From NCBI GenBank assembly GCA_964291285.2, contig OZ219787.1:1088001-1152000 (forward strand): a DNA stretch of 64,000 bases. The letters are read 5' to 3'. The DNA comes from Alphaproteobacteria bacterium. GTDB lineage: Bacteria > Pseudomonadota > Alphaproteobacteria > Bin95. This document shows positions 1 through 64,000 of this stretch, piece by piece. A program made the translations under genes and the position numbers. Under the pieces are notes generated by a model that was not told where the DNA came from, ran no database searches, and saw only the letters and a program-made list of their open reading frames with translations. Each line of letters opens with the position of its first letter. Positions within the stretch are counted from its first letter, which is position 1.

Positions 1-383
1 GCGAAATCGCCCGGCCGCACCAGAAGGCGCGGGCCCGGCACCGGCGAGAAGGGCACGGCGGACAGCAGCTTCGGGTAGTAGCGCCCGCCCGCGCGCTCAT
101 AGGCATGCGCCCAGCCATGGTCGAAGACATATTCGCCGTAGCTGTCGCCGCGCATGTAGAAGGGGGCGACGCCGGACACGCGGCCCGCTTCGTCCTCGAC
201 CACGAGATGCTGCGGCAGCCAGCCGGTATCGGCCCCGACGGCGCCGCCGTCTTCCAGCGCCTTCAGGAAGGCATGGGAAACGAAGGGGTTCCCGTCCCCG
301 GCGCAGGCGTCCCAGTCCTGCGCCGGGACCGCGTCGATGGCCGGCGCGATCCGGACGGAGATCGGTTCCTTGCCGTCGGGCAC
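1..383 (-). CDS. FemAB-like/GNAT family protein (DUF482/COG3146 type), 5' part; runs off the window
   Basis: Not in the ORF track. Manual translation from GTG 383 gives MPDGKEPISVRIAP...WDACAGDGNPFVSHAFLKALE...HLVV...DSYGEYVFDHGWAHAYERAGGRYYPKLLSAVPFSPVPGPRLL, which are typical family motifs. Confidence 0.85.
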   Translation of the reverse strand, partial: MPDGKEPISVRIAPAIDAVPAQDWDACAGDGNPFVSHAFLKALEDGGAVGADTGWLPQHLVVEDEAGRVSGVAPFYMRGDSYGEYVFDHGWAHAYERAGGRYYPKLLSAVPFSPVPGPRLLVRPGDF

Positions 384-389
384 GGGGGG

Positions 390-854
390 TCAGTCGATCT
401 CGAACACGGCATCGACCTCGACCGCGAAGCCCATCGGCAGGGACGGCGCGCCGACGGCGAAACGGGCATGGCGGCCCGTCTCGCCGAATATCTCGACGAT
501 GAGGTCGGAGGCGCCGTTCACGACCTGGGGATGCTGGACGAAGTCCGGCGTACAGTTGACGAAGCCGCCGAGCTTGACGACCCGCGCCACCCGGTCGAGG
601 TCGCCCCCGCAGCCTGCCTTCGCCTGCGCGATGAGGTTGAGCGCGCAGGCCCTGGCCGCGGCCACGCCCTCGTCGAGGCCGAGATCGTCCCCGAGCCGGC
701 CCTTGTGGATGCCCTGGTTGTTGCCCGAAACCTGTCCCGCCACGAACAGCAGCTTGCCGCTCCGGACCCAGGGCACGTAGTTGGCGGCGGGCGCGGGCGC
801 CTCCGGCAGCTCGATGCCGAGTTCGGCGAGGCGGGCGTCGATCTTTCCGGCCAT
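390..854 (-). CDS. RidA/YjgF family protein
   Basis: ARLAELGIELPEAPAPAANYVP...VNGASDL...GRHARFAVG..LP.GFAVEVD; start moved to ATG 854. Confidence 0.9.
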   Translation of the reverse strand: MAGKIDARLAELGIELPEAPAPAANYVPWVRSGKLLFVAGQVSGNNQGIHKGRLGDDLGLDEGVAAARACALNLIAQAKAGCGGDLDRVARVVKLGGFVNCTPDFVQHPQVVNGASDLIVEIFGETGRHARFAVGAPSLPMGFAVEVDAVFEID

Positions 855-874
855 GAAGGGGTCTCCGCTTGGGG

Positions 875-2266
875 TCAGGGGGTGGGCGCCGGCCGCGGGT
901 CGATCGCCGGCAGGGAGCCGACCGCTTCCTCGATGATGCGGCCTGCCGCGATCGCCATGTCTTCCCGCCTGACCGGCGCGACGATCTGGAGGCCGACCGG
1001 CATGCCGTTCGGAGCGAGGCCGGCCGGGATTGCCAGGATCGGGCATGACGTCAGCACCGTGCCCCAGCATTGCTGGAACCAGGGCGGCGGCGCCTCGGAC
1101 CACTCGTCCACCCGGGGGCCGCGCTCCTCGACCGAAAAGGCCGTGCAGCAGACCGTCGGCATGACGATGACATCGACCTGTTCGAAGGCGTCGGACAGAC
1201 GCTGGAACACGGCCGCGCGCTCCCGCTCGGCCCAGATGAAGTCCTCGGCCGTGAGCGTGTTCGCATAGTCGAGCAGCAGCCCCAGCACACGCTCCAGCTT
1301 CTCGCGGTTTTCCCGAATGAAGTCGGCGCGCTCGATCAGCGTGTTGTGGCCGATCATCACCGAGAACAGCCGGGCCATGTCTCCGAAATCGAGCGCGAGC
1401 GGCTCGACCGGAATGTCCAGCTTCGCAAGCGCCGCCTCGACGACGGCGGCAATCTCCGGTTCGACGCCGCCGAGGCCGATATCGGCGACATAACCGATCC
1501 GGGCCGGCCGTTTGCCTTCGGCCCGGAAGGAGCCCTCGTAATCCGGCAGGCTCAGCGGGTCGCTCGGCAGGTAGCCGGCCATGGCGTCGAGGAACAGCGC
1601 GATGTCGTTCACCGAACGCGCCATCGGGCCCTGCACCGACATCGGGTTGAAGCAGCGGTGGGAGTGGGTGCGCGGCACGCGGCCGGGGCTCGGGCGCAGG
1701 CCGCAGACGCCCGCGAAGGCGGCCGGAATGCGCAGGCTGCCGCCTATGTCGGAGCCGTGCGCGAGCGGCACTTCGCCCGCCGCCAGCGCCGCCGAGGCAC
1801 CGCCCGACGAGCCGCCGGGCGTCGTCTCCAGGTTCCAGGGGTTGCGCGTGTGGCCGAACACCCGGTTCGTCGTCACGGGCATCATGCCCATTTCCGGCGA
1901 GCTCGACTTGGCGACGACGATGCCGCCGCGCGCCTCCAGCCGGGTCACGAGCGGGTCGGACTTGTCCGCCACATTGTCGGCATATAACGGGCAGCCGTAG
2001 GTCGTCCGCATGCCTTCGACGTCGATCAGGTCCTTGATTGCGATCGGCAGGCCGGCGAGCAGCCCCCGGTCGCCGGGCGGGATGTCCTGAAGCCGCCTCG
2101 CGTCATCGCGGGCCCGCTCGAAGCGGTGCAGCGGCAGGGCGTTCACCGCCCCGTCCACGGCCTCGATCCGGGCAACGGACGCGTCCACAAGCTCCAGCGG
2201 CGACACCTCGCCCGCCGTCAGCCGGCGGACCGCTTCCCCCGCAGACAGTTCCCAGAGTTCGGCCAT
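875..2266 (-). CDS. Amidase signature family protein
   Basis: C-terminal half of ORF 875..3799: GLPIAIKD, TPGGSSGG, GSDIGGSLRIPA; ATG 2266 is preceded by GGGAGAG. Confidence 0.92.
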   Translation of the reverse strand: MAELWELSAGEAVRRLTAGEVSPLELVDASVARIEAVDGAVNALPLHRFERARDDARRLQDIPPGDRGLLAGLPIAIKDLIDVEGMRTTYGCPLYADNVADKSDPLVTRLEARGGIVVAKSSSPEMGMMPVTTNRVFGHTRNPWNLETTPGGSSGGASAALAAGEVPLAHGSDIGGSLRIPAAFAGVCGLRPSPGRVPRTHSHRCFNPMSVQGPMARSVNDIALFLDAMAGYLPSDPLSLPDYEGSFRAEGKRPARIGYVADIGLGGVEPEIAAVVEAALAKLDIPVEPLALDFGDMARLFSVMIGHNTLIERADFIRENREKLERVLGLLLDYANTLTAEDFIWAERERAAVFQRLSDAFEQVDVIVMPTVCCTAFSVEERGPRVDEWSEAPPPWFQQCWGTVLTSCPILAIPAGLAPNGMPVGLQIVAPVRREDMAIAAGRIIEEAVGSLPAIDPRPAPTP

Positions 2267-2320
2267 GGGACTCTCCCCTCGCAACACGGCTACTATAGCC
2301 CGAAAGCGGGAGCGGGGAAC

Positions 2321-4498
2321 GTGGCAGGAAGGCGCGAAGACGCCCGGTTCATAACCGGACAGGGCCGCTATCTGGACGACATCGAGGTTCCGGGGGCGTT
2401 CTGGGCGGCGTTCGTCCGCAGCCCGCACGCGCATGCCCGCATCCGGGCCGTCGAGGGCAACGGCGCGCCGGTCTTCACCGCGGCGGACATTGCCGGTCTC
2501 GGGGGCCTGCGGCCCTACCAGCCCGCCAACATGCAGACGGGCGAACCGTTCGACTGCGAGCCGCAGCCGCTGCTGGCGCAAGATACCGCACGCTATGCGG
2601 GTCAGCCGGTCGGCTTCGTCACCGGGGCCACGCCGGACGAGGCCCAGGATGCGGCCGACCGGGTGCGGGTCGTCTATGAGGCGCTGGACCCGGAGCCGGA
2701 AAGAGCCTGCCTCGATTGGCGGACGGGCGACGGCGAGGCCGTGGACGCGGCGTTCTCCCGCGCCGCCCACCGGGTCGGGATCGCGCTCCTGAACCATCGC
2801 GTGGTCATCAACCCGATGGAGCCGCGGGGCGCGGCCGGCTTCTACGACCCGGCGGACGGGCGCTACACGCTTCGGCTGTCCAGCCAGAACCTGCATGTCA
2901 ACCGCGACCATGTGGCGGCATGCCTCGGCGTGGAGCCCGGGCGGGTCCGCTTCATCGCGGAGGACGTGGGCGGAGGCTTCGGCGTCAAGAATTTCGCCTA
3001 TCCGGAGTATCCGCTGCTGCTCTGGGCGGCCCGGCGGCTGGGCCGTCCCGTGCGCTGGACGGCCACGCGCTCCGAGGTGTTCCTGACCGACCATCAATGC
3101 CGGGGCCAGCGGGCCGAAGCCGAGCTTGCGCTCGACTCGGAAGGGCGCTTCCTCGCGCTCAGGGTCGCGAGCACGGCGAATGCAGGTGCATGGTTCGGCA
3201 ATGTCGCGGGCGGCGTCCAGACCGGGCAGTTCGTCCATCTGGCGGGCACGGTCTATGCCATTCCGGCCGTCGCTCTGCATATCAGCGCCGTGCTCACCAA
3301 TACGCCGCCCGAGGGCGTGACGCGCGGCCCCGGTTTCGCCGAAATGGTGAACATTCTCGAAAGGCTGATCGACAAGGCGGCGGCGGAAACCGGCATTGCC
3401 CGGGAAGAGCTCAGGCGTCGAAATCTTGTGTCCAGCCTGCCGATGACGAATGCGCTCGGCTTCACCGTGGACAGCGGCGCCTTCCGGGAGGGCTTTGCGC
3501 TTGCCGAGCAGAGCGCCGGGGGCTTCGCGGAGCGCCGGCGCGGGAGTGAGGGGGCGGGCCTGCTGCGCGGGCTCGGCTTCGCCTGCCACATCAAGGCCAC
3601 CGGCGGCTACCCGGAGGAGAATGTCGAACTGCGCTTCCGCGAGGACGGCAGCGTAGACCTCGTGACCGGCACGCAGCATATCGGCCAGGGGCACGAAACC
3701 ACCTTCCCCGAAATCGTGGCCCGCTGCCTCGACCTGCCGAGCGGCGGCATCCGGCTCGTCCAGGGCGACACGGACGAGATCGCCATGGGAGGCGGCCACG
3801 GCTCCTCACGTGCGACCTACATGGCCGGCACGGCGATTTTCCGCGCGAGCGAGATCGTCATCGAGAAGGGCCGGGCGCTGGCGGCAGACCGGCTGGAGGC
3901 GGCGGAGACCGACATCGAATACGAAGCAGGCGCATTCCGCGTCGCTGGCACGGACCGGGCGGTCGGCCTGTTCGAACTCGCCGGAGACGGTGCGCTCGAC
4001 ACTTATTACCACTGGGCGCGGGAATGGATGACCTTCCCGAACGGCACCCATCTGGCGGAAGTCGAGATCGACCCGGAGACAGGGACCGTGCGCCTGGTCC
4101 GCTATGCGGCCTTCGACGATTACGGTGAGCATATCGACGACGCCATCGTTGCCGGCCAGGTGCATGGCGCCATCGCGCAGGGCGTCGGGCAGGCCCTGCT
4201 GGAAGAGGCGGCGTTCGAACCGGAAACGGGCCAGCCGCTTACCGGCTCCTTCATGGACTACGCCATGCCGCGCGCCGACGACCTGCCGCCTTTCGACATC
4301 GCGTTTACACCGACGCGGTGCACGACCAATCCGCTGGGCGTAAAGGGTTGCGGAGAGGCCGGAGCCATCGCCGGATACCCCGCCGTCACCAACGCCATTC
4401 TCGATGCGCTGGCGCCGCTCGGCGTCACGCGCTTCGAGGGAGCCGCCAGCCCGTTCCGCATCTGGCGCGCGATCCGGGAAGCGGCGGAGCGGACCTGA
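2321..4498 (+). CDS. Xanthine dehydrogenase/CoxL-like molybdopterin-binding subunit
   Basis: [58 protein letters not shown]; the GTG start is inferred. Confidence 0.9.
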
Positions 4499-4638
4499 AA
4501 CCGGGATTTGCGGGCCGTGCCGTTTCGACGCCTGGCCGACGAGCCCTTTGGCGATTCCGCCTGTTCCGCCGACCGCGACTCGCCTATTCTGTGCGCGGAG
4601 AGCGACGCTTCCGCGAACCCGTTGGAGAAAACCGGAAA

Positions 4639-5640
4639 ATGCTGGACGCGATTCCTGTGTTGAGTCCGTTTTCGGTGTTCGTGCTCATCGTGCTGGTCTT
4701 CGCCGTGGCGCTCGTCTTCATGGGCGTGAAGACGGTCCCGCAGGGCTTCGAGTTCACGGTGGAACGCTTCGGCCGCTACATACGGACGCTGGCACCCGGA
4801 CTGCATCTCATCGTCCCCATCGTGGACCGTATCGGCCAGCGCCAGAATGTGATGGAGCAGGTGACCGACGTGCCGTCGCAGGAGATCATCACCCGCGACA
4901 ACGCCATGGTGACCGTCGACGGCGTGGTGTTCTTCCAGATTCTGGACGCGGTGAAGGCGTCCTACGAGGTGCGCCGCCTCGAAATCTCGATCCTGAACCT
5001 GACCATGACCAATATCCGGACGGTCATGGGCTCCATGGACCTGGACGAGCTGCTGTCGCAGCGCGACAAGATCAACGCCGAGCTGCTGAAGGTAGTGGAC
5101 GAGGCGACCGCGCCCTGGGGCGTCAAGATCACCCGCATCGAGATCAAGGACATCACCCCGCCCGCCCAGCTGGTGGACGCCATGGCGAGGCAGATGAAGG
5201 CCGAGCGGGAGAAGCGCGCCGTCATCCTGGAGGCCGAGGGTGTGAGGCAGGCGGAAATCCTGCGCGCCGAGGGGCAGAAGCAGGCGGCGATCCTGGATGC
5301 GGAAGGCCGGCGCGAGGCGGCGTTCCGCGACGCCGAGGCGCGCGAACGCGAGGCCGAGGCGGAAGCGCGCGCCACCGAAATGGTCTCGAAGGCCATCGGG
5401 GAGGGCAATGTCCAGGCGATCAACTATTTCGTCGCCCAGAAATACGTCACGGCGCTGGAAGGCATTGCCAGCGCCCGCAACCAGAAGGTCGTGCTGATGC
5501 CGCTTGAGGCTTCCGGCGTGATCGGCGCTCTCGCGGGCCTCACCGAGATCGCGAGGGAAGCCTTCGGCAAGGACGGGGAGTCGGACCCGTCCGCCCCGCG
5601 CCGGGGACGCTCGGTGCCGCCTTCCGGTTCCGGCGCCTGA
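4639..5640 (+). CDS. qmcA: SPFH/Band 7 domain membrane protein (QmcA-like)
   Basis: N-terminal TM segment, [30 protein letters not shown]; paired with NfeD. Confidence 0.9.
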
Positions 5641-5650
5641 GACCCGGTCC

Positions 5651-6151
5651 ATGGAAGGGTTCTCGCCCGAGGATATTTCCTACTGGCACTGGCTGGCGCT
5701 CGGCGTCCTCCTGATGCTGGTGGAGATCCTTGTCCCGGGCGTCGTCTTCCTCTGGCTCGGGATCGCCGGGGTCCTGACCGGGCTGCTGCTTGCCGCTGTT
5801 CCGGAACTGGACTGGCAGGTTCAACTGGTCGTCTTCGCCGTCCTGTCGGTGGCGTCGATCTTCCTGGGGCGGCGCTTCGTGGCCTTCAGGCAGGGGCCGA
5901 CCGACCATCCGACACTGAACCGGCGCGGCCGCAGCATGGTGGGCACGCGCGCCACGCTGCGGGATGCGACCGTCAGCGGCCGCGGCCGGGTGCGGGTCGG
6001 GGACACGATGTGGGCGCTCCGCCTGGCGTCACCCGAGGGCGACCTGCCGGCGGATACTGAAGTGACGGTCGTGGAAGTCGACGGTGTGACGCTCGTCGTC
6101 CGCGAGGTCCTCGAGGAAGAGGCGGAAGAGAAGGCCGCTGAGGAGAACTAA
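5651..6151 (+). CDS. NfeD family membrane protein (YbbJ-like)
   Basis: WHWLALG..L..VE..PG..FLWLG, LNRRG, GRVRVGDTMW; directly after the SPFH gene. Confidence 0.9.
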   Translation: MEGFSPEDISYWHWLALGVLLMLVEILVPGVVFLWLGIAGVLTGLLLAAVPELDWQVQLVVFAVLSVASIFLGRRFVAFRQGPTDHPTLNRRGRSMVGTRATLRDATVSGRGRVRVGDTMWALRLASPEGDLPADTEVTVVEVDGVTLVVREVLEEEAEEKAAEEN

Positions 6152-6285
6152 GGCCTCGATCGTCCGTCTCCCCGGCCCGGGGGTTACTGCATGCACACAT
6201 CTGATTTCAGCATGCACGGGGGCTTGCGCGCGGGGCGTGGCGGACGGTGTTACGGTTCCCGGCGTCCGTGCTAAGGTCCGCCCCC

Positions 6286-6504
6286 ATGGACCCCGCGACC
6301 GCCGCCGTCGCTACGCTGTTCGCCGCCCTGGTCATGCTCATCTTCGGCCTGTTCGCCTGGCTGCGCGCCGACATGCGCCGCATGGGCGAGCGGATGGAAG
6401 GCCGCCTCGCCGCCCTGGGGCACGGGATGACGAAAATGGAGGGCTTGCCGGAGGGCCTGCGCGAAGCCATAGCCGGCCGCACAACCCGCGCCGCTGCCGA
6501 ATAA
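6286..6504 (+). CDS. Small hypothetical membrane protein (TM helix plus coiled coil, 72 aa)
   Basis: MDPATAAVATLFAALVMLIFGLFAWLRADMRRMGERMEGRLAALGHGMTKMEG..EGLREAIAGR; GC-rich third positions like host genes. Confidence 0.6.
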   Translation: MDPATAAVATLFAALVMLIFGLFAWLRADMRRMGERMEGRLAALGHGMTKMEGLPEGLREAIAGRTTRAAAE

Positions 6505-6632
6505 CGCAGCCCGCGCCCTTGCGCCGAGCGGGAGGGGAGTCAGAGGCTTGCGCGGCCGCGCGCCGTTGACGGCGGGAGCGGGGGCGGCCCACACTGGCGG
6601 GCAGTGGCAGAGGGGGAGGAGGCCAGCGGCCC

Positions 6633-7790
6633 ATGAGCCATGAGAAGCCCTATGCGGGGCTGCGCGTCGTCGATCTGAGCCAGGGGATCGCCGGGCCCTA
6701 CTGCGCCATGCTGCTGGCGCAATACGGGGCCGACGTCATCAAGGTCGAGCCGCCCGAAGGGGACTGGGCGCGGGTGCTCGGGCCCCGCTACGGCAGCCAC
6801 ACGGCGTTTTCCGTCATCGGCAATCTCGGCAAGCGCAGCATCGTGCTGGACCTCAAGCAGGAGGCCGACAAGGAAAAGCTCCGCCGGCTGGTCCGGACCG
6901 CGGACGTCTTCATGGAAGGCTTCCGTCCGGGCGTGGCGGCGCGGCTCGGCTTCGGTTTCGAGACCGTGAAGGCGCTCGCGCCCGGCATCGTCTATGTCTC
7001 GGTCTCCGGCTTCGGGCAGACCGGCCCGCTCAGCGCCAAGCCGGCGATGGACCCGGTGTTGCAGGCCTTTACCGGCTTCACCTACGAGAACCGGGGCCAT
7101 GACGGCATCCCGCACCGCGCCAACCCGATCGTCGTGGACATGTCCACCGCGCTCTACACCCACCAGGCGGTGGCGGCGGCGGTCTATGCCCAGCGCGAGG
7201 ACCGCCGGGCGCGCTTCATCGACTCGAGCCTGATGGCGGCCGCCGCCAACCTCCAGGCGGTGCGCTTGTCCGCGACCCTGATGGAAGGCCGGCCGATGGG
7301 GATGCCGACCGCGCCCTCCGGCGTGTTCCGCACGGCGGACGGCTGGTTGCACCTCGTCGTGCTGAAGACGGGCGACTTCCAGGCGCTCTGCGGCCTGATC
7401 GACCGCGCCGACCTGGCGGCCGACCCGCGCTTCGCCGACCCGGCGGGGCGGTCCGGACATGCCGGGGAGCTCAATGACGCGGTCGCGGCGCATATCGCGG
7501 CGCGGCCGACGGCGCACTGGCGGGAATGCCTGACCGAAGCCGGCCTCCAGAACGAGGCCGTCCAGGACTATGCGCAGTTTGCGGCGCATCCGCAGACGGC
7601 GGCGACCGGGCTGATTTCCTGGCTGGAGCAGCCCGGCGGGGACCGCGCCTGGCCGGTGCCGAACCCGGCCGGGGCGCCGCCGCTGGTCTCCGGCGCGCCC
7701 GAGGCCACTGCGCCCGCGCTCGGCCAGCATACGGAAGAAGTGCTGCTGGAATTAGAGGAATCGGAAGCCGCCGCCGCTGCCGAGGAGTGA
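6633..7790 (+). CDS. CaiB/BaiF family III CoA-transferase
   Basis: GLRVVDLS..IAGPY, GADVIKVEPPEGD, GKRSIVLDLK, ADVFMEGFRPG. Confidence 0.92.
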   Translation: MSHEKPYAGLRVVDLSQGIAGPYCAMLLAQYGADVIKVEPPEGDWARVLGPRYGSHTAFSVIGNLGKRSIVLDLKQEADKEKLRRLVRTADVFMEGFRPGVAARLGFGFETVKALAPGIVYVSVSGFGQTGPLSAKPAMDPVLQAFTGFTYENRGHDGIPHRANPIVVDMSTALYTHQAVAAAVYAQREDRRARFIDSSLMAAAANLQAVRLSATLMEGRPMGMPTAPSGVFRTADGWLHLVVLKTGDFQALCGLIDRADLAADPRFADPAGRSGHAGELNDAVAAHIAARPTAHWRECLTEAGLQNEAVQDYAQFAAHPQTAATGLISWLEQPGGDRAWPVPNPAGAPPLVSGAPEATAPALGQHTEEVLLELEESEAAAAAEE

Positions 7791-7880
7791 GGCTCCCGGC
7801 CGGGCGTTGCCGCTTCCGGGCGCATCTGCTAAACGCTGCCCGCCAAGCGGTCCCGGGGCCGCTCCGTTGGGGGGACAGCA

Positions 7881-8651
7881 TTGAGCCAGCCGGTTCTCGA
7901 AGTCCGCGATGTCGCGGTGCATTTCGGCGGCATCGTGGCGCTGGACGGCGTGTCCTTCGACATCCCGAAGGACCTGATCGTCGGTCTGATCGGCCCCAAC
8001 GGCGCCGGCAAGACGACGCTCTTCAACTGCCTCTCCCGGCTCTACACGCCGAACGCGGGCGAGATCCTGTTCAAGGGCCGGTCGCTGCTGGGGCTGCCGG
8101 CGAACCGGATCGCCTCGCTCGGCATCGGCCGCACCTTCCAGAACCTGGCGCTCTTTCCGACGCTCTCCGTGCTCGACAACGTCATGATCGGGGGCCATTC
8201 GCGCACGGCGAGCGACTATGTGTCCAACGCCTTCCGCTTGCCCTGGGTGCGCCGGGAGGAAGAGGGGCTGATGGACCGCGCGATGGAGCTGATCGCCTTC
8301 ATGGAACTCGCGGAGATGACGCACATGCCGGTCGGCGGCCTGCCGTTCGGCTACCAGAAACGGGTGGAGATGGCGCGCGCGCTCGCCGGCGAGCCGGAAC
8401 TGCTGCTGCTCGACGAGCCGGCGGGCGGGCTCAACCACGAGGAGCTCGACCACCTGATGGGGCAGATCCGCCAGATCCGGGACGAGCGCGGCATCACCAT
8501 CCTCCTGGTCGAGCACCATATGAGCCTGGTCATGCAGGTGTCGGACAAGGTCGTGGCCATAGATTTCGGTCGCAAGATCGCTGACGGCACGCCGGAAGAG
8601 GTGCAGCAAGACCCCAAGGTCATCGAAGCCTATCTCGGGACAGCGCACTGA
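7881..8651 (+). CDS. Branched-chain amino-acid-type ABC transporter ATPase (LivG-like)
   Basis: GPNGAGKTT, RTFQN, LLLLDEPAGG, VEHHM. Confidence 0.92.
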   Translation: MSQPVLEVRDVAVHFGGIVALDGVSFDIPKDLIVGLIGPNGAGKTTLFNCLSRLYTPNAGEILFKGRSLLGLPANRIASLGIGRTFQNLALFPTLSVLDNVMIGGHSRTASDYVSNAFRLPWVRREEEGLMDRAMELIAFMELAEMTHMPVGGLPFGYQKRVEMARALAGEPELLLLDEPAGGLNHEELDHLMGQIRQIRDERGITILLVEHHMSLVMQVSDKVVAIDFGRKIADGTPEEVQQDPKVIEAYLGTAH

Positions 8652-9361
8652 TGGCGTTTCTCGAGGTCCGGGGGCTGGAAGCCTATTACCGCCAGACCCA
8701 GGCGCTGTTCGGGGTCGATTTCGTGCTCGACGAGGGGTCGATCACTGCGATCCTCGGCGCGAACGGCGCGGGCAAGACGACGACCTTGCGCGCCATATGC
8801 CGCATGGTGCGCACGGACGGCGAGGTCGTGTTCGACGGCCAGGAACTCTCCGGCCTCTCGACCGAGCGCGTCGTCGGGCTCGGCATCGCGCATGTGCCGG
8901 AAGGCCGGGGCACCTTCGTGCGCCAGTCGGTCGAGGAGAACCTCCAGCTCGGCGCCTACACGCGCAGGAACAAGGCCGACATCGCCGCCGACATGGAGAG
9001 CGTCTACGGCTATTTCCCGAGGCTCGGCGAACGCCGCCGCCAGCAGGCGGGCACGCTCTCCGGCGGTGAGCAGCAGATGCTCGCCATCGGCCGCGCGCTG
9101 ATGCTGCGCCCGAAGCTCATGCTGCTCGACGAGCCGTCCTTCGGCCTCGCGCCGCTGATCGTGCAGGAGATCTACGGGATCATGGCGCGCATCCGCGAGC
9201 GCGAAGGCACCTCCATGCTGCTGGTGGAGCAGAACGCGAGCATCGCGCTCGAACTCGCCGACCATGCGTACCTGCTGGAAACCGGCCGCGTGGTGATGGG
9301 CGGCGAGTCCAGCCTGCTGCGCGACGACGAAGACATCCGCCGCAGCTATCTCGGCTACTGA
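8651..9361 (+). CDS. Branched-chain amino-acid-type ABC transporter ATPase (LivF-like)
   Basis: GANGAGKTT, VPEGR, LSGGEQQM, LLDEPS.GLAP. Confidence 0.92.
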   Translation: MAFLEVRGLEAYYRQTQALFGVDFVLDEGSITAILGANGAGKTTTLRAICRMVRTDGEVVFDGQELSGLSTERVVGLGIAHVPEGRGTFVRQSVEENLQLGAYTRRNKADIAADMESVYGYFPRLGERRRQQAGTLSGGEQQMLAIGRALMLRPKLMLLDEPSFGLAPLIVQEIYGIMARIREREGTSMLLVEQNASIALELADHAYLLETGRVVMGGESSLLRDDEDIRRSYLGY

Positions 9362-9377
9362 AAGCGCGCGCCCGAAG

Positions 9378-10253
9378 ATGGACCTTTTCCTGCAACTGAC
9401 GCTCGCCGGCCTCGCCATCGGGTCGATCTATTCCTGCGTCGCGCTGGCCGTGGTGATGATCTACCAGGCCACCGACCACTTCAATTTCGCCCAGGGCGAG
9501 ATGGCGATGTTCTCCACCTATGTCGCCTGGACGCTGGTCGGCCTCGGCGCGCCGGTCTGGCTGGCCTTCCTGCTCGCGGTCGGCATTTCCTTCCTGGCCG
9601 GCGTCATCATCGAGCGGGTGATCGTGAAGCCGGTCGAGAACGCGCCGGTGCTCAACCAGATCATCGTGTTCATCGGGCTACTGGTGATCTTCAACGCCGT
9701 GGCGGGCTGGATCTGGGAGTTCACCATCAAGCCCTTCCCGAGCCTCTTCCCCGAGGACCTCGGTTTCAAATCGACATTGATCGGGCCGCACCATATCGGC
9801 GTCATCGCGCTGACGCTCGGCGTGCTGGCGCTGGTGTTCGCCTTCTTCCGCTTCACGCGCGTCGGGCTCGCCATGCGCGCCGCCGCCGCCAATCCGGACT
9901 CGGCCCGGCTGGTCGGCGTTTCGGTCGGCTGGATGCTGGCGCTCGGCTGGGGGCTGGCGGCGTCGATCGGCGCGGTCGGCGGCATCCTGGTCGCGCCCAT
10001 CGTCTACCTGGAGCCGAACATGATGGCCGGCGTGCTGCTCTACGGCTTCGCCGGCGCGCTGCTCGGCGGCGTGTCCAGCCCCGGCGGCGCGGTGCTGGGC
10101 GGCCTCGTGGTCGGCGTGCTGGAGAACTGGGTCGGGCAATATGTTCCCGGCGGCTCGGAGCTGAAGCTCACCTTCGCGCTGATCCTCATCGTCGGCGTGC
10201 TGGTCTTCAAGCCGGCCGGGCTGTTCGGCCGCGTCGTGGTGCGGAGGGTCTGA
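9378..10253 (+). CDS. Branched-chain amino-acid-type ABC permease (LivH-like)
   Basis: NFAQGE, TRVGLAMRA motifs; multiple TM segments. Confidence 0.92.
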   Translation: MDLFLQLTLAGLAIGSIYSCVALAVVMIYQATDHFNFAQGEMAMFSTYVAWTLVGLGAPVWLAFLLAVGISFLAGVIIERVIVKPVENAPVLNQIIVFIGLLVIFNAVAGWIWEFTIKPFPSLFPEDLGFKSTLIGPHHIGVIALTLGVLALVFAFFRFTRVGLAMRAAAANPDSARLVGVSVGWMLALGWGLAASIGAVGGILVAPIVYLEPNMMAGVLLYGFAGALLGGVSSPGGAVLGGLVVGVLENWVGQYVPGGSELKLTFALILIVGVLVFKPAGLFGRVVVRRV

Positions 10254-10255
10254 GG

Positions 10256-11254
10256 GTGGCGAACCGTCCGAACCCCGTCACCTCCCGGCTGTTGATCGGC
10301 TTCGGCGCGGCGGTGCTGTTCGCCGCGGTCGTGCCGCATCTCGTGTCGGACTTCACCAGCTTCCAGTTCACCCAGGCGATGGCCTACGGCATCGCGCTGC
10401 TCGGGCTGAACATCCTGACCGGCTACAACGGCCAGTTCTCCATCGGCCACAGCGCCTTCTACGCCGTCGGCGCCTACACGGCGGCGATCCTGCTCTATCA
10501 TTTCGAGTGGAACCACTACGCCACCCTGCCGGTGGCGGCGCTGGTGGCCTTCGTCGTGGGCTTCCTGTTCGGCCTGCCGGCGCTCCGCCTGGAGGGACTC
10601 TATCTGGCGCTCGCCACCTTCGCCTTTGCCGTGGCGACGCCGCAGTTGCTCAAATTCGATGCCTTCGAGCACTGGACGGGCGGCGTGCAGGGCCTCTTCG
10701 TGCCGAAGCCGGAGCCGCTGATCGACGGCCTGAGCGCCGACCAGTCGCTCTACTATGTGACGCTCGCGGTCATGGTGTTCCTGATGATCGTCGCCTGGTG
10801 CCTGCTGCACAGCCGGTCGGGCCGGGCGATCATGGCAATCCGCGACAATCCCATCGCGGCCAGCACGATGGGCATCAACACGGCCCTCTACAAGACGACG
10901 ACCTTCGGCATCAGCGCCATGTACACCGGCATTGCCGGCGCGCTCAGCGTCTTCGTCACCGAGTTCGTCGCGCCCGACGCCTTCAACTTCTTCCTCGCGG
11001 TCAACCTGCTGGTCGGGTCCGTGGTCGGCGGCATCGTGTCGATCCCGGGCGTGATCTTCGGTGGGCTGTTCCTCGTCTTCGTGCCCAATTTCGCCCAGGA
11101 CATCAGCCGCGCCTATCCGTTCGTACCGCCGCCCTGGGCGATCTTCGGCATTTTCCTGATCCTTGCGATATATTTCGTGCCGTTCGGGGTCTGGGGCGCG
11201 GTGGAACGGGCGCTCGCATGGTGGAAACGCAGATCGGCCGGCTCCGGCGGATAG
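10256..11254 (+). CDS. Branched-chain amino-acid-type ABC permease (LivM-like)
   Basis: GLNILTGYNGQFSIGHSAF, GLYLALAT, SRSGRAIMAIRDN. Confidence 0.92.
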   Translation: MANRPNPVTSRLLIGFGAAVLFAAVVPHLVSDFTSFQFTQAMAYGIALLGLNILTGYNGQFSIGHSAFYAVGAYTAAILLYHFEWNHYATLPVAALVAFVVGFLFGLPALRLEGLYLALATFAFAVATPQLLKFDAFEHWTGGVQGLFVPKPEPLIDGLSADQSLYYVTLAVMVFLMIVAWCLLHSRSGRAIMAIRDNPIAASTMGINTALYKTTTFGISAMYTGIAGALSVFVTEFVAPDAFNFFLAVNLLVGSVVGGIVSIPGVIFGGLFLVFVPNFAQDISRAYPFVPPPWAIFGIFLILAIYFVPFGVWGAVERALAWWKRRSAGSGG

Positions 11255-11288
11255 AAACGGGACACAACTGAAAGGGAGGTATCGACCC

Positions 11289-12488
11289 ATGCACATCAAG
11301 AAACTGCTGGCCGTCGCCGCCGCAGCGGCGCTGCTTGCCGGGACGGCACACAGCGCCGACATGACCGGCATTACCGACACGACAATCAAGATCGGCAACA
11401 CCAACCCCTATTCGGGGCCGGCTTCGGTCTACAGCACCATCGGCAAGACCATCTCCGCCTATTTCGAGATGGTGAACGAGATGGGCGGCATCCAGGGCCG
11501 CCAGATCGACTTCATTTCGCTGGACGACGGCTACAGCCCGCCGCGCACGGTCGAGCAGGTCCGCAAGCTCGTGGAGCAGGAGCAGGTGGCGCTTCTCTTC
11601 CAGACGCTCGGCACGCCGACCAACTCCGCCATCCACCGCTATGTGAACGCGAAGAAGGTCCCGCACCTCTTCGTCGCGACGGGCGCCAGCAAGTGGGGCC
11701 AGCCGGACAAGTATCCCTGGACCATGGGCTTCCAGCCGACCTACGACGTCGAGGGCGAGATCTACGCGAGATACGTGCTGGAGAACGTCGAGGACCCGAA
11801 GATCGCGATCCTGTTCCAGAACGACGACTACGGGAAGGACTATCGCGACGGCTTCCTGCGCGGCCTCGGCGACAAGGCGGACGAGCTCGTGGTCTCGATG
11901 CTGCCCTACGAGGTCACCGACCCGACGGTGGACAGCCAGATCCTGAAGATGAAGGAGAGCGGCGCCAACGTCTTCTTCAACATCACGATCCCGAAATTCG
12001 CTGCCCAGGCGATCCGCAAGTCCTGCGAGATCGACTGGAAGCCGGTGCATCTGCTGAACAATGTGTCCTCCTCGGTGGGCGCGACCCTGACGCCGGCAGG
12101 CCTCGACTGCTCCACCGGCCTGATTACGGCGCAGTATCTGATGGACCCGGTGGACCCGGAGTGGAAGGACGATCCGGGCTACAAGGAGTGGGTCGCCTTC
12201 ATGGAGAAGCACATGCCGGGCTCCGACCTGACGGACGTGAACTACGCCTATGGCTACAACGTCTCCAGGCTGATGCACATCACGCTCGAAGGCTGCGGGG
12301 AGCTGAGCCGCGAGGGCATCATGGCCTGCGCCGCGAACCTCAAGGACGTCGAGCTTCCGATGCTGCTGCCGGGCATTCTGGTCAACACCTCAGCGGACGA
12401 CTTCTACCCGATCCAGTCGGAGCAGCTCTCGCGCTTCGACGGGAAGAGCTGGGTTCGCTTCGGCGACATCATCCACGCCAGCAACTGA
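11289..12488 (+). CDS. ABC substrate-binding protein (Leu/Ile/Val type)
   Basis: Signal peptide MHIKKLLAVAAAAALL, GITDTTIKIG..PYSGPAS, DDGYSP; GGGAGG RBS upstream. Confidence 0.92.
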   Translation: MHIKKLLAVAAAAALLAGTAHSADMTGITDTTIKIGNTNPYSGPASVYSTIGKTISAYFEMVNEMGGIQGRQIDFISLDDGYSPPRTVEQVRKLVEQEQVALLFQTLGTPTNSAIHRYVNAKKVPHLFVATGASKWGQPDKYPWTMGFQPTYDVEGEIYARYVLENVEDPKIAILFQNDDYGKDYRDGFLRGLGDKADELVVSMLPYEVTDPTVDSQILKMKESGANVFFNITIPKFAAQAIRKSCEIDWKPVHLLNNVSSSVGATLTPAGLDCSTGLITAQYLMDPVDPEWKDDPGYKEWVAFMEKHMPGSDLTDVNYAYGYNVSRLMHITLEGCGELSREGIMACAANLKDVELPMLLPGILVNTSADDFYPIQSEQLSRFDGKSWVRFGDIIHASN

Positions 12489-12510
12489 CCGCGCCGGCAT
12501 AACGGAAACG

Positions 12511-12541
12511 GCCGCCTCCCTTGCCGGGGAGGCGGCTTTTT
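12511..12541 (+). terminator. Rho-independent terminator
   Basis: GCCGCCTCCC-ttgccg-GGGAGGCGGC followed by TTTTT, just after the binding-protein gene. Confidence 0.85.
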
Positions 12542-12596
12542 CGTGTGCGCCCCCGCCCCCCGTGCGGACGGCGCCGGAACGGGTTACGCTTGCGCG

Positions 12597-13229
12597 ATGT
12601 TTCGACACGGCGCGACGCGGAGGCGGGTGCTGACGGGACTGGCGGGAGCGGCGGCGTTGCCGTTGCCGTCTTCCGCAAGCTCAATGCTCCTCGGCTACCA
12701 GCCTTCGGAGGCGATGGACGACCGCGGCCTCGGGCTGGCGCCGCCGCTTGCCTGCACGCCCGGCACCCGGTCGCAGACGGCGGGGCCGTTCTACACGCCC
12801 GCCACGCCGCGCCGCAGTGACTTGCGCGAGCCGGGTGCGACCGGCGAGGCGCTCGTCTTCGAGGGCCTGGCGTTGACGCCGGACTGCCGACCCGTGCCCG
12901 GCGCTGTCATCGACATCTGGCACAGTGACGGGCGCGGGCGCTACGACAACCGGGGCTTCCGCTATCGCGGCCACCAGTTCACGGATGCGGCCGGGACGTT
13001 CCGCTTCCTGACGATCCGGCCGGGCCGCTATACCGGCCGCACGCCGCATATCCATGTGAAGCTGCAGGGCAGGAAGACCGGCGTGCTCACCACGCAGGTC
13101 TATTTCCCCGACCTCGAGGCCGCCAACGCCCGCGATTCCATCTTCAGGGACGACCTGCTGCTACGACTCGACCGGACCGCGGCGGGCCTCTGGCGCGGGC
13201 GGTTCGACTTCGTGCTGCGGCCGGTCTGA
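12597..13229 (+). CDS. Intradiol ring-cleavage dioxygenase-like protein with Tat-type signal
   Basis: TRRRVLTGL signal; GPFY, IDIWHSD..GRYD, RG.QFTD, TIRPGRYTGRTPHIHVK. Confidence 0.85.
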   Translation: MFRHGATRRRVLTGLAGAAALPLPSSASSMLLGYQPSEAMDDRGLGLAPPLACTPGTRSQTAGPFYTPATPRRSDLREPGATGEALVFEGLALTPDCRPVPGAVIDIWHSDGRGRYDNRGFRYRGHQFTDAAGTFRFLTIRPGRYTGRTPHIHVKLQGRKTGVLTTQVYFPDLEAANARDSIFRDDLLLRLDRTAAGLWRGRFDFVLRPV

Positions 13230-13286
13230 GCCCTTTCGCCGGCGGCGGGAAACGGGCCGTTCAGGCCCGCCTCCGCCGCCGCAGGC

Positions 13287-14348
13287 TCAGTTCTGCGCCA
13301 CCCAGCGGTTCCAGCGCTCGGTCAGTTCTTCCTGGTAGTCCACCCAGAAGTCGATCGCCTCCTGGCTGCCGCCGAACAGGCCCGTGGCCAGATTGTCGCC
13401 CGCCGGCAGGCTCTTCGCCCGCTCGGGATCGACCATGGCCACACCTTCCTTGTGCGTCGGCCCGTAGGCATAGGCCTTGGTGAAGGCGGCCTGGCGGCCG
13501 GGGTCGGTCACGAACTTGACGAAGGCGTATGCGGCGTCCTGGTTGGGCGCGCCTTCGATGATGGCCCAAGAGTCGATGGCGTAAACCGTCCCGTCCCAGA
13601 TCATCTGCAGGTTCTTGCCGTCCTTCTGGGCGTTGGTGATCCGCCCGTTATAGGCGACGCTCAGCTCGACATCGCCGGCCGCCAGCCATTCCGGCGCCTG
13701 CGCGCCGGCTTCCCACCACTGCACCAGCGGCTTGATCTCGCCGAGCTTGGCGAAAGCCCGGTCCACGCCCTCCGGCGTGTTGAGGACCTTGTAGATGTCC
13801 GCGGGCGCCACGCCGTCGGCCAGCAGCGCATATTCGAGGTTGAGTTTCGGCCCCTTGCGCATGCCGCGCTTGCCGGGCCAGGTCTTCGTGTCCCAGAAAT
13901 CGACAAGCGTAGCCGGCGCCTTGCCAACGGTGTCGGCGTTGTAGGCGATGACCACGGACCAGACGAGATTGCCCACGCCGCAATCAGTGACGGCGTCCGG
14001 CAGCATGTCTTCCTTGGGCAGGAGCTTCGACCAGTCGAGCTGCACGAACACGCCCTCCTCGCAGCCCCGGACGAGCTCCGAGGTTTCGACCTGCACGACA
14101 TCCCAGGGGATCTGCCCCGTGTCCTGCATGGCCTGGAACTGGGCCCAGCCGCCGAGATAGACGTCTTCCAGGAAGGCGATGCCGGACTCCTGGCTGAACG
14201 GCGTGAAATAGACGTCGCGCTGCGCTTCCTGGTAGGTGCCGCCCCAGCTTGCAATGGTGAAGTCGCGGGCTTCGGCGGCTCCGGAAAGCAGGCCCAGCGC
14301 CGCAGCGACCACGAAAAGGGGTTTGAAACGCCTCCCGATGGTTTTCAT
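13287..14348 (-). CDS. Polyamine-type ABC substrate-binding protein
   Basis: SWGGTYQEAQ, WDVV, DFWD...PGKRG, LEYALLADGV. Confidence 0.9.
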   Translation of the reverse strand: MKTIGRRFKPLFVVAAALGLLSGAAEARDFTIASWGGTYQEAQRDVYFTPFSQESGIAFLEDVYLGGWAQFQAMQDTGQIPWDVVQVETSELVRGCEEGVFVQLDWSKLLPKEDMLPDAVTDCGVGNLVWSVVIAYNADTVGKAPATLVDFWDTKTWPGKRGMRKGPKLNLEYALLADGVAPADIYKVLNTPEGVDRAFAKLGEIKPLVQWWEAGAQAPEWLAAGDVELSVAYNGRITNAQKDGKNLQMIWDGTVYAIDSWAIIEGAPNQDAAYAFVKFVTDPGRQAAFTKAYAYGPTHKEGVAMVDPERAKSLPAGDNLATGLFGGSQEAIDFWVDYQEELTERWNRWVAQN

Positions 14349-14456
14349 GGCTCATCCTCCTTTCCGCCGCGAACGGCATTTGCAGTTGTCCTGACCGTCC
14401 GGTCTCCCGATCCGAACTGCGGCGTGCCAACGGTTCTGCTTGCGGGACGCGCCACC

Positions 14457-15287
14457 TTACTCCTCCCGCCGGGAACGCTGCCGGGCGCTTCGCCACTGCA
14501 GCAGTTCGACGACCGCCAGAAGTGCCAGCGAGAAGGCTATCAGAATCGTCGCGATCGCAACAATCGAAGGGTCGAGCTGGTCGCGCAGCCCCGTGAAGAG
14601 CTGGCGCGGCAGGGTTATCTGCGCCGGGCCGCTGACGAAGAGCGCGACGATCACTTCGTCGAGCGAGGTGACGAACGCGAACACCGCGCCTGCCAGCACG
14701 CCAGGCAGGATCAGCGGCAGCGTCACCTGGAAGAAAGCGGCGAGCGGCGGTGCACCGAGGCTCTCGGCGGCGCGCACGAGGTTCCAGTCGAACCCCTTGA
14801 GCGTCGCGGAAACGGTGATGACTACGAAGGGCACCGCCAGCACGACATGCGCGATAATCAGCCCGATATGGGTCTGCACCAGCCCGATCCTGGCAAAGAA
14901 GAAATAGAGCCCGAGCGCGGTTATCACGAGCGGCACGGCGAGCGGCGAGATCAGGAGCCCGAAGACGAAGGGCTTGCCAGGAAAGTCCGCGCGCGTGAGG
15001 CCGTAGGCAGCGAGCGTGCCGAGCGCGGTGGCGATGATCGTCGTCGAGACGGCGACGATCAGGCTGTTCTCGAGCGCGAACATCCAGGGGAAGGGCTCGA
15101 CCACCGCATCGTACCAGCGCATCGAGAAACCGGGCAGCGGATAGCTGAGGAAACTGCCCGCGCTGAAGGAGATCGGCACGACGATGACGATGGGGCCGAT
15201 CAGGAACAGGAAGCCGAAGGCGCAGATGAGGCGCAGGCACCAGTACCAGACATGCTGGCCGCGGGTCGCGTTGACCGGAAGCGCCAT
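14457..15287 (-). CDS. Polyamine-type ABC permease (PotC-like)
   Basis: GFSMRWY, RAAESLGA, TSLDEV. Confidence 0.9.
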   Translation of the reverse strand: MALPVNATRGQHVWYWCLRLICAFGFLFLIGPIVIVVPISFSAGSFLSYPLPGFSMRWYDAVVEPFPWMFALENSLIVAVSTTIIATALGTLAAYGLTRADFPGKPFVFGLLISPLAVPLVITALGLYFFFARIGLVQTHIGLIIAHVVLAVPFVVITVSATLKGFDWNLVRAAESLGAPPLAAFFQVTLPLILPGVLAGAVFAFVTSLDEVIVALFVSGPAQITLPRQLFTGLRDQLDPSIVAIATILIAFSLALLAVVELLQWRSARQRSRREE

Positions 15288-15296
15288 GCGGTCCGC

Positions 15297-16541
15297 CTAT
15301 CCGAACCGGAACCCGGCCGCGCCGCGCACAAGGCCCCGATAGACCGGATAGAGCGCGGCCACGCTCAGCAGCAGCAGGATCGCTATGGCGCTCGCCATGC
15401 CCCAATTGCCGGTCCGGGTTGCGAACTCGGCGATGAGGTAGCTCAGCATCTGGTCCGATGCGCCGCCGATGAGAGCCGGCGTGATGTAGAAGCCGAGCGA
15501 AAGGATGAAGACCAGGATGCACCCGGCGCCGAGCCCTGGCAGGGTCTGCGGCAGGTAGATGGACAGGAACGCCGCAACCGGCTTTGCGCCGAGCGAGGCG
15601 GCGGCGCGCATCTGGCTCGCCGGAATGTTCCGCATCACCGCATAGAGCGGCAGCACCAGAAAGGGGAGCAGGATGTGGACCATCGCGACATAGACGCCGG
15701 TCCGGTTGAATATCAGCGTGAGCGGTTCATCGGTAAGGCCCGCATAGAGCAGGGAGTCGTTCACGACCCCCTTATTCTGCAACAGCACGACCCAAGCCGC
15801 CGTGCGCACCAGCAGCGAGGTCCAGAAGGGCAGCAGCACCAACGCCAGCAGGATCCGCGACAGGCGCCGGCCGGTGGTCGCGATGAGATAGGCCATCGGA
15901 TAGCCGATGGCGATGCACCAGGCGAGCACCCAGAAGCTGATCCAGAAGGTGCGCTCCAGATAGTCGATATAGATGGTGCGCTCGGGCGGGGCGGTACCGA
16001 TGCTGCCATCCCATTTCCGTTCGAGATCGACGGCCGCCAGCAGGTAGCGGGTGGTGTAGGGCCCGGCCGAGGCCTTGATCGCACGCCAGTAGGCTATATC
16101 GCCCCAGCGCTCGTCGAGTCCGATCAGGGCTTCCTTGTAGGGCGGCCCGGTAATGCGGCGGATCTTGCGTCCGGTGCGCATCACCATGCTGCGGAAGCCG
16201 CTGATCTCGTAGTTGAGCCGCATGGCTGCCGCGGCAACGGTCCGGTCCCCGTAGGCGGCCCGGATTTCCTCGACCACGGTTGCAAAAGCTTTTTCGCCCG
16301 GCAGTTCGGCGCCGTCCCATTCGGCGACGGTCTCCGCGGTCCGGGGCATGACCTCGGCAAGCTTCGGGTCATCCACGCTGAAATAGAGCAGCGAGAGGAT
16401 CGGGCCTGCGAACACCACGAGGATGAAGAGCAGCAGCGGCGCGACAAGCAGGAAGGCGTTCAGGGAACGTTGCCTCTGGGCGCGCCTGAGTTTCGCCTCG
16501 AGGCTGCGGTCGGCGGGGGCGGCCTTCGCTTCGTCCGTCAT
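15297..16541 (-). CDS. Polyamine-type ABC permease (PotB-like, extended)
   Basis: LLPFWTSLLVRT, HILLPF.VLPLY, RAAASLGA. Confidence 0.9.
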   Translation of the reverse strand: MTDEAKAAPADRSLEAKLRRAQRQRSLNAFLLVAPLLLFILVVFAGPILSLLYFSVDDPKLAEVMPRTAETVAEWDGAELPGEKAFATVVEEIRAAYGDRTVAAAAMRLNYEISGFRSMVMRTGRKIRRITGPPYKEALIGLDERWGDIAYWRAIKASAGPYTTRYLLAAVDLERKWDGSIGTAPPERTIYIDYLERTFWISFWVLAWCIAIGYPMAYLIATTGRRLSRILLALVLLPFWTSLLVRTAAWVVLLQNKGVVNDSLLYAGLTDEPLTLIFNRTGVYVAMVHILLPFLVLPLYAVMRNIPASQMRAAASLGAKPVAAFLSIYLPQTLPGLGAGCILVFILSLGFYITPALIGGASDQMLSYLIAEFATRTGNWGMASAIAILLLLSVAALYPVYRGLVRGAAGFRFG

Positions 16542-17632
16542 GCCGGTGCCAGCACCCGGCAGTGCTCCGGGGCCCAGCCGACCTCGACCGCCGCTCCGGG
16601 CGCGAGCGCATCGCTGGCCGCGCCGACGGGTGCCAGCGCGATGATGTCGTCCCGTCCGGCCATGGCGAGGCGCACGCGGTTGTGGGCGCCGAAATAGATC
16701 ACCTCGACCACCTTCGCCCCGAACCGGTTCGCCATGTCTTCGGCGGTCGGCCCGATGACCAGGCGCTCGGGGCGCAGCGACAGCAGGGCCGCCTCTCCGT
16801 TGGCGCGCTCCGCTGCAGACCGGGCGTGGATGATGTCGCCCGAGGCCAGCCTGACAACGCAGTTCGGCCCGTCGATGCCTTCGATCCGGCCCTCGAAGGC
16901 GTTGTTCTCGCCGATGAAATTGGCAACGAAGGCGTTGGCGGGCTTCTCGTAGACCTCATGCGGCGAGCCCACCTGCTGGATGAGCCCGTCATTCATGATA
17001 GCCACCCGGTCCGACATGGTGAGCGCCTCGCCCTGGTCGTGAGTGACATAGGCGACGGTCATTCCGAGCTGCTCGTGCAGATGCTTGATCTCGATCTGCA
17101 TCTGCTCGCGGAGCTTCTTGTCCAGCGCGCCAAGCGGCTCGTCCATCAGCACGATCTCGGGCTCGAAGACGAGCGCCCTGGCAAGCGCAACCCGCTGCTG
17201 CTGGCCGCCGGAAAGCTGGTGCGGACGCCGCTCGCCGAGGCCGGTCAAGTCCACCATGCGCAGCGCAGCCCCCACCTTCTCGCTGATGGCATGCTTCGGA
17301 AGCCGGCGCTGGACGAGCGGAAAGGCGACGTTCTGGAACACCGACTTGTGCGGAAAGAGCGCGTAGTTCTGGAACACGATGCCCATATTGCGCCGGAAGG
17401 GCGGGACATTGCGCAGAGAGCGGTCATTGAGAACGATATCGCCGGCCGTCACCGCCTCGAAGCCGGCGAGCATCAGCAGGATGGTGGTCTTGCCGGAGCC
17501 CGACGGGCCGAGCAGCGTCAGGAATTCGCCCCTGCGGATTTCGAGACTGAGGCGGTCCACGACATTGACGCGGCCGTCATAGGTCTTTTCGACATCCCGA
17601 AACCGGACCAGCACCTCGGATTCGGGAGTCAT
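16538..17632 (-). CDS. Polyamine-type ABC ATPase (PotA-like)
   Basis: GPSGSGKTT, LSGGQQQR, DEPLGALD, VTHDQ.EAL.MSDR. Confidence 0.92.
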   Translation of the reverse strand: MTPESEVLVRFRDVEKTYDGRVNVVDRLSLEIRRGEFLTLLGPSGSGKTTILLMLAGFEAVTAGDIVLNDRSLRNVPPFRRNMGIVFQNYALFPHKSVFQNVAFPLVQRRLPKHAISEKVGAALRMVDLTGLGERRPHQLSGGQQQRVALARALVFEPEIVLMDEPLGALDKKLREQMQIEIKHLHEQLGMTVAYVTHDQGEALTMSDRVAIMNDGLIQQVGSPHEVYEKPANAFVANFIGENNAFEGRIEGIDGPNCVVRLASGDIIHARSAAERANGEAALLSLRPERLVIGPTAEDMANRFGAKVVEVIYFGAHNRVRLAMAGRDDIIALAPVGAASDALAPGAAVEVGWAPEHCRVLAPA

Positions 17633-17786
17633 GGCTAGCGGGTCTCCCGGTCCGCCCCGCCAGCCGGTTTTTCGCCATCGAGAAGCGCCGCCGGCCGCGC
17701 GCAGCCGAACCGGCCGCCTCCCCCGCCGCGGGGAAACGGCGGCCCGGCAGGCGGCCCCGGCGACAAGGCGCTCAGGCCCTTCGAGG

Positions 17787-19175
17787 TTACGCGACCGCCT
17801 TGCCCTGCTTCGTCAGCAGGTCGAGGCCGGCATCGAGCGCACGGGCATAGCGGTCGAACATCTCGTCGATTTCGCTCGCGGTGATGACCAGCGGCGGCGC
17901 GAAGCACATCGAATCCCCGACCGGCCGCGTTATCAGGCCTTCCTGGGCGCAGAGGTCGTTGACGAGCGCGCCGACGCCGTCCGACGCCGCGAAGGCCTCC
18001 TTCGTCGCCTTGTCCTTCACCAACTCGGTGGCGCCGACCAGCCCGACACCGCGCGCCTCGCCGACCAGCGGATGGCCGGCGAAACCCTGGATCCGCTCCT
18101 GGAACCGGCCGACCACGCTCCGGACATGCCCGAGCGTGTCCTCCTCCTCATAGATCTTGAGGGTCTCCAGCGCGACCGCCGCCGCGACCGGATGGCCGGA
18201 ATAGGTGTAGCCGTGCCCGAACACGCCCATCTTGGCGCTCTGGTCGGCGATGGCCTGATAGACCTCGTCGCTGATCATCGTCGCCGAGATCGGCAGGTAG
18301 CTGGAGGAAAGCGCCTTGGCGCAGACCAGGATGTCGGGCTCAATGCCGAAGGTCTCCGAGCCCCAGAAATTCCCGGTCCGGCAGAAGCCGCAGATCACCT
18401 CGTCGGCGACGAACAGCACATCGTGCTTGCGCAGCACCTCCTGGATTTTCGGGAAGTAGGTGGCCGGCGGCACGATCACGCCGCCCGCGCCCATCACCGG
18501 CTCGGCGAAGAACGCGGCCACCGTCTCCGGGCCCTCGGACTCGATCAGCGCATCGAGTTCCTCGGCCATGCGGGTGGCGAAGTCCTCTTCGCTTTCGCCG
18601 TCCTCGCCGAAGCGGTAGTAGTGCGGATTGTTCGTGTGGATGAAGCGCTCGAGCGGCACGTCGAAGCCGGAATGGTTGAGCGAGCGGCCCGTCAGGCTGG
18701 CCGCTGCCAGCGTGATGCCGTGATAGCCGTTGACGCGGCCGATGATCTTCTTCTTCTGGTGGCGCCCGCGTGCGTTGTTGTAGTACCAGACGAACTTGAT
18801 CGCGGTGTCGTTCGCCTCGGATCCCGAGTTGTTGAAGAACACCTTGGAGACCGAAGTCGGTGCCAGGCCCATCAGCCGCTCGGCGAGGTCGATGCCGGGC
18901 AGGTGCGATTTCTGGCCGAACTGGTGGTAGTAGGGCAGGGTTTCGAGCTGCTTCACGGCGGCGGCGACGAGGCGCTTGTGCTGGAAGCCCAGCGAGGTGG
19001 ACCAGAGCCCGGCCATGCCTTCGATATACTGCTTGCCGCCCGTGTCCCAGACATAGACGCCTTCGCCGCGCTCGATGACCATCGGCCCCTGTTCTTCGTG
19101 CTGGCGGAAATTGGTGTAGGGGTGAAGCAGATACGCGACATCGCGCGCTTCCGGCGAATTCGGCTGCAACGGCAT
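17787..19175 (-). CDS. Class III (omega-amino acid/polyamine) aminotransferase
   Basis: LHPYT, GMAGLW, NSGSEAND, AEPVMGAGG, ADEVICGF.RTG, AKALSS. Confidence 0.92.
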   Translation of the reverse strand: MPLQPNSPEARDVAYLLHPYTNFRQHEEQGPMVIERGEGVYVWDTGGKQYIEGMAGLWSTSLGFQHKRLVAAAVKQLETLPYYHQFGQKSHLPGIDLAERLMGLAPTSVSKVFFNNSGSEANDTAIKFVWYYNNARGRHQKKKIIGRVNGYHGITLAAASLTGRSLNHSGFDVPLERFIHTNNPHYYRFGEDGESEEDFATRMAEELDALIESEGPETVAAFFAEPVMGAGGVIVPPATYFPKIQEVLRKHDVLFVADEVICGFCRTGNFWGSETFGIEPDILVCAKALSSSYLPISATMISDEVYQAIADQSAKMGVFGHGYTYSGHPVAAAVALETLKIYEEEDTLGHVRSVVGRFQERIQGFAGHPLVGEARGVGLVGATELVKDKATKEAFAASDGVGALVNDLCAQEGLITRPVGDSMCFAPPLVITASEIDEMFDRYARALDAGLDLLTKQGKAVA

Positions 19176-19494
19176 GGGACGGCCTCCGGGGACGCAGGTG
19201 GCAGGGAGAGCCGCCAGTCTAGCACCCGGTCGAGGCTTGTCCAAAATACCATATAGGCCTGCGATTCAGGGCATCCCGTCCGCGCGCCTGGCAGGCTTCG
19301 ATACGCGGCCAATCGCGCGTTGACAGGGGGGCGGGTTGGTGCATCGTTCCGGAACGCCGACGGGAAGTCCCTGTCGTTAACGACCGCGAGATGCCCGGGC
19401 GCGGCGCCCTGTTGGCGCACGCCGGACGCAAACCTCGATGGCCGGGAACGCCGCGGATTCCGCCCGCCGGACGCCAAACAGGGAGAGGATACGC

Positions 19495-21033
19495 ATGAAT
19501 TTCGGGAAACTTGCGGGTACCGCAGCGTCGATTGCCGGGGCGGCGATGATCGCAGCCTCGGCAACCGCCGGACCGGACGACGATTCACTGGTCATCGCAT
19601 GGGGTTCGACCGGCCCTATCGAGAATGTCGACAACTATTTCAACACCAACCGGACGGGCATCTGGTTCAGCCGCATGGTCTGGGACCAGCTCATCTACCG
19701 TGAGCCGAAGACCTTCGAATACAAGCCGTTGCTGGCAACGAGCTGGGAGCTGCTGAACGACACGACCTGGCAGTTCAAGCTGCGTGAAGGCGTCAAGTTC
19801 CACAATGGCGAGCCGTTTGACGCCGATGACGTGGTCTTCACGCTGAACTGGATTTCGAACCCGGACAATGGCGTCAAGGTGCAGCGCAACGTCAACTGGA
19901 TCGACCGGGCCGAGAAGGTGGACCGGTACACAGTCAACCTGCACATGAAGAAGCCGTTCCCGCAGGCCTTCGAGTTTCTGTCGGGGCCGTTGACGATCTA
20001 TCCGAACGAATATTATGCCGAGGTCGGCCCCGAGGGCATGGGCCGAAAGCCGGTCGGCACAGGCCCGATGAAGGTCGTCTCGATCAAGACCGCCGAGGAG
20101 TATGTCTTCGAGAAGAACGAAGGCTACACTTGGGGTAGCCCGAAGGGCGCGGCGCAGGTTTCCAAGATGGTCGTGCGCGAGATCGCCGACGTGCAGACCC
20201 AGATCGCCGAGTTGCTGGCGGGCGGCATCGACGTGACGGCCGACATATCGGCGGACCATGTGGACCAGATCGGCCAGGTGCCGGGCTACAAGGCCCTGCA
20301 GGCCGGCACGATGCGCACCGGCTATATCGGCTTCGACGCCGCCGGCCGCGGCAATTTCGAGCCCACCACGAAGCTCAAGGTCCGCCAGGCGATGGCCCAT
20401 GCGATCGATCGCTCCGCGCTCGTAAAGAACCTGATCCGCGGCGACGCCGGCGTCATCCACACGCCCTGCTTCCCGACCCAGTTCGGCTGCGACGCCGAGG
20501 CGGCGGTCAGATACGAGTTCGATCCGGACAAGGCCAGAGCGCTTCTCGCTGAGGCAGGTTATCCGGACGGGTTCGATATCGACTTCTACACCTTCCGTCC
20601 TGCGGACTGGGCCGAAGCGATCATGGGCGACCTAGCCAAGGTCGGCATCAGGGCGACGCTCACCAAGATGCCTTACTTCGCGCTACGCGACAAACAGCGC
20701 AACGAAGGCACGACGCCGATGTTCCTGATGGACTGGGGTTCCTATTCGATGAACGACATGTCGGCGATCACCAGCCACTTCTTCAAGAAAGGGCCGGACG
20801 ATTTCGCGCTCGACGACGAAGTGGCGGCCTGGCTCGAGGAAGGCGACACGAGCTCCGACCCGGAGGTGCGCAAGGCTGCCTACCGCAAGGCCGTCGAGAA
20901 GATCACGCGCGAGGTCTACTGGCTGCCGATGTTCAACCATGTCCGGAACTACGCCTATCGCGAGGAGCTGAATTTCATCCCCTACCAGGATGAGATCCCG
21001 CGCTTCTGGCAATATGGCTGGGCGAGCAGCTGA
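19495..21033 (+). CDS. Peptide/nickel family 5 ABC substrate-binding protein
   Basis: PLLATSW, FKLREGVKFHNGEPFDADDV, PVGTGP; GGAGAGG RBS. Confidence 0.92.
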   Translation: MNFGKLAGTAASIAGAAMIAASATAGPDDDSLVIAWGSTGPIENVDNYFNTNRTGIWFSRMVWDQLIYREPKTFEYKPLLATSWELLNDTTWQFKLREGVKFHNGEPFDADDVVFTLNWISNPDNGVKVQRNVNWIDRAEKVDRYTVNLHMKKPFPQAFEFLSGPLTIYPNEYYAEVGPEGMGRKPVGTGPMKVVSIKTAEEYVFEKNEGYTWGSPKGAAQVSKMVVREIADVQTQIAELLAGGIDVTADISADHVDQIGQVPGYKALQAGTMRTGYIGFDAAGRGNFEPTTKLKVRQAMAHAIDRSALVKNLIRGDAGVIHTPCFPTQFGCDAEAAVRYEFDPDKARALLAEAGYPDGFDIDFYTFRPADWAEAIMGDLAKVGIRATLTKMPYFALRDKQRNEGTTPMFLMDWGSYSMNDMSAITSHFFKKGPDDFALDDEVAAWLEEGDTSSDPEVRKAAYRKAVEKITREVYWLPMFNHVRNYAYREELNFIPYQDEIPRFWQYGWASS

Positions 21034-21064
21034 CGGCACGGCGCCCCCGCCAGAGGCGTAGCGT

Positions 21065-21097
21065 GGCAGGGCGGGCCGTGTTCCCGCCCTGCCGTTT
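21065..21097 (+). terminator. Intercistronic hairpin (terminator or mRNA stabiliser)
   Basis: GGCAGGGCGGG-N7-CCCGCCCTGCC followed by GTTT, between the binding-protein and permease genes. Confidence 0.5.
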
Positions 21098-21121
21098 CCC
21101 TAACCGTCGGAGAGCGGCGGA

Positions 21122-22039
21122 ATGCCGGCCTACACGCTCAAGCGGACCCTCGTTGCGTTCCTGATCCTAATCGTCGTGTCGGGGCTGACCTTTTCGCTCA
21201 GCCACCTCTCGGCCGATCCGGCGCTGACCATTGGAGGAGAGCAGGCGAGCGAGGAGGACATCCAGGCGATCCGCAAGCTCTACGGCTTCGACCGGCCGAT
21301 CCATGTCCAGTATCTTGACTGGCTCGGCCGCGCGCTCGCCGGCGATTTTGGCGAGAGCTACCACTACAAGCAGCGCGTCTTCGACATGGTCTCCGAGCGG
21401 ATCGGGCGCACCATGCTGCTTGGCACGCTGGCGATCCTGTTCGCGCTGGCGGTCTCGATCCCTCTGGGTACGCTCGCCGCCATGCGGCCCAATTCGATCA
21501 TCGACCGGATCGCGCTGTTCATTGCGGTTCTGGGCCAGGCGTTGCCGACCTTCTGGTTCGCGCTGATGATGATAATCGTCTTCGGCGTCTGGTGGCGCTG
21601 GCTGCCGATTTCCGGCCATACGCAGTGGGCCAACTATGTCATGCCCACCATCGCGCTCGGCTACTACGCCACGCCGGCGCTTATGCGCCTGACCCGCGCC
21701 GGCATGATCGAGGTGTTGGCCTCCGACTATATCCGCACGGCGCGCGCCAAGGGGCTGAGCCCGGCCTCGGTGCTCTTCAAGCATGCGCTGAGGAACGCGA
21801 TCATCCCGGTCGTGGCGCTGGCGGCCGTGTGGTTCGGGTTCATGCTGGGCGGCTCGATCGTCATCGAGACGATCTTCAACCTCAAGGGCATCGGGTGGCT
21901 GTCCTACGATGCGCTGCTGCGCTCGGACCTGCCGGTGGTGCAGGCGATCGTGCTGGTCTTCGCCTCGTTCTATGTGGTGCTGACGCTGCTGGCCGACCTG
22001 CTCAACGCTTGGCTCGACCCGCGAATCTCGGTGCGCTGA
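21122..22039 (+). CDS. Dpp/Opp ABC permease (DppB-like)
   Basis: GDFGES, DYIRTARAKGL, KHALRNA, IVIETIF. Confidence 0.92.
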   Translation: MPAYTLKRTLVAFLILIVVSGLTFSLSHLSADPALTIGGEQASEEDIQAIRKLYGFDRPIHVQYLDWLGRALAGDFGESYHYKQRVFDMVSERIGRTMLLGTLAILFALAVSIPLGTLAAMRPNSIIDRIALFIAVLGQALPTFWFALMMIIVFGVWWRWLPISGHTQWANYVMPTIALGYYATPALMRLTRAGMIEVLASDYIRTARAKGLSPASVLFKHALRNAIIPVVALAAVWFGFMLGGSIVIETIFNLKGIGWLSYDALLRSDLPVVQAIVLVFASFYVVLTLLADLLNAWLDPRISVR

Positions 22040-22048
22040 GGCATTGCC

Positions 22049-22975
22049 GTGACCGATAGCAGCACAGCCAGGTCCCTCGTTTTCCGGCAGCGGCAGACGG
22101 CCGAGGAAATCCTCGAGCCCTCGCCCTGGTCCAAGCTCCGCCGGCGCATTCTCGGCAACCGCAGCTTCCTGATCGGCGCGGTCATTCTCGCCGCCATCTT
22201 CGCGGTGGCGATCCTCGCACCCCTGCTCGCGCCGCACGACCCCTACGACCAGGACCTTGCGAAGCGCCTGACCAACCCGTTCTGGCATGAGAAGAAGGTC
22301 GATCCGGAGCATGTCCTCGGCACCGACAAGGTGGGCCGGGACTATCTCTCGCGGCTCATCTACGGCAGCCAGATATCACTGCTGATCGGCTTCTCGACGA
22401 TGCTCATCTCGGGCGTCATCGGCACGGTTCTGGGCGTGACAGCGGGGTATTTTGGCGGCCGGGTCGATATGGTGGTGAATTTCATCATCAACACGCGGCT
22501 CGCCATGCCCGTGTTCCTGGTTGCGATGGCGGCGGTGGTGGCCTTCGGCGCCTCGCTCACCGTAGTGATTCTGGTTCTCGGATTGTTCCTGTGGGACCGC
22601 TTCGCCGTGGTGATGCGGAGCATCACCATGCAGGCGCGTGATCTCGACTATGTGAAGGCGGCGCGCGCCATGGGCTGCTCGACGCCCTATATCATCGTGC
22701 GCGAGATATTCCCCAATGTGCTCTCGTCGCTGACCGTGGTGGCGACGGTCGAGATGGCGAACGCGATCCTGCTCGAAGCCGCGCTCTCCTTCCTCGGCTT
22801 CGGCGTGCAGGCGCCGACGCCGAGTTGGGGCCTGATGCTGAACGAGGGGCGCGAATACATGTTCTTCTCGCCCTGGCTGCTGGCATTGCCCGGCGTCTGC
22901 CTCTTCATGCTTGTGCTGGCGATCAACCTCTTCGGCGATGGGCTGCGCGACGTGACGCTCGAACGGGAACGTTGA
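22049..22975 (+). CDS. Dpp/Opp ABC permease (DppC-like)
   Basis: LGTDKVGRD.LSRLIYG, EAALSFLG.G, PSWGLML. Confidence 0.92.
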   Translation: MTDSSTARSLVFRQRQTAEEILEPSPWSKLRRRILGNRSFLIGAVILAAIFAVAILAPLLAPHDPYDQDLAKRLTNPFWHEKKVDPEHVLGTDKVGRDYLSRLIYGSQISLLIGFSTMLISGVIGTVLGVTAGYFGGRVDMVVNFIINTRLAMPVFLVAMAAVVAFGASLTVVILVLGLFLWDRFAVVMRSITMQARDLDYVKAARAMGCSTPYIIVREIFPNVLSSLTVVATVEMANAILLEAALSFLGFGVQAPTPSWGLMLNEGREYMFFSPWLLALPGVCLFMLVLAINLFGDGLRDVTLERER

Positions 22976-22979
22976 GACG

Positions 22980-23990
22980 GTGTCCGGGACGCTCCTTGAG
23001 GTCGAGAACCTTTCGGTCGATATCCCTGTCGCGGCCGGGATGCTGCACCCCGTGCGCGGCATCGATTTCTCCGTCTCGCGCGGCGAGACGCTCTGCATTG
23101 TCGGCGAGTCCGGCTGCGGCAAGTCGCTGACATCGCTCGCGATCATGGGGCTTCTACCGAAGACCGCCCGGCGCGCCGCCGACCGGATGAACTTTCTCGG
23201 CCGCGATATCCGCAACCTTCGCGAGCGCGAGATGGCGCGCTTGCGCGGCGGCTCCATGTCGATGATCTTCCAGGAGCCGATGACCTCGCTCAATCCGTCC
23301 TATACCATCGGCAACCAGCTTTCCGAGGTCTATCTGCGCCATGTGGAGCAGAACCGCATGGCGGCGCGCGACCGGGCCGAGTTCCTGCTTGAAAAGGTCG
23401 GCATTTCCTCCGCCGCCTCGCGCCTCGGCCAGTATCCCCACCAGCTGTCCGGCGGGCAGCGCCAGCGCGTGATGATCGCCATGGCGCTGATGTGCGGGCC
23501 GGAGCTGATTATCGCGGACGAACCGACCACCGCGCTCGATGTCACCATCCAGGCCCAGATTCTCCATCTTCTGGCGGAACTCCAGCACGAATTCGAGATG
23601 GGCATGATCCTCATCACCCACGATCTCGGCATCGTCGCGCGCGTCGCCGACAAGGTTCAGGTGATGTATGCGGGCAAGACGGTCGAGGAGGGCTCGTGCG
23701 AAGCGGTCTTCGATGCGCCCATGCACCCCTACACGCAGGGACTGCTGCGCTGCATCCCGATCCCGGGCCGGACGCGGCGTGGCGAGCGCCTGGGTTCGGT
23801 GCCGGGCATCGTGCCGAACCTCGTCGGCGAACTCTCCGGCTGCATGTTCCGCAATCGCTGCGACTATGCAAGCGACGCCTGCGCCAGCATGAGGGACGAG
23901 CCGACGCACATGGGCGACGGCCACGCCTATACCTGCTTGCGCGCGCCGGAAGAAGTGCTGGGCGAACGGCAGGCGGCCGCCGCGCCATGA
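22980..23990 (+). CDS. Dpp/Opp ABC ATPase (DppD-like)
   Basis: GESGCGKS, FQEPMTSLNP, LSGGQRQR, ADEPTTALDVT. Confidence 0.92.
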   Translation: MSGTLLEVENLSVDIPVAAGMLHPVRGIDFSVSRGETLCIVGESGCGKSLTSLAIMGLLPKTARRAADRMNFLGRDIRNLREREMARLRGGSMSMIFQEPMTSLNPSYTIGNQLSEVYLRHVEQNRMAARDRAEFLLEKVGISSAASRLGQYPHQLSGGQRQRVMIAMALMCGPELIIADEPTTALDVTIQAQILHLLAELQHEFEMGMILITHDLGIVARVADKVQVMYAGKTVEEGSCEAVFDAPMHPYTQGLLRCIPIPGRTRRGERLGSVPGIVPNLVGELSGCMFRNRCDYASDACASMRDEPTHMGDGHAYTCLRAPEEVLGERQAAAAP

Positions 23991-24973
23991 CCGAAGCCCC
24001 TGCGCTCGAAACCGTGGATGTCAGCTGCGTCTTCCAGGTCAGCCAGGGCCTCCTGCGCGGCTCGAAGCCGCTCCGTGCGGTCAACGGCGTCTCGTTGAAG
24101 ATACCCAGGGGCCAGGTCGTCGGGCTGGTAGGCGAGTCCGGCTGCGGGAAGAGCACTATGGCGAACATCCTGCTCGGTCTGCAGCGGCCGAGTTCGGGGG
24201 ACGTGCTCTATTCCGGCAACAGTGCGGCCGGCTTCTCCCGCCGCCAGATTGCGCGCCGGATCCAGCCCATCTTTCAGGACCCCTATTCCTCGCTTAACCC
24301 GACCAAGACCATCGAGTCCATCGTCTCCCAGCCGCTCAGGATCCATAATGTGGGCGTGCCATCGGAATGGTCCGCCAGGGTCGGCGAAATGCTCGATGTC
24401 GTGGGTCTGCCGCGCCGGGTGGCATCCAGTTATCCGAGCCAGCTCTCCGGTGGTCAGCGTCAGCGGGTGGCGATTGCCCGCGCGCTCATCATGCGCCCGG
24501 AAGTCGTAATCTGCGACGAGCCGACTTCCGCGCTCGATGTCTCGGTGCAGAGCCAGATCCTCAACCTGCTGCAGGATCTGAAAGAGGAATTCGGGCTTAC
24601 CTACCTGCTCATCAGTCACAATCTGGCCGTGGTCCAACACATGGCGGACCGGGTGGCGGTGATGTATCTGGGCCGGATCGTCGAGGAGGCTGACTCGGAC
24701 ACGCTGTTTGGCGACCCGCGCCATCCCTATACCCGCGCCCTTCTAGACTCGGTGCTGACGCCCGACCCGCGCCTCGGCGTGCCCGATACGCATCTCGGCG
24801 CCGTCTTCCCGAACCCCATCGACCCGCCGCCCGGCTGCACCTTCCACCCGCGTTGCCCGGAGTGCATGACGATCTGCCGGTCCGAGCCGCCACGGCCGGC
24901 CCTGGATGGTGGCCACAACACCGAATGCCATCTCTATGGCGGTGCAGTCGTGCCTCGAACCGCGACCCAGTGA
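23987..24973 (+). CDS. Dpp/Opp ABC ATPase (DppF-like)
   Basis: ATGA overlap with the upstream stop; GESGCGKST, FQDPYSSLNP, DEPTSALDVSVQ, GCTFHPRC. Confidence 0.92.
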   Translation: MTEAPALETVDVSCVFQVSQGLLRGSKPLRAVNGVSLKIPRGQVVGLVGESGCGKSTMANILLGLQRPSSGDVLYSGNSAAGFSRRQIARRIQPIFQDPYSSLNPTKTIESIVSQPLRIHNVGVPSEWSARVGEMLDVVGLPRRVASSYPSQLSGGQRQRVAIARALIMRPEVVICDEPTSALDVSVQSQILNLLQDLKEEFGLTYLLISHNLAVVQHMADRVAVMYLGRIVEEADSDTLFGDPRHPYTRALLDSVLTPDPRLGVPDTHLGAVFPNPIDPPPGCTFHPRCPECMTICRSEPPRPALDGGHNTECHLYGGAVVPRTATQ

Positions 24974-24984
24974 GGGAACAGCCC

Positions 24985-26442
24985 ATGAAAGTCTTCATCG
25001 CCTGCCTCGGGACCGAGACCAACACCTTCTCATCCATGCCGACCGGCGTGCGGACCTTCGAGGACACCATGCTGTTCCGCGGCGACGCGACCGGCCATCC
25101 GGCCTCCACCTTCAGCCTGCCGCTGCATGTCTGGCGCGCCGCCGCCGAGGAGCGTCAGGGCCAGGTCGTGGAGAGCCTCGCGGCCTTCGCCCAGCCCGCC
25201 GGGCTCACCGTGCGCAGGGTCTATGAGGGCTTTCGCGACGAGATACTGGACGACCTCCGCGCGGCGATGCCGGTCGATATCGTGCTCCTGTCCATGCACG
25301 GCGCCATGACCGCCGAGGGCTATGAGGACTGCGAGGGCGACCTGCTCGCCCGCGTGCGCGGGGTCGTCGGGCCGGATGCCATAGTCGGCGGCGAGTTGGA
25401 CCTCCACTGCTCGATCACCCCGAAAATGGTCGAGAACGCGGATGCGCTGGTCACGTTCAAGGAATATCCGCATATCGACGGCGGCGCACGCGCGGCCGAG
25501 CTGTTCGATATCTGCCTTGCCGCCCACCAGGGCGACGCGAGACCGGTCATGGCGGTCCATGACTGCCGGATGGTCGGCATGTGGCGCACGCCCGTCGAAC
25601 CGGTGCGGGGCCTGGTCGAGGACATGCAGGCGGCCGAGGGCAGGGACGGCATCCTCTCCGTCTCCTTCGCGCACGGCTTCCCCTGGCAGGACGTGCCGGA
25701 AACCACGGCCAGGGTGCTGGTCGTGGCCGATGGCGACGGCGCTCTCGCAGCCGAGACCGCAAGGGCCTTCGGGCAGCGGATCTGGGAGTTGCGCGACGAG
25801 ACCGGGCAGGACACCGTGACCATCGACGAGGCGCTGGACCTGATCGAGGAAGGTCCGGGTCCGGTGGTGGTCGCCGATGTCGCCGACAATGCCGGCGGCG
25901 GTGCGCCCTCGGACTCGACCTTCCTGCTGGCTCGCGCGCTCGAACGCGGCGCGACCGGGCTGCTCTCGGGCTATTACTGGGATCCGGTCGCCGTGCGCTT
26001 CTGCGAGGAGGCGGGCGAGGGCGCCACGCTCAGGCTCCGGATCGGCGGCAAATGCGGGCCGGACTCCGGCATGCCCCTGGACCTGACAGTCACCGTGAAG
26101 CGCATACTGGAGGGCGCCGTGCAGAGCTTCGGCGAGGCAACCATGGGCATGGGCACGGCCGTCTGGCTCTCCTCGGATGCGGGCATCGACCTCATCGTGA
26201 ACTCGGCCCGTACCCAGGTCTTTCATCCGGACGGCATGAGCCAGCTCGGCATCGACCCGGCGAGCTACAGGGGCATCGCCGTCAAATCGACCCAGCATTT
26301 CTATGCCGGCTTCGCGCCCATTGCATCGCGGATCGCCTATGTTGCCTGCGAAGGCGCCATCCCGCCCGACTTCGCGACGATCCCCTATGAGCGCTTCTCC
26401 GCCCCCTACTGGCCGCGCGTCGAGAATCCGCACGAGGACTGA
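24985..26442 (+). CDS. M81 family metallopeptidase (MlrC-like)
   Basis: ETNTFS, MHGAM, DCEGDLL, LDLHC, KEYPHID, ADNAGGG, VKSTQHF. Confidence 0.9.
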   Translation: MKVFIACLGTETNTFSSMPTGVRTFEDTMLFRGDATGHPASTFSLPLHVWRAAAEERQGQVVESLAAFAQPAGLTVRRVYEGFRDEILDDLRAAMPVDIVLLSMHGAMTAEGYEDCEGDLLARVRGVVGPDAIVGGELDLHCSITPKMVENADALVTFKEYPHIDGGARAAELFDICLAAHQGDARPVMAVHDCRMVGMWRTPVEPVRGLVEDMQAAEGRDGILSVSFAHGFPWQDVPETTARVLVVADGDGALAAETARAFGQRIWELRDETGQDTVTIDEALDLIEEGPGPVVVADVADNAGGGAPSDSTFLLARALERGATGLLSGYYWDPVAVRFCEEAGEGATLRLRIGGKCGPDSGMPLDLTVTVKRILEGAVQSFGEATMGMGTAVWLSSDAGIDLIVNSARTQVFHPDGMSQLGIDPASYRGIAVKSTQHFYAGFAPIASRIAYVACEGAIPPDFATIPYERFSAPYWPRVENPHED

Positions 26443-26497
26443 CGGCCGGGCCGTCCGCCTCCAACAGGCGTCGCCGAAAGACTTCGGGAACGGGGGA

Positions 26498-26573
26498 TGG
26501 TGCCGCGCAAAGGATTCGAACCCTTGACCTGCCGATTACAAATCGGCTGCTCTACCGACTGAGCTAGCGCGGC
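26498..26573 (-). tRNA. tRNA-Thr (UGU)
   Basis: Reverse complement GCCGCGCTAGCTCAGTCGGTAGAGCAGCCGATTTGTAATCGGCAGGTCAAGGGTTCGAATCCTTTGCGCGGCACCA: 76 nt, cloverleaf, encoded CCA. Confidence 0.97.
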
Positions 26574-26763
26574 GTCCGGCTTATTCTACCCGGTCGCCGC
26601 CGGCGGCGAAACGGCCCGCCTGCTCTCGCGAAGGCGGAGGGGCCGCCCCGCCGGTGCGCGGGGGCAGGCAGGGCCGGGACGACATAAAGCCATATTCCAG
26701 TATTTTTTCCCATTCAGTTCAGGCCGTTAGCCCCGGAGAAGAAAAAAGCTTCCTCACAGGGGC

Positions 26764-26803
26764 TTGCAATCCGGAAGAAGCAATACCAGAATAAAAAGCG
26801 AAC
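26764..26803 (+). promoter_or_regulatory. Sigma70-like promoter overlapped by a putative LexA box
   Basis: TTGCAA-17 bp-CAGAAT; GAAT-aaaaagc-GAAC at 26789-26803 is one mismatch from the alphaproteobacterial GAAC-N7-GAAC box. Confidence 0.5.
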
Positions 26804-26983
26804 ACAAAACCGGAGGCGGTCAACCGGGGCCGCTTTTGCGGGGCGTTCTTCTGCAGGGGGCGTCCCGCCTTCCCCGAACCTGGATCATGCCGGGCGTGTT
26901 CCGTGCCGGGTGCAGACCCGGCACACAGGACAGGTGCGCCCGCGAAGGCGGGGGCCGCTGCAACACGAAAGGAGACACGACCC

Positions 26984-27277
26984 GTGACCGACCCTTCGCC
27001 CCCGACCGGCCTCCGAGCCGGCGATGCGCCGCGCCCCTCGCGCGCGGGCGGGCAATCAGGCGCGCGAACCGCGCCGGCGCCGACGCCCGCCCGCGCCGGC
27101 ACGCGATACGCGCGAAACAGGGTCGCTCCCCCCATCGTCGCCCCCGCGAAGGCGGAGGCCGGGGTGACGGAGGAGGCGACGGCAGGGAGGCCGCCATGGC
27201 TCGCGAAACGACCCCTCGAACCGGCGGCAGCCGTTGGAGTACGAACCCGGAACATGACAAAACATGACATTTCATGA
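26984..27277 (+). CDS. Putative small Pro/Ala/Arg-rich protein (97 aa), uncertain
   Basis: AAGGAG 9 nt before GTG 26984; downstream of the candidate promoter; no recognisable domain. Confidence 0.3.
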   Translation: MTDPSPPTGLRAGDAPRPSRAGGQSGARTAPAPTPARAGTRYARNRVAPPIVAPAKAEAGVTEEATAGRPPWLAKRPLEPAAAVGVRTRNMTKHDIS

Positions 27278-27279
27278 CA
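27253..27279. repeat. Three CATGACA direct repeats with a 10-bp period
   Basis: CATGACAaaaCATGACAtttCATGACA. Confidence 0.8.
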
Positions 27280-28282
27280 CTTCGCAGGGGTTCTGCCGCG
27301 CCGGATACGAGACGGGGCGGGATGTGCGCATACAGCAGTCGCTACGGCGCCCCCTTTGCGGTTCCGGCGAAGCTGCGGCGGTAGCGGCCGGGCGTGGTGC
27401 CGACCAGGCGGCGGAAATGATGGCGGAGCGTCTCGACGGAGCCGAAGCCCGCCTCGGCCGCGAGGCGTTCCATGGGGAGTTGCGTTGTCTCCGCAAGCTC
27501 ACGGGCCCGGGCGACGCGCTGGCGAGTGAGCCACTCGCCGGGCGTCGTCCCGACGGTCTCCCGGAAGCGTCGCTGGAAGGCGCGAAGGCTCATGCCGGCC
27601 CGGCGCGCCAGATCGGCCCCGGTCAGCGGCTCGTCGAGATGGGCCGGCAGCCAGTCGAGCAGGGCGGCCAGCCGGCCGTTGCCGGCCTCGCGGGCAAGGG
27701 GCGCCGCCACGAATTGCTGCTGGCCGCCGTCCCGGTGCGGCGCCAGCACCAGCCGGCGGGCGACATTGTTCGCGACTGCCGCGCCGTGGTCCCGGCGGAC
27801 GATATGGAGGCAGAGGTCGAGGCCCGCCGCGCTGCCGGCCGAGGTCAGTACCGGGCCATCGTCGACATACAGCACATCCGCGTCCACCCGGATGTCCGGA
27901 TAGCGCCGGGCCAGCAGTTCCGCATAGCGCCAATGGGTGGTGGCGCGTCTGCCGTCGAGCACGCCGGCGGCCGCCAGCACGAAGACGCCGGAGCAGATGG
28001 AGACCAGCCGCCCGCCGCGCGCCGGAACCCGCTTCAGCGCCTCCAGCAAGGGCCGGGGTGCGGGCACGTCCACGCCCCGCCAGCCCGGCACGACAACGGT
28101 GTCGGCGTGCCCGATCAGGTCGAGGTCATAAGGCGCTTCGACGACAAGCCCGCCGGCAGCGCGGAGTGGGCCCGGCTCGGCGGCGCAGACATCGAAGCGG
28201 TACCAGGGGCGGTCCAGCTCCGGCCGGGGCAGACCGAAGATTTCGTATGTGCAACCGAATTCGAATGTGCAGAGACCGTCAT

Positions 28283-29978
28283 CCTAAATCCGGCAGTTGA
28301 GGATGGCTTGGCCTTGCCGAATCCCTTGTAGTCTGCGGGTATGAGCGGCTTTTCAGGGGCCGAAGAGGCTCACCCTTTGGGTGATTATCCTGGCGCTGTG
28401 CGGGATGTCGCCCGAGCGTCGGTGAAGGTGGACACCTTCGGCGGCGCGGTTCATGTGGAATGGGACCCTGATGCGGCGGTGACGCCGCTGGGGCATCTGG
28501 CGTTTTTCTCGGAATACCTGAAGGTAAGCGGTCGCTTTGACGCTTTGGTTGCGGACTGCCCGCTGCACTACACGAGCCCGAACGCGCCGTCGAAGCGGGA
28601 TGTCCTGGGGACGGTTCTTCTGTCGGTTCTGGCGGGGCAGTCTCGCTATGCGCACATCACGTCGCTGCGCGGCGACGGGGTGAACCCTGCGCTGCTGGGT
28701 ATGGACAAGGTTGCGAGCGAGGATTCGGTGCGGCGCGGTCTGGAGCGGATCGGTGCGGATGTCGGCACATCGTGGCTTCAGGGCCATCTGGACGAGGTGG
28801 TCCGTCCGCTGCTGAGGGAGCCGTGGGTTCTGGACTGCGACACGACGATCAAGGCGCTTTACGGTCGTCAGGAGGGGGCGGTTGTGAGCTACAACCCGAA
28901 GAAGCCGGGCCGCCCCTCGCATGCCTGCCATGCGTTCCTGATGGCGGGCACGCGGCTTGTTCTGGATGTCGAGGTGGCGCCGGGCAACCATCACCATTCG
29001 AGGCGCGCGGCGCCGTCCTTGTGGGCGTTGCTCGACCGTCTCGGTCGGGATCGCTGGCCGCGTCTGGTGCGGGGCGATAAGGACTGGGGCAGCGAGGCCA
29101 ACATGGCGTCGTGCGAGGCTGCGGGTCTGGACTATTTGTTCAAGCTGCGCCTGACGAAGGGGGCGCGCCGGCTTGCCGAGCGGCTGATGGTGCGGGACGG
29201 CTGGGAGGATGCAGGCCAGGGCTGGTCGGGGATCGGGGCCGATCTGCGTCTGCAGGGCTGGAGCCGGACGCGCCGGGTTGTGGTGCTGCGTCGGCGGCTT
29301 CCTGCGACGCTGGCGCTGACGCGTGGCGACAAGGCCCAGGGCGAGCTGTTCTGGACCGAGGCGCAGCCCGGCACCGGGGTGTGGGAGTTCGCGGTGCTGG
29401 CGACCTCGCTGGACCTGGAGATACGCTCGCTGGCCCAGCTCTACCGCGACCGGGCGGACGCGGAGAACGGCTTCGACGAGTTGAAGAACCAGTGGGGTTG
29501 GGGCGGCTTCACCACGCGCGACCTGACGCGCTGCCGGCACATGGCCCGGCTGATCGCGCTCATCTACAACTGGTGGAGCCTGTTCGTGCGCCTCGCCGAC
29601 CCCGACCATCACCGCGAGGCGATCACCAGCCGGCCGCTGCTCCTGCACGGGGTTGCCCGCCAGACCCACCACGCCGGCCAGACCCGGCTGACGGTGACCT
29701 CCCATCACGGGCGTCGCAAGACGGTGATGGCGGCGCTGCGCCGGATCGCCGGCTTCTTCCGGTCGCTGACGCAAACTGCGGAGCAGTTGAGCGCCGGGGA
29801 TCGCTGGCGCCGCATCCTCGCCGAGGCGCTCAGGAAATACCTCCATGGCCGCGAACCGGGGCGTCAACCCTGGCTGCCGCCACCCAGGGCCGCGACCACG
29901 TGCTGAAATCCACGCCCAAATCCGACCGTTCACACTACCCCGAGACAGCGATCAAGCTCGTCAACTGCCGGATTTAGG
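28283..29978 (+). mobile_element. IS1380-family insertion sequence (1696 bp)
   Basis: 18-bp perfect terminal IRs CCTAAATCCGGCAGTTGA / TCAACTGCCGGATTTAGG; TSD GTCAT at 28278-28282 and 29979-29983. Confidence 0.93.
28341..29906 (+). CDS. IS1380-type DDE transposase
   Basis: WVLDCDTT..YGRQEGA..YNP.KPGRPS, VRGD, YRDRADAEN.FDELK. Confidence 0.9.
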   Translation: MSGFSGAEEAHPLGDYPGAVRDVARASVKVDTFGGAVHVEWDPDAAVTPLGHLAFFSEYLKVSGRFDALVADCPLHYTSPNAPSKRDVLGTVLLSVLAGQSRYAHITSLRGDGVNPALLGMDKVASEDSVRRGLERIGADVGTSWLQGHLDEVVRPLLREPWVLDCDTTIKALYGRQEGAVVSYNPKKPGRPSHACHAFLMAGTRLVLDVEVAPGNHHHSRRAAPSLWALLDRLGRDRWPRLVRGDKDWGSEANMASCEAAGLDYLFKLRLTKGARRLAERLMVRDGWEDAGQGWSGIGADLRLQGWSRTRRVVVLRRRLPATLALTRGDKAQGELFWTEAQPGTGVWEFAVLATSLDLEIRSLAQLYRDRADAENGFDELKNQWGWGGFTTRDLTRCRHMARLIALIYNWWSLFVRLADPDHHREAITSRPLLLHGVARQTHHAGQTRLTVTSHHGRRKTVMAALRRIAGFFRSLTQTAEQLSAGDRWRRILAEALRKYLHGREPGRQPWLPPPRAATTC

Positions 29979-30123
29979 GTCATAGGCCAGCGCGACGACA
30001 TGCGAATGGGGCGGATGGTCCGGCATAATGGCGTGATCTTACCGAAAATGGGCAAAAGCGCCACGGAACTGTCTGGAGATTGCATCCATCATGGGAGTAT
30101 CCCGTTATTCCAAGGAACGCCCG

Positions 30124-30738
30124 ATGCTCCGCCTCTACGACAACCACACCTCCGGCAACGGATACAAGCCACGCCTCCTGCTCGCGCATCTGGGCCGGGA
30201 GTTCGAGCGCATCGAGGTCGATATCGACAAGGGCGGGTCGCGCACGCCCGCCTTCCTTGAGAAGAACCCCAACGGACGCATCCCGGTGCTGGAGTTGGAC
30301 GACGGCACCTGCCTGGCGGAGTCCAACGCCATCCTGTTCTATCTGGCGGAGGGGTCGCGCTTCCTTCCTTCGGACCGGCTGACGCGCGCGCAAACCCTGC
30401 AATGGATGTTCTTCGAGCAATACAGCCACGAACCCTTTATCGCGGTCGTCCGCCACTGGCTTCATCTCGGCGGGCTGACGGACCTGCAGCGCGCGCAGCT
30501 TCCGGCCAAGCGGGAAGGCGGCCACGCCGCGCTTGCCGTGATGGAGGGGCATCTCGGCCGGATGGACTGGTTCGGCGACGAGAGCATGACCATCGCCGAC
30601 ATCGCGCTCTACGCCTATACCCATGTGGCCGAGGAGGGGGAGTTCGACCTCGGCGCCTATCCGGCCGTGCGCGCGTGGCTCGACCGGGTCGTGGCGGAGC
30701 CCGGGCATGTCCCGATGGCGGTCGAGGGGTTATCCTGA
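30124..30738 (+). CDS. Glutathione S-transferase family protein
   Basis: SGNGYK, NPNGRIPVL, ESNAIL.YLA, TIADIALYAY. Confidence 0.92.
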   Translation: MLRLYDNHTSGNGYKPRLLLAHLGREFERIEVDIDKGGSRTPAFLEKNPNGRIPVLELDDGTCLAESNAILFYLAEGSRFLPSDRLTRAQTLQWMFFEQYSHEPFIAVVRHWLHLGGLTDLQRAQLPAKREGGHAALAVMEGHLGRMDWFGDESMTIADIALYAYTHVAEEGEFDLGAYPAVRAWLDRVVAEPGHVPMAVEGLS

Positions 30739-30788
30739 CGGAGAACCCCCCGACCGAAGCCTGCCGCCCGGCGGCAAGGAAAACAGTG

Positions 30789-31268
30789 ATGACGAACGAC
30801 AAGACGCCGGCCGCCATTGCGGCCGCGGAGGTGCCGCCCCGGACGAAGCCGTCCAACTATCCGGAGCCCTTCGCCAGCCGCATGGCGCGGCGGCAGAAGC
30901 GGGCGCTCGGCGATTTCTTCGGCCTCACGAATTTCGGCGTGAACCTGACCAGGATCGCGCCGGGCGGCGAGTCCGCGCTGATGCACACCCACAGCAAACA
31001 GGACGAACTGGTCTATGTGCTGGAGGGCGAGGCGGTGCTGGCGACCCCGTCCGGCGAAACCCGGCTTTCCGCCGGCATGTGCGCCGGTTTCCCGGCCCGG
31101 GGCGAGGCGCATCACATCCTCAACCGCAGCGACCGGGACGTGGTGATCCTCGAAATCGGCGACCGGCCGGAAGGAGATGAGGGCAGCTATCCCCAGGACG
31201 ACATCCAGGCTGTCATGGGCGCGGACGGCAAATGGCGCTTCACCCGCAAGGACGGCACGCCTTACTGA
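30789..31268 (+). CDS. Cupin domain protein
   Basis: SNYPEPF, GLTNFGVNL, H.HSKQDE..YVLEG, AHH..N. Confidence 0.88.
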   Translation: MTNDKTPAAIAAAEVPPRTKPSNYPEPFASRMARRQKRALGDFFGLTNFGVNLTRIAPGGESALMHTHSKQDELVYVLEGEAVLATPSGETRLSAGMCAGFPARGEAHHILNRSDRDVVILEIGDRPEGDEGSYPQDDIQAVMGADGKWRFTRKDGTPY

Positions 31269-31304
31269 AAGCGTGTCGGCTCCGCCGGTCGCCTCGGGCG
31301 CGGT

Positions 31305-32294
31305 TCAGCGCTCGTAATGTTCGGCGTCCCGCGGGCCGGCCCGCATGTCGTCGATGGCCCGCGTGACATCCTCGACCGCTGCTTCCAGACGCGCGATGAC
31401 CGCCTCCGGGTCCCGTTGGAAGGGCAGGGTCTCGATCAATGCGCCGAGCCGCCCCTGCGCCCGCCATGCTGCATGCCGGGCCAGCTCCGTATAGACCGTC
31501 TCCTCGTCGTCTATGCCGAACAGGTCGCGCGCGCGGCTCTGGTCGTCCCGGCTCCGGTCGAGGGCGACATAGGCGTTGACCATGGTGATGCGCTCGGCCC
31601 GCTCGGCCAGAGGGACGGCGCGGTGCACGACCATATTGCCATGGAGCGCGACGGCGTAGCCGGGACCGGGAAAGTCCGGGACGACGACCCGGTCCCGGGG
31701 CGGGGTTCTGCCTTCGGCGGCGAGCGCAGCCGCTTCGGCCTTCGTGCCCGTGAAATACTCGAACCGGCCGCCGGCAATCCGGGTCGGGTCGGTAACCATC
31801 ATCACGTAGTCCAGCGGGATGGTATCGTGATGCCACTTGTCGACCGCCTCTGCCGGATCGGCGGGTTCGAAGTTCATGTGTCCGAGATGCACGGGCATGG
31901 AATGCGGCGCAACGGGCGCACCGTAAATGGCGGACATTGCCTCCGCGACCTCCGGGCTGATGCACAGATCCCGAAGCCAGCGGGACCGGTAGCAACCGCC
32001 GCGGACGACGTTCTCTATGCGGTTGCCCGCGCGGGTCGCCCAGGGCCGCAAGCGCCGGGCGGTCTGCAACATGATCTCGGCGCCGGCCTCGGAAAGCACC
32101 CGAAAGGGCGACGAAACCGCGACCGGCGTGGCCGTCGGCTCGATTTCGGCCTTGCCGTAGCCGAACTCGGCGAGCCCGGTCACGCTTGCCGGCGGCTCCA
32201 GCGCCAGATGCCTGCCGGGATCGAAGGGAACCTCGTCCGGGAGCCACTCATAGCCGGCCGGGCGCCGGTCCGGAAACGGTACAGCGACATTCAT
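31305..32294 (-). CDS. Putative 2OG-Fe(II) oxygenase-fold protein
   Basis: VDKWHHD (HxD), GG.FEY, PGYAVALHG..VVHRA (distal His), ERITMVNAY (2OG-binding Arg). Confidence 0.7.
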   Translation of the reverse strand: MNVAVPFPDRRPAGYEWLPDEVPFDPGRHLALEPPASVTGLAEFGYGKAEIEPTATPVAVSSPFRVLSEAGAEIMLQTARRLRPWATRAGNRIENVVRGGCYRSRWLRDLCISPEVAEAMSAIYGAPVAPHSMPVHLGHMNFEPADPAEAVDKWHHDTIPLDYVMMVTDPTRIAGGRFEYFTGTKAEAAALAAEGRTPPRDRVVVPDFPGPGYAVALHGNMVVHRAVPLAERAERITMVNAYVALDRSRDDQSRARDLFGIDDEETVYTELARHAAWRAQGRLGALIETLPFQRDPEAVIARLEAAVEDVTRAIDDMRAGPRDAEHYER

Positions 32295-32343
32295 CGCGCG
32301 GCTGACCTCTTCATTGTCCTGCACCGGCCGGCAGACCCCTGAG

Positions 32344-32730
32344 TCACCCGGAGCGGACGGCAATCGCCTCGATCTCGACCTTGAGCTCCGGCATGGCGAG
32401 CGCGCTCACCTCGACCAGGGTCGAAACCGGGAAGTCGCCGGCGAAGAACTCCCGGCGGGCCCGCCACACCTCCTCACGCCTGGAGATGTCCGTGACATAG
32501 ATCACCACCTTGACGACATCGGCCATCGAGGCCCCGGCAGCGTCCAGCAGCCTGGCGATCTTCTCGAAGATCGCGCGCGCCTGCCCGTATTCGTCGCCGG
32601 CTAGGATTTCCGAGCCGTTGCGCGCCGTCATGCCGGCGACGAAGATCTGGTTGCCCGCGACCAGGCAGTTCGACCAGGTCTCCGGCGGCGGTTCCGGCAC
32701 TTCGGGGTGGATGATGCGCATGGCCGCCAT
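32344..32730 (-). CDS. RidA/YjgF family protein
   Basis: IFVAGMTA, GASMADVVKV, RREFF..FPVSTLVEVSAL..KVEIEA. Confidence 0.88.
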   Translation of the reverse strand: MAAMRIIHPEVPEPPPETWSNCLVAGNQIFVAGMTARNGSEILAGDEYGQARAIFEKIARLLDAAGASMADVVKVVIYVTDISRREEVWRARREFFAGDFPVSTLVEVSALAMPELKVEIEAIAVRSG

Positions 32731-32744
32731 GGTACTCTCCTCGG

Positions 32745-34082
32745 TCAGGCTTTGACGATCCGCGCCGGGCGCGGCCGGTCATCGTAAACATTGCGCGTAT
32801 CGACAACCAAGGGAACCGCCGCCGCCAGCGCCTCCCAGTCGACGGCGTCGTGGTCCGTCACCGCGATGGCGGCGTCGAACCCGGCGAGCGCCTCCGGCGA
32901 CCGGCCTATGGAGGGTATGCCGGCGAGGGCAGGTTGGGCGCGCGTCGTCGGGATCGCCGGCACATGGGGGTCGAGATAGGCGACCTCGGCCCCGCCATCC
33001 GCAAGCAGCTCCCAGAGCCGGAGCGCCGGGCTCTCGCGCGTATCGTCGACGTTCTTCTTATAGGCGACGCCAACCAGCAGGATACGGCTCCCGGCAAGCG
33101 TTGCCGGGGCGAGCGCTTCTTCCAGCCGGGCAACCACGCGCTCCGGCATTTCCGCATTGATCTCGCCGGCAAGCTCGATGAAACGGCTTGGCAGGTCGAG
33201 GCCGCGCGCCTTCCAGGCGAGGTAGAACGGGTCGATGGGAATGCAGTGCCCACCCCAGCCGGGACCGGGCCAGAAGGGCATGTAGCCGAAGGGCTTGGTG
33301 CTGGCGGCCTCGACGACCTCCCAGATGTCCACGCCCATTGCTGCGTAGATGCCCTTGAGTTCATTGACGAGCGCGATGTTGACGGCACGGAAGACGTTCT
33401 CGGTGAGCTTCGCCGCCTCCGCCGCCGCCGGCGAGGACACGGCATGTACTGCAGGAGAGACGCTTTCATAGAGCGCGCGAGCGAGCGCCAGCGCCTCGGC
33501 GCCGTCAGCGCCGACGACGCGCGGAATGCGCCGCTCGCCGCTGCCGGGGGACTCGCGCTCCGGCGCATAGGCGAGGAAGAAATCCTGTCCGCTGCAGAGG
33601 CCGCTTGCCTCCAGGATCGGCTTGACGATCTCTTCGGTCGTGCCGGGCCAGGTGGTCGATTCGAGCACGACGAGCTGCCCCGGCGGCAAGGTGGCGGCGA
33701 CGGCGCGGGCGCTTGCCTCGACGAAACGCAGGTCAGGCTCGCGATACGTCCCAAGCGGCGTCGGCACACAGATTGCGACGGCATCGGCTTCACCCAGGCG
33801 GGTAAAATCGTCCGTCGCCTCGAACCGCCCGCTTGCTGTCATCGAAGCGACCTCGCGGTCGGTGACATCCATGATGTAGGAGCGGCCGGCTGCGAGCAGC
33901 GACGGCTTCTCGGGGTCGGTGTCGAAGCCGGTGACGGTGAAGCCCGCCTCATGAAAGGCGCGCACCAGCGGCAGCCCTACATAACCAAGCCCGATGACGC
34001 CGATTTGCGCCTGGCGGCCCGTGAGCTTTCGAAGCAAAGCGCCGGAGACCGCCGCGCCCGCTTTCGACAGTCTTTCGCTCAT
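32745..34082 (-). CDS. Nucleotide-sugar (UDP-GlcNAc/ManNAc-type) 6-dehydrogenase
   Basis: GLGYVGLP, ICVPTP, LESTT.PGTT, KLTENVFR.VNIALVNE, GGHCIPIDP, DTRESP. Confidence 0.92.
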   Translation of the reverse strand: MSERLSKAGAAVSGALLRKLTGRQAQIGVIGLGYVGLPLVRAFHEAGFTVTGFDTDPEKPSLLAAGRSYIMDVTDREVASMTASGRFEATDDFTRLGEADAVAICVPTPLGTYREPDLRFVEASARAVAATLPPGQLVVLESTTWPGTTEEIVKPILEASGLCSGQDFFLAYAPERESPGSGERRIPRVVGADGAEALALARALYESVSPAVHAVSSPAAAEAAKLTENVFRAVNIALVNELKGIYAAMGVDIWEVVEAASTKPFGYMPFWPGPGWGGHCIPIDPFYLAWKARGLDLPSRFIELAGEINAEMPERVVARLEEALAPATLAGSRILLVGVAYKKNVDDTRESPALRLWELLADGGAEVAYLDPHVPAIPTTRAQPALAGIPSIGRSPEALAGFDAAIAVTDHDAVDWEALAAAVPLVVDTRNVYDDRPRPARIVKA

Positions 34083-34154
34083 GAAAAACCGCCTCTTCTT
34101 TCCGACCGGGCCGAACCTCGTCCCCGCCGGGTTTCGCGTCAAGCGGTCGACATT

Positions 34155-34664
34155 TCAACAGGCCGTGCGCCCCGCCCGCCGCTTCTCCAGCGCGAGGAGC
34201 AGGGCCTGGGCGAACGTCATGTGGGCGCCCCAGGGTTCGAAGCGGCTTTCTGGGGAGGCGGGCATTGCCATGAAGAGGTTGGAAGCACCCGCCAGGGGGT
34301 TGTCGGCCCTGTGCGCGAAGGCGAGCACCGGAATCTCCTTCGCCTGCGCCCCCGTAGCGACCCTGACGGCCGAATCGTCATCGTCAGAAAGGCAGACCGC
34401 CAGCAGCAGGTCGCTGGCGCCAAGGGCTGAGACAACCCGCCGCGCTACGTTCGCGGGCGATTCGATCCTGTGGCACCGGCAACCGAGTTGTACCAAACCG
34501 TCGAACAGGCAGGCGGCAATCCAGGAGGCCTGCCGGTAACCGACGATGTGGATGGAATTGGCGTCGGCCAACATCTTGACCGCTCGATCCAGAGCAGCTG
34601 CATCGACATTCCTCTTGAAATCTTCGATAGCGAGGATGGATGAATCTGCAACCTCATTCAGCAT
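34155..34664 (-). CDS. Stand-alone SIS-domain protein (RpiR C-terminal domain, no HTH)
   Basis: Aligns by eye with the SIS half of 35230..36105 (SILAIEDFKRNVDAAALDRA vs SILAVQRLKDTLDADMLQRA); an in-frame stop lies upstream and no HTH is present. Confidence 0.7.
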   Translation of the reverse strand: MLNEVADSSILAIEDFKRNVDAAALDRAVKMLADANSIHIVGYRQASWIAACLFDGLVQLGCRCHRIESPANVARRVVSALGASDLLLAVCLSDDDDSAVRVATGAQAKEIPVLAFAHRADNPLAGASNLFMAMPASPESRFEPWGAHMTFAQALLLALEKRRAGRTAC

Positions 34665-35101
34665 TGCGCGGCGCTCCCGCGCGGCTTCCCGTCGGGCAAT
34701 GGGTGGGCGGGAGCCGGGTCCTGTATGAAGTTGTGGTCGCGCCCACGGAGCGGGAAGAACGGCCCCGGGCGAAATCGGGACGGCTTTTCGGGGAGAAAGA
34801 GGCCCGAACTATGCCGGAAGGGTGGAGGTATGCCGGCAAATGCGCCGGGCGACAGAGAAGACAGGGATGTGCTCGCAACAAATCGAAATGCCGGGGCTTT
34901 GGCCAACGGGATTGGCGTTCGGCTTCCAATCCGCCGGGCGTGGCCCGATGAAGCGTGCAGGCCCCGCGCCGCGCGAGCCTGGTCCGCCACGGTCCGGCAA
35001 AGCCGGTAGGCGATTGACATAACTGGAGTTTCCGTCCGGTATGCTGCGTTTCGTCCTGCGAGGCACCGTGTCTTCCTTCCGACGTCATCGAATATCATAA
35101 T

Positions 35102-35181
35102 AGAAAATATGTTCCATTACCAATAATAACTTGAAATGTTCTTCTTTTTCTGCTTGGCTCGGCCCGTGGAAAATTGTTTCA
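35102..35181. promoter_or_regulatory. Three IolR/RpiR-type operator-like palindromes
   Basis: AGAA-N6-TTCC (35102), TGAA-N6-TTCT (35132) and GGAA-N6-TTCA (35168) in an AT-rich patch upstream of the RpiR gene. Confidence 0.5.
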
Positions 35182-35229
35182 TGTTGTGTCATCAAGGCGC
35201 TGTCGGGTTCGGGCGATGCTGCGTTGGAG

Positions 35230-36105
35230 ATGAGTATGGAGAGCAGAGAGCTGTCCTGGGACTATCCCCGGCTTCACAGAGCGTTCCTGGACAGGTTCGA
35301 AACGCTCAGCCCGCATCTGAAACGCATTGCCCGCTACGCCTTGTCAGACCCCAGCCGGTTCGCATTGCAGACCGTGGCGGAGATTTCGCGGAGCTGCAGC
35401 GTCCAGCCCTCCACTGTCGTTCGGTTCGCCAAGACATTCGGCTATCCGGGTTTCTCCGATATGCAGAACGTCTTTCGTTCGCGCCTGATGGAAGGCTCCG
35501 AGGCCTACCGGGAACAGGTTCACGAACATCGAGGCAAGCTCGGGACCGTTTCCGGCAACGACCCGGCCGCGATCCTCGGCGAATTCGCGAATGCGTCCAT
35601 CCTGGCGGTTCAACGCCTGAAAGACACCCTCGACGCGGACATGCTGCAGCGGGCGGCCGCCTTGATGAACGAGGCGGGCGCTGTTTACCTGGTTGGACAG
35701 CAGCGCGCGCTTCCGGTGGCCTCCTGCCTCGCATACTGGTTGATCGAGTTCGAATATCGCTGCCATTTGCTCGACCCTGCCGTCGGCGCGCTGTCCCGCC
35801 AGGTCGCGACAGTGGCCGCGGATGAGCTGTTGATTGTTATCGGCCTGGACGAGTTGCCCGATGCCCTGCTTGATGCTGTTTCTGCCGCGCATAACCGCGG
35901 GGTACCCGTGCTCGCCATCACCGATTCGGAAGTAAGCCGGCTTGCTCGGGACTCCAGGATCTGTTTTGTGCTGCGCGATGCCGAAGTACATCGAATTACC
36001 CCGTTGGCGCCCCATATAGTCCTGGTCCAGTCGCTGGTTATCGCGCTTGATGCGCTGCGATACGCCCACCGGTCAGACGATTTGCGGCGCGGCGTGGCGG
36101 GTTAG
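35230..36105 (+). CDS. MurR/RpiR family transcriptional regulator (IolR-like)
   Basis: LSPHLKRIARY, TVAEI...VQPSTVVRFAKTFGYPGFSDMQ, SIS domain AITDS.VS.L. Confidence 0.9.
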   Translation: MSMESRELSWDYPRLHRAFLDRFETLSPHLKRIARYALSDPSRFALQTVAEISRSCSVQPSTVVRFAKTFGYPGFSDMQNVFRSRLMEGSEAYREQVHEHRGKLGTVSGNDPAAILGEFANASILAVQRLKDTLDADMLQRAAALMNEAGAVYLVGQQRALPVASCLAYWLIEFEYRCHLLDPAVGALSRQVATVAADELLIVIGLDELPDALLDAVSAAHNRGVPVLAITDSEVSRLARDSRICFVLRDAEVHRITPLAPHIVLVQSLVIALDALRYAHRSDDLRRGVAG

Positions 36106-36303
36106 CTCCGAAGCGCTGCCGGCGCCAGAACCTTCCCTGCTGGCACGGTTGTCCGAGTCATCCCCCTCCCAAACAGTCCGGCAGCGCGGACAGCTGGAAA
36201 AGTGCGCGTTGAGTCAAACCCGAGTACCGCCGCGTATCTAAAAATCCAAATGCTTATTTTATAAAACTAAACGGAATGATAAGTTAGGGGCTTTACCGCA
36301 ACG

Positions 36304-37923
36304 TCAACCGCCGGTCAACGGAAGCGCGGATTGCCCACTGCCGCGCGCCGCAACGCTCGGTGTCAAGAACCGCCGGCCGTCCAGTATCTCTTGCGCCGTC
36401 AGAATTTGCATACGCGGATACATGACGCCCAACACGTCGATGTCTCCTGCCGCTGCCATTTCGCGGGCGAAATTCGCTGCCTGGCGCTTCCCCAGAGGGT
36501 CCATGACTATCAGCCCCGCCATGTCGGCTTCTTCGCGTTCCAAGACGCCCCGGAGGTCGCGCACAACGCCGATCCCGACATTGGCCCCGCCCTTCACCTC
36601 AATCACCATCGAGCGCAGTTCCTTGTAGTTCGGCCGGGCGAAGTAGAGCCGCCCGTCTATGCCGCCATCACTGCCCCGTCGCGTCGTAACGAACCCGTCC
36701 ACTTGCTCCACTGCCCACCGCTGAAAATGGTATTTGTCGCGGGTCCAGAGGTCGCGCGCGCCTTCCAGCGTTCGCGGGACGCCCTCAATCGAAAAGTCGG
36801 TTCCCTCGACAAGCCGCAGGCGTTCTTCCAACCGCGCCTTGGCAACCTTCTTGATAGCGTGAATGGCAATGTCGATGCCTATCCACCGTCGCTCCAGCTT
36901 GTGCGCCGCTTCCAGTGTCGTAGCACACCCGCAAAACGGGTCAAACACAGTGTCGCCCGGCCCGCTGGACGCCTTGATGATGCGTTCCAGAAGGGCCGTG
37001 GGCTTTTGAGTTGCATAGCCGAGGCGTTCCGACCGGGCCGGGCCGGGAATGTCGGTCCAGACATTGTTCGGGATAATGCCCGCCGCTGGGCGTTGCTTGC
37101 GCCAAGGGACGCCCGCCGCCCACTCGATTTCGCCCGCCTCATCCAGTTCTATGAGGCGTTCACGCTTCACAGTCCAGCCGGAGTCATGCGGCGGCGAGAC
37201 GCCCTTGTAGGCATAGACGAGATTCGGGCGCGGGCCGAGTCCTGGCGGGCGGAACGGGCTGCGGCGCTTGAACCGCCCTTTATTGTCCTGCCGGGGGAAG
37301 GCCGTCACCATGTCGGAATAGGGCAGCGCGATGGAATCCGCGTTGAACGCATAGCGCCGCCCGCGCGTGTAGAAGAGGATATTGTCTGCCGAGCGACCAT
37401 AATTGCGGATCGCGTGTTGACTGCGCTTCCCCGCGCCCTTCACGCGCTCCCAGATGATTTCGTTGCGGAAGTTCTCATGCCCAAATATCGCGTCCATCAT
37501 CACCTTGATGTAGTGCGATGCCGTGGAATCGCAGTGCAAATAGACGCTGCCCGTGGGCTTCAGGATGCCGCGCATGGGCAAGAGCCGCTGGACCATGTAG
37601 GCGAGATAGGCGAGCAGGCGCGGGTTGGTCTTCCGCAGCGCGTTCATCCACAGTTTCCAAAATTCCGCAACCTCATCGTCCAGCCCGGCTTCCCGTAGCA
37701 GGATAGGCATTTGACGGACCGCGCGTTCGGTCTCTTCGTCGAGCGTCCATGTATCGCAGAACGCCTCGATCTGGTCCGGGAGCGGCCGCCCCGTCTCATC
37801 CTTGTAAATGGCGTTATAATCGCGCTGCGAATTGAAAGGCGGGTCCAGATAGATGAGGTCCACGCTTCCCAACGGCATTTCCTGCATGATGTCCAAGCAG
37901 TCGCCGTAGTAGAGGCGGTTCAC
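36304..37923 (-). CDS. Beta-class N4/N6 DNA methyltransferase fused to a C-terminal Mrr-like PD-(D/E)XK domain (IS passenger)
   Basis: LYYGDCL, DLIYLDPPF, YATQKP..LLERII, FDPFCGCATT, then DGGIDG...IEVKGG; the GTG start overlaps the transposase TGA (GTGA). Confidence 0.9.
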   Translation of the reverse strand: MNRLYYGDCLDIMQEMPLGSVDLIYLDPPFNSQRDYNAIYKDETGRPLPDQIEAFCDTWTLDEETERAVRQMPILLREAGLDDEVAEFWKLWMNALRKTNPRLLAYLAYMVQRLLPMRGILKPTGSVYLHCDSTASHYIKVMMDAIFGHENFRNEIIWERVKGAGKRSQHAIRNYGRSADNILFYTRGRRYAFNADSIALPYSDMVTAFPRQDNKGRFKRRSPFRPPGLGPRPNLVYAYKGVSPPHDSGWTVKRERLIELDEAGEIEWAAGVPWRKQRPAAGIIPNNVWTDIPGPARSERLGYATQKPTALLERIIKASSGPGDTVFDPFCGCATTLEAAHKLERRWIGIDIAIHAIKKVAKARLEERLRLVEGTDFSIEGVPRTLEGARDLWTRDKYHFQRWAVEQVDGFVTTRRGSDGGIDGRLYFARPNYKELRSMVIEVKGGANVGIGVVRDLRGVLEREEADMAGLIVMDPLGKRQAANFAREMAAAGDIDVLGVMYPRMQILTAQEILDGRRFLTPSVAARGSGQSALPLTGG

Positions 37924-38814
37924 CGGAAGACACTCCACAGGAATGTTCCGAACGGGTTATCGTTCTTCCGGTTGTTGTATTTCCACGACGCTTCCGCGAC
38001 GAACAGCGGCGTCCAGTGATAGCTGTAATGGTGATGCGAGCCATACCAAGCCCGCTTGACCAAAGCCCAGAAGCCTTCAATCGTGTTCGTATGCGTCGCG
38101 CCATCGGCATAGGCAACGCTGTGATTGATCACTGCATGGGCGAAACCGGAACGGGCGGCCGCTGCATAGGCCCGGTATTCGTCCGTAATCAGAAGCGTTC
38201 CGGCAGGCTCGATCGTAGCTTGCAAGAAACGAAGAATGCCCCGGCCTGAAAGGTCGGTAGCGATATGGGCGACAACATTGCCCCCGCGTTCTACCGCTCC
38301 GATTATCGGCGTCTTGCTGGTGCCGCGCCCTCTTTTACGGGGGGGGGGGCAATTCGCCAGTCTTGCGCGCGCGTGAGTTCCCCTTCCTCGGCTTCCCGCC
38401 AACATAGGTCTCGTCAGCCTCGACGATGCCCTGTAGCAACGGAGCTTGGTCTTCCGCCATTGCCGCCCGGATACGGTGCTGGACGAACCGCGCGGTCGGT
38501 TGCGTCATTTCAAGGTCGCGGGCGAGCTGGTGACTGGATAGGCTCTTCTTCGCATTGACCATAAGGCCAATCGCCATGAACCATTTCTGCAACGGCACCT
38601 TGGTCTTCTGCATGATGGTGCCGGACAGAACATTGAAGCTAGCCTTGCAGTCATGGCAGTTCCACCGCCCAACGCGACGCCCTTCATTCTTCCGCGCGAC
38701 CAGCACGGAACCGCAGTGCGGGCAGCACGGCTCATCGCCCCAGCGCACGGCTTCAAGGTGCGCGATGCAAGCCTCTTGGTCGGGGAACCGCTGGAATATC
38801 GTGAAGATGTTCAT
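37920..38814 (-). pseudogene. IS1595 transposase, frameshifted in a C11 run
   Basis: Zn ribbon CPHC..CHDC, HTH, VEADETYVGG in frame 1; RKRGRGTSK, LITDEY, HTNTIEGFW in frame 2; G11 at 38339-38349, and deleting one base fuses the frames. Confidence 0.88.
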
Positions 38815-38957
38815 GGTGTCTGTCTCCCTACAGGATGAATGTAGGGACAACCGGGACCAGCTTCAAGCCCCTAACTTATCATTCCGAAACTAAATGATAA
38901 ACATGCATATCTGATGCAAGGCGTCGCCTGTCTGGACCCTCGCTCCCGACGCTTCGA

Positions 38958-39917
38958 TTACATATCCGGGCCGTAATAGGCCCGATACCATGAGGAGAAG
39001 CGTGGCAGCCCTTCGTCGATGGCTGTCCGGGGCGCATAGCCGAAATGCCGCGCCGCTTCGCCGATATCGGCGCAGGTTTCCAGCACATCGCCAGGCTGCA
39101 TCGGCTGGAAGTCGATCCGGGCCTCAACGCCGAGAGCAGCCTCCAGCGTCTCGATGAAACGCATCAACGGCTCGGCGCGGCCATTGCCGATATTGTAGAT
39201 CCGATGGCCGTCTCCGGTCCGGTCGAGCGCACCGATCGTGCCTGCAACCGCGTCCTCCACGAACGTGAAGTCGCGGGCAAGCCGGCCTTCATTGAAAACC
39301 CGGATCGGCTTGCCGGCAAGCATGGCGCGGGCAAATAGGGTCGGCGCCATGTCCGGCCGGCCCCACGGCCCGTAAACCGTGAAATAGCGTAGCCCCGTCG
39401 CGCGGAAGCCGTAAAGATGCGCATAGCACTCCGTCATCATCTCGTCTGCCCGCTTGGTGGCGGCGTAGAGCGACAGCGGCCGGTCGGCCGGCGCATCGAC
39501 GGCAAGCGGACCGGGGCCGGCGTCCCCGTAGACCGAGGAGGAGCTCGCATAGACGAAGTGGGACACGCCCCGCCGCCGCGCCAGTTCCAGCAGGTTCAGG
39601 TGGCCGGCGATGTTAGCGCGGACATAGGCGCGCGGGTTCTCCAGCGAATAGCGCACGCCGGCCTGCGCGGCGAGGTGCAGGACGCGGTCCACGCCGTCGA
39701 GCGCCAGCCGGTCCATCGCCTCGTCGTCGGCGATGTCGGCGCGCATGAAGGTAAAGCCGGGCAGGCCGTTGAGGCGCGCCAGCCGGGCCTGCTTCAGCAC
39801 CGGGTCGTAATAGCCGTCGAGATTGTCGATCCCGATGACCACCTCGCCGCGGGCAAGCAGGGCGGCGGCGGCGTGCATGCCGATGAAGCCGGCAACGCCG
39901 GTGACGAGAATGCTCAT
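38958..39917 (-). CDS. NAD-dependent epimerase (UDP-glucuronate 4-epimerase/CapI-like)
   Basis: TGVAGFIG, HLAAQAGVRYSLENP, ASSSSVYG, YAATK, FTVYGPWGRPDMA. Confidence 0.93.
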   Translation of the reverse strand: MSILVTGVAGFIGMHAAAALLARGEVVIGIDNLDGYYDPVLKQARLARLNGLPGFTFMRADIADDEAMDRLALDGVDRVLHLAAQAGVRYSLENPRAYVRANIAGHLNLLELARRRGVSHFVYASSSSVYGDAGPGPLAVDAPADRPLSLYAATKRADEMMTECYAHLYGFRATGLRYFTVYGPWGRPDMAPTLFARAMLAGKPIRVFNEGRLARDFTFVEDAVAGTIGALDRTGDGHRIYNIGNGRAEPLMRFIETLEAALGVEARIDFQPMQPGDVLETCADIGEAARHFGYAPRTAIDEGLPRFSSWYRAYYGPDM

Positions 39918-40056
39918 GGGCTGCCGGTTCGCGTTGCGGAGGCGCCGTCACCATAGCCGAGGCGGGCGGGCGTTCAATCCTAGAGGCGCGCCGGCCTCGA
40001 CCCGACACGGCGGGGGCGCTATACCCCGGCGCCTGCCTGTCCGGCCAGGGGCCGCC

Positions 40057-41643
40057 ATGAACGACAACCGCCTCTACCTGTTCGACACGACGCTGCGCGA
40101 CGGCGCCCAGACCCAGGGCGTCGATTTCAATGTCGCGGACAAGGCCGCCATCGCGCGCGACCTCGATGCGCTCGGCATCGATTATGTCGAGGGCGGCTGG
40201 CCCGGCGCCAACCCGACGGACGACGGGTTCTTCGCGGACCCGCCAGCGCTCTCCCGCGCCCGCCTCACCGCCTTCGGCATGACGCGCCGGGCCGGGCGGT
40301 CGGCCGCCAACGATCCGGGCCTGGCGGTTACGCTGCGCTCCCGCGTGGATACGGTCTGCCTGGTCGGCAAGTCGGACGCGCGCCATGCCGAGTCGGCGCT
40401 CGGCGTTTCGCTGGACGAGAACCTGGCGATGATCCGAGATTCCATCGCGGAGATCGTCCGGCGCAACAAGGAAGCGCTGTTCGATGCGGAGCACTTCTTC
40501 GACGGCTGCAAGGCCAACCCGGACTATACGCTCAAGGTGCTGGAGACGGCGCTGGAGGCGGGCGCGCGCTGGGTCGTGCTCTGCGACACCAACGGCGGCG
40601 CGCTGCCCCATGAAGTCGAGGCGGCGGTCGCACGGGCGGCCGACATCGTGCCGGGGAGCCGGCTCGGCATCCACACCCACAACGACACCGGCAACGCCGT
40701 CGCCAACACGCTGGCGGCGGTGCGCGCCGGGGCGCGGCAGGTGCAAGGGACGCTGAACGGCCTCGGCGAGCGTTGCGGCAATGCCGACCTGGTGACGCTG
40801 CTGCCGACGCTCACTCTCAAGATGGGCTTCGAAACCGGGGTTCCGGCGGACGGGCTGGAGCGCCTCACCCAGGTCTCGCGGGCGTTCGACGAGCGGCTCA
40901 ACCGCCCGTCGAACCGCCATGCGCCCTATGTCGGCGCCTCGGCCTTCGCGCACAAGGCGGGCCTGCACGTCTCGGCGGTGGAAAAGGACCCGGGCTTCTA
41001 CGAGCACATCGCGCCGGAGGCGGTCGGCAACAAGCGCCAGATCCTGGTCTCCGACCAATCGGGCCGCGCGAACATCCTCGCGCGCTTCCGGGAGATCGGC
41101 CTCGACGTGGACCGCGACGACCCGCGCGTCGCGCGCCTTGTCGATCTGGTGAAGGAGCGCGAGTTCCAAGGCTACGCCTATGACGGCGCGCTGGCGAGCT
41201 TCGAGCTTCTGGCCCACCGGATGCTCCAGACGGTGCCCGACTACTGGTCGCTCGACAGCTTCCGCGTCACCGACGAACGGCGCCTCAACGCAAGGCGCGA
41301 GCTGGTGACCATGTCGGAAGCCGTGGTCAAGCTCACCGTCGGCGGGCGCCGGTCCATGGAGGTGGCGGAGGGCAACGGGCCGGTGAACGCGCTCGACGCC
41401 GCGCTCCGCCAGGCGCTGCTGCCGGCCTATGCCTGTCTCGAAGGCGTGCGCCTCACCGACTACCGGGTGCGCATCCTCACGCCGGGCGACGGCACGGCGG
41501 CCGTCACCCGGGTGCTGATCGAGAGCGCCGACGAGACGGGCGGGCGCTGGACCACGGTCGGCGTCTCGGAGAACATCATCAATGCGTCCTACGAGGCCCT
41601 GAACGACAGCCTGACCTACAAGCTGCTCAACGCCGGACGGTGA
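40057..41643 (+). CDS. cimA: Citramalate synthase
   Basis: LFDTTLRDGAQTQG, EGGWPGANP, DAEHFFDG, LCDTNGG, GIHTHND, AFAHKAGLH, EGNGPVNALD. Confidence 0.9.
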   Translation: MNDNRLYLFDTTLRDGAQTQGVDFNVADKAAIARDLDALGIDYVEGGWPGANPTDDGFFADPPALSRARLTAFGMTRRAGRSAANDPGLAVTLRSRVDTVCLVGKSDARHAESALGVSLDENLAMIRDSIAEIVRRNKEALFDAEHFFDGCKANPDYTLKVLETALEAGARWVVLCDTNGGALPHEVEAAVARAADIVPGSRLGIHTHNDTGNAVANTLAAVRAGARQVQGTLNGLGERCGNADLVTLLPTLTLKMGFETGVPADGLERLTQVSRAFDERLNRPSNRHAPYVGASAFAHKAGLHVSAVEKDPGFYEHIAPEAVGNKRQILVSDQSGRANILARFREIGLDVDRDDPRVARLVDLVKEREFQGYAYDGALASFELLAHRMLQTVPDYWSLDSFRVTDERRLNARRELVTMSEAVVKLTVGGRRSMEVAEGNGPVNALDAALRQALLPAYACLEGVRLTDYRVRILTPGDGTAAVTRVLIESADETGGRWTTVGVSENIINASYEALNDSLTYKLLNAGR

Positions 41644-42356
41644 GCCGCCCGCCCGCCATCCTGCTGGTGCGCCCGCAGCTCGGCGGGAATATCGGCATGG
41701 CGGCCCGCGCCATGCTGAATTGCGGGCTGGACGAACTCAGGCTCGTCGCCCCGCGCGACGGCTGGCCGAACCCGGCGGCGCAGGCGGCGGCGGCCGGCGC
41801 GGACGCCGTGATCGGGAATGCGCGCGTCTTCGGCACGGCGGCGGAGGCTGTGGCCGACCTGCAACTCGTGCTGGCGGCGACGGCGCGGCGGCGCGATGTC
41901 GAGAAGCCCGTCCACGGCCCCCGCGAAGCGGCCCGCCTGCTGCGCGACTCCGGCGCGCGGACGGGCGTGCTGTTCGGGCCGGAACGCAGCGGCCTCGACA
42001 ATGACGAACTGGGTCTCGCCGCCGCCATCGTTGAGGCCCCGCTCAACCCGGCGTTCCCGTCGCTCAATCTCGCCCAGGCCGTGTTCCTGGTGGCATGGGA
42101 GTGGCGCATGGCAGGCCCGCCGCCCCAACCGCCGCCGCCGAGCGGGCTTGCCGCAGCGGAAGCCTTCGAGGGCTTCTGGCAGCATCTCGACGGCGCGCTC
42201 GACGCCGCCGGCTACTACCGCGAACCGAAGCTCAAGCCCACCGTCCAGCGCAATCTCCGCGCCGTCTTCGCCCGCGCCGGCCTCACCGACCAGGAGGTCC
42301 GCACGCTCCGCGGCGTCGTTGCGCGGTTGGCTTCGGGAAGTCGAAACAAGGGCTAG
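41640..42356 (+). CDS. trmJ: SPOUT RNA methyltransferase (TrmJ/LasT family)
   Basis: ILLVRPQLGGNIG.AARAM.N, LFGPERSGL.N.EL, SLNLAQAV. Confidence 0.88.
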   Translation: MSRPPAILLVRPQLGGNIGMAARAMLNCGLDELRLVAPRDGWPNPAAQAAAAGADAVIGNARVFGTAAEAVADLQLVLAATARRRDVEKPVHGPREAARLLRDSGARTGVLFGPERSGLDNDELGLAAAIVEAPLNPAFPSLNLAQAVFLVAWEWRMAGPPPQPPPPSGLAAAEAFEGFWQHLDGALDAAGYYREPKLKPTVQRNLRAVFARAGLTDQEVRTLRGVVARLASGSRNKG

Positions 42357-42369
42357 CGGCTTCCTCCCC

Positions 42370-43284
42370 TCACTCCAGCCCCATGAGGCTGCGGGCGAAG
42401 TCGCGGGGGGCGAAGGGGCGGAGGTCTTCCTCGCCTTCGCCGACGCCGACGGCGTGGACCGGCAGGCCGACGCTCTCCGCGAGCGCCACGACGACGCCGC
42501 CCCTGGCCGAGCCGTCGAGCTTGGTCACGACGAGGCCCGTCACCTCCGCCATGTCCCGGAAGGCGCGGACCTGTTGCATCGCGTTCTGCCCGGTGGTCGC
42601 GTCCAGCGTCAGCACGGTGTCGTGCGGCGCGTCCGCGTCCTGCTTGGCGATCACGCGGGCGATCTTGCCGAGTTCGTCCATCAGGTTGGCCTTGTTGTGC
42701 AACCGCCCGGCCGTGTCGATCAGCAGGATATCGGTCCCGTCGCGGATCGCCTGTCCGTGGGCGTCGAAGACGAGGCCGGCGGCGTCCGCCCCCGCCGGCC
42801 GGGCCACGACAGGCGCGCCGACCCGCTCGCCCCAGAGCTGCAACTGCTCCACCGCCGCCGCCCGGAAGGTGTCGCCGGCCGCCAGCAGCACGGAGCGCCC
42901 CTCGGCGCGGAAGGCGTGGGCGAGCTTGCCGATCGTCGTCGTCTTGCCGGTGCCGTTCACGCCCACCACCAGGATGACGTGGGGCTTGCGCGCCGGATCG
43001 GGCATGAGCGGGCGGGCCACCGGCTCCAGCAGGCCGGCGATTTCCTCCGCCAGCACGCCGCGCACTTCCTCGCCCGACACCTCCTTGCCGAAGCGTGTCT
43101 GCGCGAGGCCGGATGCCAGGCGCGCGGCTGTGGCCGGCCCGAGGTCCGCCATGATGAGCAGGTCCTCCAGCTCCTCCAGCGCGTCACCGTCCAGCCGGCG
43201 CCGGTTGAAGATGCCCGCAATCCCGTCCGCGAGGCGGTCGGAGGATCGCGACAGCCCCTGCCTCAGCCGCTGAAGCCAGCTCAC
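42370..43284 (-). CDS. ftsY: Signal recognition particle receptor FtsY
   Basis: GVNGTGKTTTIGKLA, DTFRAAA, DTAGRLH, TKLDGSARGG. Confidence 0.96.
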   Translation of the reverse strand: MSWLQRLRQGLSRSSDRLADGIAGIFNRRRLDGDALEELEDLLIMADLGPATAARLASGLAQTRFGKEVSGEEVRGVLAEEIAGLLEPVARPLMPDPARKPHVILVVGVNGTGKTTTIGKLAHAFRAEGRSVLLAAGDTFRAAAVEQLQLWGERVGAPVVARPAGADAAGLVFDAHGQAIRDGTDILLIDTAGRLHNKANLMDELGKIARVIAKQDADAPHDTVLTLDATTGQNAMQQVRAFRDMAEVTGLVVTKLDGSARGGVVVALAESVGLPVHAVGVGEGEEDLRPFAPRDFARSLMGLE

Positions 43285-44525
43285 GCCGCCAGCACCTCCG
43301 CGACCAGCCGGTCCTTCTCCACCCGGCGGACCCGCGCGCGCCGGACCGAACCGGGCAGGGCAGGCCCTTCGAGACGGGCGGGCGCGAACTGCTCGGTGCG
43401 CCCGACGCCTTCCTTCTCCACGGCGACGCGCTCGGTCATCCCGACCCGGCTTGCGAGGAAGCGCCCGGCCGCAGCCTCCCCGGCGGCCCTGAGCCGGCGG
43501 GCGCGTTCCTTGCGAAGCGGCGCGGGCACCTGCGGCATCCGCGCCGCCGGCGTGCCCCGGCGCGGGGAGTAGGGGAAGACATGCAGCCAGGTGAGAAGGC
43601 AGGCTTCCACCAGATCGAGGCTGCCGGCGAACATCGCTTCGGTCTCGGTCGGGAAGCCGGCGATCAGGTCCGCCCCGAAGGCGATTTCAGGGCGCAACGC
43701 CTTCAGCCGCTCGCAAAGCGAGACGACGTCGGCCGCGCTGTGCCGGCGCTTCATGCGCTTCAGCACCATGTCGTCGCCCGCCTGCACGGAGAGGTGCAGA
43801 TGCGGCATCAGCCGGGGCTCTTCGGCCAGCAGCCGGAAAAGCTCGTCGTCGACGGCGGCGGGATCGACGGAGGAAAGCCTGAGCCGGCGCAGCTCCGGCA
43901 CCTGCGCCAGCAGGCGGCGGACCAGCTGCCCGAGCCGGGGCGCGCCCGGCAGGTCGGCGCCCCAGGACGCAATGTCCACGCCGGTCAGCACGATTTCGGC
44001 CGCGCCCGCCTCCAGCAGGCGGCGGACCTGCGCGGCGACCCCGCCGAGCGGCACGCTGCGGCCGGGGCCGCGGCCGTAAGGGATGATGCAAAAGGTGCAG
44101 CGATGGTCGCAGCCCTGCTGCACCTGCACGAAGGCCCGCGCCCGGCCGCCGAACCCGTCCAGCAGGTGCGCCGCCGTCTCGCGCACGCTCATGATGTCGT
44201 CCACCAGCGCCGGTGGCGCGTCCGGCTTCCAGGCCCCGGTGGTCAGCTTCTCGGCATTGCCGACGACCCGGTCCACCTCCTCCATAGCGAGCCAGCGTTC
44301 CGGCGCGATCTGGGCGGCGCAGCCTGTCACCACGATCTGCACGCCGGGCCGTTCGCGCCGGGCCCTGCGGATCGCCTGCCGCGCCTGCCGCTCGGCCTCC
44401 GCCGTCACCGCGCAGGTGTTGAAGACCACGGCTTCGCCGCAACCGGCCTCGGCCGTCAGCTGGCGCATGGCCTCGGACTCCCAGGCGTTCAGGCGGCAGC
44501 CGAAGGTGACGATCTCTGCGGTCAC
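43281..44525 (-). CDS. mtaB: tRNA t6A37 methylthiotransferase MtaB
   Basis: TFGCRLN, NTCAVT, GCDHRCTFCIIP, FPYSPR.GT; lies between dapF and ftsY. Confidence 0.93.
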   Translation of the reverse strand: MTAEIVTFGCRLNAWESEAMRQLTAEAGCGEAVVFNTCAVTAEAERQARQAIRRARRERPGVQIVVTGCAAQIAPERWLAMEEVDRVVGNAEKLTTGAWKPDAPPALVDDIMSVRETAAHLLDGFGGRARAFVQVQQGCDHRCTFCIIPYGRGPGRSVPLGGVAAQVRRLLEAGAAEIVLTGVDIASWGADLPGAPRLGQLVRRLLAQVPELRRLRLSSVDPAAVDDELFRLLAEEPRLMPHLHLSVQAGDDMVLKRMKRRHSAADVVSLCERLKALRPEIAFGADLIAGFPTETEAMFAGSLDLVEACLLTWLHVFPYSPRRGTPAARMPQVPAPLRKERARRLRAAGEAAAGRFLASRVGMTERVAVEKEGVGRTEQFAPARLEGPALPGSVRRARVRRVEKDRLVAEVLAA

Positions 44526-45361
44526 GGCCCTGCCTCCGGCACATGCGCTTCGAACTCGCCCCGGAAGCTCACCGCGGCCGGCCCGGTCATCAGCAGGTGG
44601 CCGTCGCTCTCGCGCCACTCGATGAAGAGCGGCCCGCCGTCGAGGCGCACTTCCATCCGCCGCCCGCCGAGGCCCCGGCGATAGGCGGCAGCGGCCGCCG
44701 CGCAGGCCCCGGTGCCGCAGGCGCGGGTGACGCCGACTCCCCGCTCCCAGACGCGCAGCCGCATGGCGTCCCGGCCCTGCATCTCCGCCACGCCCACATT
44801 GACGCGCTCCGGGAACGTTGCGTCATGCTCGATCTCGGGGCCCCATCGTTCCAGGTCCACGCCCCCGGCATCCTCCACGAAAAAGGTGGCGTGCGGGTTG
44901 CCGATATTCGTCGCCGTCGGCCCTGCCAGCGGGCCATAAGCCAAATCCAGACGGAGCGTGTCGGCCGGACCGGCGAGTGGAATCTCGTCCCAGGCGAGCC
45001 GCGCCGGCCCCATATCGACCCGCACCAGCCCGGCGTCGGCGCGCGCCGCCCGGAGCGTTCCCGCGACGGTCTCCACCGCCGCTTCGTCCCGCCCGCATTC
45101 GTCGAACAGGAGCGCCGCCACGCAGCGCGTGCCGTTGCCGCAGGCCTCGACTTCGCCGCCGTCGGCGTTGCGGATTTCCATGAACACGTCGCCGCCGCGC
45201 ATGGGCGGGCGCAGCACCATGAACTGGTCGCAGCCGATGCCGGTGCGCCGGTCCGCCACGCGGCGGTAACCCGCCTCGGACCAGCCGAGCGGCCGGGCGC
45301 GCGCGTCCAGCACGACGAAATCATTGCCGAGCCCGTGCATCTTGACGAAGGGAATGCCCAT
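44522..45361 (-). CDS. dapF: Diaminopimelate epimerase
   Basis: FVKMHGLGNDF, CGNGTRC, GNPH, VWERG.G.T.ACGTGA. Confidence 0.95.
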   Translation of the reverse strand: MGIPFVKMHGLGNDFVVLDARARPLGWSEAGYRRVADRRTGIGCDQFMVLRPPMRGGDVFMEIRNADGGEVEACGNGTRCVAALLFDECGRDEAAVETVAGTLRAARADAGLVRVDMGPARLAWDEIPLAGPADTLRLDLAYGPLAGPTATNIGNPHATFFVEDAGGVDLERWGPEIEHDATFPERVNVGVAEMQGRDAMRLRVWERGVGVTRACGTGACAAAAAAYRRGLGGRRMEVRLDGGPLFIEWRESDGHLLMTGPAAVSFRGEFEAHVPEAGP

Positions 45362-45538
45362 GGCCTGCTCGCGACCTCCAAACGCCGCTCCCGGCAGCGG
45401 CGGGACCCTATCTAGGGCCGAAGCCCATCCTCCGCAACGGCGGCGGCTGCCTTGACGGTTCCGGGACCGACTCATACGAATCGTCAAAACGAAGGTGCGG
45501 CCAACCGCGCAATCGGCGCAACCCAAGGAGTTGGACCG

Positions 45539-45868
45539 ATGGCAGACCCCGACGCCAGACCCTATGTCATCGAACGCCGCGAGACGGTGGCGGAAACCGA
45601 CACGCTGCGGGTTGGCATACTGACGCTCGCGGCGGGGCAGGAAGTGCCCTGGCACTATCACAGCGAGATCGAGGACACCTTCTACTGCCTGGAAGGCACG
45701 CTCTCGGTGGAAACCCGTGCGCCCAGGGCGCAGCACCTGCTCGAGGTCGGCGAAAGCTGCGCCGTGCCGAAGATGACCGCGCACCGTGTCACGGGGAAGG
45801 CTGGCAGCCGCGCCCGCTTCCTGATCGTGCAGGGCATAGGCACCTACGACTTCTGCCCGGTCGGCTGA
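45539..45868 (+). CDS. Cupin domain protein
   Basis: VPWHYHSEIEDTFYCLEG, TAHRV; AAGGAG RBS. Confidence 0.85.
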   Translation: MADPDARPYVIERRETVAETDTLRVGILTLAAGQEVPWHYHSEIEDTFYCLEGTLSVETRAPRAQHLLEVGESCAVPKMTAHRVTGKAGSRARFLIVQGIGTYDFCPVG

Positions 45869-46038
45869 ACGCTGATTCCGGAAAGCAAGCCCCTGCGTGC
45901 AGAGGGCGGCGGCCCGCTGAAGCTCACCTTCGAATTGCACCGGCAGAGGCCCAAGGGTGACGGCGGCGGGCGAAACAATGCAGAATGGCCGCCACCGAAC
46001 GGGGAGGCGGCGGTATCGCCGCGACTTGGGGGAAGCGC

Positions 46039-46821
46039 ATGGAGTTCGAAGGCCGGACCGTCATCGTGACGGGCGCAGGCACGGGTGTGGGGGCGGCTGC
46101 CGCGACGCGCCTCGCCGGGGGCGGCGCCAACATCATCGTCAACTACTCCCGCAGCCGGGACGAGGCGGAGGCCGTGGCGGGCGCCTGCCGGGAGGCGGGC
46201 GGCGACGCCGCGGCGGTGCAGGGCGATGTGGCGGATGACGGTGACTGCAAGCGTCTCGCCGGGGAAGCCGTCGCGCGCTGGGGTCGGATCGATGGCCTTA
46301 TCAACAGTGCCGGCACGACGGTGTTCCGGCCCGGCAACGACTTCGAGACCCTCTCGCAGGAGGACTTCCAGCGCATCTACAGCGTAAATGTCGTCGGCGC
46401 CTTCCTGATGACCCGGGCGGTGGCGGCGCAGATGAAGTCCCAAGGCAGCGGCAGCGTTGTCAACATATCGTCCATTGCGGGCGTGATGGGCGTCGGCAGC
46501 TCTATCGCCTATGCGGCGTCCAAGGGCGCGCTGAATACGCTGACGCTTTCGCTGGCGCGCGCGCTCGCGCCCGAGATCCGGGTTAACACGGTGGCGCCCG
46601 GCTTCATCACCGGCCGCTGGTGGCGCGAGAAGATGGGCGAGGGCTACGACAAGATGGTCGCCAACACCGAGGCGGCGACGCCGCTCAAGCGGGCCGGCAC
46701 GCCGGAGGACATGGCGGCGGCGGCCGTCTGGCTGCTCTGCGGCGACATCAACATCACCGGCGAAATCCTGATCTCTGACGCCGGCATGCATCTCGGCGCA
46801 GCGCCCCTCAAGGCGCGCTGA
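46039..46821 (+). CDS. Short-chain dehydrogenase/reductase
   Basis: TGAGTGVG, INSAG, YAASK, IRVNTVAPG. Confidence 0.92.
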   Translation: MEFEGRTVIVTGAGTGVGAAAATRLAGGGANIIVNYSRSRDEAEAVAGACREAGGDAAAVQGDVADDGDCKRLAGEAVARWGRIDGLINSAGTTVFRPGNDFETLSQEDFQRIYSVNVVGAFLMTRAVAAQMKSQGSGSVVNISSIAGVMGVGSSIAYAASKGALNTLTLSLARALAPEIRVNTVAPGFITGRWWREKMGEGYDKMVANTEAATPLKRAGTPEDMAAAAVWLLCGDINITGEILISDAGMHLGAAPLKAR

Positions 46822-46896
46822 TACCCCGTTCGGGACGGAAGACCCGGTGCAGAATCCGTTCTGGTAGGCACCGCGTTTCGGTTCGGGCCGGAATTT

Positions 46897-46926
46897 GTCG
46901 CCCCGGACCCCGATTCGGGGTGACGG
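46897..46926. repeat. Degenerate REP-like palindrome (same family as 52049-52180)
   Basis: GTCGCCCCGGACCCCGATTCGGGGTGACGG between convergent genes. Confidence 0.5.
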
Positions 46927-46972
46927 CTGGGGCTCTGTCGACGACTCCGTTCCAACCCAAACGGATCGCTCG

Positions 46973-48481
<1,509 letters not shown>

Positions 48482-48588
48482 CGCTCGGTCCTCTCCGGAA
48501 AACGAGGGTGGCGGCGGGCGTTCCCGCAGCCGCCGTTTCGATTTTCACTCATAGCCGCGCCCAAGGGCAAGCCCGTCGCCCCGGCCGC

Positions 48589-51500
48589 TCACCAGGTGTC
48601 GATGAAGGCGTATTTCTTGCCCTCGCGCGGCGGCGCGGGCGGCAGGCGTTTCAGGCTGTTCACGATCCAGCGCCGCGTTTCCGCCGGGTCGATCACGTCG
48701 TCGAGCCCCCCGCCCGCCGCGGCGTTGACGGCGCGGGCGCGCTCATAGGCGTCGGCGACCCGGCGGTCGAACTCGGCCTTGCGCGCCTCCGGGTCCTCGA
48801 TGGAGGCCAGAACCGGGCGGAAGCCGAGCTTCACCGCGCCCTCGATATTCATGCCGGCGAACTCCGCCGTCGGCCACGCCACCATGCAGAAACTGACCAG
48901 CGCGCTTGCCCCGCACATGGCCTGCACGCCGAGCCCGTAGGCCTTGCGGACGATGACGCCGAACATCGGCACGCTGAGGTTCGCGCCGGTGTTGAAGAGC
49001 CGTGTGCAATGGCGGACCAGAGCCGTGCGCTCGTGGTCCGGGCCGACCATGATGCCGGGGCAGTCCATCAGGCTCAGCACCGGAATGTCGAAGGCGTCGC
49101 AGAGTTGCAGGAAGCGCGCGCCCTTGTCCGCGCCGTCGGAATCGACCGCGCCGGCCAGGTGGTGGGGGTTGTTGGCGATGACGCCCATCGGGCGGCCCTC
49201 GATGCGGATGAGGCAGGTGATGATGCCGATGCCGAATTGTTCGCGCAGTTCCAGAACGGAGTCCCTGTCGGCGAGCGTGCGGATGATCTCCCGCATGTCG
49301 TAGAGGCGCACCCGGTTCTCCGGCACCGCATGGCGCAGCATCCGCTGGTCCCCGCCTTCCTCCCAGCGATCCGTCGGCCCCTGGAAATAGGAGAGGTAGC
49401 GCTTGGCGGTATCGACCGCTTCGTCCTCGTCCTCGACGAGGATATCGACCACGCCATTCTTTACTTGGAAGTCCATGGGCCCCACCTCCTCTGGCGTATA
49501 GACGCCGAGGCCGCCGCCCTCGATCATGGCGGGGCCGCCCATGGCGATGGTGGAGCTTTTCGTTGCGATGATGACGTCGCAGCAGGCGAGCAGGGCGGTG
49601 TTGCCGGCGAAGCAGCGTCCGTTGTTGATCCCGACCAGCGGTACGAGGCCGCTCAGCCTCGAGAAGGTGGTGAAGGTGTCGGTGTCGAAGGCGACGCGCG
49701 GGCCGGTATTGTCGTCGCCCGGCCGCCCGCCGCCGCCCTCCGAGAACAGCACCACCGGCAGCCGGAAGCGCTGCGCCAGCTCGAACATCCGGTCCTGCTT
49801 GTAGTGGTTGCGCCGGCCCTGGGTGCCGGCCAGCACGGTGTAGTCGTAATGCACGACGACGGCCCGCGAGCGCGCATCGTCGAAGTCGGCGCCGTTGATC
49901 GAGGCCGTGCCCGCCACCACGCCGTCGGCCGGGTATTTCCGCCTGAGCGTCTCGATGTCGTAGCGCTGGTGCTGGAGGGCGGTGAGCAGCGGCCAGTATT
50001 CCTGGAAGGAGCCGGGGTCCACCAGCTGGTCGATGTTCTCGCGCGGCATCCGGTAGCCCATGCCGTGCCGCCGGGCGACGGCCTCCGGGCGGTTCCCGTC
50101 CAGGGTCCAGGCGTGGCGCGCGACCACCTCTTCGAGGTCCGGGCGGATGAAGTCCGGATCGACCTCCCGGCCGCCCTCGGCGAAATCGCCCTCGACCTCC
50201 GCCGGCTCGATGAAGGCGATGGGCCAGCCTTCGCGGACCACGTCGCCCTGCTCCATCGTCACCCGGCGCACGATCCCGGCGCGCTCCGCCCGGATCTCGT
50301 GCTCCATCTTCATCGCCTCGACCACGGCGACCGGCTGGCCCGCCAGAACCCGGTCGTTCTCCGCGACCAGCAGCGCAACGATGGTGCCCTGGATGGGCGA
50401 CGCCACGCCGGCGAGGCCCTCCGGTTCCGGCGGCCGGCGCCGCTCCTGCTCCGCCTCTGCGGCCTTGACCGCGCGGTCGTGGGCGAACAGCGCCAGCGGG
50501 TCGGTGCTGTCCACGCGCGCGCCGGCGAAGCCGTCCCCGCCGTTCGCCTGTGCAGCGCCGGCGGCGAAGCGGGGCCGCAACCCTTCCGGCGGGGCGGCCA
50601 GCGCGGCGGCCTCCTCCTCCACCCAGCGCGTGTGGGTCCGCCCGGCGGCGAAATCCTCATGCGCCAGCACGTTCATCAGGAAGGGAATGTTGGTCGCCAC
50701 GCCTTCGATACGGAACTCGGCGAGCACCCGCCTGGTCCGCGCCGCGGCATCCGCAAAATCCGGAGAGGGCGAGTGGCAGACCGCCTTGGCGAGCAGCGAG
50801 TCGAAGGCGGTGCTCGTGCGGTAGCCCGCATAGCCGAAGCCGTCCACCCGCACGCCCGGTCCGCTCGGCGCCTCGTAGGCCTCGATCAGCCCGGCCTCCG
50901 GCCGCACCGAGCCGTCGGCAGCCACCGTCTCCATGTTCACCCGCGCCTGGATCGCATGGCCGCGCGGGCGGGCGGCGGCGGGGTCGTCGAGGCCGAGCCC
51001 GGCGAGCGTCGCGCCGCCGGCCAGCCGGAACTGGGCCTCGACGAGATCGACGCCGGTAACGGCCTCCGTCACCGTGTGCTCGACCTGCAGCCGGGCATTG
51101 GCCTCGATGAAGGCGAACGCCGTGCCCTCCGGTTTCTTGCCGGCGTCCACGAGGAATTCGAAGGTGCCGAGATTGACATAGCCGACCGACCGGGCGAGCC
51201 GCACGGCTGCTTCGGCCATCTCGCGGCGCAACTCGGGATCGAGCCCCGGCGCGGGCGCGGTCTCGACGATCTTCTGGTAGCGGCGCTGGACGCTGCATTC
51301 GCGTTCGCCCAGATGCACGGCGTGGCCCGTCCGGTCGCCGAGCACCTGGACCTCGATATGCCGGGCGCGGGGGATGAAGGCCTCGACATACACCTCGCCG
51401 CAGCCGAACGCGGCCTCCGCCTCGGACCGGCAGCGCGCCCAGGCCGGCCCGACCTCGCCGGCCTCGAACACGGCGCGGGCCCCCCGCCCGCCGCCGCCGG

Positions 51501-51984
51501 CGAGTGCCTTTATCATCATCGCGCCGCCGGACCCGAGCGAGTCGAAAAAGGCCTGCGCCTCTTCCAGAGATACGGCGCGGTCGATGCCCTCCGGGACGGG
51601 CACGCCCGCCGCGCGCGCCGCCTTGCGCGCCTCCGCCTTGTCCCCGAAGAGGCGCAGATGTTTCGGGTCGGGCCCGACGAAGCACAGGCCGGCCGCCGCG
51701 CAGGCCTCCGCAAATTCCGCGCGCTCCGAGAGGAAGCCGTAGCCCGGATGAACCGCGTCGTAGCCGCCGTCGCAGGCGGTCTTCACGATCTGCCCGATAT
51801 CGAGATAGGCCGCCGGTCCCGTCCCGGAGAGCGGGTGCGCCTCGTCCGCCATGCGCGTGTGCAGGCTGGCGGCGTCGTCCTCGGAATAGACGGCGCCCGC
51901 GCGCAGGCCGAGGTCGGCGGCGGCGCGCGCAATGCGGATGGCGATCTCGCCCCGGTTGGCGATCAGGACGGCGGAGAGGGTCAT
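48589..51984 (-). CDS. Single-chain acyl-CoA carboxylase (biotin carboxylase-BCCP-carboxyltransferase fusion)
   Basis: LIANRGEIA, HPGYGFLSE, ERECSVQRR.QK, RLQVEH; EAMKM biotin site; CT domains YTVLAGTQG, EGGGGRPGD, D.PG.MVGP. Confidence 0.92.
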   Translation of the reverse strand: MTLSAVLIANRGEIAIRIARAAADLGLRAGAVYSEDDAASLHTRMADEAHPLSGTGPAAYLDIGQIVKTACDGGYDAVHPGYGFLSERAEFAEACAAAGLCFVGPDPKHLRLFGDKAEARKAARAAGVPVPEGIDRAVSLEEAQAFFDSLGSGGAMMIKALAGGGGRGARAVFEAGEVGPAWARCRSEAEAAFGCGEVYVEAFIPRARHIEVQVLGDRTGHAVHLGERECSVQRRYQKIVETAPAPGLDPELRREMAEAAVRLARSVGYVNLGTFEFLVDAGKKPEGTAFAFIEANARLQVEHTVTEAVTGVDLVEAQFRLAGGATLAGLGLDDPAAARPRGHAIQARVNMETVAADGSVRPEAGLIEAYEAPSGPGVRVDGFGYAGYRTSTAFDSLLAKAVCHSPSPDFADAAARTRRVLAEFRIEGVATNIPFLMNVLAHEDFAAGRTHTRWVEEEAAALAAPPEGLRPRFAAGAAQANGGDGFAGARVDSTDPLALFAHDRAVKAAEAEQERRRPPEPEGLAGVASPIQGTIVALLVAENDRVLAGQPVAVVEAMKMEHEIRAERAGIVRRVTMEQGDVVREGWPIAFIEPAEVEGDFAEGGREVDPDFIRPDLEEVVARHAWTLDGNRPEAVARRHGMGYRMPRENIDQLVDPGSFQEYWPLLTALQHQRYDIETLRRKYPADGVVAGTASINGADFDDARSRAVVVHYDYTVLAGTQGRRNHYKQDRMFELAQRFRLPVVLFSEGGGGRPGDDNTGPRVAFDTDTFTTFSRLSGLVPLVGINNGRCFAGNTALLACCDVIIATKSSTIAMGGPAMIEGGGLGVYTPEEVGPMDFQVKNGVVDILVEDEDEAVDTAKRYLSYFQGPTDRWEEGGDQRMLRHAVPENRVRLYDMREIIRTLADRDSVLELREQFGIGIITCLIRIEGRPMGVIANNPHHLAGAVDSDGADKGARFLQLCDAFDIPVLSLMDCPGIMVGPDHERTALVRHCTRLFNTGANLSVPMFGVIVRKAYGLGVQAMCGASALVSFCMVAWPTAEFAGMNIEGAVKLGFRPVLASIEDPEARKAEFDRRVADAYERARAVNAAAGGGLDDVIDPAETRRWIVNSLKRLPPAPPREGKKYAFIDTW

Positions 51985-52048
51985 GGCGTCTCCCTTGGGG
52001 TCGTTGCGGCGCGCGCGGCGTCTCCGGTCCGCCCCGTATCGCCCCTTT

Positions 52049-52180
52049 CCGTCACCCCGGACTTGATCCGGGGTCCACCCCTGACCGTTTGTACCCGCCG
52101 CAGCCGGTGGAGGGCAGACCCAACCGCCGAGGCTGCCGGGAGAGCCGGAGATGGACCCCGGATCAAGTCCGGGGTGACGG
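52049..52180. repeat. REP/RIME-like element: two 29-bp perfect inverted arms, each internally palindromic
   Basis: CCGTCACCCCGGACTTGATCCGGGGTCCA (52049-52077) and TGGACCCCGGATCAAGTCCGGGGTGACGG (52152-52180). Confidence 0.9.
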
Positions 52181-52375
52181 GTTGCCGGGGTGGCCTCTGC
52201 CTTCGCGAGGGCAGGCGGTTGCGGGCCGTGCGATGCAATGCCGACGCCACAGGCGTGTGAAGCCGGCAGGGGCCGGGGCGGCGAGGAGTACGCCGACCGG
52301 ATAGCCGTGGACTCGTTCCGGGGGTGTCCGGGCATGACGGAGGACCCTGCATCGGGGCAATTTCCGGACGGTCTC

Positions 52376-52792
52376 TCAGGGCGCGGGCGCGTAGGGATCG
52401 TAGGAGCCGAAATTCCAGAGATGCCCCTCCGGGTCGAGGGCGCTGTAGAGGCGGCCGCCATAGGGCTGGTCTTCCGGCGCCATCACGACCTCCGCCCCGG
52501 CGGCCGCGGCGCGGGCGTGGTGCGCGTCCACGTCGGCCACGATCAGGTAGGGGCACTGCGTCTGCCGGCCGCCGACCTCGCCGGGCGGGACCATGCGGCT
52601 GTCGTAGTCCCCGTCGCGCGCCTGGCCCAGCATCACCATGCCGTGGCCGAAGGTCAGCTGGGCGTGCTCGATCGCGCCGTCCCCGCCCTCGACGACCAGG
52701 TGGCGCTCGAAGCCGAAGGCGCGGCAGAGCCAGTCCAGCGCCGCGCGGGAATCGCGGTAGCGGAGCGTCGGAATCACGGTGGGCGTCGGCAT
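52376..52792 (-). CDS. VOC/glyoxalase (PhnB-like) family protein
   Basis: IPTLRYRD..AALDWL..AFGF, HAQL..G.GMVMLG, DQPYGGR...DPEGHLW.FG.Y. Confidence 0.9.
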   Translation of the reverse strand: MPTPTVIPTLRYRDSRAALDWLCRAFGFERHLVVEGGDGAIEHAQLTFGHGMVMLGQARDGDYDSRMVPPGEVGGRQTQCPYLIVADVDAHHARAAAAGAEVVMAPEDQPYGGRLYSALDPEGHLWNFGSYDPYAPAP

Positions 52793-52888
52793 CGGGAACC
52801 CTTCGCAAGCGGTCGGTCGCCGCCATTGGTCGCGCGCCTCCGCCCGCCGGTCAAGCCCGGCCAATAGGGGATTTATTTCTTAAATCAC

Positions 52889-52958
52889 TTGTAATTCTCC
52901 AGCCGCACACTATATTTTCTACGGGATTGCGGGTTGGAAGCGGGAACATGACTTGAAC
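52889..52958 (+). promoter_or_regulatory. Sigma70-like promoter with a downstream perfect LexA-type box
   Basis: TTGTAA-16 bp-TATATT with an AT-rich upstream tract; GAAC-atgactt-GAAC at 52944-52958. Confidence 0.45.
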
Positions 52959-53044
52959 GGGCGGGCGGTCGAGCCCCATGCAGCGGGAAGCGGAGCCGTG
53001 AAAGCGTCGGGCCGGGACGGACAGGAGAGCGACTGTGTTGTCGG

Positions 53045-54241
<1,197 letters not shown>

Positions 54242-54286
54242 TTAGGGTTGGGCTGTCACAGTCCACCTGACCGGAGGAGTACCACG

Positions 54287-55489
54287 ATGACCACCACCGA
54301 CATGATGACCCTGCGGGCGCTGTTGGAGAAGAGTTCCGACGCCGACCTGCTTCGCGAGATGATCGGGTTCACGGCCGCGCGTCTGATGGCGCTTGAGGTT
54401 GAGGGCCTTGCGGGCGCCGCGCACGGCGAGCGCTCGCCGGACCGGATCACGCAGCGCAACGGCTACCGGGACCGGGTCTGGGAGACGCGGGCCGGCACGG
54501 TCGAACTGAAGATCCCGAAGCTGCGCAAGGGGAGCTACTTCCCGGGCTTCCTTGAACCGCGGCGGATGGCGGAGAAGGCGCTGACGGCGGTGATCCAGGA
54601 GGCCTACATCAAGGGCGTATCGACCCGCTCGGTGGACGACCTGGTGCAGGCGATGGGCATGTCGGGCATCTCCAAGAGCCAGGTGTCGCGGCTGTGCGGC
54701 GAGATCGACGACAAGATCCGCGACTTCCTCGACCGGCCGCTGGAGGGCGACTGGCCGTATCTCTGGCTTGACGCGACCTATGTGAAGATGCGCGAGGCCG
54801 GGCGCGTCGTCTCGGTCGCGGTCACCATCGCGGTGGCGGTCAACGATCAGGGCCGGCGCGAGGTGCTCGGCATGGCGATCGGCGCGTCCGAGGCCGAGAC
54901 CTTCTGGACCGACTTCCTGCGCTCGCTCGCCCGCCGCGGCCTGCGCGGCGTCAAGCTGGTGATCTCCGACGACCACAAGGGCCTGAAGGCCGCCGCCACC
55001 CGCATCTTCGGCGCCACCTGGCAGAGATGCCGCGTCCACTTCATGCGCAACCTGCTCGCCCATGCCGGCAAGCAGGGCCGGCGCGTCGTCTCCGCCTTCG
55101 TCACTACCGCCTTCGCCCAGGAGGATGCAGACAGCGCCTCCGCCCAGTGGCGCCAGGTCGCCGACCAGCTCAGGCCCAAGGCGCCAAAGCTCGCCGCCAT
55201 CATGGACGAGGCCGAGCACGATGTTCTCGCCTACATGACCTTCCCGGCCGCGCACCGCGCCAAGCTGCACTCGACAAACCCGCTCGAACGCCTCCACGGC
55301 GAGATCAAGCGGCGCACAAACACCGTCGGCATCTTCCCCAACGAGGACGCCATCACCCGGCTGATCGGCGCAATCCTGCTCGAGCAGAACGATGAATGGG
55401 CAGTCCAGAGAGCCAGATACATGACGCTGGAATCCATCGCTCCCGTGAGCGACAATACAACCGTCAAGTTGCCCGCCGTGGCAGCCTGA
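54287..55489 (+). CDS. IS256 (Mutator-type) transposase
   Basis: [51 protein letters not shown]; GGAGG RBS. Confidence 0.95.
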
Positions 55490-55816
55490 GCGTTCCGGCC
55501 CTACCCGCCGGACACCGCTACGGACGCCAGGCTCTTACACCACCCGCGGGGGCACGATCGTCCGCTCCCGCTGTTGCGACTATAGCTGCAACAACGATCC
55601 GGAGAGATACAAGGTGCGCGCGCGCGCACGGGCCGGGGTTGCGGATGTCGCACCAGGTTGCCAACGGCCGGGGCGCCCGGCCCGTACCGAAGGCCATCGG
55701 GATATCCGACCGGGTGGATAAGGGGCGGCGGCCGCCCCCTCGTCATCCCGGACGGGGCGGCGAAGGAGACGCGCGGCGCTTGCATGTTGCGCGGCGCTCG
55801 GCGACAAGGGGAGACG

Positions 55817-58800
55817 ATGGCGGAAGGGACATTCAGGGCGGCGGCCGAGGCGTATTTCGCTGGCCTCGCGCGCGTGCAGGCGTCCGGCGGCGCAACGGCT
55901 GAGCGGTCCTACTATGGGCCGCTCAACAACCTGTTGAATGCGGTCGGCCAGACTCTCAAGCCCAAGGTTTTCTGTATTCAGGAGCTTGCCGAACAAGGCG
56001 CGGGCCATCCCGATTTCGGCCTCTATGCGGCGAAGCAGGTGCGCAAGGGAGAGCCGCGCGAGGGCCAGCTTCCCGAATGCGGCGTCGTCGAGGTGAAACC
56101 CGTCGGGGACGATGCCTGGATGACGGCTGATTCGGATCAGGTCAGCCGCTATCGGGGCCGCTACCGGCTGGTGCTGGCGACCAACTTGCGGGATTTTGTG
56201 CTGGTCGGCGAAGCCGGCGCCGGCCACCCGGCGAAGCTCGAAACCTTCCGGCTGGCGGAGAGCGCGGAGGACTTCCGCTGCAAGCTGGAGACGCCGCGCG
56301 CCTTCGCAAGCGAAACGGGCGTTCGCCTCGGCGAATATCTCGCCCGCGCGCTCTCGCACCGGGCGGCGCTTGCCGAACCGAAGGACCTCGCCCGCCTGCT
56401 CGCTTCCTATGCCCGCGATGGCCTCGCGCGGGTCGAAGCGGCGGGTGATGCACCGTCTCTTGAGACTGTACGGTCGGCGCTGGAGGAAGCGCTCGGCGTG
56501 CGCTTCGAGGGCGAGAAGGGCGCGCGCTTCTTCCATTCCACGCTGGTACAGACGCTCTTCTACGGCGTCTTCTCCGCCTGGGTGCTGTGGGCGCGGCAGC
56601 GGCCCCCGCCGGCGGGCGGTTTCGACTGGCGCACCGCCGTCTGGCACTTGCGCGCGCCGGTGCTGCGGGGGCTGTTCCAGCAATTGTCCGACCCCGGCCG
56701 GTTACAGCCTCTCGGCCTCGTCGAGGTGCTGGACTGGACAGCCGCCGCGCTCGACCGCGTGGACCGGCCGGCCTTCTTCTCCCGTTTCGCCGAGGGCGAG
56801 GCGGTTCCCTATTTCTACGAACCTTTCCTGGAGGCCTTCGACCCCGCGCTCCGCAAGCAGTTGGGTGTCTGGTACACGCCCCCGGAAGTGGTCCGCTACA
56901 TGGTCGCCCGCGTGGACCGGGCGCTGAAGGACGATCTCGGCATCCCGGAAGGTCTGGCGGCGGAGAACGTCTATGTGCTGGACCCCTGCTGCGGCACCGG
57001 GGCCTATCTGGCGGAGGTGCTGCGGCGGATCGCAGCAAACTATCTCGAAGCCGGCAGAGGCGCGCTCACCGGTGTGCTGGTGCGGCGAGCGGCGACGGAG
57101 CGGGTGTTTGGCTTCGAGATTATGCCCGCCCCCTTCGTCGTCGCGCATCTTCAGGTTGGTCTGACCATGCAGGAGTTAGATGCGCCGCTCGCCGACGACG
57201 AGACCGAACGTGCTGGCGTGTTCCTCACCAATGCGCTGACCGGCTGGGAGCCTCGTACGACCAAACCGCTGCCCTTCCCGGAACTGGAGGAGGAGCGCGA
57301 CCGAGCCGAGCGGGTGAAGCGGGACACACCGATCCTCGTTGTTCTCGGCAACCCGCCCTATAACGGTTTCGCGGGCATGGCCGTCGAGGAGGAACGCGAG
57401 CTTTCGGACGCCTACCGGACGACGAAGCGGGTGCGAAAGCCTGAAGGCCAGGGCCTGAATGACCTCTATGTCCGCTTTTTCCGTATGGCGGAACGGCGCA
57501 TTGCAGAAAAGACCGGTCAGGGCGTGGTCTGCTTCATTTCCAACTACTCTTGGCTGGACGGGCTTTCCTTCACCGGCATGAGGGAGCGCTATCTCGAAGC
57601 GTTCGACGCGGTGCGGATCGACTGCCTCAACGGCGATAAATACAAGACCGGCAAGATCACTCCGGACGGCTTGCCCGATCCGAGTATCTTTTCGACCGAA
57701 GGCGATCCCGTCGGCATTCAGGTCGGCACAGCCATCACGACACTGGTGCGCAAGGCAGAGCACAAGCCGAATACCGCCGTCGAATTCCGGCATCTTTGGG
57801 GACAGGAGAAACTGGCGACCCTGATCGCAACGGCGGAGGCGGAGCCGGATGCGCTATACGGGAATGTCGAATCGATCCTGCCGCTGGGCCTTCCCTTCGT
57901 GCATGCTGAGGTGAGGGCCGACTGGTTCCAATGTCCAGCACTGCCCGATCTGTTTCCGTCATACTTTCCAGGCGTTGTTACCAACCGTGATGCTTTTCTC
58001 GTGGATACCGACCTCGACCGCTTGAAGGCAAGAATCGCCGACTATTTCGATGCGAGACTTAGCCACGAAGAGATTGCACAGCGCTATCCGGTTGCGATGA
58101 AGACCACGACGTCCATTCGACTCCGCGCCCGTGAAATTCGTGATTTGCGGGTTATGCGAGGCAAGCCAAGTGCAACCGGCTTCATTCGATATGCATTCAG
58201 GCCATTTGATAACCGATGGCTCTATTGGGAGGCAGAATCGGGCCTACTTGCTCGCCCAAGTCCAGATTACAGACCGCACGTTTTCGAGGAAAATTATTCA
58301 TTGGTTTCGCAACAGAAGCCACGCCGGGATTGGTCTCCACCCCAATTTATCTCGAATATGGGCTGCTATGATTTGATGGATCGCAATGTTTCTTGTTTTC
58401 CCGTTTGGCTTCGCGGCAACGGAATCGAGGGAGATGAAAATGGCACACGCTTCCCAAATTTGTCTCGCACCGCGCACCGCTTTCTCGACCGCTTGGGCCT
58501 CGGTGTCGAAGATCTGTTCCACCATGTCCTTGCCGTCCTGCACGATCCGGCTTACCGTGAAGCCAACGCCGGGGCGCTGCGCATGGGCTGGCCGCGTATC
58601 CCGCTGCCCGGCTGGCCGGATGGCGGAATCAAGGGCGTGGCCGAGGATTTGGCGGGGTCGGCGGCGCGCGGGCGTGACCTAGCGGCGTTGCTCGACCCCG
58701 AAACTCCCGTCCCCGGCGTGACGCAAGCGCCGCTCCGCCCGGAGATCGAGGTCATCGCCGCCGTCACAGCCATAGACGGAGGCTACATTAAAGGAGAAGA

Positions 58801-59182
58801 TTTTGCCGTAACCGCCGGTTGGGGCCATCTCGGGCAGGGCGACGCCGTAATGCCCGGCCAGGGCCGCGCCGTCGAACGCCCCTTCACCCCAGAGGAGCGC
58901 GTCACCATGGGCGATGCGCTGCCCGCGCTCGGCGAGACCACCTTCGACATATACCTCAACGCCAACGCATATTGGCGCAATGTGCCCGCCGCCGTCTGGA
59001 ACTACAAGCTGGGCGGTTATCAGGTCCTCAAGAAATGGCTCTCCTACCGCGAACGGAAGGTTCTCGGCCGCTCCCTGCGGATCGAGGAGGTGCAGGACTT
59101 TGCGGAGACAGCACGGAGAATCGGGGCCATTCTGTGCCTCGTTGACCCTGATGTCGCGACTTCAAAGTCGATCTCCGGATGA
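55817..59182 (+). CDS. Single-chain restriction-modification enzyme (type IIG / helicase-less type ISP-like)
   Basis: N-terminal GHPDFG..VVEVK nuclease motif; GVWYTP.EVV, VLDPCCGTG, GNPPY; C-terminal YKLGGYQVLKKWLSYRE as in type ISP specificity domains. Confidence 0.88.
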   Translation: MAEGTFRAAAEAYFAGLARVQASGGATAERSYYGPLNNLLNAVGQTLKPKVFCIQELAEQGAGHPDFGLYAAKQVRKGEPREGQLPECGVVEVKPVGDDAWMTADSDQVSRYRGRYRLVLATNLRDFVLVGEAGAGHPAKLETFRLAESAEDFRCKLETPRAFASETGVRLGEYLARALSHRAALAEPKDLARLLASYARDGLARVEAAGDAPSLETVRSALEEALGVRFEGEKGARFFHSTLVQTLFYGVFSAWVLWARQRPPPAGGFDWRTAVWHLRAPVLRGLFQQLSDPGRLQPLGLVEVLDWTAAALDRVDRPAFFSRFAEGEAVPYFYEPFLEAFDPALRKQLGVWYTPPEVVRYMVARVDRALKDDLGIPEGLAAENVYVLDPCCGTGAYLAEVLRRIAANYLEAGRGALTGVLVRRAATERVFGFEIMPAPFVVAHLQVGLTMQELDAPLADDETERAGVFLTNALTGWEPRTTKPLPFPELEEERDRAERVKRDTPILVVLGNPPYNGFAGMAVEEERELSDAYRTTKRVRKPEGQGLNDLYVRFFRMAERRIAEKTGQGVVCFISNYSWLDGLSFTGMRERYLEAFDAVRIDCLNGDKYKTGKITPDGLPDPSIFSTEGDPVGIQVGTAITTLVRKAEHKPNTAVEFRHLWGQEKLATLIATAEAEPDALYGNVESILPLGLPFVHAEVRADWFQCPALPDLFPSYFPGVVTNRDAFLVDTDLDRLKARIADYFDARLSHEEIAQRYPVAMKTTTSIRLRAREIRDLRVMRGKPSATGFIRYAFRPFDNRWLYWEAESGLLARPSPDYRPHVFEENYSLVSQQKPRRDWSPPQFISNMGCYDLMDRNVSCFPVWLRGNGIEGDENGTRFPNLSRTAHRFLDRLGLGVEDLFHHVLAVLHDPAYREANAGALRMGWPRIPLPGWPDGGIKGVAEDLAGSAARGRDLAALLDPETPVPGVTQAPLRPEIEVIAAVTAIDGGYIKGEDFAVTAGWGHLGQGDAVMPGQGRAVERPFTPEERVTMGDALPALGETTFDIYLNANAYWRNVPAAVWNYKLGGYQVLKKWLSYRERKVLGRSLRIEEVQDFAETARRIGAILCLVDPDVATSKSISG

Positions 59183-59205
59183 ATGAATTTAGCGATTTGT
59201 GAAGG

Positions 59206-60276
59206 ATGTCACTTATGGCTGAAAACAATACACCGAATGATCCATCAGTCTTTCTGAGAGAAATGGTGGAAGCTATGGATAGGCAGAAAAGACAAAAAAT
59301 AGAACGTTGTATTGCTCACTTGAGCACATACGAAATTCCTACTCCCAGCCATATTTGTCGGACTATAAATTCCTTGATAGGGCATGAAAGACAAAATGTG
59401 TTAAGTTATCATCCGTTTTGGAAAGAGCAAGCTTTACGTCAAGGATTGGCGTCTCTTATTCATGCTTCTCATCAAGCATCTATGGACATTTGTCGTCACG
59501 ATGCTGCGTTGGGAGAATTGGCTCGTTCGGAAAACTTCCAAGACGGCGTGGACCTTTACGTTAGTTTCCCTTCACAAAAGGATACGGTTGCTTACTGCGC
59601 ACTGGCGATGGGGGTCAAAAGCACGCTTAAAGAGATTCAAGGTCTGCGTACAGACATTTGTGATGAGTTAGGTAAGTTAGTTGATAACTTGTTCGATGAG
59701 GATATTTCGCAATTCATTCGAGAGTTAAGAAATAATCTGCTTCATGGCCGAATAGTCATTCCGCAATGGGAGATTTCGTATAGCAATGAAAAAGGAAGAA
59801 ATGCTGGTTCTATGGTGTACAATATAGAAAATCTATTGCGTTCCGGTCATTGGAACGAGGAGGCCAAAAGATACATTCTGTCTTCCCAAGATGAGAAGAT
59901 CAATTTGTCTTCAGTAATTCGCGACCACTTTAAAGTGATGAACGATTTGTACCGCTCTGTCAATAGTATGTTTTTCAAAAATATTACTCTTGTGGAGAAA
60001 GATTTCCATGACATAGAAGATACTCACAAGAAACAGGTGCGGACCCAATGGGCTAGGATATTGGTTGAACAAGCTGCGGTCGGAAAGAATCCTTACGATC
60101 ACCTCCATAGTTTCTTTGATCCTGAAACCGTGCGCGAGATATTACGTCTGCCTCCACATAGTAGGGAACAGGTGGATTTCATCATTTCATTGAAGTCTGC
60201 TGAAATTGACTGGGACGATAGACTGCGGAATACGATGTACAAAATATTCGGAGTTGCGGATTACACAGATACATAA
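59206..60276 (+). CDS. AT-rich hypothetical protein with HEPN-like RxxxxH motif
   Basis: 356-aa ORF, visibly far more AT-rich than the host; helical-looking sequence with ELRNNLLH. Confidence 0.7.
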   Translation: MSLMAENNTPNDPSVFLREMVEAMDRQKRQKIERCIAHLSTYEIPTPSHICRTINSLIGHERQNVLSYHPFWKEQALRQGLASLIHASHQASMDICRHDAALGELARSENFQDGVDLYVSFPSQKDTVAYCALAMGVKSTLKEIQGLRTDICDELGKLVDNLFDEDISQFIRELRNNLLHGRIVIPQWEISYSNEKGRNAGSMVYNIENLLRSGHWNEEAKRYILSSQDEKINLSSVIRDHFKVMNDLYRSVNSMFFKNITLVEKDFHDIEDTHKKQVRTQWARILVEQAAVGKNPYDHLHSFFDPETVREILRLPPHSREQVDFIISLKSAEIDWDDRLRNTMYKIFGVADYTDT

Positions 60277-60326
60277 TTAGTACGCCGAGCGCCCGGTCCC
60301 CGTCGTTGGCAGACGCACCGTCAGCC

Positions 60327-60644
60327 TTACGCGACCGCTCCGAGGCCGTTCCGGGCGACCAGGGTCAGCAGCTTCAGCGATGCGCCGCGGGGCCGCCTCT
60401 CGCCCCGCTCCCACTGGCTCACAAGGCCCGTCGTCACATTGAGGTGGCGGGCGAACACCGCCTGGCTCGCATTCTCCCGCAGGCGGATTTCGCGAATCCT
60501 CTCCGGCGCCATGTCCTCGACCGGCGTCAGACACATCCCGTCGAAGGCCCTCATGGTCCGCTTCGCCATGACGCCCGCCTCCGCCATGCCCTGCGCGGTC
60601 TCATGCACCGACGCCAGTACCGGGCTTCCGTATCGCCTAGCCAT
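60327..60644 (-). CDS. HigA2/YiaG-like Xre-HTH antitoxin
   Basis: SVHETA.GM, TMRAFD..CL, IR.IR....SQAVFA..LNV....VSQWERG.RRP.G.SLKLL. Confidence 0.9.
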   Translation of the reverse strand: MARRYGSPVLASVHETAQGMAEAGVMAKRTMRAFDGMCLTPVEDMAPERIREIRLRENASQAVFARHLNVTTGLVSQWERGERRPRGASLKLLTLVARNGLGAVA

Positions 60645-60906
60645 CGCAGTCCACCTCGCCGATGGTCCCGTTCTTCAGCACCGCTTCCAGACCGGGGCCG
60701 TCCAGCCCCAGCATTTCGTCCGCCAACGCCCGCAAAGCCCTGAGTTCGTCGCGCCGGAGGTTCTCCCGGTCGCTCTTCGCAAACCCGTGGACAAAAAACG
60801 CGAGTTCCCCCCGGCGCAACGGCAGGATCGCACGCACGCCCCCGGATTTGCCCCGGCCCGGCCGGGCGATGCGCTGCTTGATGACCCCGCCGCCGCCGTC
60901 CGGCAC
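60637..60906 (-). pseudogene. RelE/HigB2-like toxin, 5'-truncated
   Basis: GGGVIKQRIARPGRGKSGG.R, FFVHGFAKSDRENL; the N-terminal RIFKT...-type segment is absent and IS630 sequence lies upstream. Confidence 0.8.
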
Positions 60907-60939
60907 TACCGCCTCGGCAGTTTCCGTGCGGGGGGCCGT

Positions 60940-61159
60940 CCGTGCTTGCGAAGGGCGATGCCGCGGCGCGTGAGGAAGTTCCGTATCGCGACCCGGCTGA
61001 AGACAAGGCCGCCCGCCTCAAGCGCCCGGCGCAGCTCCGCCAGGGTGAAGCCCGGATTTTCGTCCAGGATGCCCAGAACGGCGTCGCGCGCCGCCTCGAT
61101 CTTCCACGAGCGGGTGTCGCCGCCCATCGGCCTGGGCCCCGGATGCCCCTGTTCGCGTT
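60940..61159 (-). pseudogene. IS630-family transposase N-terminal (HTH) remnant
   Basis: REQGHPGPRPMGGDTRSWKIE...ILDENPGFTLAELRRAL..GLVFSRVAIRNFLTRRGI; cut off at 61159 and no DDE domain. Confidence 0.75.
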
Positions 61160-61219
61160 TGTTAGCGACGGTTACAGAGCGCGCCTATTCGCTGACATTT
61201 TTCGGCCGGTTGCGGTTTT

Positions 61220-62092
61220 TCAGTTGATCTGTTGGTCATCGGTTTCGATTGGTTCGCCGGCTCGGTCGCGGATGAGCATGTCGTTCCAGTCCCGGTTGTC
61301 GAGTGCGGGTCGCAGCCGGACGATTCTGGTGTCGTTGCGGGCGAGGCGCCTTGCGGCGTGATCGCCGTTTGTGGTGGCGTCGTATGCACAGAAGATGAGG
61401 CGCGGGTTCCATGCCTCGATCCATTTGGGGACTTTGGTGGCGACGGCGCCGGTGGAGACGGTGGCGCATTCGGTGCGTTTTACCGGGCCGAGGTGGAGGG
61501 AGAGGATGGAGAGTGCGTCGAGGGCGTTGCCGGCCAGGATGACGGCGTGTGGCCATTCGGTCTCCCAGGACATCCAGAAGCCGCCGCCCGCGGTCGTTTT
61601 GCGGTCAGCGGTGACGGTTTCGATGCCGGTAGCCTCGCCGGCGGCGTTTCGGCGGACGAACACGGGGTTGCCGTGAGGGTCGGCATGGACCAGGCCGAGG
61701 TCGCGGCACAGGGTGACGAGCGCGTCCGCGAGGCCGCGCCGCTCGACGAGGTATCGCCGGAGGTTGGGCCAGCGGGGGTCCTTGGCCGGCGCCTGCCGGC
61801 GGCCGCCTGGGGGCATTGAGAGGTCGGACAGTTCGGCGAGGAAGTCGATGGCGTCCGGCGGGGTGCATCCGAGCGCATGGACCGCCAGTTCGATAGCCCC
61901 GGCTCCCTCCTCTGCGCGCAGATGGTCGTAGAACATGAAGCGGTTGATGGAGAGGACCGATCCTGGCCGTCTCCAGCGCACGGCATTGTCGGGATCGCTG
62001 CGGTAGCCGAGGGCTCGGGCGACGGGTTCGAGGGGATAGCCCCGCAGGCTCTCGGCCCGCACCCGCCGCTCGCGGGGGCGGGAGGGATGCAT
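61220..62092 (-). CDS. DUF3991/Toprim-like (primase-related) protein, degenerate acidic motifs
   Basis: LEPVARALGY, FYDH....GAGAIELA.H, RYLVERRGL, GLVHAD..GNPVF, ILAGNALDALS, VSTG, FCAYDA...GD.AA, RLRP...DWNDML; ATG lies 2 bp after the istB stop. Confidence 0.75.
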   Translation of the reverse strand: MHPSRPRERRVRAESLRGYPLEPVARALGYRSDPDNAVRWRRPGSVLSINRFMFYDHLRAEEGAGAIELAVHALGCTPPDAIDFLAELSDLSMPPGGRRQAPAKDPRWPNLRRYLVERRGLADALVTLCRDLGLVHADPHGNPVFVRRNAAGEATGIETVTADRKTTAGGGFWMSWETEWPHAVILAGNALDALSILSLHLGPVKRTECATVSTGAVATKVPKWIEAWNPRLIFCAYDATTNGDHAARRLARNDTRIVRLRPALDNRDWNDMLIRDRAGEPIETDDQQIN

Positions 62093-62094
62093 GG

Positions 62095-62889
62095 CTATGG
62101 CGACGGGACCGGGTTCGCCTTTCCAGTGCTTTGCCCGGCTTTCGGTCCGCGCCGGCGGCGGCGTTCGGCGCTGCGCTGCTTCTGACGTTCCTCGGCTTCC
62201 TTGCGGCGCCAGGAGTCGCCGTCGATGGCGACGATCTCGGCGTTGTGGACGAGCCGGTCGACGAGGGCGACCAGGCAGGCGGCGTTTGGGAAGGCCTCGC
62301 TCCACTCGGCGAAGGGGCGGTTCGTGGTGATTATGGTTGAGTTCTGCTGGCTGCGGCTTGAGACGATGTTGAACAGCAGGTCGGCGTGGCGGTTGGAGTA
62401 GGAGAGATATCCGACTTCGTCGATGACCAGCAGGTGCTGTCGGGCGTAGAAGCGCAGCCTGCGCTGGAGCAGGGTGTCGGAGTCGATGGCGGCGAGTTCG
62501 CCGAGCAGGCTGGCGGCGGTTGCGAAGCGCACGATGTGGCCTTCGAGGACGGCGCGGTGGGCGATATTGGCGGCGATGGTGGACTTTCCGACGCCGTTGG
62601 GTCCGACCAGTACGAGGTTTGCGGCCTCCTTGAGGAAGTCGAGGGTCATGAGGTCCTCGACGGCCATGCGGTCGCAGCGCCTTGGCCAGTCCCAGTCGAA
62701 GTCTGCGAGCGGCTTGAACTGTCCGAGGCGGGCGTCGGCGAGGCGGCGTTTGAGGCTTCGGGCGCGCTTCTCATCTTCTTCCCACGCGATCAGGGAGGCG
62801 AGCCAGTCGCGCTCCGCGACTTCGCCCCAATGGGCGAGGAGGCCGTGCAGGCCCAGCGCGCGGGCGCGGTTCATGAGGGTGTCGGTCAT
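62095..62889 (-). CDS. istB: IS21 helper ATPase IstB
   Basis: LADFDWDW, GPNGVGKS, LLVIDEVGY, IITTN, LVDRLVH, GDSWR. Confidence 0.95.
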   Translation of the reverse strand: MTDTLMNRARALGLHGLLAHWGEVAERDWLASLIAWEEDEKRARSLKRRLADARLGQFKPLADFDWDWPRRCDRMAVEDLMTLDFLKEAANLVLVGPNGVGKSTIAANIAHRAVLEGHIVRFATAASLLGELAAIDSDTLLQRRLRFYARQHLLVIDEVGYLSYSNRHADLLFNIVSSRSQQNSTIITTNRPFAEWSEAFPNAACLVALVDRLVHNAEIVAIDGDSWRRKEAEERQKQRSAERRRRRGPKAGQSTGKANPVPSP

Positions 62890-64000
62890 TCTTCGCTGTC
62901 CTTTTCATGGTAGCCGGCCAGCCCGTCGTATCCGCCGAGATCGTGATCGCGCACGGCGATGTCGCGCACGCGCGGGTCCCTGGGCAGGTCGATGGGGATC
63001 GGCGGCGGCCTGTCCTGCAGTTCGCGCCGCCGTGTGAGGCTGAGGCGCACGGCATTGGGATGGGGGACGCCGCGTTCGAGGGCCTCGTCGATGGCGGCTT
63101 CGAGCTCGGCGGCGCCGTATTGGTCGAGCAGGCGCAGCAGGGCGGCGACGGTGGCGCCGATATAAGCGCCGCGGGGGGCGGCCTCGGCGATCAGGCGCTC
63201 GCTGTTGGGCGCGGCCTGGAGCAGCCGGCTCTGCCCGCGCAGGCTGCGGGCGTGACGCTTGCGCCTGACCAGCTCCTCAATGTGTTCGGGGTTCTCGATG
63301 CGGGCCGCCTTGTCGAAGCTGCGCGGATGGCGGGCGATGACCTCCATGCCGTCGAGGATGCGCACCTCTTCCAGCGTCGCGGCCACGGTGAGGGTGCGCC
63401 GGACATGGGTATGCGGGACGCTGTAGTCATTGAGGTCGAACCTGGCATAGGGGGTCTTGGCGATCCTGACCTCGACCCTCTCGTCGACGGGGGGACGGTC
63501 GTCGGGCAGCGCCATCAGGGAGCCGCGCTCGCGCTCGAAGGCCTCGCTCACGGTGAGGGAGCGGTCGTCCGGCCAGGGGCGGTCGGCGGCGACGCCCTCG
63601 CACCACTCCCGGGCCTGGGCGTTGAGATCGTCGAGGTCACGCCAGGCGCGGGCGGCGAAGAAGCTGTCGCGCACATAGCGTATGGCCCGCTCGACGCGGC
63701 CCTTCTCGTTGCCTCGGGCGACCGCGACCGGCTTCGGCAGGAAGCGGTAGGCGCCTGCGAAGTCGAGAAGCCGGGGATTGAAGCGGATGGCGTCGCCGCG
63801 CCGCTCCAGCACGACGCTCTTCAGATTGTCGTACCAGAGCTCGCGGGGCACGCCCTGCCAAGCCTCGAAGGCCTCGACATGGCCGCGCAGGAAGTTGTCC
63901 ATCCCGGCGTTGAGGTAGAAGCGCAGGAAGAGGCGGCGCGAGTGGCCGAGCACCATCACGAAGGCCATCAGCGGGCGCTCCGCACGCCCGATCCTCACCT
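62886..64000 (-). CDS. istA: IS21 transposase IstA (3' part)
   Basis: FVMVLGHSR, GVPRELWYDNLKS, KGRVER..RYVR, FDLNDYSVP; ATGA overlap with istB. Confidence 0.95.
   Translation of the reverse strand, partial: VRIGRAERPLMAFVMVLGHSRRLFLRFYLNAGMDNFLRGHVEAFEAWQGVPRELWYDNLKSVVLERRGDAIRFNPRLLDFAGAYRFLPKPVAVARGNEKGRVERAIRYVRDSFFAARAWRDLDDLNAQAREWCEGVAADRPWPDDRSLTVSEAFERERGSLMALPDDRPPVDERVEVRIAKTPYARFDLNDYSVPHTHVRRTLTVAATLEEVRILDGMEVIARHPRSFDKAARIENPEHIEELVRRKRHARSLRGQSRLLQAAPNSERLIAEAAPRGAYIGATVAALLRLLDQYGAAELEAAIDEALERGVPHPNAVRLSLTRRRELQDRPPPIPIDLPRDPRVRDIAVRDHDLGGYDGLAGYHEKDSEE

Follow-up and report, generated by a model that had tools for sequence, protein, structure and literature searches.

The right-hand end of the window, the whole 64,000-nt stretch of DNA that was analysed, was occupied by the right-hand 2841 bp of an IS21-family element on the minus strand (61160..64000). 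Comparison of its copies fixed the whole element at 4049 bp, window-equivalent 61160-65208 (L001:1661-5709), with the opposite terminus at 65208 outside the window. Four tightly spaced genes were arranged in the order orf0-istA-istB-orf3. The DDE transposase gene istA was represented in the window by its 3' 370 codons (62886..64000, minus strand, assigned by Pfam), and the complete gene started at window-equivalent 64391 (L001:3387-4892, minus strand). The 501-aa IstA protein matched the Pfam families Mu-transpos_C_2 (E 2e-24), HTH_23 at the N-terminus (E 3e-4) and rve (E 1.3e-4, below the cut-off), and thus shared with IS21 and IS5376 the N-terminal HTH, the rve core and the Mu-transposase C-terminal domain. 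The next gene, istB (62095..62889, minus strand), encoded a 264-aa AAA+ helper ATPase, detected by Pfam IstB_IS21 (E 9e-55) and, as in the IS21 family, above the NCBI equivalog cut-off (NCBIfam IS21_help_AAA, NF038214, 208.1 bits against 200). Both genes overlapped by ATGA in the manner of the family, read as tcat on the plus strand at 62886-62889. The istB reading frame closed with TAG at 62095-62097, and the ATG of the 290-aa ORF3 (61220..62092, minus strand) followed 2 nt farther on. ORF3 ended with its stop codon at 61220-61222, 60 nt short of the element end. The original prediction, made from the sequence alone, had described the same overlap, the same 2-nt spacing and an ORF ending about 60 bp before a TGT terminus at 61160, and had placed the ORF inside the element; all of this was confirmed.

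Directly upstream of istA, orf0 (window-equivalent 64393-64827, L001:4894-5328, minus strand, outside the window) encoded a Cys-rich and Arg-rich protein of 144 aa. No family was matched in Pfam (best E 0.17), PADLOC or PHROG, only clusters labelled 'hypothetical' were hit in Atlas, and Foldseek returned nothing at E ≤0.001, the top match being the YacG zinc finger at E 2.4. The product of orf0 is a small protein outside known families. A three-gene transposon had been suggested; the primase-derived gene coupled inside an IS21 element held true, but the gene count had to be corrected to four, since orf0 lay beyond base 64000 and out of the reader's sight.

The borders were determined by a genome search in which the query continued into the flank. 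At least 20 other genomic places lost similarity exactly at 61160 (query position 2841), so this position is the true end of the element. The ends had the form TGT...ACA, and the terminal inverted repeats, both beginning with TGT, were imperfect when the left and right ends were compared. The right end comprised 60 non-coding nt (61160..61219, minus strand, reading ...ACA on the gene strand) including the right inverted repeat, which was recognised by copy similarity and by its match to the left end. The left end comprised 381 nt with the left inverted repeat and reached window-equivalent 65208, outside the window. A 5-bp target-site duplication flanked the element, one copy at 61155..61159 (gcgtt on the plus strand, AACGC on the gene strand) and the second just past the far end, outside the window. 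The matching repeat and duplication that the original prediction had asked for beyond the window were thereby found. The insertion had split an IS630-like transposase N-terminal region, the downstream part of which was located at 60906..61159 on the minus strand (Pfam HTH_Tnp_Tc3_2, E 0.0019). When one copy of the duplication was discounted, the two flanks joined into one continuous IS630-like N-terminus frame, which agreed with the predicted interruption of this gene. As the frame ends at 60906, the split IS630-like gene is itself a remnant.

A total of 18 full-length copies were detected in the genome, 16 of exactly 4049 bp and two of 4058 bp, together with four more copies that were interrupted. 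The sixteen 4049-bp copies differed by only 0-2 mismatches, which together with the copy number established the element as a unit far beyond chance. All four ORFs were intact in 18/18 full-length copies, a perfect 5-bp duplication was present at 12 of the 18, and the flanking DNA was different at every copy. The region thus represents a single copy of a 4049-bp insertion sequence of the IS21 family that is autonomous and was active recently, and the whole four-gene unit moves in one piece and produces a 5-bp target duplication. That it is a genuine four-gene insertion sequence is almost certain. At least one inversion in this genome has been caused by copies of the element. With regard to replication direction, nine of the ten copies on contig C3 opposed the local GC skew and those on contigs C1, C2 and C4 did not, the skew itself being weak. 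No sigma-70-like promoter site was found within the element by promoter scan.

The exactness of the unit also bore on a second possibility raised in the original prediction, a larger integrative element mobilised by IS21, and on the related reading in which the ORF is part of such an element, or of a piece of a plasmid, and an ordinary two-gene IS21 inserted beside it. In its favour stood only the fact that this domain family is usually found on plasmids. Against it, the repeated unit of exactly 4049 bp included the ORF, the flanks differed at each copy, and the 2-nt gap between istB and the ORF held no site resembling an inverted repeat, where an IS21 right end would have been needed. Besides the ends, the only sites resembling the terminal 24-mers lay inside istB and carried 8 mismatches. 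The larger-element explanation was thus refuted.

In ISfinder the IS21 family measures about 1.8-2.6 kb; target duplications in the family are 4-8 bp. The TG..CA-type ends, the imperfect multi-part inverted repeats and the short target duplication of our element were those of the family, whose published description comprises two ORFs flanked by a pair of terminal inverted repeats (PMC10122671). Differently from this description, four coupled genes were carried on 4049 bp, and since these four ORFs are conserved against a two-ORF definition, the element is regarded as a variant of the IS21 family rather than a typical member. The literature search returned no description of an IS21 element with a primase-like gene, and DUF3991 was scarcely named in the literature searched; an unpublished ISfinder or TnCentral entry is possible.

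The same arrangement was not restricted to this genome. With ORF3 alone as query, 79 loci from 22 other assemblies were collected, and the orf0-istA-istB-orf3 order recurred in these 22 assemblies. A piece of istB was located no more than 200 nt upstream of ORF3 in 77/79 loci, as expected from the predicted istA-istB-DUF3991/Toprim synteny; a full istB was found in 72 and the full four-gene order in 61 of the 79. The spacing between istA and istB was -4 in 15/15 elements, and that between istB and orf3 was 0-12 nt in 14/15 elements and 32 nt in the remaining one. In five other genomes the borders obtained from copy comparison included ORF3, giving elements of 4086-4283 bp with TGT..ACA ends and 5-7 bp duplications. 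In long-read alphaproteobacterial assemblies these elements reached about 20 copies per genome. DNA datasets with a share of at least 0.2 included sponge and marine metagenomes. Two RNA libraries contained related contigs, for both of which DNA carry-over is possible: in a coral metatranscriptome one 243-nt contig was 100% identical to a segment inside ORF3 (61499-61741), and in the second library contigs covered istB and istA of 85-90% relatives and left ORF3 uncovered.

Selection on the four genes was estimated from 105 pairs, and the median pairwise dN/dS was 0.41 for orf0, 0.34 for istA, 0.26 for istB and 0.57 for orf3, which makes orf3 the gene under the weakest constraint. In the folded domains of ORF3 the values were 0.48-0.65, compared with 1.11 in the linker. 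The pairwise identities of ORF3 and IstA were correlated (Spearman 0.81-0.87), as were those of IstA and IstB (0.72-0.81). The orf3 frame was open in all 15 diverged elements, at ORF3 identities as low as 54%. These comparisons of sequence showed ORF3 and orf0 to be conserved, to co-diverge with the transposase and, to judge from substitution rates, to be under purifying selection. It is very unlikely that ORF3 is the decaying and now functionless relic of a former primase gene. The loss of catalytic residues described below and a dN/dS above that of the other three genes would agree with decay, but the frame remains open in every full-length copy and every diverged element, the folded domains are more constrained than the linker, and the structural model is confident.

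The predicted fold of ORF3 is that of a T7 gp4/DnaG-type primase fragment, as known from bacteria and phages. Pfam, the AF2 model (pLDDT 85.7, pTM 0.84) and VIA-align together divided it into a ZBD-like domain, a DUF3991 subdomain and a Toprim domain. DUF3991 (PF13154) passed its Pfam cut-off with 28.0 bits against 24.5, and Toprim_2 (PF13155) stayed under its cut-off with 19.3 bits against 22.1, the Toprim fold being backed by structure comparison. In VIA-align, residues 97-290 were matched to the T7 gp4 primase (1nui/1q57/5ikn) with Z 11.3-11.4 over 168-170 aligned residues and to DnaG cores with Z 9-11, and residues 4-91 to the DnaG zinc-binding domain (1d0q) with Z 6.4. Foldseek matched the protein to 2au3 at E 3e-5. 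By sequence alone the likeness was faint: the profile alignment with E. coli DnaG gave E 0.23, which was not significant, PHROG 510 'DNA primase' was reached at E 0.0024 only, and NCBIfam returned nothing. The predicted two-part architecture, a ZBD followed by an RNA-polymerase domain with Toprim, was that of the T7 gp4 primase fragment and bacterial DnaG; unlike these proteins, ORF3 had no helicase or helicase-binding domain. One protein with both IstB and DUF3991 Pfam hits, P0030, was considered as a fusion and rejected; it was a single sequence in which a broken 3' piece of istB ran into the ORF3 frame, and is therefore not a Rosetta stone. The predicted IstB-ORF3 complex scored 0.00 against a mark of 0.32, a result that weighs neither way on binding.

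The zinc and metal sites were compared with those of canonical primases. In ORF3 the four Cys/His zinc ligands were absent: residues 30-66 contained no Cys/His set and no Cys, and H57, H72 and C76 were the only conserved ligand candidates. In alignments to E. coli DnaG, whose catalytic residues are E265, D309 and D311, and to canonical relatives, the Toprim Glu position was occupied by G188 and the DxD motif by D238-A-T240, in agreement with the predicted alteration of the acidic residues. Across 75 full-length homologues the Glu position held K in 29, G in 19, A in 17, E in 4, D in 3, N in 2 and T in 1, and the second Asp of DxD was absent in 72, T standing there in 69. Compared to this clade, relatives of no more than 49% identity kept the Glu in 20/21 representatives and an intact DxD in 17-18. 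The sequences thus showed that ORF3 lacks the zinc ligands of T7 gp4 and DnaG and that two residues of canonical Toprim metal binding, as identified by alignment, have been lost throughout the clade.

Whether the protein could still be an enzyme was weighed on the same residues. It could be a primase with a modified metal site, or else a nuclease or nucleotidyl transferase of the Toprim type; with its remaining acidic residues the protein would either prime the DNA of the transposition intermediate or process it. Six of these (D192, D238, D244, D265/E, D268 and D271/E) were retained in most of the 75 homologues, four of them mostly kept at 73/75 for D192, 63/75 for D238, 55/75 for D268 and 61/75 for D271. 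Such retention, with a T240 that is conserved rather than drifting, would fit an altered but live active site, and constraint was equal in the Toprim and ZBD-like domains (dN/dS 0.48 and 0.50, respectively). The Glu position, however, varied freely, as expected where a residue no longer matters, D238 itself was substituted in about 11 of the 75, and the missing zinc set and the second Asp lost almost everywhere also told against catalysis. On this balance we consider a surviving enzyme unlikely, and action without primase catalysis, the predicted mode of ORF3, somewhat favoured.

The origin of ORF3 was approached through its distant relatives. With catalytically canonical relatives, 26 metagenome loci were found, and in 12 of these a divergent istB (26-35% identity) lay directly upstream of the relative. 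The loci L122 and L120 were two sites occupied by one and the same element of 5136 bp, in which terminal inverted repeats of 45-50 nt enclosed the ORF3 relative. Elements of the L109 and L123 types carried rve, AAA_22, a RepA-like helicase (1g8y, E 4e-7) and an ORF3 relative. Canonical relatives were thus shown to occupy the final gene position in other transposons built on a DDE transposase and an ATPase, some with an additional gene for a RepA-like helicase, and this terminal position was kept in transposons with IstA and IstB only 23-35% identical. Their association with sister transposons, in some cases beside the helicase, suggests that priming was ancestral, which would favour the enzyme reading. 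In a quick tree whose root was chosen by us, the transposon-linked proteins were separated from MobV-fused ones with moderate support (SH-aLRT 85), and the ORF3 clade was placed on a long stem branch (0.64), which argues against retained catalysis.

The wider DUF3991-Toprim family belongs to plasmids and conjugation, and this raised the possibility that ORF3, and perhaps orf0, is cargo acting elsewhere, in the replication, mobilisation or exclusion of plasmids or conjugative elements. The best plasmid matches to ORF3 (25-30% identity) agreed with it in Pfam domains along the full length and were the C-terminal parts of MobV relaxases, and Mob_Pre was carried by 5 of the 15 long relatives. Sister elements with orf0-istA-istB and without ORF3 also manage on their own; in these, at locus L137 of G113 and at L136 and L139 of the unpublished genome G240, IstA was 49-62% identical to ours. 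Transporter ISs form an established class of insertion sequences that carry passenger genes within their ends (PMC9330008), and extra genes likewise lie within the ends here. Cargo is usually variable and loosely attached; in our element the extra genes were conserved and coupled, and they co-diverged with the transposase. This coupling and co-divergence, together with the fixed distance of orf3 behind the ATPase gene, argue against plain cargo. The terminal position kept by its relatives pointed in the same direction, and no PADLOC defence family was matched by ORF3. The plasmid modules, mostly MobV/Mob_Pre fusions, retain the canonical form of the Toprim motifs and are found within relaxases or in conjugative regions. 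ORF3, by contrast, stands alone as the final gene of a transposon and grouped with transposon-borne copies in the quick tree. Cargo is accordingly rather improbable, and dedication of ORF3 to its element is probable.

Taken together, the likeliest reading is that ORF3 serves a four-gene IS21 element as a putative accessory factor dedicated to it, without catalysis of its own and with a primase carried by transposons as its source; we regard the chances of this combined reading as evenly balanced. ORF3 would have descended from a primase gene carried by transposons and would have become a non-catalytic accessory factor in this clade. It would be made together with IstB through translational coupling and may act by putative DNA or partner binding, during or after target capture. 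Its role might be to tie replication or repair by the host to the strand-transfer intermediate, or alternatively to influence target choice. Replisome or ssDNA targeting and gap repair, put forward in the original prediction, would be further candidate roles. Because sister elements exist without it, ORF3 would be an add-on and not a core requirement. Canonical IS21 likewise transposes in vitro when only IstA and IstB are given (PMC10122671, PMC11208146).

A parallel may be drawn with mobile elements that engage replication. The strand-transfer complex of phage Mu is handed over to the host primosome, comprising PriA, DnaB, DnaC and DnaG. The post-transposition complexes of IstA and MuA have been described as highly similar, and IstB has been compared with MuB (PMC11208146). 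By this analogy a primase-like partner would fit a Mu-like hand-over to replication, which we offer as a lead only. SCCmec is an integrated element that encodes its own primase and helicase, the primase being of a different family from ORF3 according to the title and abstract (PMC7581432). A broader and speculative proposal, which we hold to be doubtful, is that a DnaG-like primase lineage serves as the terminal gene of DDE-plus-ATPase transposons (IS21-like, or rve and AAA_22 with a RepA-like helicase) and that these elements would supply their own priming or replisome recruitment to the strand-transfer intermediate. The outcome would be a Mu-like transposition pathway, either replicative or coupled to repair, that supports itself. 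Within the four-gene IS21 clade of Alphaproteobacteria, this primase would have become a pseudo-enzyme that acts as an adaptor alongside the DnaC-like IstB and a new zinc-finger-like protein, orf0.

IS21 is a structural and biochemical model for AAA+-controlled transposases and is defined as a two-gene system. The clade reported here, which is conserved, evidently active and present in multiple copies, carries two additional coupled genes, one of them primase-shaped and placed beside a DnaC-like ATPase. Annotation pipelines would label these genes 'hypothetical' or 'DUF3991' and would mis-size the insertion sequence. Setting the degenerate clade beside its canonical relatives, some of which occur together with a helicase, offers a way to follow the change from enzyme to adaptor. 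The clade may serve as a natural experiment on how transposition is joined to replication or repair and to target choice.

All features of the element in the window lay on the minus strand. As the original prediction had read them, istA (DDE transposase) and istB (AAA+ helper) overlapped in an ATGA at 62886-62889, which joins the istA stop to the istB start, and the 290-aa ORF3 (ATG at 62092, stop at 61220-61222) began 2 nt after the TAG stop of istB (264 aa) at 62095-62097. Positions 61000-64000 were searched against the genome that contains the window (6.1 Mb in 5 contigs). Some 20 further places aligned at ~100% identity, and the similarity ended at query position 2841, window base 61160, exactly the terminus that had been proposed about 60 bp past the ORF3 stop. 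With the query extended past the window, the repeated unit was 4049 bp long, at window-equivalent positions 61160-65208 (coordinates carried on past base 64000). Both ends started with TGT and formed imperfect inverted repeats. Given this border, the repeated unit and its end repeats, ORF3 is internal to the element, with 60 nt between it and the right end. The window covers only the right-hand 2841 bp. The predicted far end was also found, with its TGT at the equivalent of 65208 and AACGC on both sides of the copy (gcgtt at 61155-61159). The insertion had split the N-terminal HTH region of an IS630-like transposase, whose frame ran from the far flank into 61159..60906 after one duplication copy was discounted, as expected. 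An IS21 right end between istB and ORF3, named beforehand as the finding that would speak against the proposal, was not found at that junction, and the only similar sites (8/24 mismatches) lay inside istB.

The truncated IS630-like remnant was directly adjoined by a RelE-family toxin gene and an overlapping XRE-type HTH antitoxin gene (60327-60906, minus strand; Pfam RelE, E 1.5e-24). On the plus strand, a Type ISP/type IIG-like restriction-modification protein (55817-59179; Type_ISP_C, N6_Mtase, Eco57I) was followed by a 356-aa ORF without a Pfam family (59206-60276). The latter was located in an island of 41-46% GC, which is probably foreign DNA because the genome has 68% GC.

Beyond the window, the leftmost 817 nt of the element held a further ORF, orf0 (144 aa, minus strand, window-equivalent 64393-64827, L001:4894-5328 in the locus of the window copy), which stopped 1 nt before the istA ATG. 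The proposed three-gene IS21 transposon was therefore right in placing a primase-like ORF within the element, but the gene count is four. The orf0 product was 63-90% identical across related elements, and its 150 homologous clusters in a large protein collection were all unnamed. This Cys-rich and Arg-rich protein showed invariant cysteines at positions 10, 13, 20, 23, 30, 34, 123 and 126 and a conserved basic helix in a 24-sequence alignment. Its AF2 model (pLDDT 69.6) was confident in part only, with small beta-hairpin modules at both termini, a disordered middle and two long helices of pLDDT >90, and no family or fold match was found for it.

The four genes moved as one operon-like unit. 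Eighteen full-length copies were present in the genome, all with four intact reading frames; 16 had a length of exactly 4049 bp and differed from the window copy by 0-2 mismatches, and two (C1:441022-445079 and C2:1195356-1199413) formed a 4058-bp sub-variant, in which 9 bp of the left non-coding part are duplicated and ORF3 carries A187D, adjoining the former Toprim Glu position. Under a strict test, 12 of the 18 were flanked by a perfect 5-bp target duplication. Among the other six, a 7-bp duplication, a 5-bp repeat offset by one base and a repeat with one mismatch were each seen once, and one 4058-bp copy had no clean target repeat. Two copies on contig C4, at ~400813-406562 and 645215-649263 in opposite orientation, held each other's flanks (CTTCC and CCCTG), and this exchange indicates an inversion of ~245 kb through recombination between the oppositely oriented IS copies. 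Beyond the 18, four copies were broken by other insertions (C1:646398-652147, C3:466531-472491, C4:400813-406562 and C1:1162814-1166997), which measured ~1.7-1.9 kb with 7-8-bp overlaps and, in one case, ~130 bp. Remnants comprised an older, degraded copy at ~94% identity, 70-bp right ends standing alone at two places, and two pieces of the left end.

Linkage of ORF3 to the element was evaluated by scanning one genome per species with the ORF3 alignment, which gave 151 pattern matches and 109 confirmed relatives. The best 80 of the 109 represented 79 loci in 22 assemblies, nearly all alphaproteobacterial MAGs and several with 10-20 copies each. The predicted synteny held in this set, since 77/79 loci had an istB piece no more than 200 nt upstream of their ORF3 homologue; istB was full at 72/79 and the complete orf0-istA-istB-orf3 order was found at 61/79. 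The rest were contig-end cuts, interruptions or internal deletion derivatives. At L028 and also L031, orf0 and ORF3 were kept and most of istA and istB was gone, so these may be non-autonomous copies. In five multi-copy genomes, borders from copy comparison enclosed ORF3; these elements measured 4086-4283 bp, had TGT..ACA termini and were flanked by duplications of 5-7 bp.

Spacing and selection were analyzed in 15 elements, the window's own and one locus chosen by us from each of 14 assemblies. The orf0-istA spacing was 1 nt in 11/15 (-4, 2, 10 and 10 in the others), istA-istB was -4 in 15/15, and istB-orf3 was 0-12 nt in 14/15 and 32 nt in one. The ORF3 start lies 2 nt past the istB stop and is not preceded by an obvious ribosome-binding site, which suggests translation coupled to istB. 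One rival explanation holds that ORF3 is a relic. Median pairwise dN/dS (Nei-Gojobori, 105 pairs) was 0.41 for orf0, 0.34 for istA, 0.26 for istB and 0.57 for orf3. Within ORF3, it was 0.48-0.65 in the three folded parts, 0.38 in a conserved acidic C-terminal tail (residues ~276-290, window 61223-61267) and 1.11 in the inter-domain linker, which served as an internal neutral yardstick. At the level of these substitution rates, ORF3 showed purifying selection. Identities of ORF3 and IstA were correlated (Spearman 0.81-0.87; IstA and IstB, 0.72-0.81), which is descriptive only as the pairs are non-independent.

ORF3 met the Pfam cut-off for DUF3991 (28 bits; cut-off 24.5) and fell just below it for Toprim_2 (19.3; 22.1). 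The structure prediction and Toprim alignment called for by the original prediction gave a primase-fragment fold with degenerate motifs. The best Foldseek matches of the AF2 model (pLDDT 85.7, pTM 0.84, built on 26 homologues) were DnaG primases, Twinkle and a T7 gp4 primase fragment. In VIA-align, residues 97-290 matched T7 gp4 primase (Z 11.3-11.4, 168-170 residues aligned) and DnaG catalytic cores (Z 9-11), and residues 4-91 matched the DnaG zinc-binding domain (Z 6.4). On these matches, the modelled architecture is that of a primase fragment, in which a ZBD-like domain precedes an N-terminal RNA-polymerase subdomain (the DUF3991 part) and Toprim. A helicase or helicase-binding part was absent, and no zinc-ligand set was found in the N-terminal domain. 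ORF3 thus had the primase fold and lacked the zinc ligands and catalytic motif. The suspected change of the Toprim acidic residues was borne out by a profile alignment with E. coli DnaG (E 0.23, not significant alone, in agreement with the structural match), which paired G188 with the Toprim Glu, D192 with the Asp that follows it and D238-A-T240 with DxD. Across 75 full-length homologues (the 250-330-aa members among 101 proteins found; 26 shorter or longer ones excluded), the Glu position was K29, G19, A17, E4, D3, N2 and T1, and the second Asp of DxD was T in 69/75. These positions bear on another rival explanation, that ORF3 is a modified enzyme which is still active. Among 21 representatives at ≤49% identity, the Glu was kept in 20 and DxD was intact in 17-18, so the loss is, by this comparison, derived in a close clade whose members are roughly ≥54% identical to the window's protein. 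The acidic tail was found only in this catalytically degenerate clade and not in canonical relatives, and might be a partner-binding peptide.

When 401 same-class genomes were searched, an IstA with E ≤1e-60 was found only in G113 and G240, and this query detected none in the same-genus genome G312. The elements of the former two, on contigs of 3.4-3.5 kb, were orf0-istA-istB units with IstA 49-62% identical and distant orf0 homologues (32-45%) directly upstream of istA, and two G240 contigs ended in the same ...AACA terminus. No ORF3 was present in the 320-540 nt after istB. Based on these sister elements, ORF3 is judged an add-on that is not indispensable, in agreement with the sufficiency of IstA and IstB of canonical IS21 in vitro described in PMC10122671 and PMC11208146. 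A further rival explanation is that ORF3 is cargo without relation to transposition. The element shared IstA, IstB, ends and target duplication with the IS21 family, but not its two-ORF definition. In the literature, no published IS21-type element with a primase-like or orf0-like gene was found, ISfinder being outside this comparison. The closest plasmid relatives of ORF3 (25-30% identity) were C-terminal parts of MobV relaxases and 'DUF3991 and toprim' proteins, and none of 62 matching plasmid records exceeded 60% identity. At a cut-off of E 0.001, the wider family counted 624 representatives in a 50%-identity library, of which only 35 also passed 1e-30.

Three relatives with canonical catalytic residues, 38-43% identical to ORF3, were then used to search metagenome contigs, and 26 loci were obtained. 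Two were of the four-gene type. At 12, the ORF3 homologue (28-31% identical) directly followed a divergent istB (26-35%), with istA (23-32%) also visible in nine. L122:372-5507 and L120:199-5334 carried one 5136-bp IS21-like element (99.98% identical, different flanks), in which 45-50-nt terminal inverted repeats enclosed a KorB/ParB-like ORF upstream of istA, then istA, istB and an ORF3 homologue with canonical Toprim. The other 12 had no IstA or IstB matches; in L109 and L123, which were examined, an rve-type transposase, an AAA_22 ATPase and an AAA_25 protein related to RSF1010 RepA helicase (1g8y, E 4e-7) preceded the ORF3 homologue. The L123-type unit was discrete, ~5.3 kb (L123 about 21-5341), and common to five further contigs at 89-99% identity, with a common right border ~118 nt past the ORF3 stop; it resembles a transposon that brings a helicase-primase pair of its own. 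This ~5.3-kb type (rve, AAA_22, RepA-like helicase, canonical DUF3991-Toprim) was seen at L123, L109, L110, L116, L124, L130, L131 and L133. Both the Toprim Glu and DxD were retained in all of these distant copies.

A quick tree of 52 sequences (maximum likelihood; large multidomain relatives were our choice of root) placed every transposon-linked copy in a single group of 39 (SH-aLRT 85), separate from the MobV-fused proteins, and put the degenerate close clade on a long stem branch (0.64). IS21-linked and helicase-transposon-linked copies were interleaved in two sub-groups (support 100 and 98). The AU test rejected a single group of IS21-linked copies (delta lnL 141.8, p 5e-64), a result weakened because that group was defined once the tree was known. 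These sequence comparisons placed the ancestry of ORF3 among transposon-borne, apparently active primases, beside which some elements place a replicative-type helicase. Most likely a non-catalytic accessory protein, ORF3 would no longer synthesize primers and would still bind DNA or a partner at the transposition complex. By analogy, such a primase-shaped partner could influence which targets are chosen, or could deliver the intermediate to replication or gap repair by the host. The simplest reading is that a primase gene became a transposon module, moved between transposon backbones and later lost catalysis in the alphaproteobacterial IS21 clade.
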